Shown piece after piece: positions 1 to 64,000 of a stretch of DNA of 64,000 nt. The DNA is taken from contig JBHLJY010000004.1 in the NCBI GenBank assembly GCA_048887225.1, forward strand, positions 160,001 to 224,000. The letters run 5' to 3'. The notes below the pieces were generated by a model. It had not been told where the DNA came from. It searched no databases and worked only from the letters and a program-made list of their open reading frames with translations. Each line of letters starts with the position of its first letter. Within the stretch, counting starts at the first letter, position 1. This stretch comes from Candidatus Hodarchaeota archaeon (GTDB lineage: Archaea; Asgardarchaeota; Lokiarchaeia; Sigyniarchaeales; SOKP01). A program made the translations under genes and the position numbers.

Positions 1-530
1 ACATGGCAAAATGGTTCTATTTTTTCTATTAAACATTTAAAAATTGCACCTCTTTTTTCTTTGCTGTCAATATCATAAATAGAAGTATAAAATACTCCAT
101 CTATATCATATTTTTTAATCAATTTATTAATCTCATCATCAGAAACTTCCCGATGATGTAAATCCATTTTTGTTCCTATTAAAATAATAGGTATTTTTAC
201 TTCAATACCTTTTTTATTATGTCTGAAAACATTAATCCAGAATGGTATCTCGAAAAGGGAATCTCGATCATTCACATCAAAACAGATAAATGCACCTGCC
301 GCACCCCTACAAAAGATAGGATATAAAAAGTTGAATCTTTCTTTCACCTTTAAATCCCAAACTATAAATTTATAAGAGTCTCCTTCATTTATTACGCATT
401 CTATTGGTTTAAAAGAGACGCCTAAATGATTAAATTCGGGATCTGCTTGAGCCTTCCCAAGCAAAAATGAAGTTTTCCCAGACCTAGACGAACCTCCGAC
501 CACGATTTTTAATTTGTACGATCTGGGCAT
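1..530 (-). CDS. Divergent Ras/Rab-like small GTPase (runs off the left edge; absent from the ORF track)
   Basis: Manual translation from ATG at 530: MPRSYKLKIVVGGSSRSGKTS...FIVWDLKVKERF...IILIGTKMD. G1 and G4 are recognisable, G3 lacks Gly/Gln. Frame is open to the window edge. Confidence 0.8.
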   Translation of the reverse strand, partial: MPRSYKLKIVVGGSSRSGKTSFLLGKAQADPEFNHLGVSFKPIECVINEGDSYKFIVWDLKVKERFNFLYPIFCRGAAGAFICFDVNDRDSLFEIPFWINVFRHNKKGIEVKIPIILIGTKMDLHHREVSDDEINKLIKKYDIDGVFYTSIYDIDSKEKRGAIFKCLIEKIEPFCH

Positions 531-713
531 TTTTTTGGAGTGCCTCCTATCCCTAAAAATATAAGATTTATATCAAATTTTGCAAGAAAATACTAGTTAA
601 AAAATTTATCTTATCCTTTTTGTGTCAAATATATAATTGAATCGATTCAATTTAAAAATATTTTATTTACATTTTTTTACATTTATCGCAAAGATATAAA
701 TTATTTATACTTT

Positions 714-1094
714 CTATTTGACTTCATATAAGTTTCCAAACGAATCTTTAACAAATAAATAATATCCCTCGCTTTCTTTTCGGGGGACCTTTATCGTTGT
801 ATATCCCATTGATGATGATATCTTCACGAATTCATCGCGATTATCGACTGTTAAGCATGAGTGAGTAAAATTATCAATAGATTTACTATTATCGTTTGTT
901 ATAATCACCTCTACTCCTATATTATCGTTTTGGTATCTTAAAAAAACAAACTCTTTATTTATACTAAAGAATTTTTCCATTAATTCTGCTGATACTGAGA
1001 AAGTTTTAATCTTTTTTAATCCTAATAACTCAGTAAAAAATCTATCGCTATCTTCAATCGAATTTGAAGCGACTGCTATATGTTCAATTTTCAT
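714..1094 (-). CDS. VOC/glyoxalase family protein
   Basis: N-terminal IEHIAV...FFTELLGL and C-terminal FVKDSFGNLYEV motifs. Confidence 0.8.
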   Translation of the reverse strand: MKIEHIAVASNSIEDSDRFFTELLGLKKIKTFSVSAELMEKFFSINKEFVFLRYQNDNIGVEVIITNDNSKSIDNFTHSCLTVDNRDEFVKISSSMGYTTIKVPRKESEGYYLFVKDSFGNLYEVK

Positions 1095-1281
1095 TTTTTC
1101 CTAAAACACCTATTAGTTTTCTAAATTAAGTTAATAAATATGATTGAAAATATGAATTTTTTAATTATGATAATAGATCAACGATTTCCAAAAAGAAATT
1201 GATTTATTACAATTATAAAAATTTTTAATCTTTCAACAATTTAGAAAAAAAACCCTCCTTATATTGTAAGGTGATTAAATT

Positions 1282-2391
1282 ATTAGTCTAAACAAAGAAA
1301 TTGAAAAAATGTTAATTGAGCGTGGAGCAATAAGAGTTGGATTTGCAACGCTTGAAACCATGGCTGGAGGACCGCCTGGAGCCGATATTACTTATTTACT
1401 TCCAGAAGCTCAATCCGCAATTGGGTTTGCAATTCCCATGGATAAGGATTTAATTCGTCCTCATTTAGGAAAAGAACTTCCAAATGGTCGTGCCGATCAC
1501 GAGGAGGACAACATCGCTACTAATATTAGAGCATGGCATCTAGCTAAAGATATTAGAGATTTTTTAATTAAAAAGGATTATAAAGCAATAAGTGTTATTC
1601 CTAATAACCATTATAGAGAAGATTATCCTGGATGGCAAGCATCATTGCCTCCCGAACTTTCATTAAGATATCTCGCTGTCCGTTCTGGAATTGCTTCTTT
1701 TGGTTGGTCGGGTAATGTTGGAATAAAAGGTTATGGTACACCTATAATTTTAGGGGGAATAGTTACTGACGCCAAATTACAGCCAACTGATCCACTTCCT
1801 CCCGAAGAATCGTTTTGTAACAAATGTAAACTCTGTACTAAAGTGTGTGGCTTTCAAATGTTTTCTGACAATGAAGAAACCTCCATTACTCTCGGTGGAT
1901 ATACTTTTAAATACGCAAAAAGGATTAATAAACTAAGATGTGTACTTGTATGTGGGGGGTGTACTGGGTTACACAAATCAGGAAAATTTTCGACCTGGAG
2001 TCCTGGTCGATATGATTATCCAGAAGATAAGTTTGAAGTATCCCGTCTTATGACTCTTGCCATGACAGCTCAGAAAAAAAGGCCAATAATTAAAGATCAT
2101 TCGAAGGGATATGTTCCAGCATCTTATGGCGGGAAGGGAGTAGTACAGCTCACCTGCGGAAATTGCCAGCTAATTTGTTGGGGTGATCCTAAGGAAACTG
2201 CAAAGAATTATAAGATACTGGTTAACTCTGGATGCGTAATCCAGAAAGAGGATGGAGAGCTCATCGTCCTCCCTCCTGAAAAAGCTAAAATTGAATTTGA
2301 AAAAATGGCTCCAAAACGCAAGCGTTTGTATTATAAGGATTACAAGAAAAGTGTAAGGAGAAAAGCAGAAATTGTGCAATTGATGCCTTAA
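1282..2391 (+). CDS. Epoxyqueuosine reductase/reductive dehalogenase-like cobalamin 4Fe-4S protein (probable ATT start at 1282; first ATG at 1309)
   Basis: LSLRYLAVRSGIASFGWSG, IVTDAKLQPTDP, CNKCKLCTKVC and CGNCQLIC motifs. SD-like AGGTGA at 1269-1274 precedes the ATT. Confidence 0.75.
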   Translation: MSLNKEIEKMLIERGAIRVGFATLETMAGGPPGADITYLLPEAQSAIGFAIPMDKDLIRPHLGKELPNGRADHEEDNIATNIRAWHLAKDIRDFLIKKDYKAISVIPNNHYREDYPGWQASLPPELSLRYLAVRSGIASFGWSGNVGIKGYGTPIILGGIVTDAKLQPTDPLPPEESFCNKCKLCTKVCGFQMFSDNEETSITLGGYTFKYAKRINKLRCVLVCGGCTGLHKSGKFSTWSPGRYDYPEDKFEVSRLMTLAMTAQKKRPIIKDHSKGYVPASYGGKGVVQLTCGNCQLICWGDPKETAKNYKILVNSGCVIQKEDGELIVLPPEKAKIEFEKMAPKRKRLYYKDYKKSVRRKAEIVQLMP

Positions 2392-2432
2392 AATAATAAA
2401 AAATTTCAAGCATTAGAAAATCGATTTCCTTG

Positions 2433-3551
2433 TTAGATACTTCGATTTTCTCTAAAAATTTTACTCATTAGTTCTAATGGATTTTCACAAATTAGTGATC
2501 GCTCGGTTCTATGTAGTTTTATAGCTTCAGTAGGACATGCTACAGCACAAATACCGCAACCATAGCATTTATTTTGGTCTACAAAAGATTTTTCATTATG
2601 AATTTTAATGGCATTAAAAGGACATCTCTTCATACAAAGTCCGCATCCTTTGCATAAATCTTGGTTGACTTGAGATATGTAGTTGGATTTGGCTGTGCAA
2701 AATTCGTTTTTTTCCTCAAAGCGAGTCATACCTCTTAATATAGCGCAACAACAATCACAACAACAACAAACAACTACATGATTGGGATTTTTAATATTTT
2801 CTGTTGTAAAAACTAAACCTAATTTTGCATATTTGTCTACTAATTTGTGTGCTTCTTCACGCGATATTTCCTTTCCTTCACCTCTCCTGAGAAAATATTT
2901 TCCGAATAATCCTAACTGAAAGCAAGATTCATGTATGGGATATTTATCTTTACATTCTCTAATTCCTAAAATTTCCAACCGATTTCTACAAGGGCAATCA
3001 GTAATCACAATTGGAAGCATGCAATCTTCAATTATTCCATGAATTTCCTCCACATTTGAAATTTCAGACTGATGATCAACTGATTTATCTATTGGAATTA
3101 TTCTCGTTAGCGGAGTCCCAGCATCTGAAGATTCATATCGTTTGTAATATTTTTCTTTAATGAAAAATTGTTGATATAATTCTGCTCCTTTTTTTCCAAG
3201 TCTCTCTAATGCCTTTGAATATTTAAATCCAATATTAAAAAGATGTGCTACAGCTATAAAATATGAATAACCGCCAATATCTTGAATAGCTCCATTTTCA
3301 GTCATATCTTCTAGGATTTTTTTGGTTTCCCTTCTATCTTTGCCAATACGCTTGGCAATTTGACCTACTGACAGAGGTCTAACCTCTAAATGTTGAGCTA
3401 CTTTTGCTTCTTCTGGAGTGAATAAAAGTTTTATATATTCTCTAAAGGCGTCTGAAATTTTTCCTTCCGTTATCGGAATATCGTTTGGATATTCCCTCAT
3501 TTTTTCTAATATTACTTCATATGGATCTCTAGCTTCCGTTGAGTTCATCAA
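2433..3551 (-). CDS. 4Fe-4S dicluster-domain protein with N-terminal HTH-like region and Cys-rich middle domain
   Basis: CPCR, CCCCDCCC, CKGCGLCMKRCP and CYGCGICAVACP motifs. Confidence 0.8.
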   Translation of the reverse strand: MMNSTEARDPYEVILEKMREYPNDIPITEGKISDAFREYIKLLFTPEEAKVAQHLEVRPLSVGQIAKRIGKDRRETKKILEDMTENGAIQDIGGYSYFIAVAHLFNIGFKYSKALERLGKKGAELYQQFFIKEKYYKRYESSDAGTPLTRIIPIDKSVDHQSEISNVEEIHGIIEDCMLPIVITDCPCRNRLEILGIRECKDKYPIHESCFQLGLFGKYFLRRGEGKEISREEAHKLVDKYAKLGLVFTTENIKNPNHVVVCCCCDCCCAILRGMTRFEEKNEFCTAKSNYISQVNQDLCKGCGLCMKRCPFNAIKIHNEKSFVDQNKCYGCGICAVACPTEAIKLHRTERSLICENPLELMSKIFRENRSI

Positions 3552-3600
3552 TTATCATTTTTTAATATTTTTTCATTTTTAATAATTTTTTTATTATAAT

Positions 3601-4407
3601 TTATATTGGTGGTTTATCTTCCTCTTGTTTAATTAGCCCTAATAAGTAAGGAATTGCTAAGAAAGGCATATAAATGAGAGCAATCTCAACTAAAGCATTA
3701 TAAAAGATTACCATAAACTCTATAATTGGAGGTGCTCTTCGCAAATTAGAATAGGTTCCGTCGGGATTTTTTGTACCAATTTCGACCCATCTTTGACCTG
3801 ATAACCAATATAGAAGATACCATATGCACCCTAAAACAAACATTACTAAAAACATATATAATCCTCTTTTTCTAGATTCTTTATCTGTTTTCATTATCCA
3901 GTATATGGCAGGAGAAACAAGTGGAATTATTAGCAATTCCCAGATAGGAAAAACTTCTCTTCGAGATGGTACATCCCCTCCAACATTAGGAATATAAATT
4001 CCATGACTAAACATTACTAAAGTTATCGCAACTACAACAATCGCTAATGTAATTAAGCTATAAATTCTTGTTTCTTTAACTATATACAAATCAGTTATAA
4101 ACAAGCCGATAATACCAACAGTTACCCCTTCAGATAAACCTTGTAAGGGAATTGAAAGCCACAAAGGAATTTTCATTCCAAAAAGATATCGATTCGGCAT
4201 ATCTCGAATTCCCGTAAGTTGTAGTGCTAATTCAACTGAGCTCCAAAAAATAAAACCTGTTAAAAAAACCCAAAAATAATCTTTCCTCTCTTTCCATTTC
4301 CAATCTGTAATACAAATGCATACTGCGGCAATCGCAAATAATAATTTGAAATCCCATTCTTCACCCCAAAAACCGCCCCTTGTGATAAATATACTTTCAA
4401 ATAGCAT
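3601..4407 (-). CDS. Hypothetical multi-pass membrane protein
   Basis: About 7 hydrophobic segments in 268 aa. Confidence 0.7.
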   Translation of the reverse strand: MLFESIFITRGGFWGEEWDFKLLFAIAAVCICITDWKWKERKDYFWVFLTGFIFWSSVELALQLTGIRDMPNRYLFGMKIPLWLSIPLQGLSEGVTVGIIGLFITDLYIVKETRIYSLITLAIVVVAITLVMFSHGIYIPNVGGDVPSRREVFPIWELLIIPLVSPAIYWIMKTDKESRKRGLYMFLVMFVLGCIWYLLYWLSGQRWVEIGTKNPDGTYSNLRRAPPIIEFMVIFYNALVEIALIYMPFLAIPYLLGLIKQEEDKPPI

Positions 4408-4479
4408 TTTTATTATTATTTTATAGTTAATTTATAAAAACATTGGATATTTATATAGTAATTAATAAAAATTTATTGG

Positions 4480-5403
4480 ATGAAGATAATGACGAAGAAT
4501 CAGAATTTAACAAGGGATGTTAAGGAATTTTTGCTTGAAAAAGGAGCGGATCGTGTGGGAATTGCCTCAATTTCCCGATTTGCTGAATGTCCTGAGGAAA
4601 CACATCCTCAACACTATATACCTGATGCTACTTGTGTTATCTCCTATGGAATTAAAATTATTGATGAAATATGCGATATTTGGGGGGAACATAATCAATC
4701 TCATAAAAGTGCAGCTCCATATCTATATTATGGGTATGGATTAGTAAATTGGGAACTTTCTCGGATAGGACACCTTACAGCAAAACGGATTTTAGAATTT
4801 CATGGTTATAAAGCTCTTATGTTTCCTCCAACCTTCGTTTTAGGGCAATATAGATTTCTTCATAGAATTGTGGAAGAAGATCCTATTTTTTTAGCAGATT
4901 TTTCCCATCGTCACGCAGCGGTGGCAGCTGGTCTTGGTGAATTTGGATTGAGTGGATTAGTTTTAGTACCAAAGTATGGTTCTCGAATACGTTTTAATTC
5001 AATTATAACCAATGCACCATTGGTGGCAGATCCGATGTATAACGGACCAAAATTGTGCCAACCTGAAAAATGCAATCATAAATGTGTATGTGATTGTCCA
5101 ACGGAAGCGTTGACTCTCGATGAGACCTTCACAGTGAAAATTGGTGAAAATTTATATAAATATTGTAAAGCAGAAAAAATGCGATGTAATATGGCTGTTT
5201 TTGGCTTAGTGGGAGGCACAGGTGCTAGAACGAGGAGAAAATTACCCAAACGAGCAAAAAAGAAAATCACGATTGATGATTTCTTTAAAGCACGCCAAAG
5301 GCAGAATGCATTTGATAAATTTTTCATAAATGAACGTCCTCTCGTAATGGGGGATTTTTGTGGAAAATGCCTTCATGGCTGTATTTCCCACAAATTATTA
5401 TGA
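4480..5403 (+). CDS. Epoxyqueuosine reductase/reductive dehalogenase-like cobalamin 4Fe-4S protein
   Basis: GADRVGIA, FSHRHAAVAAGLGEFGLSG, YGSRIRFNSIITNAPL, C..CNHKCVCDCP and CGKCLHGC motifs. Confidence 0.8.
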   Translation: MKIMTKNQNLTRDVKEFLLEKGADRVGIASISRFAECPEETHPQHYIPDATCVISYGIKIIDEICDIWGEHNQSHKSAAPYLYYGYGLVNWELSRIGHLTAKRILEFHGYKALMFPPTFVLGQYRFLHRIVEEDPIFLADFSHRHAAVAAGLGEFGLSGLVLVPKYGSRIRFNSIITNAPLVADPMYNGPKLCQPEKCNHKCVCDCPTEALTLDETFTVKIGENLYKYCKAEKMRCNMAVFGLVGGTGARTRRKLPKRAKKKITIDDFFKARQRQNAFDKFFINERPLVMGDFCGKCLHGCISHKLL

Positions 5404-5516
5404 TTAAACTTAATTAAATCTGAAAATTAGAGAAAAATTTCCCAAAAATTATTATTGTATTGAACAATATAGTTCAATTATAATTTTATTTATAAATTAT
5501 TTAATTAAAGAAATAC

Positions 5517-6707
5517 ATGTCAGATTACTATTCCAAATTAGTTGAATTAGAGAAGTACCATCATACTAAGTTATTTCCAAAACGAGATTACGTCATAACA
5601 AAAGGAAAAGGTGCCCTTCTTTATGACGAGAAGGGAAACGAATATATTGACTGTATTGGGGGGCATGGTGTATTGAATATAGGTCATAGCCATCCAAAAT
5701 ATATTGAGGCTATGAAACAACAACTTGAAAAGATAGCAATGATACCCCCAGGATTTCCAGTAGAAGAGAGAGCTAAGTTACTCCAAAAATTAGCAGATAT
5801 CACTCCAAAAAATCTAACGCAAACTTTTCTCTCAAATAGCGGTACTGAATCAGTTGAAGCAGCTATTAAATTAGTATTAGCTAATAATAGAGAAAAAAAA
5901 ACCCCAGAGGTTATAGCCTTTAAAAGAGGTTTTCATGGTCGAACGTTAGGTTCTTTATCAATGACGCATAATATGAAGTACAGAAAAGCTTTCTTATCTT
6001 GGTTATCCCCTTACATTAAATACGCATCATATGGCAATATTGATTCTGTAAAAGAATCAGTTAACGAAAATACTGTGGCAATATTCTGTGAATTAATTCA
6101 AGGTGAAGGAGGAGTACATCCCGCTCCAGAAGATTTTCCTAAGGAATTGAGAGAGTTATGTTATGAAAAAGATTTAATTTTAGTTGATGACGAGGTGCAG
6201 ACTGGATTTGGAAGAACCGGGAAAATGTTTGCTTTTGAACATTATAGTATTATTCCAGATGTTATATGTATGGCTAAAGCTCTTGCGGGGGGATTACCAA
6301 TTGGAGCAACCATAGCTTCCGAAGACTTATATAATAAATTTGATATCGGAGAACATAATACGACTTTTGGTGGAAATCCTTTAGTATGTGCAGCTGCAAA
6401 TGCAACATTAAATATAATAAGAGAAGAAAATCTTATAGATAACGCAGCCAAACAAGGAAAGAAAATAATATCTGATATTAGTGAATTTTCAAAAGAGTGT
6501 GAGATTATTAGAGATGTAAGGGGCAAAGGATTAATAATTGGAGTTGAGTATAGGAAAAAAGTTAAAGATTTAATTAAAGATGCTGAAAATAAGCGGGTAT
6601 TGTTTTTGAATGCAGGTCTGACAGTAATTCGACTTCTTCCACCACTTGTTATTACCGATAGCCAAGTAGAAAAAGTAATAGAAGTTATTCATAAAATTTC
6701 AGAGTAA
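5517..6707 (+). CDS. Class III PLP aminotransferase, ArgD/LysJ-like
   Basis: NSGTESVEAAIK, FHGRTLG, ELIQGEGG, DEVQTGFGRTG, MAKALAGG and TTFGGNP motifs. Confidence 0.9.
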   Translation: MSDYYSKLVELEKYHHTKLFPKRDYVITKGKGALLYDEKGNEYIDCIGGHGVLNIGHSHPKYIEAMKQQLEKIAMIPPGFPVEERAKLLQKLADITPKNLTQTFLSNSGTESVEAAIKLVLANNREKKTPEVIAFKRGFHGRTLGSLSMTHNMKYRKAFLSWLSPYIKYASYGNIDSVKESVNENTVAIFCELIQGEGGVHPAPEDFPKELRELCYEKDLILVDDEVQTGFGRTGKMFAFEHYSIIPDVICMAKALAGGLPIGATIASEDLYNKFDIGEHNTTFGGNPLVCAAANATLNIIREENLIDNAAKQGKKIISDISEFSKECEIIRDVRGKGLIIGVEYRKKVKDLIKDAENKRVLFLNAGLTVIRLLPPLVITDSQVEKVIEVIHKISE

Positions 6708-6754
6708 TCTGTAGGATATATTAATTTTAGAGTTAATACTAAGGTGTTTTAAAA

Positions 6755-7624
6755 ATTACCTCAGTAAGCGAAAAAGAATTTTTAAATAAACTCTTAGAAG
6801 TAGTCGCCAAACTCTCAAGTATAGCAAGAGCCCAAGGATCTCGTTTTGAAAAATTATGGGACGATTATTTAAAACCTATTAACGAAAATCCTCACAAAAT
6901 CCGTAATATACCTCTAGACAAAAAGAAATTTATTGAAGACATCAATTATAGAATTGGTATTCTGAAAATCGTAGAACAGTCTATGGTTGACGGATTTTAT
7001 TGCATTAAATCTCTATTAGAAACATTATACAATTCATATTTGAATGATTCAGAATTATTTAATAAGGATTTTAAAAAAGAAGATCAATTAATCCTCAAAT
7101 ATATGATAGCTAGAGAAATTTTAGGAAATCTAGTTCAGTATAATAGAATGGAACATGAAACTGTTCCAATAAAATACAATATTATGGCACGAAATTACTT
7201 ATTATTAAAACTTCAAGGACAAAAAGATACTGAAATTCTTGAAAACATGAAAAAATTAAACATCGATATTGATTTGGCAAATATACAAAATATCATGAAT
7301 GAGATTGAAGTAGAGGGTCTAATAAGTAAATCACTAGAAGGTGAAAATTATTATTATAGTTTAAGGAAAGAATTAGAATTAAGCGAAGATGGTACAGAGC
7401 AATATGATCTTCACTTATATCCTTTAATTGCTTGGCCCACGCAATTTTGGAGAAGTTATTATAATATCAGGGAATTAAACGTTACTATAGACGAAAATAT
7501 TAAGTATCGTGATTTCCTTCATAAAGTTTTGTCCAAATCAGCTACTCAAGGATTCGGTTCTGCTAATTTTGTGTTTAAAAATTTAGTGAAGTATTACGAA
7601 AAGATTAAGGAAGAGGGGACTTAG
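6755..7624 (+). CDS. Hypothetical protein, possibly with a winged helix (probable ATT start at 6755; ORF track starts at 6983)
   Basis: Frame is open from the stop at 6740-6742. SD-like AAGGTG (6741-6746) precedes ATT at 6755. The 76 upstream codons look protein-like. Confidence 0.65.
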   Translation: MTSVSEKEFLNKLLEVVAKLSSIARAQGSRFEKLWDDYLKPINENPHKIRNIPLDKKKFIEDINYRIGILKIVEQSMVDGFYCIKSLLETLYNSYLNDSELFNKDFKKEDQLILKYMIAREILGNLVQYNRMEHETVPIKYNIMARNYLLLKLQGQKDTEILENMKKLNIDIDLANIQNIMNEIEVEGLISKSLEGENYYYSLRKELELSEDGTEQYDLHLYPLIAWPTQFWRSYYNIRELNVTIDENIKYRDFLHKVLSKSATQGFGSANFVFKNLVKYYEKIKEEGT

Positions 7625-8526
7625 AACTCCTTTGTCTTTTTTAATGGAATGTCGAATTCTTCTAATAAAGGAATAAGATGCTGTTTATCAGCAGAGTTAG
7701 TGCCTTTCCAGTCGATAATAAAGCAATCAATGGATTCTAAATTATTAGATATCATCATCTGAATCATTTCTTTATTTAACTCTTGAATATAATACTTAGG
7801 GCAGATAAATGATACTGCTACGTTTTTAAGAGTTATGAGTTTTCTGAATTGAGGGGCATAATGAGTACCGCCAAAACCAATACCAATCTCGGGGAACTTT
7901 CTCTTTTGTGCCTCGGTATATTCTAAGCATGTTTGAAGAATCGCATGAGCTACCACTTGACCTGCTTTTTCAATCTCCCATTCTGCCTCATGACTCCCTA
8001 ACTCCATAAATATTAATGGTTTTTCTAAAGTTGTTGGACCATGATGAGTTACTTCGATATCTAAGGAAAAATCTGTCATTTCTTTAACGTAAATCTGCTC
8101 TTGTAAGGATATATAAGAAGCTTTTAGTAAAATAGCACTTGTTTTACATAATTCGTAAGGATTTCCTCCAAAATCTGCATTGGCTCCCCAGTTTCCCGTT
8201 GTATGAGTCAAAAAAGCGGGTCTGGCAGCTTCAGACCGATGACGACTGGCAAAAATTAGTAAATCAGGGTTAATTATTGTGTCTTCTAACTTTAAATCAT
8301 TGAATTGGATTAAAGGATCATCAGTTAAGCCAATAAATATTTGATTTTCAGAGAAAAAAGGATTCCAATCCCTTTTGGAGATAACTATTTCTAATTCCAA
8401 TAATGGATGTTCATGCCATTTTGTACCGACTTCCTTGAACTTAAAAAGATTATCTCCTATAAAATTTTCTCGAATATTCATAGAGGCCTTGTCTTCAGTA
8501 GAAGTTATTATTAAAAATTGTGTCAA
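7621..8526 (-). CDS. dtdA: Archaeal D-aminoacyl-tRNA deacylase
   Basis: FASRHRS, THTTGN, EVTHHGPT, FMELGS and GFGGTHYAPQF motifs. Confidence 0.9.
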   Translation of the reverse strand: MTQFLIITSTEDKASMNIRENFIGDNLFKFKEVGTKWHEHPLLELEIVISKRDWNPFFSENQIFIGLTDDPLIQFNDLKLEDTIINPDLLIFASRHRSEAARPAFLTHTTGNWGANADFGGNPYELCKTSAILLKASYISLQEQIYVKEMTDFSLDIEVTHHGPTTLEKPLIFMELGSHEAEWEIEKAGQVVAHAILQTCLEYTEAQKRKFPEIGIGFGGTHYAPQFRKLITLKNVAVSFICPKYYIQELNKEMIQMMISNNLESIDCFIIDWKGTNSADKQHLIPLLEEFDIPLKKTKEF

Positions 8527-8760
8527 ATATACGTCACCGAAAACTTGTATTTCTTTAATTAAATAATTTCTCTTCTAATACACAAAAAAGATATATACCT
8601 TACAATTATTATCCTCATTTTAAAAATTTTTACAAGTTTAATATAAATTTAAAAAACAATATTTTTATATAATATTAAAAAATAAAGCCCTAATTTTTTT
8701 TAAAAGTATTCTATAAAAAGATTCTTTTAAACAGAATTAAATAGATTAAAGGAGAAATAA

Positions 8761-9153
8761 TTGGCCAAAATTATTCAAGACCTCTGGATTTTAACACAAA
8801 CTGGTACCGTTGTGTTTAAACGAGTTTTTAATGCAAAAGTTGACGCTCAATTATTTGGAGGGCTTATGAGTGCGTTAACAATTTTTGCAAACGAACTTAC
8901 GAGTGGTGGTCTTAGTAATTTTGAATTAAGTTCTATAAAATTTACTATTTTTAAAAGCAAGGATTTCTTATTTGTCATTAATACGACAAAAAAATATAAA
9001 GAAAAACAACTTCAAAAAGAATTGGATAAATTAGCTGAGAAATTTTTTGATAAATATCCTTTAAATTGGTTCAACTCTAGATGGGATGGCGATATTACTA
9101 TATTCGATGATTTTGAAAAAGATATCGAAGACGTATTGCAACCAATCAAATAA
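8761..9153 (+). CDS. Longin-like domain protein (Asgard eukaryotic-signature family)
   Basis: LWILTQTGTVVF, QLFGGLMSALTIFANEL and WDGDITIFDDF pattern; 130 aa. Confidence 0.65.
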   Translation: MAKIIQDLWILTQTGTVVFKRVFNAKVDAQLFGGLMSALTIFANELTSGGLSNFELSSIKFTIFKSKDFLFVINTTKKYKEKQLQKELDKLAEKFFDKYPLNWFNSRWDGDITIFDDFEKDIEDVLQPIK

Positions 9154-9315
9154 AGAAAAACATTAATAGATCTTTTTCTTAATTCTTAAATTCCGACTTT
9201 TTACATTTAGTTATTTTAAAAAAACAAATTTTTAATTTATCTAATATAATCCTTAACATACTTATTTAAAATGTTCAAAAGAAAAAAATAAGAAAAATAA
9301 ATTGGAGAATTCAAA

Positions 9316-10761
9316 ATGGCTAGGCCCAGTCCACTAGACATATATGCCTTACTCGATAAGAGTAATTGCAAAGATTGCGGTTATGATACTTGTATGGCCT
9401 TTGCGACCGATTTATTAGAAAGAAAAATCACTTTAGACGATTGTAGTCATCTCAAAAAAGATCCTAAGCAAGCAAAAAAGCTCGAAAAATTAAGGGAAAT
9501 AACAACTCCTCCACAAAAGTCTGTTATAATTGGAGTTGGTGAGCGTGCTACTATTGTAGGTGGAGAAGAAGTATTAATGCGTCATCAGCTTACATACTAT
9601 AACGAAACTGCACTTTTTATTGAAATTGCTGACGACGATCCCGACTTAGAAGAAATTGCTAAATATTTAACTGATTTAAAAATTGAAAGAATTGGCGATG
9701 TTCTTAGAATTAATGGTATCGCTCTAAGATGTGTATCAGGGGATATTGATCAATTTAAATTAGCCACGAAAAAAATTGCAGAGGTTTCGGATCTTCCCCT
9801 TATGTTATGCTGCTTTAATCCAGAAATATTATTAGCAGCCGCCACAGAAATAAAAAATAAAAGGCCTTTATTATACGCGGCAACTAAAGATTCTTGGGAA
9901 CAAGTTGGAACTTTTGCCATACAAAACAATTTACCTATTGCCGCGGTATCGAGTGATTTAAATGAATTAGTTTCTTTAAGTGCCACCTTAAAAAAATTAG
10001 GCGCAAAGGAGATCATATTAGATCCGGGAACTTTCTTTGGGCCCGGAAAGTTAACATTTACATACGATAATATAATGCAATTAAGAAATGCTGCCATTGA
10101 TAAAGAGGATCCTAACGCTGGTTGGCCAATAATGGGTGTTCCAGCTGCCTATTGGGCTCAAATAGATACCAGTCAAGGGGATTTATGGACTCATCAATAC
10201 CAAGAAGTAATTATGGGAGCTATCTTAGAGTCAATTGATATTTCTTTGATAGTACTGCACACTGGTCAAAAGAAAGACGAGATCTGGGCATTATTGGCCT
10301 TAATGACCCTACGGCAAAGTGTGTTTTCTGATCCAAGAATCTACCCAGCAGTTGACCCTGGACTGTATCAAATTGGAGAGCCTGGGGATATGGCACCAAT
10401 ATTTGTAACCTCAAATTATAGATTAACAAAGATTCCAGTAGAAATAGACATTAAAGGTGCTAACCTTGATTGTTGGCTCCTAGTTGTAGATAGTGAAGGA
10501 ATTGGAATTGAATCTGCCGTAGCTGGAGGACAGTTTAATGCAACTGCCATTGCTGAAGCTGTAAAAGAATATAATGCATTTGACAAAGTAAAACACAGAA
10601 TTTTAATAATTCCTGGTATGGCAGCCAGATTAAGCGGAGCATTAGAAGATGAAGCTGATGCTTTTGTCGTAGTTGGTCCGCGAGACAGCTCTGGCATCAA
10701 AAAATTCTACGATACTCAATGGGATCCAGAAGGGTTCATGAAGGAATACGCAGAACGCTGA
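9316..10761 (+). CDS. cdhE: Acetyl-CoA decarbonylase/synthase gamma subunit (corrinoid Fe-S protein large subunit, AcsC)
   Basis: NCKDCGYDTCMAFA Fe-S motif, GGEEVLMRH, FSDPR, PIFVTSNY and ILIIPGMAARLSG...VGPRDS. Confidence 0.92.
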   Translation: MARPSPLDIYALLDKSNCKDCGYDTCMAFATDLLERKITLDDCSHLKKDPKQAKKLEKLREITTPPQKSVIIGVGERATIVGGEEVLMRHQLTYYNETALFIEIADDDPDLEEIAKYLTDLKIERIGDVLRINGIALRCVSGDIDQFKLATKKIAEVSDLPLMLCCFNPEILLAAATEIKNKRPLLYAATKDSWEQVGTFAIQNNLPIAAVSSDLNELVSLSATLKKLGAKEIILDPGTFFGPGKLTFTYDNIMQLRNAAIDKEDPNAGWPIMGVPAAYWAQIDTSQGDLWTHQYQEVIMGAILESIDISLIVLHTGQKKDEIWALLALMTLRQSVFSDPRIYPAVDPGLYQIGEPGDMAPIFVTSNYRLTKIPVEIDIKGANLDCWLLVVDSEGIGIESAVAGGQFNATAIAEAVKEYNAFDKVKHRILIIPGMAARLSGALEDEADAFVVVGPRDSSGIKKFYDTQWDPEGFMKEYAER

Positions 10762-10797
10762 GTTTAAACATATTTATTACTTTTTTTATATTTTCAT

Positions 10798-11454
10798 TTA
10801 AAATAAGGAATATATTTTTTCTGTTGTTATTTCTTTAATACTCTTCAAAATTATAGTTTTAGAAGTCCCTGAATGTTTTAATTGTTCGGCTGTATGATTT
10901 CCAGATAATAAACCTATAAAAGGACAACCTAACATTTCAGCAAACTCTTTGTCGTTAGGGTGATCTCCAATAACAACAAATTTATAATCTGGATATTTAT
11001 TAAAAAGAATTTCCTTCAATCTATAATCAATTTTACTCTTTCGTTCGTTAGTTTCTCCTAAAATAAAATCGAAGTATTTATCAATTTCCAGATATCTTAA
11101 CAATTTCAATGCCATTTCTTGTTTTTTTGATGTAACCACCCCTAAAATAAATCCTCGTGTTTTAAATTCCTCCAATTTTTTTATTACATCAGGGAATAGA
11201 TTCACTTGATAAATTCCCTTAGAACCATAATAATCCCTAAACATAGATGTAAGTAATGACGTCTCGAAATCTGTAACTCTAGCAAACATAATATCCAACG
11301 GAATTCCAATCAGTTCTTCTATTTTGAGATTATTTAAAGGTGGGATATTATATCTTTCTAGAGCATAGTTAAATGAGTTTACAATGCCTTTCTTATTATC
11401 AATAAGAGTAAAATCTAAATCGAAACTTAGAATAATTTTATTTTTAGGTTTCAT
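10798..11454 (-). CDS. HAD-superfamily hydrolase, phosphoglycolate phosphatase-like
   Basis: FDLDFTLID, VVTSK and VIGDHPND motifs. Confidence 0.85.
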   Translation of the reverse strand: MKPKNKIILSFDLDFTLIDNKKGIVNSFNYALERYNIPPLNNLKIEELIGIPLDIMFARVTDFETSLLTSMFRDYYGSKGIYQVNLFPDVIKKLEEFKTRGFILGVVTSKKQEMALKLLRYLEIDKYFDFILGETNERKSKIDYRLKEILFNKYPDYKFVVIGDHPNDKEFAEMLGCPFIGLLSGNHTAEQLKHSGTSKTIILKSIKEITTEKIYSLF

Positions 11455-11536
11455 CAGTTAAATTAATTGAAGGTATTTTTTACAATAAAAATAATCGCTT
11501 TAAATTTAAAAATAAATAGAAAAAGAATTTTAAGAT

Positions 11537-12925
11537 TTATTTACTTTTTGTAATAAACGCTTTTCTCTTAATTATTAGAATCAATGAAATTAGGGGAATG
11601 ATTATAAATATTACATAGTAATTTCCAAATGATATTACTGCTCTCTCATCGTCATCATCGTCATCATCATCACCAGTAGGGATACCTCCAGGTGGACTTG
11701 TTACCGTTAATAGGGGATCTCCAAGTATAGTCATTCCGTGCCAAATTCTTTGAGTTAATTTAGTGGGTGTCCATACATCATTATTATTAAACCAACTAAC
11801 GAATGAATCGCCAATTGATTTACCATTTTTTAAAGGATCATAAAAATATTTATATAAATCCATTCCTCCTGATTTTGAACTACATAATACAGTCAAAGTG
11901 TTATTGGAAAAAAGGTATTGTGTACCCAAGCTATCTTTATGTGTATAATTACCATTGTAACATGCATAGAGATTATAGAATAGAGGTTGGGTATTTAGAG
12001 CATTTAATGTTACGGTATCAAACGTGCCTTCAACAGGATTTGGTTGTACTCCAGTTATCATACCAAATAGATGATCAGATTCATTAGAATGACATAAGAG
12101 ATGAACCCATTCATAGTCTAAGGTCAAATTATTCTTATAATTTGTTGGGTTTGTAGTTGCATTGGTACTATGAACAATTCGCTCAGCTCCAGTATAAGTA
12201 CTGAAGCTACTTGTCCATCCTGGAATCCAACTTGGTCTCGCCCATTCATCATCTATATATAGCATACCTTTATGTGGTCTTGAAAGTTTTCCAGTTCTAT
12301 ACTCATGGTTTCGTTTAAAATATTCTCGAAGTGCCTTAGACTGGTTAATACCACTTAAAGGGAGTGGATTAATACGTGCAACCCATATTTCAGGTTGTAC
12401 ATCACTCCCAGGTAGCGCGGGTGGGTTAGTATTATGATCATCATAGATACCATCTGGTATAGTATCACACCAAAAAGCATCTAAATCCATAAGATATAAG
12501 TCACATGGATATATTCCCCACGGATCTGGAAAATTCAAATCATTATACCATACATATGGAAATTCTCCAATAAGTATCGCACCTTTTAGACCTAAAGCAT
12601 ATTCAGCAGTTAGATTAATTTTCAGTAATTGTGCGGTAGGAAACATAGTATTATTGATAATTTTGACGGTATAACTATTATTATTTATTATATCTTGCTT
12701 ATATTGATCTACTTCGTTAGTAATGTTAGCATAGATTGTAGAATTAACATAAATTATAACACGCCCTTTAGCACTCGTTATTGGCACAAAAGCACTATCA
12801 TTGCCATCATCTTCTTTACTAAGCCCTTCAGATTGTAAAACATCAGAAAACCATATATTTGAAACCCCCGCTAAAACTAAGGTAAATGCAATTAATATGA
12901 TTACTGTTATATTCGAGTTTCGCAT
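11537..12925 (-). CDS. Secreted, membrane-anchored peptidase C25 (gingipain)-like protein with Loki-type C-terminal sorting tail
   Basis: N-terminal signal/TM segment; GAILIGEFP, PEIWVARI, LCHSN, YACYNG and TILGDP motifs; poly-Asp linker, ISFGNYY, TM helix and basic tail. Confidence 0.7.
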   Translation of the reverse strand: MRNSNITVIILIAFTLVLAGVSNIWFSDVLQSEGLSKEDDGNDSAFVPITSAKGRVIIYVNSTIYANITNEVDQYKQDIINNNSYTVKIINNTMFPTAQLLKINLTAEYALGLKGAILIGEFPYVWYNDLNFPDPWGIYPCDLYLMDLDAFWCDTIPDGIYDDHNTNPPALPGSDVQPEIWVARINPLPLSGINQSKALREYFKRNHEYRTGKLSRPHKGMLYIDDEWARPSWIPGWTSSFSTYTGAERIVHSTNATTNPTNYKNNLTLDYEWVHLLCHSNESDHLFGMITGVQPNPVEGTFDTVTLNALNTQPLFYNLYACYNGNYTHKDSLGTQYLFSNNTLTVLCSSKSGGMDLYKYFYDPLKNGKSIGDSFVSWFNNNDVWTPTKLTQRIWHGMTILGDPLLTVTSPPGGIPTGDDDDDDDDERAVISFGNYYVIFIIIPLISLILIIKRKAFITKSK

Positions 12926-13053
12926 AATTTAATCATTTTGGTTTTTTTATATTATTGAAAATAGTATTATAGTAAGAATATTAAGGAATAATATGATGTC
13001 TTTAATATTTAAAATTATTTCGCAATTATGGAAATTTTTGTCCAAACTTATAA

Positions 13054-14736
13054 TTAAGAAAGCAAATTAGTGGGCGGTTGAAGACCTTTAAACAAGGAAA
13101 GGGTATACATAATTTCTTCTGAGCCCTCAATTAACCTCCTTAAGTTATAAGGAAAGTTTTGAAACTCAACCTTTCTGCCCTCGTAGACCCAATCTATGAT
13201 CATTTTTATCATTTCTTTATATTTTTTGATCGTATTACCTTCTGAATCTATTTCCGATATGATTTTCCACGCTTTTTTTAATTTCCCATTAAGAATAAGG
13301 GATAAAGAGGCTAATACGTAAGAATGGACTATATGTGAATAGCCGATTTTTTTCAAATTTGCTGCTCGATAATAATATCTATAAACAGACCTTACAGCTT
13401 GCCTTAAAAAATAATCTTGTGCAATATCTAATTGCTCATAAAATTTTATGCTTTCTAGAAGGAGTGTAGCTGCTGTGTAAAATTGCTTATTTTTTATACC
13501 TTCTTTGGCGATTTTCTTTAATCCACTGATAATTTGGTTAAATATTCCATATCGGTTAAATTCTAAGTTTCCTTCAACTGCTATATCATAAGCATTTAAA
13601 TACCATTCGGTAGATTGATAAAAATCCCCAATTTTCCAAAAATTATCTCCTGCTTTGATGCAATGCTTATAAGACATTTCAAAATTGTTTAAATCCTGAA
13701 ATATATCCGCCGCATCAAGAAAATTTATTGCTGCTTGAGAATAATCTTCATCCTTTTCAATATAATTTCCAGCTAAAATAAAGCAAGAAGCAGATTCAAT
13801 TAGGTTATCAGTACTTTCTTTATAACACAAACCAGCAGCACGGTAATATCTAGCTATTTTCTGAAAATTTTCTGCATTTTTTTCTAAACTCTCTGCTAAA
13901 TTAATATATGCCCCTGCCTCCTTTCTTGAATAATTAAGATATTGTTCCTCATCGTCTAAGGTCTTATAGAGATTTTTTAATATTTGACATATTTGAGCTA
14001 ATTCTAAGTTTTCGTTCTTTTCTTCAAATTCATGAAATAAATTTGAGAAAAAATCTATTCCATCTAAAACAATATTTTTAGATGTATTATAATCGTCTAA
14101 TTCTTCGAAGCAAAGAGCAATTTGTTGATAAGAAAACGATAAAATATCATAATACTTATAAATTTTTGCGATCTCGATTACATCCTGGTAAGATTTAGTA
14201 GCTTTTTTAAAATTAGACGCCTTTACGTATAATTCGGCTATATTTTGATAATTTTGAGTTAGTTTTCTCGTTTCAACGTTACTCCCATTGTTAAAGCCCT
14301 TCAAAAGTTTGTTTTCTTGCTCCAAATATTTAATACTTTTTAAAATATTATCTTTTTTTGATTTATCGTCTTGAAATTTTTCACCATAGATCTCAGCGAT
14401 TTTTAAATAAATTTCAGCAATTTCGTGTAATTTAGCTTGAATAGTAAAATTCTCAATTAATTTTTCCCATAACTTTATGTTATGCTTATATAATTCAAGG
14501 GCATATGAAAAATCAAGATCCTCTAAAATTTCAGCTGCAGAATAAATAAATTCTCCTGCTTCCCAAATTTCTCCTGATTCGGCAAGCTCGTTTGAAAACC
14601 TAATTGATATTTTAACAATTAGTTGAATTGAATTTTTCTTTTTATTTTTATCGATGATTTTTTGTACATATCCTACAGAATCTCTTAGTCTCTCTAAAAA
14701 ATCTGTGTAATCACTGTAATCCTCTTCTTCAAGAAT
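13054..14736 (-). CDS. TPR/alpha-SNAP-like helical repeat protein (probable ATT start at 14736; ORF track starts at 14325)
   Basis: Repeated A..Y/F..AA/AG helical motifs. Frame stays open for 137 codons upstream of the TTG, nearly back to a TGA. Confidence 0.6.
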   Translation of the reverse strand: MLEEEDYSDYTDFLERLRDSVGYVQKIIDKNKKKNSIQLIVKISIRFSNELAESGEIWEAGEFIYSAAEILEDLDFSYALELYKHNIKLWEKLIENFTIQAKLHEIAEIYLKIAEIYGEKFQDDKSKKDNILKSIKYLEQENKLLKGFNNGSNVETRKLTQNYQNIAELYVKASNFKKATKSYQDVIEIAKIYKYYDILSFSYQQIALCFEELDDYNTSKNIVLDGIDFFSNLFHEFEEKNENLELAQICQILKNLYKTLDDEEQYLNYSRKEAGAYINLAESLEKNAENFQKIARYYRAAGLCYKESTDNLIESASCFILAGNYIEKDEDYSQAAINFLDAADIFQDLNNFEMSYKHCIKAGDNFWKIGDFYQSTEWYLNAYDIAVEGNLEFNRYGIFNQIISGLKKIAKEGIKNKQFYTAATLLLESIKFYEQLDIAQDYFLRQAVRSVYRYYYRAANLKKIGYSHIVHSYVLASLSLILNGKLKKAWKIISEIDSEGNTIKKYKEMIKMIIDWVYEGRKVEFQNFPYNLRRLIEGSEEIMYTLSLFKGLQPPTNLLS

Positions 14737-15012
14737 CTTACGATCAACTCATTAAAACTAAGTAAAGATCACTTATTGAAATTAATTGAAAAATAAAAAG
14801 AAATGGTTTTTCAGAATCAGCTGTAGACTTTTAAAAACAACAATCCATAATTCTAAGAAAATTAATCGATTTTACAATAAAGTAAATACCTCAAACTTAT
14901 AAATCTAAACAATAACTATAAAATATGAGTAATGTAAATAATTATTTAAATGAAAATTATCTTAATATAATTATAAAATATAAATTAAATTATCAAGGAT
15001 GGTAAAAAAAGA

Positions 15013-15222
15013 ATGAAACAAGTTTCAGAACTGTTAGAAACCGGGATATATGAGACATTTACTCCAGACAGATCGATGACAGTCAGAGATTTGCTCAAAG
15101 AGCTGAATCTCGAAGGAAAATACTTCGGAATCCTTATAAATGGAAAGAAAGCAACCGAAGATATGACTATAAAAGAAACCGACGAAATAGTGATCCTACC
15201 ACACATAGCTGGTGGATTGTAA
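15013..15222 (+). CDS. MoaD/ThiS/SAMP-family ubiquitin-like protein
   Basis: TVRDLLKEL, ILINGK and DEIVILPHIAGG-L. Confidence 0.85.
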   Translation: MKQVSELLETGIYETFTPDRSMTVRDLLKELNLEGKYFGILINGKKATEDMTIKETDEIVILPHIAGGL

Positions 15223-15371
15223 AGAATTAAATAACTTTTTTTTATCTCACTTTTTTTAAAGGATTTAATGCAAAGATAATACAATTAATTTTAAAATTTT
15301 ATACGATTCTTTAAAATTAATAACTTAAATTTTGCTAGAATTTCTAAAAAATTCTTAAGGATTAGCTAATA

Positions 15372-16232
15372 ATGGAAATTTTTAATGAAATGGAAGAGAG
15401 ATATGTAGAAACTAATGGAATAACACTTCACACTGTTATAATTGGTTCTGGAGAACCTTTAATGTTATTGCATGGTTTTCCAGATTTTTGGTATGGATGG
15501 AGAGATATTATTTTAGGTCTAAAGGATACATATCAGTTAATCGTTCCTGATATGCGAGGGTATAACACTTCTGACAAGCCAGAGGGAGTAGAAAATTATA
15601 CGTTAGAGATTTTGGTTGAAGATATCAGAGGATTAAGCGAAAAATTAAATTTGGGTAGATTTTCACTAGCAGGACATGATTGGGGCGGACCTGTAGCGTG
15701 GGGATTTGCGGAGAAATATCCAGAATCATTGAAAAAATTGATACTTTGCAATGGACCTCACCCAATAGTAATGAGAGAATCCCTTGGTAAATCTAAAGCT
15801 CAACAGAAAGCAAGTTCCTACATATTAAAATTTATAAAGCCTAATAGTGCGGGTGAATTAATGGCTAATGATTTTCAATTTTTAAAGCTTGTAGTATTTG
15901 GAATGCCAAAAAAAAAGAATGCTTTAAGTGAGTTTGATAAGGAAAAATATATAGAAGCTTGGTCCCAACCAGGAGCTATAAATGCAGGATTAAATTATTA
16001 TCGTGCGGCAGTTAAATCAATGTTCGGAGGAGGAGATTGGACTGGAATAATAAATGTTCCAACTTTGGTTATTCACGGTATGAAAGATATTGCTTTAACA
16101 CCTAAAATATTAGAAGGTTTATCAGATTACGTAAAAGATTTAAAAATCGTGCGAATTGAGAATGCCTCTCATTGGGTAATGGTAGACGAGCCAGAAGTGG
16201 TTATTTCAAGCATAAAAAAGTTTATAAATTAA
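15372..16232 (+). CDS. Alpha/beta hydrolase, epoxide hydrolase-like
   Basis: LLHGFPD, GHDWGG, NYYRA, HGMKD and ASHWV motifs. Confidence 0.9.
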   Translation: MEIFNEMEERYVETNGITLHTVIIGSGEPLMLLHGFPDFWYGWRDIILGLKDTYQLIVPDMRGYNTSDKPEGVENYTLEILVEDIRGLSEKLNLGRFSLAGHDWGGPVAWGFAEKYPESLKKLILCNGPHPIVMRESLGKSKAQQKASSYILKFIKPNSAGELMANDFQFLKLVVFGMPKKKNALSEFDKEKYIEAWSQPGAINAGLNYYRAAVKSMFGGGDWTGIINVPTLVIHGMKDIALTPKILEGLSDYVKDLKIVRIENASHWVMVDEPEVVISSIKKFIN

Positions 16233-16278
16233 AAGCTTATATTTCAAATTTTTTTTGTATTTCCATTGAAGGCTTCTG

Positions 16279-17259
16279 TTATTTTAGAGTTATTCTTAAC
16301 AAGTCTTTAGCTAAAATAGTGTTTGGAAATATTTTTTTTGCCTCTTCAAGTAATTTTAATGCTTCTTCTTGATATCTCGAAGAAATATGAGTTAGTATCA
16401 ATTGTTTGGCGTTCATATTTTTAGCGTCATTTGCGGCATCCACGGAAGTTGAATGTTTTCTTTCATCTGCTATATCCTTTAATTTAGAGCTAAAGGTTGC
16501 TTCGTGTATTACAATGTCAGAATTTTTTCCTAAATCGATTAATGCTTGGCATGGGCTTGTGTCTGCTGAATATATTATTTTTCGTCCAATTCTTTGAGGT
16601 CCTACGACTCTTTCTTTTACGGGATCAATGATTTTATCATTAAAATTAATAGATTCCCCTTTTTGGAGTTTTTTCCACAATCTACTTTCAGGGATTCCTA
16701 ATTCCCTGGCCCTATCAGGATTAAACTTTCCATAGCGCGGCTTTTCATTAAAAGAATAAGCGAATGTTATTACAGAATGATCAACGAGCGCATATTTTAT
16801 AAGGTATCTATTAGTTTCGTAAACAACATCTTTAATTATTTGGGTAGAATTAGTAGAATTTTCAGTATCTAATCCATTAAACTCAATTAAAGCATTATTC
16901 ACGTGATCAATTTCGATAATTTTTATAGAGTAATTTGCTTTAAGTCCGAGAATTTTTCTATGAAGAAATAAGTAAAGAAAAAGATTTTTTGGTCCAATTA
17001 TCGTGAGTGGAGCAGTTCTATCGATTAAACCAAATCTAAACAATAAACCAGGAAGTCCGATTATGTGATCTCCATGAAAATGGGATATTAAAATAATCAA
17101 TGGTTTATTGAATTTTAATCCAGCACCGTTAAAATTGCGTTGAATGTCTTCTCCACAATCGAATAAAATAATGTGGTTTCGAAATTTTAAAGCGGTTGCT
17201 GGTAAATTTCGATTCTTAACAGGAATAGCGGCAGATGAGCCAAGGATAATAAGTTCCAT
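16279..17259 (-). CDS. rnz: Ribonuclease Z
   Basis: FDCGE, SHFHGDHIIG, flexible arm, SADT, HEATF and LTHISSRY motifs. Confidence 0.95.
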   Translation of the reverse strand: MELIILGSSAAIPVKNRNLPATALKFRNHIILFDCGEDIQRNFNGAGLKFNKPLIILISHFHGDHIIGLPGLLFRFGLIDRTAPLTIIGPKNLFLYLFLHRKILGLKANYSIKIIEIDHVNNALIEFNGLDTENSTNSTQIIKDVVYETNRYLIKYALVDHSVITFAYSFNEKPRYGKFNPDRARELGIPESRLWKKLQKGESINFNDKIIDPVKERVVGPQRIGRKIIYSADTSPCQALIDLGKNSDIVIHEATFSSKLKDIADERKHSTSVDAANDAKNMNAKQLILTHISSRYQEEALKLLEEAKKIFPNTILAKDLLRITLK

Positions 17260-17268
17260 TGATTTTCA

Positions 17269-18354
17269 TTAAGCTATTTTTTTTCTTAACTGAGAGATCT
17301 CTAATCTCTGTTGTTCGTTTTGTTTTTCTAAATCTTCTACTAAATTTTTAAGTTCTCTCACTCTCAAAGCTAAGTTAATGTCATCTTCGGCAACTATTTG
17401 AACTTGACTGATACCACTCTCTATTTCTCCTTTCACTTGTGCCTTCTCGGTGTTATATTCTTTAAGCTGTTCTTGAAGATTTTGAATTTGTTTTTTTGCA
17501 GTGTTCAATTTACGCTGTAATTCCTCTGATAATGCCTTAAAAGTATCTTCAGAAGATTTAATCTCTTCTCTTGGGGGTATTCTTTCTTTAGTAGCTTCTA
17601 AAATAGAAGTAGATTTTTTTAAATCTTGAATTTCGAGATTCTTATTGTTTAATTCTACTCTCAAATCGTCAATCTTTTTCTGTAAGTGGGCGGTCGAACG
17701 TTCACCTTTTTTCTTACCTTCCTTGGTTTGGTACTTATCACCTATACTTTTTAACTTTTTTACTTTCTTCTCACTCGTGGAGCTTTTTAATTTTTTTTGA
17801 AGTCTTTTTATCTCTTTTGACAAATCTTCGTTTTTAATTCTTGCATTTGACTTAGTATGTTCTAATTCTTTTCTTAAATCAGCGATTTTTGAATTTAACT
17901 CATTAATTTCTTCCTTTTTGCTTTCTTCTTTTAGCTTATCTATTAAATTTTGTTGTTTGTTAATTTTTAACGTTAATTCCTTTACTAAAGCCTCTAGTGG
18001 TTCTTTTTTCTCCTCAATTCTTATTACTGTACTTTCATTATTTTTTTTCGTATGTTTTTCAAGTTCTTGTTGAAATTGTATCTTTTCTTTTCTTAAAAAA
18101 CCCATTTTATCCTTTAAATCTCTAATCTGTTTTTCTTTTTCTTCGAGTTCAATAGCTAATTTAGAATCCCCTTTTACTTTTTTCCCTTTCTTTTTTGAGT
18201 CTTTTATACCACTATCTGGTATTAAGGCCTCCAATTTCATAATAGTATCTTCTAATTGCTCGATTTTTTGGAGATATCCTATAATTTCTCTGTCTTTGGA
18301 TTCCAATTGATGTTCTAATTCGCTTAATTTATCTATTAAAGCATCTTCAGTCAT
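17269..18354 (-). CDS. Long coiled-coil protein
   Basis: Heptad-rich K/E/L/Q composition throughout. Confidence 0.7.
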   Translation of the reverse strand: MTEDALIDKLSELEHQLESKDREIIGYLQKIEQLEDTIMKLEALIPDSGIKDSKKKGKKVKGDSKLAIELEEKEKQIRDLKDKMGFLRKEKIQFQQELEKHTKKNNESTVIRIEEKKEPLEALVKELTLKINKQQNLIDKLKEESKKEEINELNSKIADLRKELEHTKSNARIKNEDLSKEIKRLQKKLKSSTSEKKVKKLKSIGDKYQTKEGKKKGERSTAHLQKKIDDLRVELNNKNLEIQDLKKSTSILEATKERIPPREEIKSSEDTFKALSEELQRKLNTAKKQIQNLQEQLKEYNTEKAQVKGEIESGISQVQIVAEDDINLALRVRELKNLVEDLEKQNEQQRLEISQLRKKIA

Positions 18355-18480
18355 CTTTGAATCTCATTTTTTAATTGAATTTTTTTTTTATATTTTGCAT
18401 TTAAAACATTTTCATAATTAAATATTAAGTCTTTAATTATAAATTATCAGATCCTCCTTCTTAGTAATAGTTTTATTCTA

Positions 18481-20427
18481 TTAATATATATCGAAATCTT
18501 TGATGGAAAATTTTTCAATCTTCTTCATAATAGGGATTAAACTTAGATAATTTAAAAGAACCATTGCACTAAAAAGAATAGAAATTCCAACAAAAGGAAC
18601 ATATAACGGGGGTAAGTACGCACGATCAATTAAAAATATTGAGTTTATAATCATTCCTAATCCTAAACTTAGTAAAAGAGACGGGATAATAACAAATAAA
18701 GCTTCTAAAAATAAGACTCTCTTCAAAGATTTTTTCTTAGCACCGACAGCCCTCATTATTAAGAAGTCTTTTGCTTTTTCTAATAACCCTGCTTTTTGAT
18801 AATTATATAGTGTAAGTATGGAAATTACTCCCATAACAATTATTAAAATTATAGGGTATAATGTCAAATTTGAAAGATAAGTTAGATTTTCTTCAAAAAT
18901 AGGATCCAACAATAGACATGTAAAATCATTTCCTAATTTTCCTTCTATAATTTCTTCAAGTTCTTCTTCTATATCTTCATAGGAACCACTCTCGAGTTTC
19001 ATTAAAACGATATTAATCTCATTATTAGTAAAATTCAATTCTTCTCGAAATATATCTAAGCCTATATATCCAACATTTCCACTGTAAAAACTATCTATTA
19101 TGACGCCTGAAATGTGAAATCTATGTCCTAAATCTTTGATTCTCAAACTCTGATCAAGAGCATAATCGAAAAAATTATAGGCTAATCCATCTCCAATGGT
19201 CATATTATCATATGAGTCGTCATCATCGAAAAATCTCCCTTCAATTTCAAAATCTTGGATCTTATCGTCTGGATTTACTCCAATAATAGGATAATTTCCT
19301 TTTCTTCCTTGACCCACAGTTTGATATCCCCCTCTACCCTCCTCTTCTCCATAATAATAATGATATCCATCTAACTCTTCGACATCGCAGAATTTTATCA
19401 AGCGCGGGTCTACTTCTTCGATTTCGTCTATTGAATTAATTTCTACAATATCGCTAAGGTTAAATAAATATTTTGGTTCCATAAAATCTATATCGTCTTC
19501 ATCGACAGAAACTGAAGGATCTGAAAACATTTTATACATATCCGCGTAAGAATCAACAGCTTCTTCGTGGCCTATTACGACAATATTGTCCTCTTGAGAT
19601 TTTTTTATCCACTCTTGTGAAGAAGTATTTAACACAATAGTTCCCAATCCCAATGTAAAAATAATAAGGAAGATAAAGGAAAAGATAAATAGAAATCTAA
19701 AAAATTCACCTTTTCTTCTGATTGTATTTATAATCGCAATTTTTAAATTAAAACCTAAATTCGAAAGCCATCTTGGAATCAATATTAATTTTTTTGAAGC
19801 GTCATAATTGTAGGGGATCTCTTTTGAAAATGTTTTTGTAATTTTCTGGTTTCCTATTTTTCTTAGGGCAAAACCAGATATAAAAAAAATGCCAAGTAAA
19901 CATGAAAAAAACAAAATTAATGTATAAAACAAATCAATATAAAACAGAATTTTTAATCCTACCAAGAGCATAACAAGAGCAAATATACCGTACGCAACCA
20001 AACCAAGAATTAATCCTAGTACAAATCCCAACAAGTAAATGATATACGCTTCGAGAAGATAAAAACTATATAATCTATTAGGCAGCGTTCCTAATGCTTT
20101 CATTATAGCAATATCTCTTTTTTTACTAATAATTAAAGAAGTAGTGATTGCTACGACAACTATGAAAGCAAGAAAAAGAACTAATACTAGAATTAATGTA
20201 TTAAACTGAGAATAGATTGAATTAATAGCTCCCGAAAAATAAAGATCATTACTATTTAAATCGTCTTCGATTGTAGTAAAACTTTGGATAATCAGGTTTA
20301 AGCCTAATGAAGATGAAAAATAAATCATAAATATTGCCAAAGAAATTACCAAAGCTATTGTTAAAACATATGGATATGTTTGAGATTTCTTTCTCATAAA
20401 ATCCTTTATTGCGAAATCTAAAGACAT
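18481..20427 (-). CDS. ABC transporter permease, FtsX/MacB family (two FtsX domains)
   Basis: KKRDIAIMKALG and DFLIMRAVGA motifs; TM blocks flank an extracytoplasmic domain. Confidence 0.85.
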   Translation of the reverse strand: MSLDFAIKDFMRKKSQTYPYVLTIALVISLAIFMIYFSSSLGLNLIIQSFTTIEDDLNSNDLYFSGAINSIYSQFNTLILVLVLFLAFIVVVAITTSLIISKKRDIAIMKALGTLPNRLYSFYLLEAYIIYLLGFVLGLILGLVAYGIFALVMLLVGLKILFYIDLFYTLILFFSCLLGIFFISGFALRKIGNQKITKTFSKEIPYNYDASKKLILIPRWLSNLGFNLKIAIINTIRRKGEFFRFLFIFSFIFLIIFTLGLGTIVLNTSSQEWIKKSQEDNIVVIGHEEAVDSYADMYKMFSDPSVSVDEDDIDFMEPKYLFNLSDIVEINSIDEIEEVDPRLIKFCDVEELDGYHYYYGEEEGRGGYQTVGQGRKGNYPIIGVNPDDKIQDFEIEGRFFDDDDSYDNMTIGDGLAYNFFDYALDQSLRIKDLGHRFHISGVIIDSFYSGNVGYIGLDIFREELNFTNNEINIVLMKLESGSYEDIEEELEEIIEGKLGNDFTCLLLDPIFEENLTYLSNLTLYPIILIIVMGVISILTLYNYQKAGLLEKAKDFLIMRAVGAKKKSLKRVLFLEALFVIIPSLLLSLGLGMIINSIFLIDRAYLPPLYVPFVGISILFSAMVLLNYLSLIPIMKKIEKFSIKDFDIY

Positions 20428-20448
20428 ATCTATTTTACCTCACACAAT

Positions 20449-21234
20449 TTACCTATTAATTGTAGAATTCACTTCTTTTATTATCCTTCCATCATCAAAA
20501 GTAATAACCCGATCTGCTAAATCAATTAATTTATCATCATGAGTAGCCAGAATTATTGTTTTTCTGAGATCTTTAAGATCTTTAAATAAATCTCTTATGA
20601 ATTCGCTCGTTTTTTTATCTAAATTTGCTGTGATTTCATCTCCAAATATTACAGGTGGATCATTAGCTAATGCCCGTGCAATTGCTACACGTTGTTGTTC
20701 TCCAGCTGAAAGTTGAAAGGGTAAATGTTCTCTTCGCTCATCTAAACTAACTTTCTTTAATAAATTTACGGCTCGTTTTCTTGCCTCTTTAAATGGTACT
20801 CCTGCAGTCCTTAAAATAAAAAGTATGTTTTCTTCTGCCGTCAAAGTCGAGATGAGATTATAATTTTGAAAAATAAATCCTGAATTGATTAATCTAAAAG
20901 TTGCTAGTGCTTCTTCTTCCAAATTACTAATTTTGATCCCATGAGCATATATAATTCCTTTGTTTGGAGAATCTAATCCACTAAGTAAATTTAATAGCGT
21001 GGTTTTTCCGGCTCCAGAAGGTCCTTTTATTACAACAAATTCTCCTTCCTCAATCTTTAAAGATACACCATCAACAGCTCTAACAATAAAATCTCCTATC
21101 TCGTAATCTTTAACCAAGTTTTCAGCAAAAATTATTACATTATCTTTTAATATCTCTATGATTTTATCTGCTTCAATATCTTCTTCTATTGATTCGTCAT
21201 CTTCAGTCTTCTTCAGCGAATCTTTCTTAGACAC
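20449..21234 (-). CDS. ABC transporter ATP-binding protein, LolD/MacB-like
   Basis: GPSGAGKTT, LSAGEQQRVAIARAL, DEITANLD and ATHD motifs. Confidence 0.92.
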   Translation of the reverse strand: MSKKDSLKKTEDDESIEEDIEADKIIEILKDNVIIFAENLVKDYEIGDFIVRAVDGVSLKIEEGEFVVIKGPSGAGKTTLLNLLSGLDSPNKGIIYAHGIKISNLEEEALATFRLINSGFIFQNYNLISTLTAEENILFILRTAGVPFKEARKRAVNLLKKVSLDERREHLPFQLSAGEQQRVAIARALANDPPVIFGDEITANLDKKTSEFIRDLFKDLKDLRKTIILATHDDKLIDLADRVITFDDGRIIKEVNSTINR

Positions 21235-21409
21235 AATTTATACAATTTTTTTAAGATTTTATCTCTTATGCATTTTTTAAGAGGTTTTAAATTCGGTTTT
21301 TTAAGGTTAGAATTATTGCTTTATGTAATAATTGCTTTATTAAAGAAAGATAAAATTTCAACGTTCGAGAAAATAGATTTAAATATCATCTTGTTTTAAT
21401 AATTTATTA

Positions 21410-21538
21410 GAGGGAATTCGTGAGACGAGCAAAATATAATATCCCCTAATTTCCTAATATTTTAAATGGTAACTAAATTTTATCCCAAATCTAAAGCCAC
21501 AATTGTTAGTTTTAGATTAAGCTTCTCCCGGATCCCTC
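21410..21538 (+). ncRNA. Candidate ~130-nt structured small RNA of unknown family
   Basis: Interrupted ~17-bp terminal stem GAGGGAATTCGTGAGACGAGC / GCTTCTCCCGGATCCCTC; internal 10-bp hairpin 21488-21518; TATA-like TTTAAATA about 25 nt upstream; T-run downstream. Confidence 0.5.
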
Positions 21539-21800
21539 AATCTCTTTTTTTCAAAAGCTACAAAATAAAAAATATATCAAGTTACACTTAGAGGCACTAT
21601 ATTTTACGTGATTTATAAATTATAAAAGTCTTTTTAAGCTTGTTTTATAGTAATTTTCCAATTAGCGATTATTTTCACTAAATTATAAGAATAACATTTT
21701 TCTTTTAGAGAAAAGATTTATATCACAATATTAAATTTAATAAAAGATATCCTTTCTAATTAACGAAATCATTAAGATTTCTTATTAATAGAAAAAGAGG

Positions 21801-22064
21801 TTGAAAAAATTGAGTGAAAAGGAAAATAACGAATTTGAAATTGATAAGGAATTAGATACAACCGGATTATATTGTCCAGAACCCTTGTTTGAAGTACGAA
21901 ATCTATCTGAAACTCTTGAAATTGGCCAGTGTTTTAAAATAATTGCTGATGATCCGGCCGCTGAAGAAGATTTATCGAGGTGGGCTAAAAGAACTGGCAC
22001 AGAAATTCTCGATTTTAGAAAGGAGGATAATATTTTAACATTTATTTTTAAGAAAAACAAATGA
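21801..22064 (+). CDS. tusA: Sulfurtransferase, TusA family
   Basis: LDTTGLYCPEP and IIADDP motifs. Confidence 0.9.
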   Translation: MKKLSEKENNEFEIDKELDTTGLYCPEPLFEVRNLSETLEIGQCFKIIADDPAAEEDLSRWAKRTGTEILDFRKEDNILTFIFKKNK

Positions 22065-22081
22065 AAAAAGGGTGATGTGAA

Positions 22082-22438
22082 ATGGGAAAAAGTATATTAT
22101 ATGTACAAACAAGTGATAATCCTGAACGCCAGTATTCCCCCTTAGTGTTAGCGCAAACAGCGAAAGCTATGGATATTGATGCAACAGTTTATTATTTGGG
22201 GGCAGGCTTAAGAATATTAAAACCAGGCGAAGCTGAAAGAATAAAGCTAGGCGATTTTCCATCTGTTAAAGAAATGATTGATAAGACCTTAGAAGCGGGG
22301 GTTGAAATTTTAGTTTGTGAAGCTTCAAAAAGAATGTTAGGATGGGAGAAAGTTGAACTAATTCCAGGTGTAAAAATTGTAGGAGCAGCTACTCTAAACG
22401 ATTTAGTATTGGAGCATGATGCAACCCAATGGTTTTAA
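22082..22438 (+). CDS. DsrE family sulfur-relay protein
   Basis: GVEILVCEAS and LIPGVKIVGAATL; operon context. Confidence 0.8.
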   Translation: MGKSILYVQTSDNPERQYSPLVLAQTAKAMDIDATVYYLGAGLRILKPGEAERIKLGDFPSVKEMIDKTLEAGVEILVCEASKRMLGWEKVELIPGVKIVGAATLNDLVLEHDATQWF

Positions 22439-22498
22439 CAAAATTTTTTTTATTTATTTATATTAAAATAATTGATTTAATGAAAGAAGGATGAAACA

Positions 22499-23689
22499 AT
22501 GAGCATCTATTTAGATTATCAGGCTGCGAAACCCATAGATGATAGAGTTTTATCAGAGATGTTACCGTATTTTAAACAAAAATTCGCAAATCCTTCTTCT
22601 TTACACAATGATGGTGATATTGCAACCGATATTTTAGATATATCACGTAAAAAGGTTGCTAAATTTATTAATGCACCGAACGCATCTGATATCATTTTTA
22701 CTGCGAGTGCCACAGAATCAAATAATCTAGCTCTTATCGGTGCTTCAATGAATCGGAAAAACAAAGGAAATCATATCATTATTTCTGAAACTGAGCATAT
22801 TTCAATATTGAACTTAGCAAAATATTTAGAAAGACAAGGATTTGAAATTAGTAGAGTTCCTGTGGATCAATATGGAATCATAAGACTTGATAAATTAGAA
22901 CGCTTAATTAAAGATAAAACCATTTTAATATCAATCGCTTCGGCTAGCAACGAAGTAGGTTCTCTTCAACCATTAAAAGAAATAAGTGAAATCGCTTCTG
23001 ATAAAAAAATTTTATTTCATACTGACGCCGTAGCTAGCGAATCTACTATTCCGATTGATGTTCAGAGGATTCCAATTGATTTAATTACATTATCTTCAAA
23101 TGACATTTACGGCCCTAGAGGTGTAGGTGCCCTATACTTGAAAAAAGGAGTTCGAGTAAATCCAGTAATAATAGGTGGAGGTCAAGAAAGGGGTATTAGA
23201 TCAGGTTCTGAAAATATACCAGGAATAGTAGGTTTTGCTAAAGCAGCTGAGATTATGATGGAGGAAATGGAGATTGAGGCAGAACGCCTTAAAAAATTGA
23301 GAGACAAAATTATAAAAGAAATATTAGAAACGATTCCAAAATCTTATTTAAATGGACATCCCGAAAAAAGACTTCCAAATAACGTACATTTTAGATTTGA
23401 TTATATTGAGGGAGAGTCCTTAATACTCGGTTTAAAAGACGAAAATATTGCGGCTGCGACAGGTTCTGCGTGTACTTCAAAAACATTAGAACCTTCTCAC
23501 ACATTAATAGCAATGGGTTTGTTGCATAAAGAAGCTCACGGAAGTTTATTACTTTCATTGGGACGATTCACAAAAAACTCAGATGTCAATAAAGTCATAG
23601 AAGTTTTACCTGGAGTTGTCAAAAGATTAAGGATTATATCACCACTAACACCTCCTGATTTATTAGAACAATATAATGAGGTGAAATAA
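22499..23689 (+). CDS. iscS: IscS/NifS-like cysteine desulfurase homologue with the PLP-binding Lys replaced by Asp
   Basis: FANPSSLH, HTDAV, GGGQERGIRSGSEN and GSACTS motifs; SSNDIYGPRG in place of SxHKxYGPKG. Confidence 0.88.
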   Translation: MSIYLDYQAAKPIDDRVLSEMLPYFKQKFANPSSLHNDGDIATDILDISRKKVAKFINAPNASDIIFTASATESNNLALIGASMNRKNKGNHIIISETEHISILNLAKYLERQGFEISRVPVDQYGIIRLDKLERLIKDKTILISIASASNEVGSLQPLKEISEIASDKKILFHTDAVASESTIPIDVQRIPIDLITLSSNDIYGPRGVGALYLKKGVRVNPVIIGGGQERGIRSGSENIPGIVGFAKAAEIMMEEMEIEAERLKKLRDKIIKEILETIPKSYLNGHPEKRLPNNVHFRFDYIEGESLILGLKDENIAAATGSACTSKTLEPSHTLIAMGLLHKEAHGSLLLSLGRFTKNSDVNKVIEVLPGVVKRLRIISPLTPPDLLEQYNEVK

Positions 23690-23694
23690 TATCA

Positions 23695-24498
23695 ATGAAA
23701 TCTACAAATTATAGTGAAAAAGTTCTGGATCATTTTAGAAATCCTAGAAATATGGGTGAAATTGAAAATCCAGATGGTTTCGGTCGCGTTGGAAATCCTG
23801 TTTGCGGTGATCTAATGTTTATGTATATAAAAGTAGGAAAAAATGAGAATGATGAAGAAATTATTGATGAGATCAAATTTAAAACATTTGGATGTGGTTC
23901 AGCAGTGGCAACATCATCAATGATTACTGAGATGGCAAAAGGTAAAACACTTGATGAGGCTTTTAAAATAACAAGACAGGATGTGGCAGATGAACTAGAA
24001 GGCCTGCCACCTATCAAAATGCATTGTTCCAATTTAGCTGCTGATGCATTACAGGCTGCCATCCGAAATTATCGTGAAGGGACAGAACCAGAGGTTAGTG
24101 TAGCAACATCATGTCAAATAGAGATAGAAGTTATTCTCGGATTTGATAAATTTTTAGGAAAAGGAGTTTATAAACAAAAACCTGATAATTTGGAAGAATT
24201 AAGAGATAAAAGAATATTAATCATAGATTCTGGTGATGATTCTTTAGAACTTGCTATGAACTTAAGTAAATATACAGGAAGAGTTATCCTGGTTACTTCT
24301 TCTAAAGAGGTTCCTGGAAGAGATCAGTTGGCGAAAGATATAAAAAAGTCCGATGTAAAAATATTGTTTCAATCTGAGCTGATTGAAATTAAAGGAGAGT
24401 TAGATGAGGTCGAAAAAGTAGTAATTCATGATTTTGATGAGGATGAGAATTATGAATTATTCGTGGATGTTGTAATCCATTTAGATTATAGAGGTTAG
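23695..24498 (+). CDS. iscU: IscU/NifU Fe-S scaffold fused to a degenerate thioredoxin-reductase-like Rossmann domain
   Basis: YSEKVLDHFRNPRN, NPVCGD, FGCGS and LPPIKMHC motifs; ~130-aa C-terminal extension. Confidence 0.88.
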   Translation: MKSTNYSEKVLDHFRNPRNMGEIENPDGFGRVGNPVCGDLMFMYIKVGKNENDEEIIDEIKFKTFGCGSAVATSSMITEMAKGKTLDEAFKITRQDVADELEGLPPIKMHCSNLAADALQAAIRNYREGTEPEVSVATSCQIEIEVILGFDKFLGKGVYKQKPDNLEELRDKRILIIDSGDDSLELAMNLSKYTGRVILVTSSKEVPGRDQLAKDIKKSDVKILFQSELIEIKGELDEVEKVVIHDFDEDENYELFVDVVIHLDYRG

Positions 24499-24634
24499 GC
24501 GTCCAAATTTTCTTTTTTTATATTTCAATTAGACCTATAACTTTTTTTATTAAAAGTCTATATTTAACCTTTAATTTACAAATAATTAATCACTCTATTT
24601 TATATAATTAATAATTATTCATTAGGATGAAATT

Positions 24635-27010
24635 ATGAGTAAAGTACTAATTGTAGGTGGAGTAGCCGGGGGGGCATCTGCTGCAGCCCGCCTTCGAAGA
24701 ATGAAGGAGGATTTCGAGATAATTGTATTGGATAAGGGACCTTATGTTTCTTTCGCCAATTGTGGTTTACCTTATTATGTTGGAGATGTAATAAAGGAAC
24801 GGAAATCTTTAGAATTAGTTTCACCTCGTCTTTTTAAATTATGGTTTAAAATTGATGTAAGGGTAAATAATGAAGTATTATCAATCGAACGAGAGAAAAA
24901 GAGAGTAAAAGTAAGAGATTTAATAAAGTCAGAGGATTACACATTAGAATATGACTATCTTTTATTAGCTACAGGATCAACTCCAAATATTCCTCCTTTT
25001 CAGGGGCTTGATTCTGTTCCATATCATTCAATTTGGACAATCCCCGATGCAGTAAAAATAAGAGATTTTATTGATAAATATAAAATAAATAAAGCAGTGA
25101 TTGTTGGAGGAGGATTCATAGGATTAGAAATGGCAGAAAATTTAGCTAAGAAAGGGATAAAAGTAAAAATAGTGGAAATGTTTGACCAAGTAATGCCTCC
25201 AATTGACAAGGAAATGGCTCAATTTATTCATCAAGAATTAATTTTAAATGGTGTGTGCTTAGTTTTAGAAGATCCAGTTGATTCCTTTGGACGATCGGAT
25301 AATGATAAACCGTTTGTAAAAACAAAAGGCGGTCGTATAATTGAAACAGATCTGATTATTTTATCTATTGGGATAAGGCCTCAAAGCAAATTGGCTAAAT
25401 TAGCAGGACTCGAATTGAGTCAGGGAGGATATATTATTGTCAATGATGAGATGCGGACATCTGATCCTAATATTTATGCTGTTGGAGATGTCGTTCAAGT
25501 TCTCCATTATCAAACCAAGGAACCAATTTCGATAGCTTTAGCTGGACCTGCAAATAAACAAGGAAGAATTGCAGCAGATAATATTTCAGGAAGAAAAATG
25601 CAATATAAGGGGATTTTAGGCGCTTCAGTAGTAAAAGTTTTTGATTTAACTATAGCTTCTGTAGGACTTACAGAGAAACAACTTAAAAACATTGACATTA
25701 AGTATGAAAAAGTATATGTCCATCCAAATAATCATGCTGGTTATTATCCGGGAGCCACACCACTCGCTATTAAATTAATTTTCGAGGTGCCATCTGGAAA
25801 AGTTCTTGGGGCTCAAATTGTAGGCGGAATGGGAACCGATAAAAGAACTGATGTTATTTCAACGATTATAAAAATGAATGGTAGTGTTTTTGATTTAGAG
25901 GAACTCGAACTTACTTATGCTCCTCCTTATAGTTCTGCTAAAGATCCAGTCAATATGGCGGGTTTTGTAGCATCTAATTTTTTAAGAGGAGATATTTCAA
26001 TTAAACAATGGCATGACATTGATAAGTTTAAAGAAAATGAGGGATTCATTTTAGATGTTAGAACAACTGCTGAATATGAGGCGAGTAGGATTGAAGGCTC
26101 AACTAACATCCCCTTGCATGAGTTAAGAACAAGATTAAATGATTTACCAAGTAAAAAACCTATAATAGTATACTGTGAAGTCGGCTATAGAAGCTATTTA
26201 GCAACTCGAATACTATTACAGTCTGGTTTTAAAGAAGTTTATGAACTAACTGGAGGTTTTAATTTATATGAGATGGCTAATGCTAAAACAGAGGATATTA
26301 TTGCTGCATGTGGTGGTTCTGCACCTATTATGGAGGAATATATTAAACAGAAATCTACTGAGAGTGATAAATACATAATAGTTGATTGTAGCGGTTTAGC
26401 ATGCCCAGGACCTTTAAATGCAATGATAAAATCTCTTGAAACCTTGCCTCAGAATAAGAAGTTAAAGGTCTATGCAACAGATCCAGGATATAAATCAAGT
26501 GTCGAGGCCTATGCGAAATTGAATGAAGCAGTTCAATTAATATATTTAGGAAAAGAAGAAGGTAAATTAGTTGCTACACTAGAAAAAGGAACAACACCAT
26601 TCATTGAAGTTGAAGTACCAACTAAGGTAAGAAAAAAGTCTAGAAAAGAAATACGGGGTCCAAATGCACCTGCTTTATCGGATATCTCACCAGAGGAACT
26701 ATACGAAAGAGTTGATTCAGATGATCCACCTGCGATCCTTATCGACGTACGCACACCTGAAGAATATTATGGCCCTCATGGACGTATAAAAAGTGCTAAA
26801 TTAATCCCTTTAGGTGAATTAATGAATAATATAGATCAATTAGGGGATTTTAAAGAAGAAGAAATAGTGACAATTTGTCATAGTGGCGCACGCTCGATGA
26901 TGGCAGCACAATTTTTAGCGCAAGCAGGATTCAAGGATATTAGAAACCTTACGGGAGGAATGATGATGTGGCATAGAAAAAATTTTCCAGTTGCGAGAGG
27001 GAAACATTAA
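24635..27010 (+). CDS. CoA-disulfide/persulfide reductase fused to rhodanese, TusA and rhodanese domains
   Basis: GGVAGG, SFANCGLPY, GGGFIGLE and YAPPYS; rhodanese YCEVGYRS; TusA CSGLACPGP; rhodanese ICHSGARS. Confidence 0.9.
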   Translation: MSKVLIVGGVAGGASAAARLRRMKEDFEIIVLDKGPYVSFANCGLPYYVGDVIKERKSLELVSPRLFKLWFKIDVRVNNEVLSIEREKKRVKVRDLIKSEDYTLEYDYLLLATGSTPNIPPFQGLDSVPYHSIWTIPDAVKIRDFIDKYKINKAVIVGGGFIGLEMAENLAKKGIKVKIVEMFDQVMPPIDKEMAQFIHQELILNGVCLVLEDPVDSFGRSDNDKPFVKTKGGRIIETDLIILSIGIRPQSKLAKLAGLELSQGGYIIVNDEMRTSDPNIYAVGDVVQVLHYQTKEPISIALAGPANKQGRIAADNISGRKMQYKGILGASVVKVFDLTIASVGLTEKQLKNIDIKYEKVYVHPNNHAGYYPGATPLAIKLIFEVPSGKVLGAQIVGGMGTDKRTDVISTIIKMNGSVFDLEELELTYAPPYSSAKDPVNMAGFVASNFLRGDISIKQWHDIDKFKENEGFILDVRTTAEYEASRIEGSTNIPLHELRTRLNDLPSKKPIIVYCEVGYRSYLATRILLQSGFKEVYELTGGFNLYEMANAKTEDIIAACGGSAPIMEEYIKQKSTESDKYIIVDCSGLACPGPLNAMIKSLETLPQNKKLKVYATDPGYKSSVEAYAKLNEAVQLIYLGKEEGKLVATLEKGTTPFIEVEVPTKVRKKSRKEIRGPNAPALSDISPEELYERVDSDDPPAILIDVRTPEEYYGPHGRIKSAKLIPLGELMNNIDQLGDFKEEEIVTICHSGARSMMAAQFLAQAGFKDIRNLTGGMMMWHRKNFPVARGKH

Positions 27011-27206
27011 TAAATCAGCAACATCGTATTGAAATCGAGATTAAAGAATTTTAAAAGATTGCATCATTTTTATAGCATTCATCAGATATATTTCATATTT
27101 AGCTATTTCTGCAGTATATATTCTTATTTATATGGATTGTTTTTTACTAAATATAATGATATCTATTAATTTATTTTTTTAAAAAAAAAAGAAAAGTGAT
27201 AAATTT

Positions 27207-28484
27207 ATGGAATTGAAAGAAGTATGGCTAATTGACTATGCTCGTACTGCTTTTTCTCGTTCTAGACCAAAACAACCTGAAAGAGATGTTTTTGGTGAAA
27301 TAAGGGGCGATGAATTACTCGCAGAATTATTAATAAAATTTTTTGATCAGAAATTGGCAGATAAAGGATTAGAAAGAAGTGATATTGATGAAGTTTCTGT
27401 AGGTGTTGCTGCGGGTGTGCTTGAAAATTGGACTTATGGAGGTAGAATTCCTATCTTTTTGGCAGGTTTTCCAGTAGACGTTCCAGCTTTCTCAATAGAT
27501 CGACAATGTGGTTCGGCAGGATCTGGTATGCATGTAGGGATCATGGAGATTATGACAGGTAATAGTAAATGTATATTAGCAACGGGTTTTGAGCATATGA
27601 CGCGTGTTCGAGGCAGGGGTGCAACTCCCAACTTAAAATTAATGGATAAGAAAAGCAAATATTATCGTCCTGCATTAGATATGCCTACATCATTTAATAT
27701 GCTTCAAACAGCTCAAAAATTATATGAAGAAGAAGTACCAAAATTTATTAAAGAAGATTTAGATAAGTTTGGTGTGCGAAGTCACAATTTAACAATCAAA
27801 AATCATGAGGCAGGATGGTTTAAAGGCGAAATACTTCCTATTGAAGGGCATATGGAAGGAAATATTGAAGTCCCAATGATGGTTGATAGAGACATGAACG
27901 CTAGAAAATCAAATTTAGAAACAGTTTCGAAACTTCCCAGATTATCTAAACCGTTCTATCTAAAGAAAAATGGAGGTAAAAAAGGTTATATTGAAAGGGA
28001 AGGTACTGCAGAAGGAGTTATAACTGTTGGGAACTCATCCCCTTTAAATGCTGGCGCTACGGCCGCTATTCTTATGGAGGCTGAAGAAGCAAAAAAAAGA
28101 GGAATTGAACCGATGGCTAGAATTCTATCAATTGGATGGGCAGGTGTTCATCCAGCTACGATGGGTCGTGGACCTGTTCCCGCAACTCGTAAGGCTTTAG
28201 AATACGCAAATTTAATTGCTGAAGATATTGAATTTTGGGAAATTAATGAAGCATTTTGTATCGTTGCATTGAATTGCATGGATAAGTTTGGTATTCCCGA
28301 AAAAAAAATTAATGTTATGGGGGGTTCGACTGCGATCGGTCATCCGTTAGGATCAACTATGATTCGGCTTACAGGAACTTTAGCGAGAATTCTCAAGAAT
28401 AAAAAAGCTAAATATGGTGTTGCTAATGCTTGTGTCGGTGGTGGTCAAGGAGTTGCTACAATAATAGAAAATCTTGATGCATAA
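27207..28484 (+). CDS. Thiolase (acetyl-CoA C-acyltransferase)
   Basis: RQCGS, EINEAF, AIGHPLG and CVGGGQG motifs. Confidence 0.93.
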   Translation: MELKEVWLIDYARTAFSRSRPKQPERDVFGEIRGDELLAELLIKFFDQKLADKGLERSDIDEVSVGVAAGVLENWTYGGRIPIFLAGFPVDVPAFSIDRQCGSAGSGMHVGIMEIMTGNSKCILATGFEHMTRVRGRGATPNLKLMDKKSKYYRPALDMPTSFNMLQTAQKLYEEEVPKFIKEDLDKFGVRSHNLTIKNHEAGWFKGEILPIEGHMEGNIEVPMMVDRDMNARKSNLETVSKLPRLSKPFYLKKNGGKKGYIEREGTAEGVITVGNSSPLNAGATAAILMEAEEAKKRGIEPMARILSIGWAGVHPATMGRGPVPATRKALEYANLIAEDIEFWEINEAFCIVALNCMDKFGIPEKKINVMGGSTAIGHPLGSTMIRLTGTLARILKNKKAKYGVANACVGGGQGVATIIENLDA

Positions 28485-28580
28485 CTCAATGTTATGAAAA
28501 AATAAGCAATTATTTTATAAATTAATCACAAATTTAATGAGTTCATAAAAAATAAAAGATTTCAATTTTTTTCTTAACTA

Positions 28581-30032
28581 ATGGAGAAGATTGAGTTAGA
28601 AGAATTCAAAAAATTTGATACGCTTTTTAATCCAAAACATATTGCTTTTATTGGCGCTTCTGAGAGCTCAACTTTTGGTGCTATGCTCTATCTTAGGGCG
28701 TTTAAAAGATCAAAATGGTCTGAAACATTTTATCCTATTAATCCAAAACGAGAAGAAATTATGGGATGGAAATGTTATCCTTCAGTTCTGGAGGTTCCAT
28801 ATCCCATTGATACTGCTTATGTTTCTTTAAAGACACAATTCATTCCTCAAGTAATAAAAGAATGTGTAGAAAAGAAAATTCGTTGGGTAATTATATTTGC
28901 TTCAGGATTTTCTGAAACAGGAGATCCAGAAGGAAAAAAAATGGAACAAGAGCTCATAGAAATAATCAAAGATTCAGAAACAAGAATTATTGGACCAAAC
29001 TGTTTAGGTCCTTATTCTCCTGGAAATGGGATGATGTTCTCCTCATCTTTTGCCCGACCTGGGAGTTTAGGCTCCGTTTCTTTTATGTCGCAAAGCGGTG
29101 GGCATCTGACTCAACTTTTAGACGTTGGTTTTAAAAGAGATATTAGATTCAGATATGGCGTCTCATTTGGGAACCAGATTGATTTAAGTTGTTTAGATTT
29201 TTTAAGACATTTTCACAAAGATTCAAAGACTAAAGTGATTGCGGCTTATTTAGAATCCTTTGGGTCCGCCCACGGCTATGATTTCTTTTTAGAACTTAAA
29301 AAAACAACTCGGATTAAACCAGTAATTATTTGGAAAGGTGGTTACACCGATGATGGTACTCGTGCAGCGTTTTCACATACAGGTGCTATGGCTTCAAACT
29401 TAAGCTTATGGAAAACAATGGCAAAACAAACTGGAACGATATTAGTTAAAGATAACGAGGAATGGTGGAATACAACGAAAACTTTTGAATTGCTTTTTCC
29501 TAAATATTTGCCTAAAGGAAGAAATGTGGCAATTATTACTCCTGGTGGAGGTAATAGTGTTAACGTAACTGATTTATTTGCAGCACATAATTTAAAAATC
29601 CCTGATTTAACAATTAACTCTCAAGAAAAGGTCTCTAAAATTTTACCAAATGTAAATGTCAATATCAAAAATCCAATAGATTTAGGTGCCTCTGGATTTG
29701 TAATAGATCTTTTTGTCGAATGTATAGAGATCTGCTTGAACGATCCTAATATTGACATTGTGATTGTTCCATTTTGGCCCCATCATTTGTTTAACTGGGT
29801 ATTTAAAAGAATGCTTAAAATCCAGCAGAGGACTGAGAAACCAATAATCTTTTGTATACCCAGTGTTGCTGATTCTATAGACATAGCGAAAAAATTCAAT
29901 CGTGTGCAAAAAATTCTCAACAAGAAAAGGGCGCTTTATTTCTTATCGTTTAGAGACGCTGCGAATAGCATCTCATTGTTTTGCGATTATGCCGATTATC
30001 TAAGATCTCGTAAAATTGAAATTAAGAGATAA
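28581..30032 (+). CDS. ADP-forming acyl-CoA synthetase, alpha-like (CoA-binding) subunit
   Basis: FIGAS, ASGFSE, IIGPNCLG, SQSGG, FSHTGA (phospho-His) and NPIDL motifs. Confidence 0.88.
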   Translation: MEKIELEEFKKFDTLFNPKHIAFIGASESSTFGAMLYLRAFKRSKWSETFYPINPKREEIMGWKCYPSVLEVPYPIDTAYVSLKTQFIPQVIKECVEKKIRWVIIFASGFSETGDPEGKKMEQELIEIIKDSETRIIGPNCLGPYSPGNGMMFSSSFARPGSLGSVSFMSQSGGHLTQLLDVGFKRDIRFRYGVSFGNQIDLSCLDFLRHFHKDSKTKVIAAYLESFGSAHGYDFFLELKKTTRIKPVIIWKGGYTDDGTRAAFSHTGAMASNLSLWKTMAKQTGTILVKDNEEWWNTTKTFELLFPKYLPKGRNVAIITPGGGNSVNVTDLFAAHNLKIPDLTINSQEKVSKILPNVNVNIKNPIDLGASGFVIDLFVECIEICLNDPNIDIVIVPFWPHHLFNWVFKRMLKIQQRTEKPIIFCIPSVADSIDIAKKFNRVQKILNKKRALYFLSFRDAANSISLFCDYADYLRSRKIEIKR

Positions 30033-30753
30033 TTATAAAAATTTATTTTTAAAGTTGAATTGTAAAATGAAAAAAGAAGGAATTTTGAAAGGTGGAGATC
30101 GTAAAGAACATAATTGGAATAAAACAAAATTAGGAGAACCGTTCAAAAAGGCTTTAGACAGATTTCGTGAAGAAGTGCTTGAGCGAGAAGATTTCGATCC
30201 AACCTCGCTATTACAATTTGGATTATTTATGGCAAAGGCAGTTATTAATATATTAAAAGAAGCTGAAGCCGAATTTGGAGTAGAAGGCCAGAAAATGGTT
30301 AATAACGCTTTGATTAAAACTGGGTACGATATGGGTAAACAAATATTAAAGGATATTGAAATACCACCAGAAATCTCAGACATAGAATTAATTAGTTTTT
30401 TAGCAACAATTATTAATACTCAGGCTTGGACATCGATTGAAGACCCTCGGATTGATAACGATGAACAATGCTCGTTCGATATTATTTGGTGTCCGCTTCA
30501 AGATGTTTACTCTGCCTTTGACTGTCGAGTTCAACGTTATTTAGTACAAGGAATTATTGATGCTTTTAGAGATTCTAATATTTTAGATTCTGAATTTCAA
30601 ATAGAATTCAAGAAAACTATCCCTGCTGGAGCAAATACATGCTTATTTGTCCTTAATAAAAAGAAACTAGGAGAACCAGATAAATGGGAAGCATACTCTA
30701 GGTTATTAGAAAAGAAAGCTCTGAATAGAATGAAAGAACGAAAAAAGAAATAA
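30016..30753 (+). CDS. Hypothetical protein with V4R/ATC-hydrolase-like Cys motif (start may lie further downstream)
   Basis: WCPLQ...DC...KTIPAGANTCLF pattern. Confidence 0.55.
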   Translation: MKLRDNYKNLFLKLNCKMKKEGILKGGDRKEHNWNKTKLGEPFKKALDRFREEVLEREDFDPTSLLQFGLFMAKAVINILKEAEAEFGVEGQKMVNNALIKTGYDMGKQILKDIEIPPEISDIELISFLATIINTQAWTSIEDPRIDNDEQCSFDIIWCPLQDVYSAFDCRVQRYLVQGIIDAFRDSNILDSEFQIEFKKTIPAGANTCLFVLNKKKLGEPDKWEAYSRLLEKKALNRMKERKKK

Positions 30754-30856
30754 TTATTTTTTTTTAACTTAAGTTATCATTTCATAAAAATGAAAGAAAA
30801 GCTTTATATTAGGAATCAGAAAATATTAAATTAAAACTTCTGAAAAAGGTTATATA

Positions 30857-32245
30857 ATGGTTGAAAATCATATTATTCCGAAATTTTCTACTTCTGATAA
30901 GTTTATATGGGGATTAGCTAGTTTTGGCACTTCTCTAATTGCTGGAGTATATGCTGCAATGTTAGTAATGTTCTTTCACGTATATCTCGAGTTGGATCCC
31001 GTTCTTATTGCCATTGCCGCAGTTTTATACGCCATATGGAACGCTGTAAACGATCCTCTTTTCGGATTTCTTTCTGATAAAACAAAAGGAAAGAGAGGAC
31101 GCCGCATTCCTTATATGCAATTTACTGCTCCTTTTTTGGCTTTGTTTTTTACCGTGATTTGGTTCGTTCCACCAAAATGGGACGATTTTGGTATTTTTTG
31201 GTGGATGCTAATTACGATGTTATTATACGATACTGCTTATACGATTATAGGTTTAGTCTACTCAGCTTTACTTCCTGAGATTACCGAAGATGATAGTGAA
31301 CGAGGAGAACTTCAAAAATATAATTCTTTATTCTATTTGTTTGGGGCGATGTTTGGATTTCTTATACCTGATTTACTCCGGCCAAAGGCAGGTGAAACTA
31401 ATTTATTTCCACTCTACATAGGAATGATTGTAGTAGGTATTGCCTCCGCTATATGTGTTGTAGTTACCTCCTTAAGATTTAAGGAGCGTCCCGAATTTAC
31501 ACAAATAGACGAACCACTTGGTCTTGTCGATTCGGTTAAATATACCTTTAAAAGTAAAGCTTTTTTAATATTAACCGCTGCCAATTTTATGTCGATTCTT
31601 TTTCAGCAAATCCTTTTGTCTTACTTGTTTTATTTAGCGGATTACGTCATGCGGGTATCGACAGTTATTTTAATTTTGTCAATATTTCTAGGTTTAATCA
31701 TTGGTGTGTTTTTTGCAAATGTATTTGCTAATAAATTTGGTGTTGTTAAAGCAAATCAAATTCTTTTAATAATTGGAGCTATACCATTGATAATGCTGCC
31801 ATTTATCCCTCTAATACTTATATATTTATGTTTATTTCTTGGTGGATTTGGCTTATCTGGACCGTTAGTTTTAACAAACGTACTTTATGCTCAAGTGGCT
31901 GATGAGGACGAGACAAAATCAGGTGTTAGGAGGGAAGCATCGTTTTTTGGAACAAACGCAATGATTACCAAACCTGCTCAATCTATTGCTATTGCAATAG
32001 GGCCTTTATTATTAGCATTAGCTAGCTTTGAAACAGGAGGAAAAATAATTTTAGATCAACCCGAGTCGGCTTTATTCATGATTAAAGTATTAGTAGGACT
32101 TATACCTGGAATCGCAATGGTAATTGGTGCATTAATCCTGTTATTTTATCCGCTTAAAGGCAAATATTTAAAAGAAATTCAAGAAAAAGTTTTAGAAATG
32201 CATGTGGATAAACAACAAAAATTAGCAAAAAAACAAATTGGGTAA
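30857..32245 (+). CDS. MFS transporter, GPH (MelB-like) family
   Basis: WNAVNDPLFGFLSD, GRRIPY and DEDETKSGVRREASFFG; about 12 TM helices. Confidence 0.9.
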   Translation: MVENHIIPKFSTSDKFIWGLASFGTSLIAGVYAAMLVMFFHVYLELDPVLIAIAAVLYAIWNAVNDPLFGFLSDKTKGKRGRRIPYMQFTAPFLALFFTVIWFVPPKWDDFGIFWWMLITMLLYDTAYTIIGLVYSALLPEITEDDSERGELQKYNSLFYLFGAMFGFLIPDLLRPKAGETNLFPLYIGMIVVGIASAICVVVTSLRFKERPEFTQIDEPLGLVDSVKYTFKSKAFLILTAANFMSILFQQILLSYLFYLADYVMRVSTVILILSIFLGLIIGVFFANVFANKFGVVKANQILLIIGAIPLIMLPFIPLILIYLCLFLGGFGLSGPLVLTNVLYAQVADEDETKSGVRREASFFGTNAMITKPAQSIAIAIGPLLLALASFETGGKIILDQPESALFMIKVLVGLIPGIAMVIGALILLFYPLKGKYLKEIQEKVLEMHVDKQQKLAKKQIG

Positions 32246-32399
32246 TTAAATATAAAAGTTTATTACTTTTTTTCTTTTTCATTAGCTCAAATTTATTCTC
32301 GAATTGATTTCCTAAATAAAAAGAACTTAAAATAATTAATCAGAAAAATTTTAAATTAGATCAGAATTACTAATTTAAATTTAATAATAGTGATATATT

Positions 32400-33716
32400 A
32401 TGGCAACCTATAGCTCAAAAAGCGAAAAATATCATTTAGACAAAATTAAAGGGAAGAAATTACCTGAAAAATTCAATTACATGAAGAACAGAGTAGCAGT
32501 TGTCAAATTAGACGATTATGAACCAAAAAATATTAGAAATGCGTTAAAATCAGTCATCGAATTGTTAGGGATTAAAGATTTCTTTAATAATAAATCAATT
32601 TTATTAAAACCTAACGCTCTCGCACCTATAAAAAATGCAATTACACCAACAGAAATAATTATGGAATTAATAAAATTAATAAAAAGTAAGGCGAACGCTA
32701 AAAAAATTATTGTTGGGGACTCAACAATGACAAAAAAATTAACAAATATAACTTTTAAAAGGAGTAAAATTAAAGAAAAATGCGAGGAAGAGGGAGCGAC
32801 GATCGTTAATTTTTTCGAATCTGAAAGAACTAAAGTTAAATTAGATAACCCCCCTCATGAAGTTGAAGAGAATATATATTTACCTAAAGAGGTAATTAAC
32901 GCTGATCTTATTATAAATTTACCCAAATTAAAGACACATAAGGGATACGTTTATACTGGAGCAATCAAGAATCTCTTTGGGCTTTTAGGAAATAAAATGA
33001 ATATGCATATGACTCATAAAAATAAAATCGATTTTCAGAGAATGCTAGCAGATATCTATTTCGCTGTTGAAGAAACTAACAATGAAAATTTACCTAAAGT
33101 TTTAACTATTATGGACGCTGTTGTGGCAATGGAAGGTAAAGGTCCAAGGTCTGGCAAACCAAGAAAAATGGGTCTAATTATAGCAGGATTTAATTCTGCT
33201 GCGGTGGACATTGTCGGTTACACATTAATGAATGGAAACCCAAGCGATTTAGAGGCTATAACTTCATTAGCTAAAAGGTCTCAGCTCCCATTAGATATAT
33301 CTCAATTGAACATCGTCGGAGAAATAGATTTCAACAAATATATCGTAAAGAATTTTAAAAAACCAAAAATTGTTACATTAAAAGAGGCTATTGTTCCAGA
33401 AAATGGACTATATTCAAAGATTAGTAAAAAATTAATGAGTATTTCTATTAAGATAAAACGTAAAAAATGCATCTTGTGTGAGGAATGCGTAAAACATTGT
33501 CCTGCTGAGGCATTAGTTCGCAGAAGCGAAAAAATTGTAGTTGATCAGGACAAATGTATAGAGTGCTTTTGTTGTGGCGAAAGCTGTCCAAACGACGCGA
33601 TAAATGCTAAATTTTATCTATTTAGAATATTGCCCATTTTAATATTAGTTTTAGCGATAGGAAGCTTTATTATAGTTTGGTTTTTCACTCAATTAATAAT
33701 CAGTGTTTTTCAATAA
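32400..33716 (+). CDS. DUF362 domain plus 2[4Fe-4S] ferredoxin, with C-terminal TM anchor
   Basis: LLKPN, INLPKLKTH, GAIKNLFG and MEGKGP motifs; two CxxCxxCxxxCP; hydrophobic tail. Confidence 0.85.
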   Translation: MATYSSKSEKYHLDKIKGKKLPEKFNYMKNRVAVVKLDDYEPKNIRNALKSVIELLGIKDFFNNKSILLKPNALAPIKNAITPTEIIMELIKLIKSKANAKKIIVGDSTMTKKLTNITFKRSKIKEKCEEEGATIVNFFESERTKVKLDNPPHEVEENIYLPKEVINADLIINLPKLKTHKGYVYTGAIKNLFGLLGNKMNMHMTHKNKIDFQRMLADIYFAVEETNNENLPKVLTIMDAVVAMEGKGPRSGKPRKMGLIIAGFNSAAVDIVGYTLMNGNPSDLEAITSLAKRSQLPLDISQLNIVGEIDFNKYIVKNFKKPKIVTLKEAIVPENGLYSKISKKLMSISIKIKRKKCILCEECVKHCPAEALVRRSEKIVVDQDKCIECFCCGESCPNDAINAKFYLFRILPILILVLAIGSFIIVWFFTQLIISVFQ

Positions 33717-33813
33717 TCCTTAAACTTTGAAAAATCCTTTTTTCTAAGAGATTTTTATTAAACTCTATCTCATAAATTTAAATTATTTTTTCCCTTATTA
33801 TAATGATATACTG

Positions 33814-34857
33814 ATGAAAATTGATAAAAAAAAGCTCTCTTTAGGGAAACTCAAACATAAATATTTAGCTAAAATGTTAAAGGATTTTGTATCGGATTTA
33901 GACATTCAAGACAAAAGAGTAATTCAGGGATCAAAAATAGGAGAGGATGCCGCAGTTATTGATATGGGCGATAATTATTTAGTTGCAAAAACTGATCCTA
34001 TAACATTTGCTACAGATGAGATTGGATATTACGCCGTTCATGTCAATGTAAATGACGTAGTTTGTATGGGTGCGATGCCAAAATGGTTTCAATCTACAAT
34101 ATTATTACCAGAAATAGGTACAAGTGAGGACTTAATTGAAAATATCTTTAAAAACATTCATGATACTTGTAAATCTATGGATATAACGGTTATAGGAGGA
34201 CATACTGAGGTAACTCCTAATCTTGATAGACCAATTGTTATTGGTTCATTATTAGGAGAAGCTGAAAAAGAGAAACTTGTGTTAACTTCGGGAGCAGAAC
34301 CTGGTGATACCCTCATTTTAACCAAGGGTATTTTTATCGAAGGAACTGCCATAATTGGTCGAGAAAAAGAAAATGATTTAGTAGCTAATGGTTTAAATTC
34401 AGAATTTATAGAAAAATGTAAGAATTACCTTTATAATCCAGGTATAGGCGTTTTTCAAGACGCTCTTTTATCAAATAAATATTTTACAATTAAAAGCTTT
34501 CATGACCCAACTGAGGGGGGTTTAGCATGTGGTATTGCTGAAATGACAATAGCTTCTAATACAGGGATTTTAATAGAACAAGAAAAGATTAAAGTGTTAC
34601 CTGAACCATTGGAATTGAGTAAACTTTTTGGATTAAACCCTATGAATACAATATCATCTGGTTCGCTTTTAATCGCAATTGATGATAAAGATGGATGCGC
34701 TTCTGAATTAATTGATTTACTTATTAAAAACAACATAATAGCGATAAAAATAGGTGAATTTACAACTAACGATAAAGGATTAATGATTAAAGAAAAGAAT
34801 GGGAATATAACGAATCTTAATTATAGTGAAACTGACGATATCACTAAGATCTTTTAA
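33814..34857 (+). CDS. AIR synthase-related/HypE-like ATP-dependent protein
   Basis: GEDAAVID, TDPIT, NVNDV, GGHTE and HDPTEGG motifs. Confidence 0.85.
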   Translation: MKIDKKKLSLGKLKHKYLAKMLKDFVSDLDIQDKRVIQGSKIGEDAAVIDMGDNYLVAKTDPITFATDEIGYYAVHVNVNDVVCMGAMPKWFQSTILLPEIGTSEDLIENIFKNIHDTCKSMDITVIGGHTEVTPNLDRPIVIGSLLGEAEKEKLVLTSGAEPGDTLILTKGIFIEGTAIIGREKENDLVANGLNSEFIEKCKNYLYNPGIGVFQDALLSNKYFTIKSFHDPTEGGLACGIAEMTIASNTGILIEQEKIKVLPEPLELSKLFGLNPMNTISSGSLLIAIDDKDGCASELIDLLIKNNIIAIKIGEFTTNDKGLMIKEKNGNITNLNYSETDDITKIF

Positions 34858-34977
34858 TTATATCAAAGTTAATTGGATCTATTCTTCTCATGACATTATT
34901 TCTTATATCATATTGAAATATAATATTACCCGATTTTGGGGAATCATGGATCAAAATATTTAAAGTTTGTAAAACTT

Positions 34978-35487
34978 TTATTTAATGTTAAATATCTCTA
35001 AAAATCTCCCAAATTCTTTCTTTATATCAATTATTGGTAAATTTATATCGATTTTTTCTTTTTTACGAGCATTTTGAGAACAAATCAGTCCAGAAATCAT
35101 CCTAACATTTTTTGTTAGTTGAGGTTTTATTTCTTCAAAATTCTTTAAGCATAGTATAGTAGGATAATTTAAATTCCTAAAACCTTCTATAAAAATTAGA
35201 TCAATCTTGTAAGGACCACTTGTAATCCATTCCAGTAATTCCTTTATACTAATTTCCTTTCTTAAAAAAATTGTAGTTTCATTTTTCACATTTTTAGTTA
35301 TAGAAAATTGCGCTCCAGCTTTCCCATATTTAAATGAATCCTTATCTTCTTTATCAATTTGATGTTCGTGAATGTTTTTAACTATAGCTACCTCGTAATT
35401 CAAATTCTTTTTTAATAATTTTATGGCATTCAAAATAAAATGCGTTTTGCCGCTTCCAGAATATCCAATCAAACAAATTATTTTAAT
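34978..35487 (-). CDS. mobB: Molybdopterin-guanine dinucleotide biosynthesis protein B (probable ATT start at 35487)
   Basis: (M)KIICLIGYSGSGKT, AIVKNIH, DKEDKDS and DLIFIEGFR motifs. Confidence 0.85.
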   Translation of the reverse strand: MKIICLIGYSGSGKTHFILNAIKLLKKNLNYEVAIVKNIHEHQIDKEDKDSFKYGKAGAQFSITKNVKNETTIFLRKEISIKELLEWITSGPYKIDLIFIEGFRNLNYPTILCLKNFEEIKPQLTKNVRMISGLICSQNARKKEKIDINLPIIDIKKEFGRFLEIFNIK

Positions 35488-35644
35488 AAATAATCACATT
35501 TCCCTTATCTTGATAAATAATTAATAATGAGCGTACATAATTATAAATAATATCTTTTTGAATTAATTTCAATAAACATTAATATAGTTCCTTTTCATAT
35601 AATTAAATATATTTTTTAAGCAACTAAAGTATTAATGTGAATTT

Positions 35645-37642
35645 ATGGCCGAGAAAAAGGAAAGAATCGTATTCGACGCTAATTTTTTTATATGTATGAA
35701 TCAAGTTAAAGCACGGAACATTTTAGGGAATTTGGCCAATGCAGGAAAAGATTTAGACTATGAATATTATATCTCTCAAGTAGTTTTTGATGAGATTAAA
35801 GCACCTTTAACATTTAAGGAGAGATTCAAGAAGATAATAAATATTAAAGAAGTTAGCGATTCTGAAATTGAGCAGATAAAAGATGACTTAATTGAATTTA
35901 AAATCCGTTTCCCGGCCCAAGATCCTGATTTATCTCTCATTGTTTTAAGCAAGAGATTATTAGATGAAGACGAGTCTTTACCAGTCCATTTGGTTACTGA
36001 CGATTTCAAATTAGCTAAAAACGTAGGATTATTGTATAGAGGTAAAATTAATCTCTTGTCTCTCTCAAGTTTTTTACTAAAAATACAGAGATCTGTTACT
36101 ACAGTACAAATAAGAAATTATTTTAAGAACATCTGGAAAAAAAGCTTGAACTATACTCTCAGCTATATGATAGAACGCTCAAAAGTCTATCCTGCTGAGC
36201 AGAAAATTACATGGTTAATCGAAAAAGCGATAAGCGTGACAGAAGATTCCATTATTACTAAAGATTCAGAATTAATAGAAGAAAAAATCGTAAAATTTGA
36301 GGTGGGAGCAACTAAAGAATATTCTGACGAAATAATAATTGCTGAAAAGTATATTGAAAGTCAAAGTCTCCCTGCAAGGGAAGAAGCAAAAGTTCAAGAC
36401 ATAATTAATTTTCTTGAAAATCTGAAAATTTCCCGTGAATATGTTAAGCGAGCAAGAGATGCCATCGTTAAAAACGATTCCGTCAGCGCTGTAAAATTCT
36501 TAAAGAGAGGAAATGGTTTTTTAGTATCATTACTTCAACTTGCCTCAGGTCAATTAAAAAAACTTAAAGATTACGAAATCGTGGAAACTTTGATATGTAG
36601 TGAGATTAGCAAGATGGAGTTTTTAAGAGCTTTTCTACTGGTTTCTTTAGCCCGTGTAAATACTGCCATAGATTCTTTGGAGAGAGCTGCTTTATTTTCA
36701 ACAATTATTCATAATTTCCAAACATGCCTTACACTGAATTACTTAAAAGCGTTGATCCAACTATTTCACGGTTTTTATAAATCTGCTATTATGCAATATA
36801 ATTTTACAGAGGAATTAGCAGATATTTATCAAGATGAGAAATTAAAATTAAAATGTCTTATTGGAAAAGCTATCGCTCTTTATATCAAAGGAGAAGAAGA
36901 CGATACGTATAATGCTGTTGCAATTATGGAAGAGATATCAAATATGAATCTTGAGGAAAATTTTTTAGACGCAATTATAGTATTTACAGAACTAGGAGAT
37001 TATTTCTTAGCATTGGGCCATTCTCAAATCGCTACGAATCTTTATAATCAAGCGCTTGAGATCTCGATTGATTATAAATTGAAATTCAAAGCAGATGTAT
37101 TAATTGAAAAACTTAAACGCGCTTATATTGCCACTGTTATAAGTGGGTTTTCTGCCGAAGATATGGTAGATAAATTGGATGTTTTATTAGATAAAGCTTA
37201 TTCAGTTAAAGATGTAGAAAAATATAATGAGCAAATCAAAAAAATTTCAAGTTTTAACAAATTATTTTATACACCATTTGAATATATCTCCGGTAAGAAA
37301 AAGATAATCACATACAATAAGCTTCCAAAAGAACTTCAAGAAGATTATTTAGAAGTCGTTTATTTTAAAAAATTAAATGAAGAAAAAAATCAAATTCTTT
37401 TTATAGTTTCTCATTACGAATTAGGATTATTAGGAATTAAATTAAAAACTGATGAAAACATTACAGGAATAGCTGAAAACTATTCTCTCAAATTAAAACC
37501 TACTGCTAAATTTAAAATTTACGAAGCTGACGAAAAGTTAAAAGATACATATCTTATTCGCGCAATAATTGAAGTTTTACCGAAAAATCAATGCGAAATT
37601 ATTTATGCTTTACCCGCATTCTTCAAACAATTAAATCTCTAA
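35645..37642 (+). CDS. PIN-domain protein with C-terminal TPR-like solenoid
   Basis: VFDANFF, VFDEI, QDPDLSL and VTDDFKL acidic PIN motifs, followed by helical repeats. Confidence 0.65.
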   Translation: MAEKKERIVFDANFFICMNQVKARNILGNLANAGKDLDYEYYISQVVFDEIKAPLTFKERFKKIINIKEVSDSEIEQIKDDLIEFKIRFPAQDPDLSLIVLSKRLLDEDESLPVHLVTDDFKLAKNVGLLYRGKINLLSLSSFLLKIQRSVTTVQIRNYFKNIWKKSLNYTLSYMIERSKVYPAEQKITWLIEKAISVTEDSIITKDSELIEEKIVKFEVGATKEYSDEIIIAEKYIESQSLPAREEAKVQDIINFLENLKISREYVKRARDAIVKNDSVSAVKFLKRGNGFLVSLLQLASGQLKKLKDYEIVETLICSEISKMEFLRAFLLVSLARVNTAIDSLERAALFSTIIHNFQTCLTLNYLKALIQLFHGFYKSAIMQYNFTEELADIYQDEKLKLKCLIGKAIALYIKGEEDDTYNAVAIMEEISNMNLEENFLDAIIVFTELGDYFLALGHSQIATNLYNQALEISIDYKLKFKADVLIEKLKRAYIATVISGFSAEDMVDKLDVLLDKAYSVKDVEKYNEQIKKISSFNKLFYTPFEYISGKKKIITYNKLPKELQEDYLEVVYFKKLNEEKNQILFIVSHYELGLLGIKLKTDENITGIAENYSLKLKPTAKFKIYEADEKLKDTYLIRAIIEVLPKNQCEIIYALPAFFKQLNL

Positions 37643-37693
37643 ATTTATCGCATTAAGATATTTAAAAATTTAATTCAATAGTTAATAAAATTA

Positions 37694-37966
37694 TTAAGTT
37701 TTACGTAATTGTTTATCACGTTGAGCAATTTGATGGCGATGTATTGCACAACTTATACAATAATATTTCTTAGTCGAGCCCCCCATAATTATAGTTCCTG
37801 CCTTTTTTAATTCTCCGTACATCCGAGCATCGACTAGATTTGTTCGTCGAGTAACAACTTTCGCTTTACTTCTAGCAACAAATCGTCCGCAATTTACACA
37901 TTGTACCTTTCCATAATTACCTTTGCTACTACCAGTTTTTCCTCCCGATTTACGTTTTTTCGGAAT
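37694..37966 (-). CDS. rps26e: Ribosomal protein S26e (ATT start; absent from the ORF track)
   Basis: (M)PKKRKSGG...VQCVNCGRFVARSKA...YYCISCAIHRH. AGGAGGT SD lies 7 nt upstream of the ATT. Confidence 0.95.
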   Translation of the reverse strand: MPKKRKSGGKTGSSKGNYGKVQCVNCGRFVARSKAKVVTRRTNLVDARMYGELKKAGTIIMGGSTKKYYCISCAIHRHQIAQRDKQLRKT

Positions 37967-38101
37967 AAGATTAACCTCCTTTTTTCTATTTTTCTCTCTT
38001 CTAGTAATTAAATAATTAAAAATTTAAATAAGTTATTCTTAGCTGTAGATTTTTAAGAAGACTTTTCAAATCAAGTGTATAAGATATTGAATTTAATTAT
38101 T

Positions 38102-38794
38102 TTACTTCTCCTTTACTTCTGATTTCCTTAAGTCTTTAAAAGTAAATACAAATCTCTGTATTAATGTAAGGCAGAGTAACCCTGTAAAGATTAATATGAA
38201 AGTTAGAAAAAAAAATTCGGCAAGAAATAATAAAACAAGATTCCAAGTGAAAATTCTTGATAAATAATAAATCCAATTTTCTAAACTTAAAATAAACATT
38301 ATATAAACTAATCTTTCAGCTCTTTCCATAAGTCCAACGCCTTTCATGTTCACACCTTCATTTTCTGCTCTTGAACGCGTATAAGATATCATAATTATAA
38401 GAAATAAAATGATAAAACCTAGTAGAAAATCAATTAATTGCCCATAAATCATTCCAAGAATGAGTGCTGCATCAGAAAGGCGGTCCAAGTTCGAATCAAG
38501 AAAAGCACCAGTGTGAGATTCTCCTCTCGTCTTTCTTGCAACCTCTCCATCGAATACATCAAATACACCACTCCAAAAAATTAAAAATGGAGCAGGCCAA
38601 GCAAACCAAATTGGAAAATGTGTGGCTCCTATTGCTATAAAAAAAGCAGCCAATAATGAGCATAAAAATCCTATAACGGATAATAAGTTTGGACTAATAT
38701 TATGTCTTATTAAAAATTCCACAGGCCCTTCAATAAATCTTTCTAGAGTTTCTCTTTGGCGATCTCGTTTATTTTTTCCTTCCAATTCGTTCAA
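38102..38794 (-). CDS. CDP-alcohol phosphatidyltransferase (archaetidylinositol-phosphate synthase-like)
   Basis: SPN, DVFDGEVAR...GAFLDSNLDRLSD, SYTRSRAE and GLMERAER motifs. Confidence 0.9.
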   Translation of the reverse strand: MNELEGKNKRDRQRETLERFIEGPVEFLIRHNISPNLLSVIGFLCSLLAAFFIAIGATHFPIWFAWPAPFLIFWSGVFDVFDGEVARKTRGESHTGAFLDSNLDRLSDAALILGMIYGQLIDFLLGFIILFLIIMISYTRSRAENEGVNMKGVGLMERAERLVYIMFILSLENWIYYLSRIFTWNLVLLFLAEFFFLTFILIFTGLLCLTLIQRFVFTFKDLRKSEVKEK

Positions 38795-38866
38795 TTCCTT
38801 TTTAAATCCCTAATTTCGAAAAAATAAATTATTATAATTTAAAAGTTAATTAAAATTAAAAATTTA

Positions 38867-49196: not shown

Positions 49197-49316
49197 TACT
49201 TAAAGAGATTAATTAGTATTTTCATACTAACTTATAATATATTCATACTAGATTTTTAAATGATATTAACTTAATAATTCTAGATTTCCTAAAAAAATTG
49301 AAGAAAAAGAGATATA

Positions 49317-50036
49317 ATGCATTTACCAGATGGTTTGTTAGACCCAATAACAACGGTAATGCTATGGGTTATTACGGTAGCGATACTGATATTTTGTTTC
49401 TCAAGTATTGTAGATGCTTTTAAAGAAGAGGATTCTGAGAAAATAGTACCCTACATAGGCGTGTTAGCGGCCACGATTTTTGCGTTTCAATTTGTCAATT
49501 ATCCAATTCCAGGAGGTACATCAGGACATTTAGTCGGTGGAACCGTGGTTGGAGTAATTCTTGGGCCTTGGGCGGCGGTTATTGTTCTATTTATGGTTTT
49601 AATAGTTCAGAGTTTATTTGGTGATGGAGGAATTACAGCTATAGGCGCAAATACTTTTAATATGGGAATAATTGGTGGAATTGTCGGATTTTACATTGTT
49701 AAAATGATTATTATGATATTAAACAAAACTAATCTTAGAAAGGAGACAAAATTAACAATAGCTACTGGGATTGGTTCTTACATTGCGATTATTTTGGCAG
49801 CATTAGCGTGTGCTATTGAAATTGGAATTGGAGGCGCTATACCGATGGAGATAATAATCCCTGCTATGATTTTCTGGCATATTTTTATAGGTATCGGAGA
49901 AGGGATAATCTCAGCATTAATTGTGTGGTTTATATACAAAACAAAACCTGACTTAATCACAACAGAAGAAAAGTTGAAGCTCGATGATGAAGAACATGTA
50001 GTTTTAACATCAGAAGAAGTTGTGGAGGTTACATAA
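49317..50036 (+). CDS. cbiM: ECF Co/Ni transporter substrate-binding component CbiM/NikM
   Basis: MHLPDGLL N-terminus, GGTSGHLVG and FGDGGITAIGAN motifs. Confidence 0.92.
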   Translation: MHLPDGLLDPITTVMLWVITVAILIFCFSSIVDAFKEEDSEKIVPYIGVLAATIFAFQFVNYPIPGGTSGHLVGGTVVGVILGPWAAVIVLFMVLIVQSLFGDGGITAIGANTFNMGIIGGIVGFYIVKMIIMILNKTNLRKETKLTIATGIGSYIAIILAALACAIEIGIGGAIPMEIIIPAMIFWHIFIGIGEGIISALIVWFIYKTKPDLITTEEKLKLDDEEHVVLTSEEVVEVT

Positions 50037-50039
50037 GAG

Positions 50040-50348
50040 ATGAGTGGTATTGAAAAATATAAATGGCCAGTTCTTACAATTGTAATAATAATTGTTGCTT
50101 TAATGTTAATGATAGCAGTCGGATTTACAATTGGTATCTTAACTGAAGATCCAGATGGATTAGAGAGATCAATAATTGACGCTAGAGGTGAGGATTGGCT
50201 TGAAAGTTTATCCTCTCCATGGGAGCCAATATTAGGATGGATTGGAAACGATTACATTATAGGAATTGTGGGTATTTTTATTACTGTTTTCTTAATAATT
50301 GCTGTGTTTAAATTAGTCGTTAATCTAAAAAAGAAAAAGCAGCAGTAA
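50040..50348 (+). CDS. PDGLE-domain (NikN/CbiN-like) component
   Basis: Two TM helices flanking PDGLE. Confidence 0.85.
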   Translation: MSGIEKYKWPVLTIVIIIVALMLMIAVGFTIGILTEDPDGLERSIIDARGEDWLESLSSPWEPILGWIGNDYIIGIVGIFITVFLIIAVFKLVVNLKKKKQQ

Positions 50349-50435
50349 TCTTTAATATCTCAAAAATTAACTAAATCATACTCGAGACAAATTTTAATAA
50401 CCTAAATCAAAGACATCCAAAGGAGTAATAATAAT

Positions 50436-51233
50436 TTGGAAGCAATTTTACCATTTAGACACGAAAACGAGAAAACATTCTTGAATGAAGTTCATCCTTT
50501 AGTTAGAATGATTTTACCCTTTATTTTTATAATTCCATTTCTCCTAATCGATAATGTTTACCAGATATATATATTTATCATAATTACATTTTTCTTCAGT
50601 CTGATCGTACATTTACCTCTTTTGAGAATTCTTTCAAGACTCAAAAATATTATTCCTTTTATATTTTTTATTACCATTTTTATACCTTTTTATGTAGGAG
50701 AAACTATAATTCTTAAAATTGAAATCGGAATTACTATTAATATTTATAAGGAAGGCTTAACTCGAGCACTTTTATTATTTATGAGAATTTTTGGAGCTAC
50801 GTATATTTTCATGTCATTTTTCTCTTCTTTAACGTATTCAGAGTTTATTGAAGCTCTAACAATGATGAGACTTCCTTCATTTTTAGTTGGTAGTTTCATT
50901 ATAATGCTTCATTATATTCCGATTATAGTTAGTTCAAATAAAAAAATACTGGAGGCTCAAGAACTCCGTGGAAAAAAAATTACAAATTATTGGGAAAAGT
51001 TAAAAGCTCATGGCTACGTAATGGGAAAGAGTCTTGTATCAAATATGGAACGTAGCGAAAAGCTGTACGAAAGTTTAAAAATGCGAGGATTTACAGGTAA
51101 ACTAACTCTTGCTCCGAGGAATATTAAAATAATTGATATAATGTTGTTAGTTCTCTTTCTCGTACTTACTATATATTTCATTTATTTTTTCAATTTGGAT
51201 ATGTTTTATAAGGAGGTTTTAGCACAATTTTAG
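50436..51233 (+). CDS. cbiQ: ECF transmembrane component CbiQ/NikQ
   Basis: AQELRG and SLKMRGF arginine motifs; TM segments. Confidence 0.88.
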   Translation: MEAILPFRHENEKTFLNEVHPLVRMILPFIFIIPFLLIDNVYQIYIFIIITFFFSLIVHLPLLRILSRLKNIIPFIFFITIFIPFYVGETIILKIEIGITINIYKEGLTRALLLFMRIFGATYIFMSFFSSLTYSEFIEALTMMRLPSFLVGSFIIMLHYIPIIVSSNKKILEAQELRGKKITNYWEKLKAHGYVMGKSLVSNMERSEKLYESLKMRGFTGKLTLAPRNIKIIDIMLLVLFLVLTIYFIYFFNLDMFYKEVLAQF

Positions 51234-51976
51234 CTGTAGAAGTTGAAGATTTGAATTTTAATTATAAAAATGGTTTTAGTATTCAGAATTTATCGTTAAA
51301 AATAGAAAAAAATTCAATTTATGCCTTAACGGGTAATAATGGTTCAGGTAAAACAACTTTATTGAGGTTGTTGGTTGGTTTATTAAAACCAAAATCGGGA
51401 ACAATCAAGATTTTTGATGAAGTTCTTACGAGAAATAAAATGCAACTATGGAAGATTAGGCAAAAAATTGGATTTTTATTTCAGAATCCAGATGATCAAT
51501 TATTTGCTCCAACTATAGAAGAAGATGTGGGTTTCGGAGCAAGGAATTTAAAACTAGAGCAAAGCGAAGTAAAAAAACGTGTAGAATGGGCTCTAAAAGC
51601 AGTTAATTTATTAGATTTTAAAGAATTTTCACCCTTTAATTTATCTTGGGGACAAAAAAAACGAGCTTCATTAGCCGGCTTATTAGTAATGAGACCAAAA
51701 CTTTTAATTTTAGATGAGCCATTTGCTAATCTTGATTTTAAATCAATTTACAGCCATCTTGGAATTTTTGAAAAATTAAGGAAAGAAGAGAGGATGACAA
51801 TTTTATTCACATCTCATAATTTATTTTTTGTGGAGAATTGGGCGGATAAGATGCTCGTATTAAATGGCGGTAAATCAATATTTGAAGGCAATCCGAAAAA
51901 AGGACTAGATCATCCCAAAGTTAAGAAAATAATGGGATCATACGACGAGATTAGTGAATTAATTAAAAAGAAATGA
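51227..51976 (+). CDS. cbiO: ECF ATPase CbiO/NikO (probable ATT start at 51227; ORF track TTG at 51251)
   Basis: GNNGSGKTT, FQNPDDQLF, LSWGQKKR and LDEP motifs; AGGAGG at 51211-51216. Confidence 0.9.
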   Translation: MLAVEVEDLNFNYKNGFSIQNLSLKIEKNSIYALTGNNGSGKTTLLRLLVGLLKPKSGTIKIFDEVLTRNKMQLWKIRQKIGFLFQNPDDQLFAPTIEEDVGFGARNLKLEQSEVKKRVEWALKAVNLLDFKEFSPFNLSWGQKKRASLAGLLVMRPKLLILDEPFANLDFKSIYSHLGIFEKLRKEERMTILFTSHNLFFVENWADKMLVLNGGKSIFEGNPKKGLDHPKVKKIMGSYDEISELIKKK

Positions 51977-52062
51977 TTTCTATAATATGAAATCAACCTT
52001 TTTTCCATGATTAATAAATATACACCATCATTAAAATAAAAAAAATATTTTAATAATATAAA

Positions 52063-52518
52063 ATGCATCTCGTATTAACTTACTTTCACAACATAAAAGG
52101 ACCTGATATTTTAATGTCTTATCCAGACATAAAATTAGAACAAGATATAATTGAAAAATTGATGCGATTTTTTGATCTGGACATTAACGAGACTTTTTTT
52201 GAGATTATTTTGATAAACAAGCATAAAAGAATTATAAATTTATTTTTTGAACTTCCTTCTGAGTGGGCCCGTGGAAAAATACAACTTGCTATGCTTTCTT
52301 TGATAATGAAAGAAAAGTACGATAGTAGAATGATTTATACGTTCTTAATTGATGCTGTTCATAAAATTATCTCCACTGAAAATGTTTTTAAGGCTTTTTA
52401 TAAACGCGATGACTTTCAAGATAATGATATTGGAATTGATTTAGGTTATGAAGCGATAAAAAAGATTTTATTTAATTGTTTAAGTAGTTTAATAAAGAGA
52501 TTGAAATCTAAAACTTAA
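52063..52518 (+). CDS. uDENN/longin-like domain protein
   Basis: LVLTYFHNIKGPDILMSYP N-terminus; ARG..QLAMLSL. Confidence 0.55.
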   Translation: MHLVLTYFHNIKGPDILMSYPDIKLEQDIIEKLMRFFDLDINETFFEIILINKHKRIINLFFELPSEWARGKIQLAMLSLIMKEKYDSRMIYTFLIDAVHKIISTENVFKAFYKRDDFQDNDIGIDLGYEAIKKILFNCLSSLIKRLKSKT

Positions 52519-52561
52519 AAATAAAAAAGGAATCTTTAAAATATTTTTTTCTATTATTATA

Positions 52562-52885
52562 TTGGGAAAATAATGACGGAACATCCGCGTTTTCGAGGGC
52601 ACATATGAATATGGATGATTATGTGTGCAAAGAAATGCGAACATCCAGAATTTGATAATCAGTAATTACCTGCGAATAAAACGGGCTCTTTACTAAGCTA
52701 TGATAAAGATCAATGCAATGAGGTTGAAGCCAGCACCCAGATCGCAGACATGATTATTTCCCAAAAAGGCATGAAATTAACGCCTAACACGAGAGAACTT
52801 TTTTAATTTTACGGTATATCCTATAAAAATGAGAAAAAAGTGTTAGTGTGTTTCGGCTCCTTAGGCTACAATCATGCCTTACCCA
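52562..52885 (+). ncRNA. Candidate ~320-nt two-domain structured RNA of unknown family
   Basis: Long-range stems TTGGGAAAATAAT/ATTATTTCCCAA and AAGGCATGA/TCATGCCTT plus several internal helices; lies between convergent genes; TATA-like element upstream, T-rich tract downstream. Confidence 0.55.
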
Positions 52886-52962
52886 CTTAATACTGATTTT
52901 TTAATTTATTTATTTATATTTAAAAAAATAAATCAGTTGAAATCTAAAAATAAGTTTTAATA

Positions 52963-53433
52963 TTAAAATCCTAAAGAATTAGTGCTAAATAATTCTTTTA
53001 ATTCTTCTTTTAATTCTTCTTTATCGCTGCTCTCTAAGTATCTACTTAAAATTTTTGCGATTCTTGGGGCCCATTTTTTCAAAAGAGCACGGACAAACCC
53101 AACTTGAACATTAAAATCGGTTGCAAGAACCAAAGCACCATTATCAAGTTTAATTGAAAAAATCATGCCCTTTTTATATTCAGTAATTTGAAGATTTATA
53201 GTTCCATAACCAAGGATTTCTCCTTGTTCTTCTCCAGCAGTAAAAACAGCACCGCCAATAGCACCAATTTTATCAACCGAAATGTGCTCGTTTTCGGTAA
53301 AAGTAAATTTAGATTGAGAGGCTATCGTTATCCCCGTATCATCAATTATTATGGCGTATTTTAATCCCGCCGTACTATTAATAATTGTAGTTAATATCTG
53401 CTTTAACATTGTCTCATCATCAGAAGAACTCAA
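52963..53433 (-). CDS. Roadblock/LC7 domain protein
   Basis: AIIIDDTGITIAS, IGAIGGAVF, ITEYKKG and VQVGFVR. Confidence 0.8.
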   Translation of the reverse strand: MSSSDDETMLKQILTTIINSTAGLKYAIIIDDTGITIASQSKFTFTENEHISVDKIGAIGGAVFTAGEEQGEILGYGTINLQITEYKKGMIFSIKLDNGALVLATDFNVQVGFVRALLKKWAPRIAKILSRYLESSDKEELKEELKELFSTNSLGF

Positions 53434-53619
53434 AATGATGCCACCCTTTTATTATGACTTAATTCAAGATATTTATTTAAAGTAAATTCTAAACCTTTTC
53501 CCTGATATTTATCTAAATTCCTTGATTATATATAAAAAAATAATAATATTTATCATTTAAAAAATTAAGTCGCTTCTGAACTCATCGATTTTTTGTCATT
53601 TTTTTTCCAATACTACTTC

Positions 53620-53955
53620 TTAAAAAATAACTTGTTTTTTTATAATATTTTTCAATTTTTTAAATCCATGTGTTAATTTTTTAGTTTTGTGTAATAAAAG
53701 AAATAATTTAAAGTTCTTTGACTTATCTAAATTCCTTTTAACTTTTATAAACCTCGAATCTTTTATAAAATCTCGTTTATCTTCTATCGCTGATAAAGCA
53801 AGTATTGATTCATGAATGTGGAAATTTGGAGGTGTTTTTGCTGCTAAAGGAAATCCATGACGATCGGTAATGATTCCTGCTACAAAATTTGGAAAATTTC
53901 TTTCTATCTCTTTAAGAAGAAAATTAACATCTTGTTCATTCAAAATATATTCCAA
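53620..53955 (-). CDS. Roadblock-like protein (short/divergent)
   Basis: FVAGIITDRHGFPLAA...ESILALSA. Confidence 0.55.
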   Translation of the reverse strand: MEYILNEQDVNFLLKEIERNFPNFVAGIITDRHGFPLAAKTPPNFHIHESILALSAIEDKRDFIKDSRFIKVKRNLDKSKNFKLFLLLHKTKKLTHGFKKLKNIIKKQVIF

Positions 53956-54372
53956 TTTTAAATCAACTAACCTATCAATTATTTTTGTTTGATATGTTAA
54001 GTTTGAAAGAAAGATGTCTTTAAATGTTATATTATGGAGGTATTATTAGATAAATATAATACAACTTCTTGGAGATTCTTGAATTAGATTGAAATTGAAA
54101 AAGATGAGAAAAATTTCCTCCAAGTCAAGGCACTTAAAGCTGGAGGAAAAAAGTTTTGCGCTTTTCAAAATCGTTTTTAAAATTTTCTTATTAATGAAGA
54201 TAAAAAAAAAGAAAGATAATAATGTATAAATATTCATACATCATAATTTTAATTAATCTTTAAAAAAAACTTAATCCAAATAAAAAACCAATTAAAAAGC
54301 AGAAGTCTTTCCTTAATGATGGTAAGGAATATATAATTACTATAAAAATTATATCAAGTATGGAGGGATAGA

Positions 54373-54681
54373 ATGGCTTTAATATGTGGTTATTGTGGTG
54401 CAGAGATCGCTTGGAAAAGAAAAAGGACATGGAAAAGAAAAAGAATTGTACACATTAATATTTGCCAAAAGCCATCTATTATATATTTCTGTAACCGAGA
54501 TTGCAAATTAAATTGGATTTTTAAGAAATCCCATTTGAGGCCTGAGTTAGACATCAACGGTAATTGGATTAAAGAAGAAGTTAATTCTATTTTTGATATG
54601 GCAGTAATTGAAGATAACACAAACGAGTTAGAGAAGTATCTAAAAGATAATAATTTAAGGATACTTAGGAGGCTTGAATAA
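54373..54681 (+). CDS. TRASH/MYM-type zinc finger-like protein
   Basis: CGYCG...YFCNRDC; GGAGG SD upstream. Confidence 0.55.
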   Translation: MALICGYCGAEIAWKRKRTWKRKRIVHINICQKPSIIYFCNRDCKLNWIFKKSHLRPELDINGNWIKEEVNSIFDMAVIEDNTNELEKYLKDNNLRILRRLE

Positions 54682-54742
54682 TAGAAATAACTAGAAAATC
54701 GCTCAAATAAAGATAATAGTTGATTTCAATTCCATTACTTTT

Positions 54743-55336
54743 CTAATCGTTATAATTGTAGCGTTGTTCTTTCCATGGATCTGCTTTATTAGAATATCCC
54801 GCTCTTTCCCAATAACCTAATCTATCCTCCTTTAGAAAAGTAATTTTTACAACCCATTTTGCTGATTTATAGAAATATAAATCAGGGATAATTGGTCGGA
54901 CAGGTCCCCCATGTTTATCATTTATGGGCTCTCCCTCATAAGATAGAGCTAAAATGCTATTTCCTTTTTTAATTGCCTCAATCGGAACTGTCGTTGTAAA
55001 ATTATCATCTCCGCATAGAAATTCAACAAAATGAGCTGTTTCTTTTGGTTTTACAATATTCAAGAGTTTTTTAAAAGAAATCCCCCCCCATTTAGTATCG
55101 AATTTGCTCCAAGAAGTAACACAATGGATATCTACAATGACTTCTTTGTCTTGAAGTTTTTCAAGACTTGAAAGCGTAAAAGTCGTTGGATTTTCAACCT
55201 CTCCCTCAATATGTAGTTTATAATTCTCTCTGTTTATGCGTACGATTCGGCCTTTTTGGAGGACCGGAAATCTTTCTGTTATATGTTGACCTGGAGGTAA
55301 TCTTGGTCTTTCTTCATTTTTAAAATTTTCATTCAT
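54743..55336 (-). CDS. Sulfite oxidase-like molybdopterin oxidoreductase (MsrP/YedY-like)
   Basis: RLPPGQ, DIHCVTSWS, HGGPVR, YFYKSAKW and GYWE motifs. Confidence 0.9.
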   Translation of the reverse strand: MNENFKNEERPRLPPGQHITERFPVLQKGRIVRINRENYKLHIEGEVENPTTFTLSSLEKLQDKEVIVDIHCVTSWSKFDTKWGGISFKKLLNIVKPKETAHFVEFLCGDDNFTTTVPIEAIKKGNSILALSYEGEPINDKHGGPVRPIIPDLYFYKSAKWVVKITFLKEDRLGYWERAGYSNKADPWKEQRYNYND

Positions 55337-55407
55337 TAAAAATATAATTCTCTTTTATTGTATCTAAAATTATTAATTATTATACAATTATAAAATTTTT
55401 AATTGAA

Positions 55408-56730
55408 GTGTTTATATTGACAGGAAAAAAAGGAAAGATACAATGCATAAATGATGAAATTCTAGAAAAGATGAGTTTGAAGAATCGTAATAAATTTATA
55501 GATAATAATTTGATTAGTGTTTTAAAGCCTGAACATTTTAATTTTCTACGCAAAACTCAGAGATTTTACGAAAGGTTTGAAAGTAAAAATAACATAACCC
55601 ACGATGAAGATTTTTATGATTGGATTCCAATAATGGGCAAGGAAGGTTTAATTAGTCGTGTTACCAGATTTGAAGATATTGGCTTAAATTACGATCCTTA
55701 TGGGATAACAATAGAGTTTCTAAGAATTTTGGCTACTGACTTATTTGACCCCCAAATGGCTATATTTGCTTAAAATCGCAATTCGCGAGCAAAAGCTATG
55801 GGTATGGGGGCTAGTGTGTTGGCAATAAACCCATTAACGCTCCATCACGAAAATATTGACATTAGATTGAAAGCCCTTAAAGAGTTAGTCACTGGAGAGA
55901 AAATTGGTTGTTGCTGTATTACAGAGCCAGAAAGAGGATCTGATGCTGTACATATGTTAACAACCTGCGATGAAAATGAAGATGGTGGTTATACGATTAA
56001 TGGACAAAAAATTTACCAGACGAATGGTCCTAAGGCAGACTGGGCTATTGTTTATGCATGCACCGAGAAAGATAATGGAAATACTATGGCACAATTTTTA
56101 GTAAATTCTTCATGGGAGGGCTGGAATGTTGAAAGAGTAAATATCCCGTGGACTCCAAGGATCTTTATAGGGAAAGAAACCTTTAGAAATTTAAAAGTTC
56201 CTAAAGAATACGTATTAGGACCCCCAGGGATGGGTAGAGATCATCTTTTTGAAGGATTAAATTTAGAACGTTTAGGTATTGTTGCATTAAATCTCGCACA
56301 GGCATGGAATGCAATATCCCACGCAGTAATTTATGTAAACATGAGAAAACAATTTAATCAAGAAATTTTAAAGTTTCAAGGAGTTGGATTTCCTCTATCA
56401 GATCTATGGGCCAAAACTATGAATTTAACTTTAGCTTTTTTATACATTGCTCAAACCGTTGATGAAAAGATCGAAAAAGGTACTCTTACTAAAGAATTTA
56501 ATTTGGCTCTTGTTGCATCTGCCTCTCAATTAAAATCTCAGAGCGCAAAGCTAAGTGAACGGGTTTGTTACGAATGTGCGAATTTAATGGGCGGCGCGGG
56601 AGCTTGTGATAATACATTAATGCACGATTTACTTGGAATCTCTAGAATTCAAGAAATGGGGGGAGGAACCCGTCAGATACAACAATACATAATGAGCCTA
56701 AGTTTGAGGCAGTTATTCAAAATGTTATAA
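55408..56730 (+). CDS. Acyl-CoA dehydrogenase interrupted by a 36-nt insert (exons 55408-55763 and 55800-56730; 428 aa if spliced)
   Basis: Both track ORFs (55408-55773 and 55798-56730) are in the same frame. Joined sequence reads DLFDPQMAMGMGASVLAINP; ITEPERGSDA, GQKIYQTNG, RKQFNQ and MGGAG motifs. Confidence 0.8.
55764..55799 (+). other. Putative bulge-helix-bulge (BHB) intron in a protein-coding gene
   Basis: Central 4-bp helix GGCT/AGCT; 3-nt bulges ATA and ATG on opposite strands; intron helix TTTGCTT/GAGCAAA; exon helix CCCCCA/TGGGGG; contains an in-frame TAA. Confidence 0.65.
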
Positions 56731-56781
56731 AACTTTATTTAAAGTTTTTTTTTTAAAAAAGAAAAATATAATAAATTCAAA

Positions 56782-57753
56782 TTATCTTTTTTTTAACGAA
56801 ATTCCTAGGTTAAGATTTTCAAATAATTCGCTAAATCTATTTCTAATTGTAACTTCTGTAACCTGTGAAATTTTAGCAATTTTTCTTTGAGTTCTTCTTT
56901 CTTTACATAATATTGAAGCCGCATATATGGCAGCTGCGCAAACTCCAGTTGGACCTCTCCCAGAAGTTAAACCACGTAGTTCTGCTATTTTTATTATTTT
57001 TTTGGATTTTTTATGGCACTGTTGAGATAAACCTAATTCACTTATAAAGCGTATGAGGAAATCCAAAGGTTTAGTAGGATTCAAATTTAATTTTAATTCT
57101 TTTGAAATAAATCTAAAAGACCGACCAATTTCTTTTTTATTGACGCGTGCAACTTCCGCAATTTCATTTAATGTTCTAGGTACATGGAACATTCTACAAG
57201 CTGCATATAAGCTTGCTGCAGCGACCCCTTCAATAGATCTTCCACGAATTAAATGTGCTTCTACTGCATCTCTGTATATTTTTGCTGAGCATTCTCGTAA
57301 ATTCTTTTGAAGATCTAAATTTGAAGCCATACGATCTAATTCACTTAAGGCGAACGTTAAATTTCTTTCAGTTGCATCAGATACTCTAATACGGCTCTGC
57401 CATTTTCGGAGCCGATAAATTTGTGCTCTTAATTTAGCGGGTATTTCCTTTCCGAAGATATCACGATTTTTCCAGTCAATCATTGTACTTAGACCTTTAT
57501 CGTGTATCATGTATGTCATTGGTGCTCCTGTTCTTGTTCTCTTCTTTTTCTGATCAGCATCAAATGCTCGCCATTCTGGCCCGTGATCAATCCATTTCTC
57601 GGATTTTATTAACCCACATTGTTCACATACCATGAAACCTCTATTTCCATCATAAGAGATAGTATTGCCACATTCTGAACAATGTTTTGATGATAATCCA
57701 TCATCATCATGTTTTTCTTCATGTAAAGTCTTAACTTCTTTCCAACTTGAAAT
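56782..57753 (-). CDS. tfb: Transcription initiation factor IIB (probable ATT start at 57753)
   Basis: Complete Zn ribbon CSECG...CEQCG only with the upstream extension; GPEWRAF, HDKGLST and two cyclin repeats. Confidence 0.95.
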
Positions 57754-57810
57754 ATTTTACACCTTTTTTTTAAAACTATTTCTTACTTCGAAAATTTTGA
57801 AAGATTGTTA

Positions 57811-58059
57811 TTACACTTTCACATAAAGATTGCTTTTCGGGTTAAATTCTTGACTGGTAATGATTTTAATCGATATAAAAGGTAAAGAGAGAGGCCCAAA
57901 TATTTCTTTAATATATCCAATTTTCTCGTATTTTTCATTATAAACAGGTTTTCTAAAAATTCTTTCGTCTCGGCCTCTATTCCAACTCGTCGTCCTAAAA
58001 ATTCGATTTTTTTTAGACTCTCCTAAATAATATAAGTTTAGTTTAACCCAATCTTTCAA
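57811..58059 (-). CDS. gar1: H/ACA RNP component Gar1/Naf1-like (probable TTG start at 58059)
   Basis: KPVYNEKYEKIGYIKEIFGPLSLPFISIK; gar1-tfb adjacency is common in archaea. Confidence 0.75.
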   Translation of the reverse strand: MKDWVKLNLYYLGESKKNRIFRTTSWNRGRDERIFRKPVYNEKYEKIGYIKEIFGPLSLPFISIKIITSQEFNPKSNLYVKV

Positions 58060-58135
58060 ATTATTACCATACCAAGTTGCTAAGTAATGAATAGTTGATT
58101 GGTAGTTAATATTTAAATTTTTCCTCCAAATTTTT

Positions 58136-59236
58136 TTAACAATAATGTCGTTGTAGATGATACATCGTTTTACAACCACATTCTTCGTATGGTTTTTCTA
58201 AGAAATTTATATTTTGATTTAATACAAAATTTTTAAGAAGCTTAATCATATTTTCATTGCAGTTTCTTTTTAAACAATTATGAATCCCTCGTTTGGTTCC
58301 TGCTCCTGAAGGATCAGAAATAATTCTCACGCTTTTAAGGTTATCTTGAGTTATCGATTTTTTTAGACATTTTATGAGGGAATAGAACCAAGGAGGTCTA
58401 TACCTATTTTGAAACCACAGATATTCTGTAAAGCTTCCTTTTTGAATATTTAAGGGATTAATAGATATTGTATTTAATTTTAAATTAACTAAAGTCTTTA
58501 TTGATTCTACGCAATCATCTATTGCACTTATTTCATTAAAAAAAGGTGGTTTAAATAATAAGTAAGTTTTGACTCCTATGCTATGTTCTTTACAAAGTTG
58601 GAGAGTATTTTTAAATTCGTCATATAAAAGTCCTTTATTAATATAGTTATTTCTGATATAATCATTAACAGTTTCAAGACCAATTCCAACTTCAATATAT
58701 TTATTTTTTAAAGAATCACACAATTCTTCAAGTTTCTCAGACGAGACATATTCAATCCGAGATTCAATTACAACCTCTTTTATTTTTGTAATTTTTGCTA
58801 TTTTGTTGTATATATAAGAGCGAACATTTTTGGCAACTTCATTCTCGTCAAGAAAACTTCCTGAATTAAATAATTTTAACACATAATTATACTTATCATT
58901 TTCAATCTCATCTAATTTGTTTTGGAGTGCATAATTAAATTGACTTATAATTTGATTAGGTTTGACTTCGTTAATATTAGCGTCTTGTACGTATCCGCAC
59001 ATGGAACACCCTCCTGTTCCACCTAAAGCCCAATTGCAACCACGAGTTCTTAAAATAATTGTGAACTCTTTTCCAATCTCGTTTAGAAGTCTATCTTTTT
59101 TTATCCAAAAACTTATTGGTTTTTCTAACTGTTCTTTTGTAAATTCTAGTTTCTTTTTAAGTTTTTCCCTCCTAATACTTTTTATTCTATCAACTAACGA
59201 TTCATTATATTTAATGTTTCTATTACCTGCTCTCAT
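58136..59236 (-). CDS. Archaeosine biosynthesis radical SAM protein RaSEA
   Basis: LRTRGCNW...GGCSMC, FNSGSFLD, YLLFKPPF, YRPPWF and GTKRGIHNC motifs; adjacent to arcS. Confidence 0.9.
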   Translation of the reverse strand: MRAGNRNIKYNESLVDRIKSIRREKLKKKLEFTKEQLEKPISFWIKKDRLLNEIGKEFTIILRTRGCNWALGGTGGCSMCGYVQDANINEVKPNQIISQFNYALQNKLDEIENDKYNYVLKLFNSGSFLDENEVAKNVRSYIYNKIAKITKIKEVVIESRIEYVSSEKLEELCDSLKNKYIEVGIGLETVNDYIRNNYINKGLLYDEFKNTLQLCKEHSIGVKTYLLFKPPFFNEISAIDDCVESIKTLVNLKLNTISINPLNIQKGSFTEYLWFQNRYRPPWFYSLIKCLKKSITQDNLKSVRIISDPSGAGTKRGIHNCLKRNCNENMIKLLKNFVLNQNINFLEKPYEECGCKTMYHLQRHYC

Positions 59237-61295
59237 AAATTCTTGCTATCCTTCCATTTTTTGAATTTTTCAAATAATTGGAGCCAATTATTAATTGACC
59301 AAGCCCTATAATATTCTTTTTCTTATTATCTAAAATAATTGTAAAATTAGAGGGCAATAAATCATTACTGTATTCAATTACGCCTGGACGAAACAAAGTA
59401 TTTCCAATAATCTTATTTTCATTGAAAACAATAACATTTGAATAAGAAAATGGTGCCAATCTCTTAGCTCCTTCTATTGTTAGAAATATTTGTCCTAAAG
59501 TACGTTTAAAAACACCTAGCAGCACATCAGTTTTAGAATCTATGAGATTAGTCATATTATTATATTTATTTCTTCTTGTAAATAGTCCGTTTGAAAGTAT
59601 TTTCATTCCTGATCCTACACCGAATTGGTAATCTAATATTTTAACAAACTTTCTAGTCCATGTTTTTGATAAGTAAGTTCTATTTTGATTCTTATTTTTA
59701 GGTGAAAATTTATCTTTATAATTTCTTATTAAATTTTCCAGGGAATTTAGTGAATCAACGGAAGTAATTCGATCGTGAATTTCAGAAAAATAAAAATTCC
59801 GATGGAGTTTTTTTTGTGCCGTTTTAGCAATTTCAAGATATCCTCCTTCAAGATGGCAGATAATTGGAATAATACTATCGTATTTTTCTAATATCTTAAC
59901 AAGCATATCCGCAGCAATGATTACCTCTTCGTTATCCCAATCGCCAGTCACTGAGATATCGTAAGAATTAACAGGATAGATATTTTCTAATTGTCTTGGA
60001 ATTGCTCCTAGCGGAGAAGTTAAAATAATCTCTTGAAAATTAGGGAAATCAGGAAACTTTCTTATAACCTTATAGAACTGTTGATGAGACTTAGATTCTG
60101 AATATGGTTTTTTTGAGGAACAAGGGAGTATTATAATTAATGTAGTTGATGGCTCTGGAATAAAACTTTTAATTGTTCTATCTCTAAATATCTGAAAATC
60201 AGGACGATAATAAGAAGAAGGTCCAAGGCAATTTATAATTATATTTTTTTGATTAATTGGGGTCTCGTATTTAATTATCTCAAAATATTCCTTATCTAAT
60301 ATTTTTAACATTGAAATAAGGTTAGTATCATCTAATGTAGATTTCTCGACAAAGGCACGAAAATCCTCGTAATCTAAATATTGCTTTATTTTATTTAAAT
60401 AATTTCTTGCTGTAATTAAGTTATGTAAGCAAAGAAAGATTTTTTTTTCTGAGGAGTATTTATCTTCTGAGATTTCTTTAAGTCTTCCTCTACATACTCT
60501 GCAAGAACATGGTAAATATTTAATTTTATATATAGGAAGTAAAAATTCTATTGAATCATAAAAGTTTTCTGAAGATAAATATAATAAATAAGAACAATCA
60601 ATTAAATCTATTCCTAAATATATAAGCATAGGATACATTTTAGGTATAATTCTTCCCGATGCAATTAAAACTAGGTTATTGTCAAGCTCTTGTTTAAGTT
60701 GAACAATACTCTTGATTGTATTTCGATAATTATGTAATTTATCAAAAATATCAGCTAAATTTAGAACTTTGATGTTTTCATTATTTTTAATTATTGGAAA
60801 ATATAAATTAATCAAATCAATATAATCGAAGATTTTTATAGTTAAACCGAAACTAAGATCTGGATTATTTTTCAGTAGTTTTTCAGCAATTTTGAGATAA
60901 GATTCAATTTCTTTTATGGCAAAATTCCTATTAATAGTTGTAGTCGGAATATTAAACGGAATTATAGATATGATATTATTTTCGATGAGTATTTTCTTTT
61001 TTTCTATCAATACTTCTTGAAATTTTTCTATCATTCCCATATGAGTGTAAAAAAACCATGAATTTCGAAAGTTTTCATGAAAAAAGTCTTTTTTTAGAAA
61101 ATGATCTTTAAAAATCATAAATAAAAGATTTTCCTCAAATTCCTCAATAAAATTTTTCTGGTTCATTAAGATTTTATTTATTGGAATAATAATATTCGGA
61201 GTTGAGATGTATTTTGTAGAATCTGTTGATAGACAAATCCTACCTATTCTTGAAAATCCTATTCTCTTTTTTAAGAGCTCAAATAAACTTTTCAT
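59223..61295 (-). CDS. arcS: Archaeosine synthase subunit alpha (TGT-like, DUF5591 and PUA domains)
   Basis: CSCRVC...HNL, LPCSSKKPYSESKSH, TSPLGAIPRQLE, YDISVTGDW and DYQFG motifs. Confidence 0.88.
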   Translation of the reverse strand: MKSLFELLKKRIGFSRIGRICLSTDSTKYISTPNIIIPINKILMNQKNFIEEFEENLLFMIFKDHFLKKDFFHENFRNSWFFYTHMGMIEKFQEVLIEKKKILIENNIISIIPFNIPTTTINRNFAIKEIESYLKIAEKLLKNNPDLSFGLTIKIFDYIDLINLYFPIIKNNENIKVLNLADIFDKLHNYRNTIKSIVQLKQELDNNLVLIASGRIIPKMYPMLIYLGIDLIDCSYLLYLSSENFYDSIEFLLPIYKIKYLPCSCRVCRGRLKEISEDKYSSEKKIFLCLHNLITARNYLNKIKQYLDYEDFRAFVEKSTLDDTNLISMLKILDKEYFEIIKYETPINQKNIIINCLGPSSYYRPDFQIFRDRTIKSFIPEPSTTLIIILPCSSKKPYSESKSHQQFYKVIRKFPDFPNFQEIILTSPLGAIPRQLENIYPVNSYDISVTGDWDNEEVIIAADMLVKILEKYDSIIPIICHLEGGYLEIAKTAQKKLHRNFYFSEIHDRITSVDSLNSLENLIRNYKDKFSPKNKNQNRTYLSKTWTRKFVKILDYQFGVGSGMKILSNGLFTRRNKYNNMTNLIDSKTDVLLGVFKRTLGQIFLTIEGAKRLAPFSYSNVIVFNENKIIGNTLFRPGVIEYSNDLLPSNFTIILDNKKKNIIGLGQLIIGSNYLKNSKNGRIARIYESR

Positions 61296-61330
61296 TTGTC
61301 AATTTCTTTAATTAGAAATTAGTATTTAAA

Positions 61331-61618
61331 TCAATAAGCAGGGAACATTGGTGGTAAATCTTCTTCAAAAATTTTATTTCCAATCCTAATGTCAAGCTCT
61401 GCGATTAACCAGCATAAAACATCATAATTTGGTTCTGGCTCAGAACAAAATATCTCAGCTGTTCTTTTAGTTACTAAAATTTCTGGGGCATTTCTATAAT
61501 TATTTTCAATATATAACTGTCTTCTAGCGAGCATATTACATAGAGTGTCAATTGGAAGATATTTTTGCGAAAGATAATACGCCGCTACATTTATTTGTTC
61601 CCTTAAATCATCATCCAT
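61331..61618 (-). CDS. Hypothetical small helical protein with internal duplication
   Basis: QINVAAYYLS...DTLC and KRTAEIF...DVLCWLIAE. Confidence 0.55.
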   Translation of the reverse strand: MDDDLREQINVAAYYLSQKYLPIDTLCNMLARRQLYIENNYRNAPEILVTKRTAEIFCSEPEPNYDVLCWLIAELDIRIGNKIFEEDLPPMFPAY

Positions 61619-61642
61619 TTTACTTCTATTATATCATAAGAT

Positions 61643-62602
61643 TTAAAAGATTATAAAATTTGTATAAGGTTTTAATTCATCAAGTACAAAATTAGTAGAT
61701 GTATCTTCAATTTCACCTGTATCATAAAGATTTCTTATGAAAAAGGCATAATTCTGAATTTCCTTAACTCTTATTATAGCAAATAAACCGAATTGTTCTC
61801 CAATTCTAAATAAATCTGTGATATTATGATTTTTTTCTAGTTTTAATGCAATTTCATCATATTTTGAAGGATCCTTAGGTTTAATCCTAACTAAAAATTT
61901 TCCTTTATATCCAATTCCTACGGGACAGAAATTAATTGAATAATTTAATATCACATCTGATTCTTCTAGCTTTTTGATTCTATTATAAATTGTAGCTTGA
62001 GACATTTCCAAATTATATTCTGCTTTAAGCAATTTGGACATATTATACGTGGATATTAATTTTGAGGTTTGCCTTTCTTGAAGAATTTCAAGGATTAAAT
62101 AGTCTTTATCATCAAACTTCAATCTTGGACTAATTTTTTTATCTGACAATTTAATGCCATTGGTTTTAAATACTTTTATAGTCTCAGAGAGTTGATATTT
62201 TTTGAAATAAGATTTTGCCATGATATAATCTATTTGAGTCAAAATATGGTTGAATTCTTCTGTGGATTTAAAGATAAATAAAGCTATGAGAGAAAATTCT
62301 CCAAATATTCCATCAAGCATCTTTAATTGGCTTATTTTTAATAATTCCTCAACTAAATATGGTTCTTTTGGGTTTGTTTTTATTTCTAAAATAACATAAT
62401 TTAGCTTAGGGAAAATATTTGGATTTATATTTATTGTGAAATTATTAATTAACTCCTTCTGCTTTAATTTATCAAATTTATTTTGAAATGTTTGCCTAGT
62501 TATTCTTAATTTCTTGGAAATTCTTTTAAAATTAGGTTTTGATTTAGAATTTAAGAACTTTATTAAATTATGGATACTTTCCGATTGCCTAATACTTTTC
62601 AT
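61643..62602 (-). CDS. Tandem (double) Lrp/AsnC family transcriptional regulator
   Basis: Two HTH plus effector-domain units (ITRQTFQNKFDKL...GIFGEFSL and MSQATIYNRIKKL...RIGEQFGL). Confidence 0.85.
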   Translation of the reverse strand: MKSIRQSESIHNLIKFLNSKSKPNFKRISKKLRITRQTFQNKFDKLKQKELINNFTININPNIFPKLNYVILEIKTNPKEPYLVEELLKISQLKMLDGIFGEFSLIALFIFKSTEEFNHILTQIDYIMAKSYFKKYQLSETIKVFKTNGIKLSDKKISPRLKFDDKDYLILEILQERQTSKLISTYNMSKLLKAEYNLEMSQATIYNRIKKLEESDVILNYSINFCPVGIGYKGKFLVRIKPKDPSKYDEIALKLEKNHNITDLFRIGEQFGLFAIIRVKEIQNYAFFIRNLYDTGEIEDTSTNFVLDELKPYTNFIIF

Positions 62603-62740
62603 ATTATCAACTAATTAATTAAATGCCTATTTCTAAATAATATTATTTTACTATTTCTTAAAAATATATTTAAATTTTAATTAAAATTACAAATTATAAA
62701 CTTATAAATTCTAATTATAAGAAAAAGTGAATTATAAAAA

Positions 62741-64000
62741 ATGGTAAATTATAAAATCGCTGACGAAAGTTTAGTTGATAAAGGAGTAGAAGCGATATAT
62801 GTTGCTGAAAATAAAATGCCTGTAGTTTCAAAAATTCTTCGTGAAAGATTTATAAAACAAAAGCCACTTGAAGGGATAACTTTTGCGGGGTGTTTACATA
62901 TTACAAAAGAGACCGCAAATTTAGCAAGGACATTAAAGGCAGGTGGTGCTGAAGTATATTTATGTGGAAGTAACCCTCTCTCTACCCAAGATGATGTTGC
63001 TGCAGCTTTAGTAAAGGAAGGTATAAATGTTTTTGCTTGGCATGGAAATACTGATGAAGAATTCTATTGGTGTATTCGTGAGTGTTTGAAGGCTAAACCA
63101 AATATTCTAATTGATGATGGCGCCGATATGATTGTGACTGCTCATAAAGAATTCCCCGAATTAATTACTGAGGGAGTTATTATTGGTTGCCAGGAAGAAA
63201 CGACGACTGGCGTTAAGAGATTTAAAGCGATGGAAAAAAAAGGTGCATTAAAGGTACCATTATTCCCTGTGAATGACGCACGATGTAAGAATCAATTTGA
63301 CAACGAATTAGGCACTGGGCAAGGCATTGTTTCTGCAATTTATGGTATGCATGTTCTTTTTGCTGGCAAGACAGTTATCGTGGCAGGGTACGGTCATTGC
63401 AGTAGTGGCATGGCACTCAGAGCAAGAGGATTGGGAGCTAATGTCATTGTTACGGAAGTAGATCCAATAAAAGCTCTCCAAGCAAGATTTGCTGGATATC
63501 AGGTGATGCCAATCGCAAAAGCGTTGCCAGAAGCGGACATCATTCTCACTTCTACTGGTTGTAAGCATGTCATTGCACCCACTAAAGAGATGTTCGATAA
63601 GTTCAAGGATGGTGTAATTCTAGGCAATTTAGGACATTTCGATATAGAGTTTCCGACCAAACAGCTTTATCAATATGCAAAAGAGATAAAACCTATCCGT
63701 AATCATGTTGAGGAATTAATCTTTCCTAATGGTAAAAAGGTTTATCTTTTAGCAAAAGGGCGCTTAGCCAATTTAGTGCTTTCAGAGGGACATCCAAGTG
63801 AAGTTATGGATATGTCGTTTGCCCTCCAATCATTAATGTCCGAATATATAGTAAAAAATAAGGATTCGCTCAATCCTGGCATTCTTGAAATTCCTGTTGA
63901 TATTGACAATAAAGTTGGTTTTCTGAAACTCCAATCGATGGGAATTGAAATTGACACTTTAACGGAAGAACAATATAATTATATCCATGGTTATGAAGAA
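62741..64000 (+). CDS. ahcY: Adenosylhomocysteinase (runs off the right edge; absent from the ORF track)
   Basis: Manual translation: CLHITKET, GSNPLSTQDDVAAAL, DDGAD, EETTTG, GHFDIE, GRLANL and GHPSEVMDMSF motifs. Confidence 0.95.
   Translation, partial: MVNYKIADESLVDKGVEAIYVAENKMPVVSKILRERFIKQKPLEGITFAGCLHITKETANLARTLKAGGAEVYLCGSNPLSTQDDVAAALVKEGINVFAWHGNTDEEFYWCIRECLKAKPNILIDDGADMIVTAHKEFPELITEGVIIGCQEETTTGVKRFKAMEKKGALKVPLFPVNDARCKNQFDNELGTGQGIVSAIYGMHVLFAGKTVIVAGYGHCSSGMALRARGLGANVIVTEVDPIKALQARFAGYQVMPIAKALPEADIILTSTGCKHVIAPTKEMFDKFKDGVILGNLGHFDIEFPTKQLYQYAKEIKPIRNHVEELIFPNGKKVYLLAKGRLANLVLSEGHPSEVMDMSFALQSLMSEYIVKNKDSLNPGILEIPVDIDNKVGFLKLQSMGIEIDTLTEEQYNYIHGYEE

Follow-up and report, generated by a model that had tools for sequence, protein, structure and literature searches.

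Near-cognate start codons placed behind Shine-Dalgarno (SD) sequences were found in many genes of a Lokiarchaeia genome and its relatives, most clearly in the gene for ribosomal protein S26e. The window (i.e., the whole stretch of 64,000 nucleotides that was analyzed) lies on contig C4 of a 3.27-Mb MAG (98% complete, ~30% GC). Comparison with orthologues demonstrated, at the level of DNA, that the affected genes are intact, that they carry ATT, ATA, ATC, or ACG behind an SD where orthologues have ATG, and that they are under purifying selection upstream of the first NTG codon. That near-cognate initiation is real we regard as very likely, a judgment made without ribosome profiling, proteomics, or reads. 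The best overall explanation, which we hold with fairly good confidence, is SD-positioned near-cognate initiation at low stringency, probably accompanied by infC-like feedback through the initiation factor aIF1. The feedback part by itself is an inference, no feedback having been measured, and we favor it only slightly.

The S26e gene is present in a single copy in the whole genome and starts with ATT (37966 to 37964, minus strand), its first codons being ATT CCG AAA AAA CGT. Three features define the start.

37694..37966, minus strand: rps26e (eS26) coding sequence, 90 amino acids, with an ATT start at 37966, supported by a model match and by the codon 1 tally
37974..37980 (37980 to 37974), minus strand: Shine-Dalgarno sequence AGGAGGT of S26e, with a 7-nt spacer to ATT
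38024..38026, minus strand: in-frame TAA that bounds the S26e reading frame, 19 codons ahead of ATT

An earlier interpretation made without database searches (the sequence-only reading) had placed the MPKKR N terminus of S26e at this ATT, 7 nt behind AGGAGGT, with no ATG, GTG, or TTG option, and the coordinates bear this out. None of the three codons occurs among the 19 codons between TAA and ATT, and the first ATG in the frame is Met49, from which only a 42-amino-acid stub without the N-terminal Cys pair would be made. The in-frame stop, said in that reading to be just upstream, is 19 codons away. The NCBIfam model matches S26e starting at residue 1, and AGGAGGT pairs with the genome's own 16S tail, a standard archaeal anti-SD (duplex energy, -11.2 kcal/mol). 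Counts of synonymous and nonsynonymous differences from relatives over codons 2 to 48 (7/2, 20/3, 28/3, and 26/3) indicate purifying selection. A search for structured RNA elements at the starts of S26e and aIF1 revealed none (z scores of 0.4 and 0.5, respectively).

The first codon of S26e was tallied from aligned N termini in Promethearchaeia (Lokiarchaeia) genomes; here and in all start codon counts below, related genomes are nonindependent samples. Among 70 scorable related species, codon 1 was ATT in 38, ATG in 15, TTG in 9, ATA in 3, ATC in 2, and CTG, GTG, and GTT in 1 each. This column holds start-like codons only, the pattern that marks a translation start. Codon 1 was near-cognate in 45 of the 70 species (~64%), and 43 of these 45 lacked an upstream in-frame NTG; ACG was found in one further genome outside the tally. 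The start state changed at least eight times on the S26e tree, with four of the switches forced by well-supported branches. SD-like duplexes preceded 91% of the near-cognate starts, compared with 53% of the ATG starts. In the cultured Lokiarchaeum ossiferum, which belongs to the same order and a different family, S26e begins at ATT three codons past a stop, and the MK-D1 gene starts at ATG.

Two further features of S26e were observed among the relatives. A 29-nt frame-breaking insert, absent from the genome of the window, is located past approximately codon 32 in three other species, with congeners among the carriers (L180:3096-3125, L182 ~1055-1084, and L184 ~2342-2371; split matches in G007 and G008). 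Deleting it restores full-length S26e. Its ends resemble a bulge-helix-bulge motif (exon TGCA versus intron-end TGTA), and its stem sequence varies among species with pairing kept, which makes the insert a candidate for an intron of the tRNA type within a protein-coding mRNA; a similar shape was recovered by minimum-energy folding for just one of the three. Separately, a conserved GCTGAT replaces GGTGAT 6 to 12 nt upstream of S26e in several genera (L129-L148 and others). This element has one mismatch to the anti-SD, and one carrier genome (L247) has a standard 16S tail.

Seven other near-cognate starts in the window had been proposed in the sequence-only reading, and they differ in how firmly they can be placed.

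56782..57753, minus strand: tfb (TFIIB), ATT at 57753, the second codon past a stop; forced
13054..14736, minus strand: TPR/SNAP-like protein, ATT at 14736; forced
6755..7624, plus strand: conserved 289-amino-acid hypothetical protein, ATT at 6755; forced
46439..48130, minus strand: acyl-CoA ligase, ATA at 48130; strong, from the neighboring paralogue
51227..51976, plus strand: ECF/cbiO ATPase, ATT at 51227 behind AGGAGGT; probable, with a model match from residue 3 or 4
34978..35487, minus strand: mobB, ATT at 35487; probable, with a model match from residues 1 to 3
1282..2391, plus strand: QueG-like protein, ATT at 1282 or 1279 behind AAGGTGA; probable

Along with S26e, the first three starts are forced. 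The first NTG of tfb is codon 42, beyond the Cys pair of the Zn ribbon, and the ATT is also found in two congeners; for the gene at 14736, the first NTG is codon 142, and two congeners have an in-register ATT. The first NTG of the 6755 gene is codon 81. Among its 120 best homologues, 113 are 280 to 299 amino acids long, and the inspected ones start with M-T in register, whereas the database gene call on its own contig is 213 rather than ~289 amino acids. This length difference is direct evidence that the database version is truncated. The ATA at 48130 is fixed by the adjoining paralogue, whose TTG (46235) is in register with it; a GTG sits three codons upstream of this ATA but within the SD. 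The remaining three starts are only probable, because canonical codons follow closely: TTG is 8 codons past ATT in cbiO and 5 codons past it in mobB, and ATG is 9 codons past ATT 1282 in the QueG-like gene. The downstream codons of mobB and cbiO would cut into the family model, and the cbiO ATT is retained in two congeners. A possible ninth site, unnoticed in the sequence-only reading and without a homologue check, is the frame at 7621 to 8559 (minus strand), where no NTG precedes the TTG of codon 17 and an ATT at ~8559 gives a more typical N terminus.

An artefact, or another route to a canonical start, would require assembly errors, pseudogenes, ATA read as Met, or splicing or frameshifting that brings in an ATG. 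It draws some support from the restriction of the data to MAGs and from the congeners carrying the 29-nt insert, which raise the possibility of mRNA splicing in the genus. However, the same state was found in 45 independently assembled species, and a contig from a separate assembly matches positions 3838 to 8026 at 100% identity, including ATT 6755 (S26e is not covered, and the sample is possibly shared). The affected genes are single copy and under purifying selection, and no ATG was found on the coding strand of the intergenic region preceding S26e. Internal ATA, ATT, and ATC codons align to Ile in 66 to 79% of cases and to Met in at most 2.9% (for ATA alone, 66 to 72% and 2 to 3%), and internal ACG aligns to Thr. 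Since internal ATH stays Ile, the code is not reassigned, and recoding of ATA as Met was rejected. We regard this explanation as largely refuted and assign it a very small residual probability.

Near-cognate initiation extends well beyond the window. In a homology-free test set of long open reading frames that have an SD and whose first 25 codons contain no NTG, ATH filled 24 of 58 in-frame codons located 5 to 10 nt behind the SD versus 32 of 230 elsewhere (Fisher's exact test, P = 1e-5), and the control codons (Leu, AAA/AAT, and TTT/TAT) were not enriched. A near-cognate codon lay at this distance in 24 of 30 such genes, compared with 7 to 10 when shifted windows were used. After correction for background, ATH made up 16% (SD of ≥5 nt) to 22% (≥6 nt) of the SD-led starts of the genome; this genome-wide percentage is a rough mixture estimate. 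The corresponding share was 0.4 to 0.7% in ribosomal protein regions of Methanococcaceae of similar GC content, approximately 0 in those of other Asgard archaea, and low but uncertain in L. ossiferum B35 and MK-D1. A start finder based on expectation maximization with free priors (ATG, 52%; TTG, 9%) also returned spurious AAA and AAT; it was too noisy to confirm the share and was not used.

These control regions favor ATG, and the like-for-like comparison is a count of forced non-NTG starts over 19 genes of the ribosomal protein cluster with one pooled anchor. (Without pooling, anchors fell in conserved SD sequence and gave a false 20% in Methanococcaceae.) Forced starts were found in 18 of 446 genes (~4%) in the genome's own family, 0/354 in Methanococcaceae, 0/94 in the family of the cultured strains, 0/51 in two other families of the class, 0/86 in one further Asgard family, and 5/338 in the remaining Asgard archaea. 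The genome's own cluster has such starts in 4 of 20 genes, where relatives have ATG: uL14 (ATC), uL22 (ATT), uS14 (ATA), and a membrane gene (ACG). This cluster (G000 C4, L110) begins at uS19 and lacks uL3, uL4, uL23, uL2, and aIF1. Pairwise homology set a floor of ~5% of genes (21/320, of which about four are spurious open reading frames). That count was restricted to genes whose first NTG is at least 10 codons into the core; conserved untranslated regions inflate the forced test when the congener is very close, and conditioning on the relative's ATG undercounts. About 30 forced candidates were listed in the genome, among them uS10-like and V-ATPase-D-like genes named by sequence resemblance only. 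Near-cognate starts are used by at least dozens of genes per genome, and probably by well over a hundred.

The proportion noted in the window by the sequence-only reading, 8 of ~60 genes, falls within the range from ~5% to 16 to 22%. Its codon set of ATT and ATA proved too narrow: both occur, together with ATC, ACG, and, in relatives, CTG and GTT. Its inference that start codon selection is relaxed in this lineage holds insofar as near-cognate starts are frequent here and below 1% in the low-GC Methanococcaceae control. It holds only in part, since ATG dominates and ribosomal proteins mostly start with ATG; ATH looks like a weak start that is used selectively.

Inspection of the initiation factors and the initiator tRNA, which the same reading had suggested, showed all to look normal. 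The factors aIF1, aIF1A, and aIF2 alpha, beta, and gamma and KsgA are all present with open frames, so that loss of aIF1 or other initiation factors was rejected. Loop 1 of aIF1 remains basic, uS9 keeps its terminal Arg tail, and the initiator tRNA has a CAU anticodon, A1-U72, three G-C pairs, and a 48-nt intron. No altered initiator tRNA, missing KsgA, or altered uS9 tail, and no other lesion explaining low stringency, was found in the factors, KsgA, the uS9 tail, the initiator tRNA, or the 3' end of the 16S rRNA (the only part available, at a contig edge). The intron of the initiator tRNA gene (G000 C34 11007-11133) lies on or close to the 3' side of the anticodon loop; ARAGORN without its intron mode misses the gene. 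The aIF2-gamma gene (G000 C5, ~8378-8629, minus strand; 540-codon frame) encodes an N-terminal extension of ~110 residues before the G domain, helix-hairpin-helix-like by eye, which may be a trait of the initiation machinery specific to this lineage.

Alternatively, a wobble modification of the initiator tRNA, comparable to mitochondrial f5C34, might read AUH as nearly cognate without any general loss of proofreading. The dominance of ATH among non-NTG starts agrees with this idea, but ACG, CTG, and GTT mismatch at positions 1 and 2, and the tRNA gene is ordinary (modifications being invisible in DNA); we judge it improbable. Animal mitochondria have f5C and read AUA as Met. The genome studied here does not use AUA as Met in elongation. 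Mitochondria likewise use AUA and AUU as routine starts (PMC11775629), but their mRNAs are leaderless, whereas the starts described here are SD led and ATA stays Ile.

Low-stringency initiation behind an SD has a candidate cause in the gene for aIF1 itself, located outside the window on contig C26. It starts at ATC (21418); an in-frame TGA lies three codons before this ATC, and no NTG precedes the Zn knuckle. Of 30 genomes from the class, 16 lack an NTG before the knuckle and just 5 carry ATG. At 98 other archaeal loci, mostly from methanogens and Thermoplasmatota (other Asgard classes and TACK archaea were not included), aIF1 starts with ATG in 97 and GTG in 1. Within the family, its start is near-cognate in 12 of 15 genomes versus 18 of 446 ribosomal protein genes; in two sister families, it is forced in 3 of 5 genomes, compared with 0 of 51 ribosomal protein starts. 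Autoregulation of the infC/eIF1 type predicts a suboptimal start on the factor's own gene and conservation above background, and both were observed. The weak start is not shared by all, since L. ossiferum has ATG and MK-D1 has TTG, and the four other initiation factors start with ATG. The aIF1 proteins of the genome's own family and that of the cultured strains (L031-L060 alignment) have CASGG versus CACGG in other archaea and, in helix 1, K-A-K for K-L-K, with no correlation to ATH frequency.

In the mechanism that we propose, the SD:anti-SD duplex would position the near-cognate codon in the P site, where the ordinary Met-tRNAi(CAU) would pair with one mismatch, and proofreading by aIF1 of this family would be lenient enough to let it pass. 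A normal Met N terminus would result at lowered efficiency, and ATH would form a fourth, weak class of start codon (~5 to 20% of genes in the genome). Because the aIF1 gene starts with ATC, ATT, or ATA across the class, we infer that aIF1 probably limits its own synthesis like IF3, which would hold stringency at the low level that S26e, tfb, and other genes need. In Sulfolobus solfataricus, aIF1 rejects AUU and blocks AUU complexes in vitro (PMC4705826), and IF3 and eIF1 restrict their own synthesis via weak starts (PMC4705826, PMC6237735). Two points count against this explanation: no lesion of the initiation machinery accounts for the low stringency, and AUU infC in bacteria coexists with very few AUU genes, so that feedback does not by itself predict a high share of ATH.

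Near-neutral drift would need no regulation: under permissive initiation, AT-biased mutation would turn ATG into ATA or ATT in genes whose strong SD and modest need for expression permitted it. A GC content of 30%, the free variation of the codon between close species (ATT, ATA, ATC, TTG, and ATG), and the unrelated functions of many affected genes are all consistent with drift. It does not account well for the concentration of near-cognate starts in the initiation-related aIF1 (12/15) and S26e (~64%) versus ~4% forced starts in other ribosomal proteins, nor for their retention by aIF1 in families whose ribosomal proteins show none. As a full account we consider drift less likely than feedback-associated low stringency, but for most genes beyond aIF1 and S26e it is a live rival.

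In the mRNA exit channel of S. solfataricus, bound eS26 is incompatible with an SD duplex, and the protein competes with mRNAs that are SD led (PMC11698992). Weak starts are most concentrated in the genes for aIF1 and S26e, which would then encode proteins that oppose their own initiation, again an inference. A speculative extension, which we think may well be wrong, is an initiation stringency circuit in which aIF1 represses itself via AUH and eS26 represses itself via SD-dependent AUU, the two jointly tuning near-cognate genes including that for TFB. If true, the circuit would be an archaeal counterpart of infC/eIF1 feedback in the phylum closest to eukaryotes, and the conserved near-cognate start of aIF1 is already a candidate for feedback standing between control by IF3 in bacteria and control by eIF1 in eukaryotes. 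The literature searched contained no case of start codon fidelity under feedback control in archaea.

Besides infC, Escherichia coli pcnB is a rare gene with an AUU start. Enterococcus faecalis ebpA is a further rare case (PMC4447247). Bacterial infC resembles the genes described here in its SD-led AUU and in the weak start on a fidelity factor's own gene (PMC4705826), but the factor here is aIF1 rather than IF3, the codons include AUU, AUA, AUC, and ACG, and many genes rather than a handful are affected. AUU starts in model prokaryotes are limited to few genes per genome, which does not apply here (at least ~5% by homology). In eukaryotes, the orthologous factor eIF1 is autoregulated through a suboptimal start site of its own (PMC4705826, PMC6237735), although its weakness is a poor AUG (Kozak) context under scanning rather than the codon behind an SD. 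GUG and UUG starts in archaea show that a first-position mismatch is tolerated despite aIF1 (PMC7531240, PMC4705826); reviews list only AUG, GUG, and UUG, whereas this family routinely uses second- and third-position mismatches. Kariarchaeaceae atubA is an Asgard gene with an ATT start behind a ribosome-binding site that was truncated in GenBank, but it was reported as a rare one-off from another class, without a survey (PMC13394414). A systematic description of near-cognate starts in Asgard archaea was not found in the literature searched, with most subscription papers outside its scope. Near-cognate initiation in this lineage works like infC-type AUU initiation, differs from it in scale and codon range, and is a real lineage-level feature.

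These starts have consequences for annotation. NCBI table 11 permits ATH as alternative starts. The prediction of the sequence-only reading that standard callers would truncate or miss such genes was correct for the 6755 gene (213 amino acids) but not for every caller, as homology-guided NCBI annotation rescues some: MBY8989128.1 is a full 90-amino-acid S26e on a contig with the ATT-start gene. Elsewhere, NCBI picks upstream S26e codons, giving forms of 93 to 111 amino acids. In the largest Lokiarchaeia family, a measurable fraction of proteins, products of core translation and transcription genes among them, is shortened or lost when genes are called ab initio, and missed starts affect studies of gene content, eukaryotic signatures, and structures. 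SD sequences have been stated to be rare in Lokiarchaea (PMC12993045, PMC7531240). Missed near-cognate starts may contribute to this statement, which we offer only as a suggestion; the statement rests on MK-D1, where sampled ATH use looks low. Given that S26e of the cultured L. ossiferum has an ATT start, proteomes that already exist offer a check of the basic claim. Database titles were also inconsistent with S26e phylogeny in places: genes nested among Lokiarchaeia were found in records titled Nanopelagicaceae, Odin-, Thor-, Hod-, or Hermodarchaeota (L160 [DATKTW010000174.1], L138, L143, and L183), which are probably mislabeled or misbinned assemblies.

What the first reader, a model, noticed from the sequence alone, without database searches (positions are those of the whole stretch)
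52562..52885. Unannotated ~320-nt structured RNA between convergent uDENN-like and roadblock genes
Seen: a GC-enriched island with no convincing ORF. Domain 1 (52562-52764) is closed by TTGGGAAAATAAT/ATTATTTCCCAA and contains GCACATAT/ATGTGTGC, CTGCGA/TCGCAG and TCTTTA/TAAAGA helices plus a repeated GAACATCC. Domain 2 (52766-52880) is closed by AAGGCATGA/TCATGCCTT with GCCTAA/TTAGGC and ACTTTTTT/AAAAAAGT, and has a mutually exclusive CTAACAC/GTGTTAG pairing. A G-U pair favours the + strand. TATA-like TTTAAAATA lies about 20-25 nt upstream. I could not find canonical SRP helix-8 or RNase P conserved regions. Inference: an independent transcript, either a new family or a highly diverged known RNA.
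Basis: partly seen in the sequence, partly recalled or inferred. Interest (0 to 1): 0.7.

Follow-up and report, generated by a model that had tools for sequence, protein, structure and literature searches.

The report
Three-hairpin pseudouridine guide RNA, Asgard
This is a real small RNA gene of an Asgard archaeon that most likely tells the enzyme Cbf5 which three uridines in the working core of the large ribosomal RNA to convert to pseudouridine; it is a diverged copy of a known archaeal guide RNA, with some extra structural clamps, not a new kind of RNA.

Summary
Real RNA gene (about 52562-52880, + strand), but not a new family. It is single-copy in 56/60 genomes of its family and 127/150 Asgard genomes, with strong covariation; the genome's SRP and RNase P RNAs lie elsewhere. 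It folds into three box H/ACA hairpins, each with a pocket, an apical kink-turn and an ACA box. A scan of 1065 rRNA uridines ranks first 23S U2496, U2586 and U1917 (U1915 4th-5th; E. coli numbering), each 14 nt from ACA. These are the sites, in the same order, of the Pab40/Pf7/Afu4 (Rfam HgcG) guide. Distant Asgard homologues hit HgcG (E 2e-11, below cut-off); this copy gives no Rfam hit. Cbf5, Nop10, L7Ae and a Gar1-like gene are present. Differences from HgcG: a covarying extra kink-turn closing hairpin 1, helices clamping hairpins 2 and 3, and a re-registered hairpin-3 pocket. This copy also has a 10-nt insertion that may impair hairpin 3. Expression and pseudouridylation were not testable.

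The parts
52535..52541 (+). TATA-like box, with a purine-rich BRE-like stretch just upstream
   Evidence: sequence; T-rich box at the same distance in most homologues; start site not measured
52562..52880 (+). Whole RNA gene: three-motif box H/ACA guide, Asgard homologue of HgcG/Pab40
52564..52566 (+). 5' GGG pairing with CCC at 52760-52762, closing hairpins 1 and 2 into one domain
   Evidence: 95% paired, no double changes; family-level feature
52568..52580 (+). 5' strand of the extra basal kink-turn (AAAT, bulge AAT, GA, C, GGA)
   Evidence: 45 of 54 scoreable homologues, with compensatory changes in both stems
52586..52643 (+). H/ACA hairpin 1: lower stem GCGTT/AATGC, 5' guide TCGAGG (52593-52598), upper stem with K-loop (TGA...GATGAT), 3' guide GCAA (52627-52630), ACA box 52641-52643; predicted target 23S U2496
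   Evidence: covariation; rank 1 of 1065 U, 14 nt to ACA; 14 nt in 57/72 copies
52644..52653 (+). 3' strand of the basal kink-turn (TCC, A, GA, ATTT), directly after ACA box 1
   Evidence: C-stem 97% paired
52655..52661 (+). ATAATCA, pairs with TGATTAT 52751-52757: helix clamping hairpin 2 below its ACA box
   Evidence: 97% paired but nearly invariant in the family; different complementary sequences in distant Asgard copies (by eye)
52670..52750 (+). H/ACA hairpin 2: lower stem CTGCGA/TCGCAG, weak 5' guide ACGG, upper stem GGCT/AGCC, variant kink-turn, side hairpin, 3' guide ACCCAG (52735-52740), ACA box 52748-52750; predicted target 23S U2586
   Evidence: covariation; rank 1 of 1065 U, 14 nt; pairing holds in matched guide/rRNA pairs
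52768..52772 (+). GGCAT, pairs with ATGCC 52874-52878: helix clamping hairpin 3
   Evidence: 93.5% paired; both strands lost together in L026, L027, L032
52782..52870 (+). H/ACA hairpin 3: lower stem GCCTAA/TTAGGC plus CAC/GTG, 5' guide GAGAG (52791-52795), upper stem with kink-turn (5' GA reads AA in this copy), 3' guide GTTA/TAGT (52842-52847), ACA box 52868-52870; predicted target helix-69 loop U1917 and/or U1915
52849..52858 (+). 10-nt insertion in the hairpin-3 lower stem, restricted to this genome and close relatives; guide-to-ACA distance becomes 26 nt instead of 16

Best explanation
A stand-alone box H/ACA guide RNA, the Asgard orthologue of HgcG/Pab40/Pf7/Afu4. Shown by sequence and covariation: three hairpins, each with an internal pocket, apical kink-turn or K-loop and ACA box, and bipartite complementarity to three conserved 23S rRNA sites at 14 nt from ACA. 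Inferred from established H/ACA biochemistry: L7Ae binds each kink-turn, Cbf5-Nop10-Gar1 dock on each lower stem and ACA, and the flanked uridine is isomerised to pseudouridine: U2496 (hairpin 1), U2586 (hairpin 2) and U1917 and/or U1915 of helix 69 (hairpin 3). Inferred: transcription from its own TATA promoter; the extra basal kink-turn and clamp helices stabilise the RNA and give L7Ae a further site.
For: Single copy in 127/150 Asgard genomes, 67/72 of the good ones. ANA boxes in 26/26 family copies at all three hairpins. The target scan puts U2496, U2586 and U1917 first of 1065 U in both the family and the pan-Asgard set; numbering from alignment to E. coli rrlB. The same sites in the same order are published for Pab40/Pf7/Afu4: P. 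abyssi 2588, 2678 (predicted for Afu4/Pf7) and 2016 (PMC2377435), and for H. volcanii sR-h45: 2605 and 1940/1942 (PMC7075261). Homologues found with my model hit HgcG on the same strand and place (E 2e-11 to 0.9). Cbf5, Nop10 and L7Ae pass their cut-offs; a Gar1-like gene lies at window 57811-58179.
Against: This copy gives no Rfam hit even at E 10, and no homologue reaches the HgcG gathering score of 77 bits (best 50.5). The genome's own rRNA is unassembled, so targets come from same-genus and same-family 23S. I wrote the scan's scoring after seeing the pairings by eye. The 5' guides of hairpins 2 and 3 pair distally, leaving 3-5 target bases unpaired. In this copy hairpin 3 has a 10-nt insertion and an AA in place of the kink-turn GA. 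One relative (G010) has C at 2586 yet keeps hairpin 2.
Confidence: 0.9

Rival explanations
1. An H/ACA RNP that also acts as a chaperone of large-subunit rRNA folding. The conserved hairpin-2 segment GGGCTCTT could pair with the helix-89 loop (2467-2475), next to hairpin 1's target, to help open or order the peptidyl-transferase region.
For: The segment is invariant in 26/26 family copies. Its helix-89 complement ranks 1st and 2nd of about 4600-4850 rRNA positions, with 6-9 of 9 pairs in the matched genomes where the site was located.
Against: The margin over a chance 16S site is nil (18.6 vs 18.3). No clear guide-rRNA covariation, and one internal mismatch in G156. The segment is already explained as 5' guide plus upper stem.
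Confidence: 0.06
2. A box C/D-H/ACA hybrid (U85-like) in which the basal kink-turn recruits Nop5/fibrillarin and guides a 2'-O-methylation.
For: The basal motif resembles boxes C and D (RATGANGG / CCNGA) and encloses hairpin 1.
Against: The position that is U-U in C/D motifs is unconstrained (C-A, T-T, A-T, T-A). The 10-12 nt before the D-like box are the variable lower stem and ACA of hairpin 1, not a conserved antisense element.
Confidence: 0.03
3. A new RNA family unrelated to known classes, or a diverged SRP/RNase P RNA.
For: No Rfam hit for this copy.
Against: SRP RNA (C14) and RNase P RNA (C25) are elsewhere in the genome. Homologues match HgcG. H/ACA geometry and targets are met.
Confidence: 0.01

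Closest known systems
HgcG / Pab40 / Pf7 / Pho40 / Afu4 three-motif box H/ACA sRNA (Rfam RF00064; PMC2377435)
   Same: Three motifs in the same order; guide sequences align (CGAGG/GCNA, AACCC, GUGUUA); targets 2496, 2586 and the helix-69 loop; extra stem-loop in motif 2; own promoter.
   Different: Extra basal kink-turn directly after ACA 1; clamp helices after ACA 2 and 3 and longer linkers (absent from the Rfam consensus and from Asgard family f10); hairpin-3 5' guide GAGAG instead of GGUUAG with 16 rather than 14 nt from GUUA to ACA; below the Rfam cut-off.
Haloferax volcanii sR-h45 (PMC7075261)
   Same: Its two stem-loops guide 2605 (E. coli 2586) and 1940/1942 (1915/1917), matching hairpins 2 and 3 in order; its second pocket also leaves UNUN unpaired.
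   Different: sR-h45 has no 2496 hairpin and has a pseudoknot-capable linker; here five target bases would be unpaired. Some Asgard copies match only model positions 107-292, as a two-hairpin form would.
Eukaryotic H/ACA snoRNAs snR191/U19 (1915/1917 equivalents; PMC7075261) and snR46 (2496 equivalent; from memory)
   Same: Same class, same protein core, same conserved rRNA sites.
   Different: Two hairpins without kink-turns, one site per hairpin; no sequence homology was tested.

Membership tests
Archaeal box H/ACA guide RNA | Hairpin with lower stem, internal pocket and upper stem | tested here: met
   Covariation in lower and upper stems of all three hairpins
Archaeal box H/ACA guide RNA | ANA box 3' of each hairpin | tested here: met
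   26/26 at each hairpin in the family; ACA at 52641, 52748, 52868
Archaeal box H/ACA guide RNA | [quoted passage not shown] | tested here: met
   Hairpin 1 canonical; hairpins 2 and 3 keep the RUGA strand but have A/U variants on the other strand in this copy
Archaeal box H/ACA guide RNA | Bipartite complementarity flanking a target U | tested here: met
   Rank 1 of 1065 U for each hairpin; hairpins 1 and 2 hold in matched genomes; own rRNA unassembled
Archaeal box H/ACA guide RNA | 14-16 nt from target position to ACA (hairpins 1 and 2) | tested here: met
   14 nt in this copy and in the family
Archaeal box H/ACA guide RNA | 14-16 nt from target position to ACA (hairpin 3) | tested here: inconclusive
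   14/16 nt in 46/72 copies; 24/26 nt in this copy unless the 10-nt insertion loops out
Archaeal box H/ACA guide RNA | Cbf5, Nop10, Gar1, L7Ae encoded | tested here: met
   over cut-off; Gar1 E 3e-6, just under cut-off
Archaeal box H/ACA guide RNA | Expression, Cbf5 binding, pseudouridine formation | not testable with these tools
   Needs bench work or RNA reads of this organism
HgcG/Pab40 family (RF00064) | Rfam gathering score of 77 bits | tested here: not met
   No hit for this copy; homologues 16-50 bits. Filed as a homologous variant, not a formal Rfam member
HgcG/Pab40 family (RF00064) | Three motifs with targets 2496, 2586, helix-69 loop in this order | tested here: met
   against PMC2377435. 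The P. abyssi offset of 92 is inferred from the Pab35 sites 2549/2672/2697, which the paper equates with the RluE/RluC/RluB sites (E. coli 2457/2580/2605, from memory)
HgcG/Pab40 family (RF00064) | Sequence homology | tested here: met
   Transitive: L129 matches my model at E 4e-21 and HgcG at E 2e-8; L146 matches HgcG at 2e-11
SRP RNA / RNase P RNA | Match to the family model; single gene per genome | tested here: not met
   Both genes found on other contigs
Box C/D guide | Canonical C/D boxes with a conserved antisense element before box D | tested here: not met
   Unconstrained U-U position, no conserved guide

The most novel reading that the evidence does not exclude
Most Asgard lineages carry a remodelled H/ACA architecture in which every ACA box sits in an internal loop closed by a further helix, hairpin 1 by a second L7Ae-binding kink-turn. 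One re-registered pocket slides by two bases to modify both U1915 and U1917, and a conserved segment may add a non-modifying contact with helix 89. This would be an undescribed RNP layout in the archaea closest to eukaryotes.
Probability: 0.3. Interest if true: 0.55.

Novelty: new variant of a known kind. Interest (0 to 1): 0.3.

Why it matters
I found no paper on Asgard H/ACA guides in the searched library, and Rfam cut-offs miss this gene. It gives testable predictions for pseudouridines at peptidyl-transferase and helix-69 sites. The 2496 and helix-69 sites are conserved in eukaryotes, and 2586 is modified in haloarchaea, fly and mouse (PMC2377435). It extends one guide family from Euryarchaeota to nearly all Asgard lineages. 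The extra kink-turn and clamps are a modest structural novelty. It is an expected housekeeping RNA, and this scan has reported it repeatedly.

Tried and rejected
Rfam scans of this copy: nothing; HgcG model on the whole genome: only noise elsewhere. SRP and RNase P rejected. Own rRNA not assembled; a family-wide 23S search failed. Sequencing runs: no RNA holder listed, so no reads could be laid. Two DNA patterns meant to fetch Pyrococcus/Archaeoglobus HgcG found nothing, and the Cbf5 search returned only close relatives, so comparison with HgcG rests on the Rfam consensus and papers. One search's target scan had off-by-one anchors and was replaced. The model energies had coordinate slips and are not used; its column-based conservation counts are. 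The helix-89 column was out of register and was redone, where the site was mislocated in three genomes. The sigma-70 scan does not apply to archaeal promoters. Plain 7-mer complementarity to rRNA was uninformative.

Full report
Observation. The stretch has no ORF of 60 aa, is GC-richer than its flanks and folds better on + (z -2.9) than on - (z -1.8). It lies between a 151-aa ORF (+) and a weak roadblock-like gene (-). The roadblock gene is near the RNA in 58 of 70 loci examined, the upstream ORF in only 19. A TATA-like box recurs at the same distance in most homologues, so the RNA most likely has its own promoter.

Organism and distribution. Relatives of the genome's Cbf5 are labelled Promethearchaeota/Promethearchaeia, one as Thorarchaeota: an Asgard archaeon. 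BLAST finds the element once per genome in 56/60 family genomes. A covariance model finds 93/101 family genomes and members of many other families. A broader sequence model finds 127/150 genomes of the phylum, 67/72 of the good ones. It was not found in some families searched (f19, f22) nor in one single-contig genome. SRP and RNase P RNAs are elsewhere, and Rfam gives nothing for this copy.

Structure. An earlier scan note suggested an H/ACA guide; I treated it as a lead and tested it. On 26 family homologues a 63-pair, three-hairpin model has 95.7% paired cells, 25 pairs with double changes and a covariation score of 0.25, against 0.12 shuffled and at most 0.08 slid (the model was derived from these sequences, so the slid control is lenient). 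Each hairpin ends in an ANA box in 26/26 copies and has an RUGA kink-turn strand in its upper part. The long 5'/3' closing helix, TCTTTA/TAAAGA and the GAACATCC repeat do not, and CTAACAC/GTGTTAG is not supported as a switch.

Targets. The genome's rRNA is unassembled, so I used 23S/16S from the same genus and family, numbered on E. coli rrlB. Scoring all 1065 uridines for bipartite pairing at 14-16 nt from ACA, averaged over homologues, put U2496 first for hairpin 1, U2586 first for hairpin 2 and U1917 first for hairpin 3 (U1915 4th-5th at 16 nt), in both the family and the pan-Asgard set. The scoring was written after I saw these pairings by eye, and hairpin 3's lead over chance sites is small. 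The weight of the result is that the top sites are those published for a known guide. In matched guide/rRNA pairs from 19 genomes the pairings of hairpins 1 and 2 mostly hold.

Comparison. Pab40/Pf7/Pho40/Afu4 has three motifs: motif 1 modifies P. abyssi 2588, motif 3 modifies 2016 in the helix-69 loop, and motif 2 is predicted to target the 2678 equivalent in Afu4 and Pf7 (PMC2377435). With an offset of 92 (inferred, partly from memory) these are E. coli 2496 and 2586. H. volcanii sR-h45 guides 2605 and 1940/1942, the latter pair from one pocket with UNUN unpaired (PMC7075261). Homologues found with my model hit Rfam HgcG at up to E 2e-11, below the gathering score, and align motif by motif. 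The RNA is therefore a homologue of HgcG by transitive sequence match, architecture and target order.

Differences from HgcG. (i) A second kink-turn closes hairpin 1 right after its ACA box: 45 of 54 scoreable copies, with compensatory changes in both stems. It is not a C/D guide. (ii) Helices clamp hairpins 2 and 3 below their ACA boxes; both strands of the hairpin-3 clamp are lost together in three genomes. Family f10 lacks these additions and resembles Pab40. (iii) Hairpin 3 uses GAGAG as 5' guide and has 16 nt from GUUA to ACA in 46/72 copies. One upper-stem base covaries with two partners two bases apart (18/26 and 19/26). This fits, but does not prove, alternate registers for U1915 and U1917. 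(iv) This genome's subclade has a 10-nt insertion in that hairpin, which must loop out for it to work.

Mechanism. Shown: conservation, fold, boxes, spacing, complementarity, and presence of Cbf5, Nop10, L7Ae and a Gar1-like gene. Inferred from established H/ACA biochemistry: RNP assembly on each hairpin and U-to-pseudouridine conversion at the three sites. Not tested: expression, binding, catalysis.

Verdict. A real RNA gene; a structural variant of a known guide family. Literature searches showed no Asgard description, but the scan already holds 23 matching findings in at least 18 genomes, including the basal kink-turn and closing helices. Interest 0.3.

Noticed in passing
window 57811-58179 (-), next to TFB-like ORF 56782-57633: Gar1-like gene (Pfam Gar1 E 3e-6, just under cut-off) 5 kb from the RNA, probably coincidental linkage.
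   Followed up: partly
23S rRNA loci L047 (G006), L046 (G026), L048 (G049): Insertions, probably introns, at or beside the guide's targets: after 1917 (G049), near 1926 (G026), after 2596 (G006).
   Followed up: no
L170 / L103 (G010): 23S has C instead of U at 2586, yet hairpin 2 and its 3' guide are largely retained.
   Followed up: no
G057:C17:42377-42458 (within L066): A second copy of hairpin 3 about 500 nt from the full RNA.
   Followed up: no
L134 (G232); matches at model positions 107-292: Apparent two-hairpin versions: hairpins 1+3 in G232, and possibly hairpins 2+3 (sR-h45-like) in several families.
   Followed up: partly
window 52683-52691: Invariant GGGCTCTT is complementary to the helix-89 loop (2467-2475), about 20 nt before hairpin 1's target; rank 1-2 but no margin over chance.
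   Followed up: partly
L143, L145, L146 (family f10): Pab40-like copies without clamps, followed about 60 nt later by a tRNA gene; hairpin 3 of L145/L146 lacks a well-placed ANA box.
   Followed up: no
window 52063-52518: 151-aa ORF with four paralogues in the genome and no Pfam match; present beside the RNA in only 19/70 loci; the uDENN label is unverified.
   Followed up: partly
window 49317-51976: CbiM-type cobalt/nickel ECF transporter operon, often directly upstream of the RNA in the family (37/70 loci).
   Followed up: no

What the first reader, a model, noticed from the sequence alone, without database searches (positions are those of the whole stretch)
55749..55810. Candidate BHB-type mRNA intron in an acyl-CoA dehydrogenase gene
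Seen: the gene is split into two same-frame ORFs by a TAA inside the 36-nt segment 55764-55799. The region folds as a bulge-helix-bulge. The outer exon helix is CCCCCA(55749-54)/TGGGGG(55805-10), imperfect near the junction. The central 4-bp helix is GGCT(55758-61)/AGCT(55794-97), the 5' bulge is ATA(55762-64), the 3' bulge is ATG(55798-800), and the intron helix is TTTGCTT/GAGCAAA. Established: the archaeal splicing endonuclease EndA cuts after the 2nd nucleotide of each bulge, and protein-gene introns of this kind are known mainly from crenarchaeal cbf5. Applying that rule removes exactly 36 nt, deletes the stop and gives ...CAA ATG GCT AT|G GGT ATG (DPQMAMGMGASV), where the ACAD fold appears to need no insertion. 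Inference: an Asgard metabolic mRNA may be spliced by tRNA-type machinery, possibly as a regulatory switch analogous to HAC1/XBP1 splicing. It may be one of more such introns hidden as 'split genes'.
Basis: partly seen in the sequence, partly recalled or inferred. Interest (0 to 1): 0.95.

Follow-up and report, generated by a model that had tools for sequence, protein, structure and literature searches.

The report
tRNA-type mini-intron in Asgard ACAD gene
An acyl-CoA dehydrogenase gene of an Asgard (Promethearchaeota) archaeon is interrupted by a 36-base hairpin shaped like the introns archaea cut out of tRNAs, and comparison with about 150 related genes shows it almost certainly has to be cut out of the mRNA, which the papers I could search confirm for only one archaeal protein gene (cbf5).

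Summary
The gene at 55408-56730 carries a 36-nt insert (55764-55799) with an in-frame TAA.

The insert is not an artefact or a dead gene:
- It lies in contigs of two other studies.
- It sits at the same site in 13 diverged alleles of one genus-level clade.
- Its length is 34, 35 or 36 nt, so read-through cannot rescue the gene.
- Cutting after the second base of each bulge restores a 428-430 aa frame and the invariant Met in every allele.
- Two helix pairs show compensatory changes, and RNAalifold finds the same fold unaided.
- Both exons are under strong purifying selection (dN/dS about 0.05).
- The intron is far better conserved than four-fold sites (0.82 against 0.45).
- Silent exon positions are held to a perfect outer helix only in insert-bearing alleles.

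The genome has two EndA paralogues and RtcB. The motif is relaxed on its 3' side. No RNA data were available, so splicing itself is inferred. The HAC1-like switch idea is untested. This scan has already reported similar mini-introns in this and other Asgard genomes, so this is one more member.

The parts
55408..55763 (+). Exon 1 of the acyl-CoA dehydrogenase gene (GTG start; ends ...CAA ATG GCT AT, phase 2)
   Evidence: ORF list. Orthologues of 428 aa align from residue 1. Junction by DNA alignment.
55764..55799 (+). 36-nt BHB-type intron (third base of the 5' bulge to second base of the 3' bulge)
   Evidence: Absent from all intact orthologues. Present at the same site in 13 alleles as 34, 35 or 36 nt. 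Removal gives 428-430 aa ORFs.
55800..56730 (+). Exon 2 (G GGT ATG GGG ... to TAA stop); Acyl-CoA_dh_M and Acyl-CoA_dh_1 domains
   Evidence: Pfam hits; ORF list; dN/dS about 0.05.
55749..55754 (+). Outer (exon) helix, 5' strand CCCCCA; pairs with 55805-55810
   Evidence: 6 pairs, 98.5% of cells paired in 11 alleles. Silent positions are GAC 13/13 and CC[C/T] 12/13 in intron-bearing alleles, against GAT 59/78 in intron-less ones.
55805..55810 (+). Outer (exon) helix, 3' strand TGGGGG
   Evidence: Gly codon is GGG in 11/11 intron-bearing alleles against 12/78 intron-less.
55758..55761 (+). Central 4-bp helix H, 5' strand GGCT; pairs with 55794-55797
   Evidence: Invariant, 100% paired. Both inferred cuts lie 2 nt 3' of its two strands.
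55794..55797 (+). Central helix H, 3' strand AGCT
55762..55764 (+). 5' bulge ATA; cut after 55763
   Evidence: Unpaired 3-nt bulge in the consensus fold. The cut position is fixed by the orthologue junction.
55798..55800 (+). 3' bulge ATG; cut after 55799. The middle base varies (T/G/A) among alleles. The context is relaxed: only a U-G pair (55757-55801), then a small internal loop before the outer helix.
   Evidence: In alleles with G or A here, only this cut restores the invariant Met.
55765..55769 (+). Inner (intron) helix h', 5' strand TTTGC; pairs with 55789-55793 GCAAA
   Evidence: G-C to A-U compensatory change in 3 alleles; C-G to U-G in 3.
55776..55788 (+). Apical hairpin TCGC-AATTC-GCGA
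   Evidence: G-C to A-U compensatory change in 2 alleles.
55771..55773 (+). In-frame TAA inside the intron, kept in all 13 alleles

Best explanation
The 36 nt at 55764-55799 are an archaeal bulge-helix-bulge (tRNA-type) intron inside the coding sequence of an acyl-CoA dehydrogenase gene. In the pre-mRNA, exon and intron bases fold into four elements: a 6-bp exon helix, a 4-bp central helix flanked by two 3-nt bulges on opposite strands, a 5-bp intron helix and a small apical hairpin. The heteromeric splicing endonuclease EndA cuts between the second and third base of each bulge. RtcB joins the exons to give ...ATG GCT AT|G GGT ATG..., and the ribosome then makes the full 428-aa enzyme. Unspliced mRNA would stop at the intron's TAA after 121 residues.

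Shown: the insert, its exact boundaries, its fold and covariation, selection on the exons and on the intron, and the presence of the enzymes' genes.

Inferred: that cleavage and ligation happen, and that EndA and RtcB do it.

The intron arose (or entered) at the base of one genus-level clade. It has since been lost or gained precisely at least six times.
For: 1. Orthologues lack exactly these 12 codons and read DPQM|AMGMGAS.
2. It is not an artefact. Contigs of two other studies, about 96% identical, span the site with no gap and no difference at 55741-55841.
3. Split N-terminal products ending DPQ[ML][AT]IF[AVN]* exist in 10 protein clusters of 66-92% identity. Their DNA shows the same insert at the same site.
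4. Insert lengths are 36, 35 (three contigs of different samples) and 34 nt. In the 35-nt allele L040 the two ORFs are in different frames. Removal by the BHB rule gives 428-430 aa ORFs in all complete alleles.
5. In most alleles the last intron base is G or A. Only the cut after the second bulge base restores the Met that is invariant in orthologues.
6. Structure: 98% of cells are paired, two pairs show compensatory G-C to A-U changes, and 0 of 500 shuffles reach the covariation score. Slid controls pair 30-52%. RNAalifold predicts the same fold unaided.
7. dN/dS among intron-bearing alleles is 0.046-0.057 with dS from 0.76 to saturated, the same as intron-less pairs.
8. Mean pairwise identity is 0.82 for the intron against 0.45 for four-fold sites of exon 1.
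9. Silent exon positions keep the outer helix only where the intron is present: GAC 13/13 against 19/78, and GGG 11/11 against 12/78. In independent pairs the codon goes the same way in 4-5 of 6 (GAC) and 3-4 of 5 (GGG), and never the other way.
10. Machinery: the genome has two EndA paralogues, fitting the (alpha-beta)2 type with broad specificity reported for Asgard (PMC5829648), and it has RtcB. Aragorn calls introns in 15 of 32 tRNAs.
11. The same cut rule repairs the genome's only RtcB gene. The only uL11 gene is also interrupted.
Against: No RNA evidence exists: no spliced junction and no circular intron. The 3' cut site is not in a clean 3-nt bulge. After it come one U-G pair, a small internal loop and a 1-nt offset before the outer helix, and in some alleles the first bulge bases can pair with U12/U13. 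The motif is therefore a relaxed HBh' form rather than a canonical hBHBh'. Thermodynamic stability is unremarkable (z -0.9 to -2.7), and the window's own MFE is a competing fold. Three intact paralogues exist in the genome, so the cell would not strictly need this copy. The sign tests on silent sites do not reach 0.05 because there are few independent pairs.
Confidence: 0.85

Rival explanations
1. A genuinely split gene. The mRNA is not spliced. ORF1 (121 aa) and ORF2 (starting at the conserved ATG of GMG) are made as two polypeptides that assemble, and the conserved RNA fold serves translational coupling or re-initiation.
For: An ATG (Met of GMG) lies just after the insert in all alleles, and a G-rich run precedes it. 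Public annotation calls two genes.
Against: The cut falls inside the N-terminal domain, not between domains. The ORF1 tail varies at the amino-acid level (IFA/IFV/IFN, and an Ile codon in L055) while the RNA pairs are kept. Alleles with and without the insert alternate among 92-98% identical genes with equal dN/dS, as expected if the products are the same. The exact symmetry of the boundaries around a 4-bp helix has no role in this model. The G-run is only 1-2 nt from the ATG.
Confidence: 0.05
2. Translational bypassing (a ribosome hop, as in phage T4 gene 60) from the GCU before the insert to the GCU near its end, with the stop codon and hairpin as take-off signals.
For: Matched GCU codons (55759-61 and 55795-97), a stop shortly after take-off and a hairpin are present. 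In the window allele alone the hop would give the same protein.
Against: In all other alleles the codon after the landing GCU is AGG or AAG. The hop would give Arg or Lys where every orthologue has an invariant Met. The outer exon helix and its silent-site constraint are unexplained. No such system is known in archaea (my knowledge).
Confidence: 0.03
3. A neutral or disabling insertion: a young pseudogene, a footprint, or a miniature mobile element with target duplication, tolerated because three paralogues exist.
For: A GCTAT direct repeat flanks the insert in the window, and short inverted ends are present. Intact paralogues exist. Presence is patchy.
Against: The insert is single-copy in the genome. 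The repeat is only GCTA in most alleles and follows from the palindromic central helix. The insert has persisted through saturated silent divergence with both exons intact and dN/dS about 0.05. The insert itself is conserved well above neutral sites.
Confidence: 0.02
4. Stop-codon read-through or recoding, giving a protein with a 12-residue insert.
For: In the window the two ORFs are in the same frame, with one TAA between them.
Against: The 34- and 35-nt alleles shift the frame. No orthologue has an insert there.
Confidence: 0.01

Closest known systems
BHB intron in the cbf5 (pseudouridine synthase) pre-mRNA of Crenarchaeota (Desulfurococcales, Sulfolobales; Yokobori et al. 2009, PMC2738675, and the work it cites)
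   Same: A short intron inside a protein-coding sequence, with a mostly relaxed BHB and predicted cuts between the second and third bulge bases. The host has a heteromeric EndA with broad specificity. Distribution is patchy, with gain and loss among relatives.
   Different: A different phylum (Asgard/Promethearchaeota) and a different gene (a metabolic acyl-CoA dehydrogenase with paralogues). Splicing is not shown experimentally here, whereas cbf5 has cDNA and in vitro cleavage evidence. Here presence and absence alternate among 92-98% identical alleles.
[quoted passage not shown]
   Same: The same inferred machinery and motif logic: half of the motif is exon, so the exon must allow the fold. 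The size range is similar. Aragorn calls introns in 15 of 32 tRNAs in this genome.
   Different: The substrate is an mRNA. The exon half of the motif is built from codons, which visibly constrains silent sites.
Unconventional cytoplasmic splicing of HAC1/XBP1 mRNA
   Same: A small intron is removed from an mRNA by an endonuclease that recognises stem-loops, followed by a tRNA-type ligase (RtcB in animals). The unspliced message yields a different or truncated product.
   Different: The nuclease there is Ire1, not EndA, and the event is a regulated stress switch. There is no evidence here for regulation. This is a resemblance in mechanism only, recalled from my own knowledge and not tested.
Other BHB-type mini-introns in Asgard protein genes noted earlier by this scan (uL11, acs, thiolase-like, csp, iolM, PurM-like in this genome; argG, elf1, rnhB and others elsewhere)
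   Same: The same size class (about 28-36 nt), the same cut rule and the same phylum. I re-checked two cases in this genome myself (RtcB, new; uL11, partly).
   Different: Those are unpublished AI notes, so they are leads and not evidence. This case adds length variants (34/35/36 nt), at least six presence/absence changes in one genus, and the silent-site signature in the exon helix.

Membership tests
Archaeal BHB (EndA-type) intron | A 4-bp central helix flanked by two 3-nt bulges on opposite strands (canonical hBHBh') | tested here: inconclusive
   The central helix and the 5' bulge with its inner helix are perfect and invariant. The 3' bulge is closed on the exon side only by one U-G pair, then a small loop and a 1-nt offset before a 6-bp helix. 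In some alleles its first bases can pair. This fits the relaxed HBh' class, not the strict motif.
Archaeal BHB (EndA-type) intron | Cuts between the second and third base of each bulge give the functional junction | tested here: met
   The rule removes 36, 35 or 34 nt and restores 428-430 aa ORFs and the invariant Met in every allele. The rule itself is stated in PMC2738675.
Archaeal BHB (EndA-type) intron | The structure, rather than the sequence, is maintained in evolution | tested here: met
   Two compensatory pairs, 98% of cells paired, slid controls at most 52%. An independent RNAalifold consensus agrees. Silent exon sites are constrained.
Archaeal BHB (EndA-type) intron | The host encodes a splicing endonuclease able to cut relaxed motifs, and an RtcB ligase | tested here: met
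   Two PF01974 genes, at C1:186989 and C3:61052. RtcB is at C13:33313-34649, itself interrupted. Asgard EndA is reported as (alpha-beta)2 with the L1 loop (PMC5829648). Subunit roles were not assigned here.
Archaeal BHB (EndA-type) intron | The intron is actually removed from the RNA (spliced junction, excised or circular intron) | not testable with these tools
   No RNA holder was listed for this stretch.
Miniature inverted-repeat or other mobile insertion | Multiple copies in the genome; target-site duplication unrelated to function | tested here: not met
   There is a single copy: the best other match is 14 nt. The repeat shrinks to GCTA in most alleles and is part of the palindromic central helix.
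Translational bypassing (T4 gene 60 type) | Matched take-off and landing codons that yield the conserved protein | tested here: not met
   GCU/GCU is present, but the next codon is AGG or AAG in all but the window allele, which contradicts the invariant Met.
Stop-codon read-through / recoding | The insert keeps the reading frame | tested here: not met
   34- and 35-nt alleles exist.

The most novel reading that the evidence does not exclude
tRNA-type splicing of mRNAs is routine in this Asgard genus and its introns are dynamic. The ACAD intron has been precisely lost or gained at least six times among near-identical alleles. That implies either an active route of precise intron loss (for example through cDNA of spliced mRNA) or of insertion (reverse splicing or homing). 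Even the mRNA of the ligase RtcB needs the pathway, which would create a feedback loop. The invariant in-frame stop and the unusually conserved intron sequence could also make splicing of this ACAD message a regulated on/off step.
Probability: 0.2. Interest if true: 0.85.

Novelty: new member of a known kind. Interest (0 to 1): 0.65.

Why it matters
In the papers I could search, endonuclease-type splicing inside an archaeal coding sequence is confirmed only for cbf5 of Crenarchaeota. PMC2738675 says so for 2009, and my searches found no report for Asgard protein genes.

A conserved, selected BHB intron in an ordinary metabolic gene of the closest archaeal relatives of eukaryotes shows that interrupted protein genes and protein-enzyme mRNA splicing exist there. 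It also offers a compact, testable substrate: about 70 nt, with natural length variants and natural compensatory mutants.

In practice, such genes are annotated as two fragments (118 aa 'hypothetical' plus a 304-310 aa ACAD). Gene counts and metabolic reconstructions of Asgard MAGs are therefore biased.

The silent-site signature shows how an intron's structural needs reach into the coding sequence.

Tried and rejected
- N-rich exact-pattern scans for the intron in metagenome contigs and genome contigs returned nothing, although the pattern matches fetched loci. I treated this as a limitation of the tool or collection, not as absence, and used protein-seeded locus searches instead.
- RNA evidence: no RNA holder was listed. 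The raw-read run of the source study laid no reads at the depth sampled.
- My generic genome-wide scan (BHB geometry plus 'removal merges two ORFs') showed no excess over shifted-cut decoys: 75 against 81-96 on the + strand, and 70 against 59-69 on the - strand. It cannot count introns and is not used as evidence.
- A follow-up test of junction peptides against paralogues was noisy. It recovers the ACAD intron strongly (E 6e-36) and gives only a few further leads.
- The 121-aa variant P0129 (L049) is a contig that diverges completely after residue about 95, with no downstream ACAD. It is likely chimeric or rearranged and is not another intron.
- A covariance-model search for homologous introns in other genes was not run. 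blastn-short found no related sequence in the genome.

Full report
**What is there.** The window lies in a 3.27-Mb, 98% complete genome (G000, contig C4). It has 30% G+C. Its ACAD relatives all come from Promethearchaeota (Asgard) MAGs. At 55408-56730 (+) is an acyl-CoA dehydrogenase gene with Pfam middle and C-terminal domains. One in-frame TAA (55771-73) breaks it into ORFs of 121 and 310 aa.

**The insert is defined by homology.**
- The closest intact orthologues (94-96% identical, 428 aa) and more distant ones lack exactly 12 codons and read DPQM|AMGMGAS.
- A DNA alignment with one of them shows a clean 36-nt gap.
- Orthology is supported by conserved neighbours: a molybdopterin oxidoreductase gene upstream and a TFIIB gene downstream, in insert-bearing and insert-free loci alike.
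- The insert has no other copy in the genome; the best other match is 14 nt.
- None of 75 ACAD homologues in 40 related species-representative genomes has an internal stop.
- None of 63 further species representatives carries the insert.

**It is not an artefact and not a lone mutation.**
- Logan contigs of two other studies, about 96% identical to the window, span 55500-55945 without any gap. They show no difference between 55741 and 55841.
- A search with ORF1 among short proteins found ten clusters of 118-121 aa (66-92% identical) that all end DPQ[ML][AT]IF[AVN]*.
- Their contigs, plus three more found by a protein-seeded scan of JGI metagenomes, carry a homologous insert at the same site. 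That makes 13 distinct alleles.

**Length variants and the exact cut.**
- The insert is 36 nt in eight alleles, 35 nt in three contigs from different samples, and 34 nt in one.
- In the 35-nt allele L040 the two ORFs are called in different frames, so read-through cannot work.
- In most alleles the last insert base is G or A, not T. The flanking repeat is then only GCTA.
- Only one pair of cuts restores the Met that is invariant in all orthologues: after AT of the 5' bulge and after the second base of the 3' bulge.
- Both cuts lie two bases 3' of the two strands of the same 4-bp helix. This symmetry is the hallmark of EndA substrates, and the cut rule is as stated in PMC2738675.
- Removing the insert by this rule in a script gives 428-430 aa ORFs in all complete alleles.

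**Structure.**
- On 11 alleles the BHB-like structure has 98% of cells paired.
- Two pairs carry compensatory G-C to A-U changes, one in the inner helix and one in the apical hairpin.
- None of 500 shuffles reaches the covariation score. Sliding the partners by 1-3 columns drops pairing to 30-52%.
- RNAalifold, given only the alignment, returns the same fold: outer helix, central helix, a 3-nt AUA bulge, inner helix and hairpin.
- That fold is also the single-sequence MFE in four of six other alleles. In the window sequence itself a competing pairing wins.
- Stability is ordinary (z -0.9 to -2.7), so the case rests on comparison, not energy.
- The 3' site is relaxed. After the bulge come one U-G pair, a small loop and a 1-nt offset before the 6-bp exon helix. 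This is an HBh'-type motif.
- cbf5 introns are also mostly unconventional (PMC2738675). Asgard EndA is reported as (alpha-beta)2 with the specificity-broadening L1 loop (PMC5829648).

**Selection.**
- Among insert-bearing alleles dN/dS is 0.046-0.057, while silent sites run from 0.76 to saturation. Insert-free pairs give the same values. The gene has therefore stayed functional for as long as the insert has existed.
- The insert itself is far more conserved than neutral sites: mean pairwise identity is 0.82 against 0.45 at four-fold sites of exon 1.
- Silent exon positions that form the outer helix are fixed only where the insert is present. Asp is GAC in 13/13 against 19/78, and Gly is GGG in 11/11 against 12/78.
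- In phylogenetically independent pairs the codon goes the same way in 4-5 of 6 (GAC) and 3-4 of 5 (GGG), and never the other way. With so few pairs the sign tests stay at p 0.06-0.25.
- The three silent differences between the window and its 95%-identical insert-free relative (55749, 55752, 55809) all perfect that helix.

**History.**
- In a tree of 91 alleles, all 13 insert-bearing ones fall in one clade of 25 (SH-aLRT 99) that corresponds to the window's genus.
- There they are interleaved with 12 insert-free alleles. Well-supported branches force at least six changes.
- Pairs that differ in the insert are 92-98% identical in DNA.
- Some insert-free alleles keep the GAC...GGG helix codons (L051, L059).
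- The best reading is one origin followed by repeated precise loss, or exchange of alleles by recombination. Repeated insertion at one site cannot be excluded, and the mechanism is open.

**Machinery and context.**
- The genome has two EndA paralogues and one RtcB gene.
- Aragorn finds only 32 tRNAs, 15 of them with introns. This fits the intron-rich Asgard tRNA genes described in bioRxiv 10.64898/2026.10.13.758758.
- The RtcB gene is itself split into two frames by a 29-nt insert. It has the same architecture: a 4-bp helix, an AUA bulge and a 9-bp inner helix. The same cut rule restores the RtcB motif GGVGYDINCG.
- The RtcB insert is shared with the closest species only, and ten other relatives checked read straight through.
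- The only uL11 gene is also interrupted by short stop-bearing inserts.
- Earlier notes of this scan report further such mini-introns in this and other Asgard genomes. I treat them as leads. They mean this finding is one more member of a pattern the scan has already seen.

**Rivals.**
- Read-through fails on the 34- and 35-nt alleles.
- A gene-60-type hop from GCU to GCU would give Arg or Lys instead of the invariant Met in all alleles but the window's.
- A pseudogene or mobile element fails on copy number, dN/dS and insert conservation.
- A truly split protein with coupled translation is not excluded. It does not explain the symmetric boundaries, the exon-helix constraint, or the free alternation with intact alleles.

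**Limits.** No RNA run holds this stretch, so cleavage and ligation are inferred. My motif-based genome census had no power against decoys. The HAC1-like regulatory idea is untested; the only hints are the invariant in-frame TAA and the strong conservation of the intron.

Noticed in passing
G000:C13:33313-34649 (+); locus L127:1473-1501: The genome's only RtcB (RNA ligase) gene is split into two frames by a 29-nt insert with a 4-bp helix, an AUA bulge and a 9-bp inner helix. Cutting after the second bulge base restores the RtcB motif GGVGYDINCG. The insert is shared with the closest species (G002, two base changes, one keeping a U-G pair) and is absent from ten other relatives checked. The ligase needed for this kind of splicing would itself need splicing.
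   Followed up: partly
G000:C4:65230-65720 (-): The single uL11 ribosomal protein gene is interrupted. The N-terminal Pfam domain matches only from position 21. The reverse strand reads MSKKGKVVVKALVTGG..(stops)..ASGGPPIGPA..(stops)..GPTGINIKDV, which means two short stop-bearing inserts. This agrees with earlier scan notes.
   Followed up: partly
G000:C1:321212-321243 (+): A candidate 32-nt BHB-type insert in an aldolase-like gene. Removal gives ...GAVGV|DMGRNIFQ..., and a paralogue (C2:37801-38022) aligns across the junction without a gap (E 6e-14). Weaker leads of the same kind lie at C19:7688 (30 nt) and C5:191663 (33 nt, minus strand).
   Followed up: no
whole genome G000: Aragorn finds only 32 tRNA genes in a 98% complete genome, 15 of them with anticodon-loop introns of 8-268 nt. 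The rest are probably hidden by non-canonical or multiple introns.
   Followed up: no
L051, L059, L048, L060 (junction region): Some insert-free alleles still carry the GAC ... GGG codons that form the exon helix in insert-bearing alleles. L059 is 92.5% identical to the insert-bearing L055. This is a possible footprint of recent precise intron loss.
   Followed up: partly
window 54743-55336 (-) and 56782-57633 (-): A 197-aa molybdopterin oxidoreductase-like gene and a TFIIB gene flank the ACAD gene on the opposite strand. This three-gene arrangement is kept in insert-bearing and insert-free relatives.
   Followed up: no
L035 (GCA_048941425.1) and other public records: Public annotation calls the interrupted gene as two proteins: a 118-aa 'hypothetical protein' and a 304-310 aa acyl-CoA dehydrogenase. 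Such introns are therefore invisible in current Asgard gene catalogues.
   Followed up: yes
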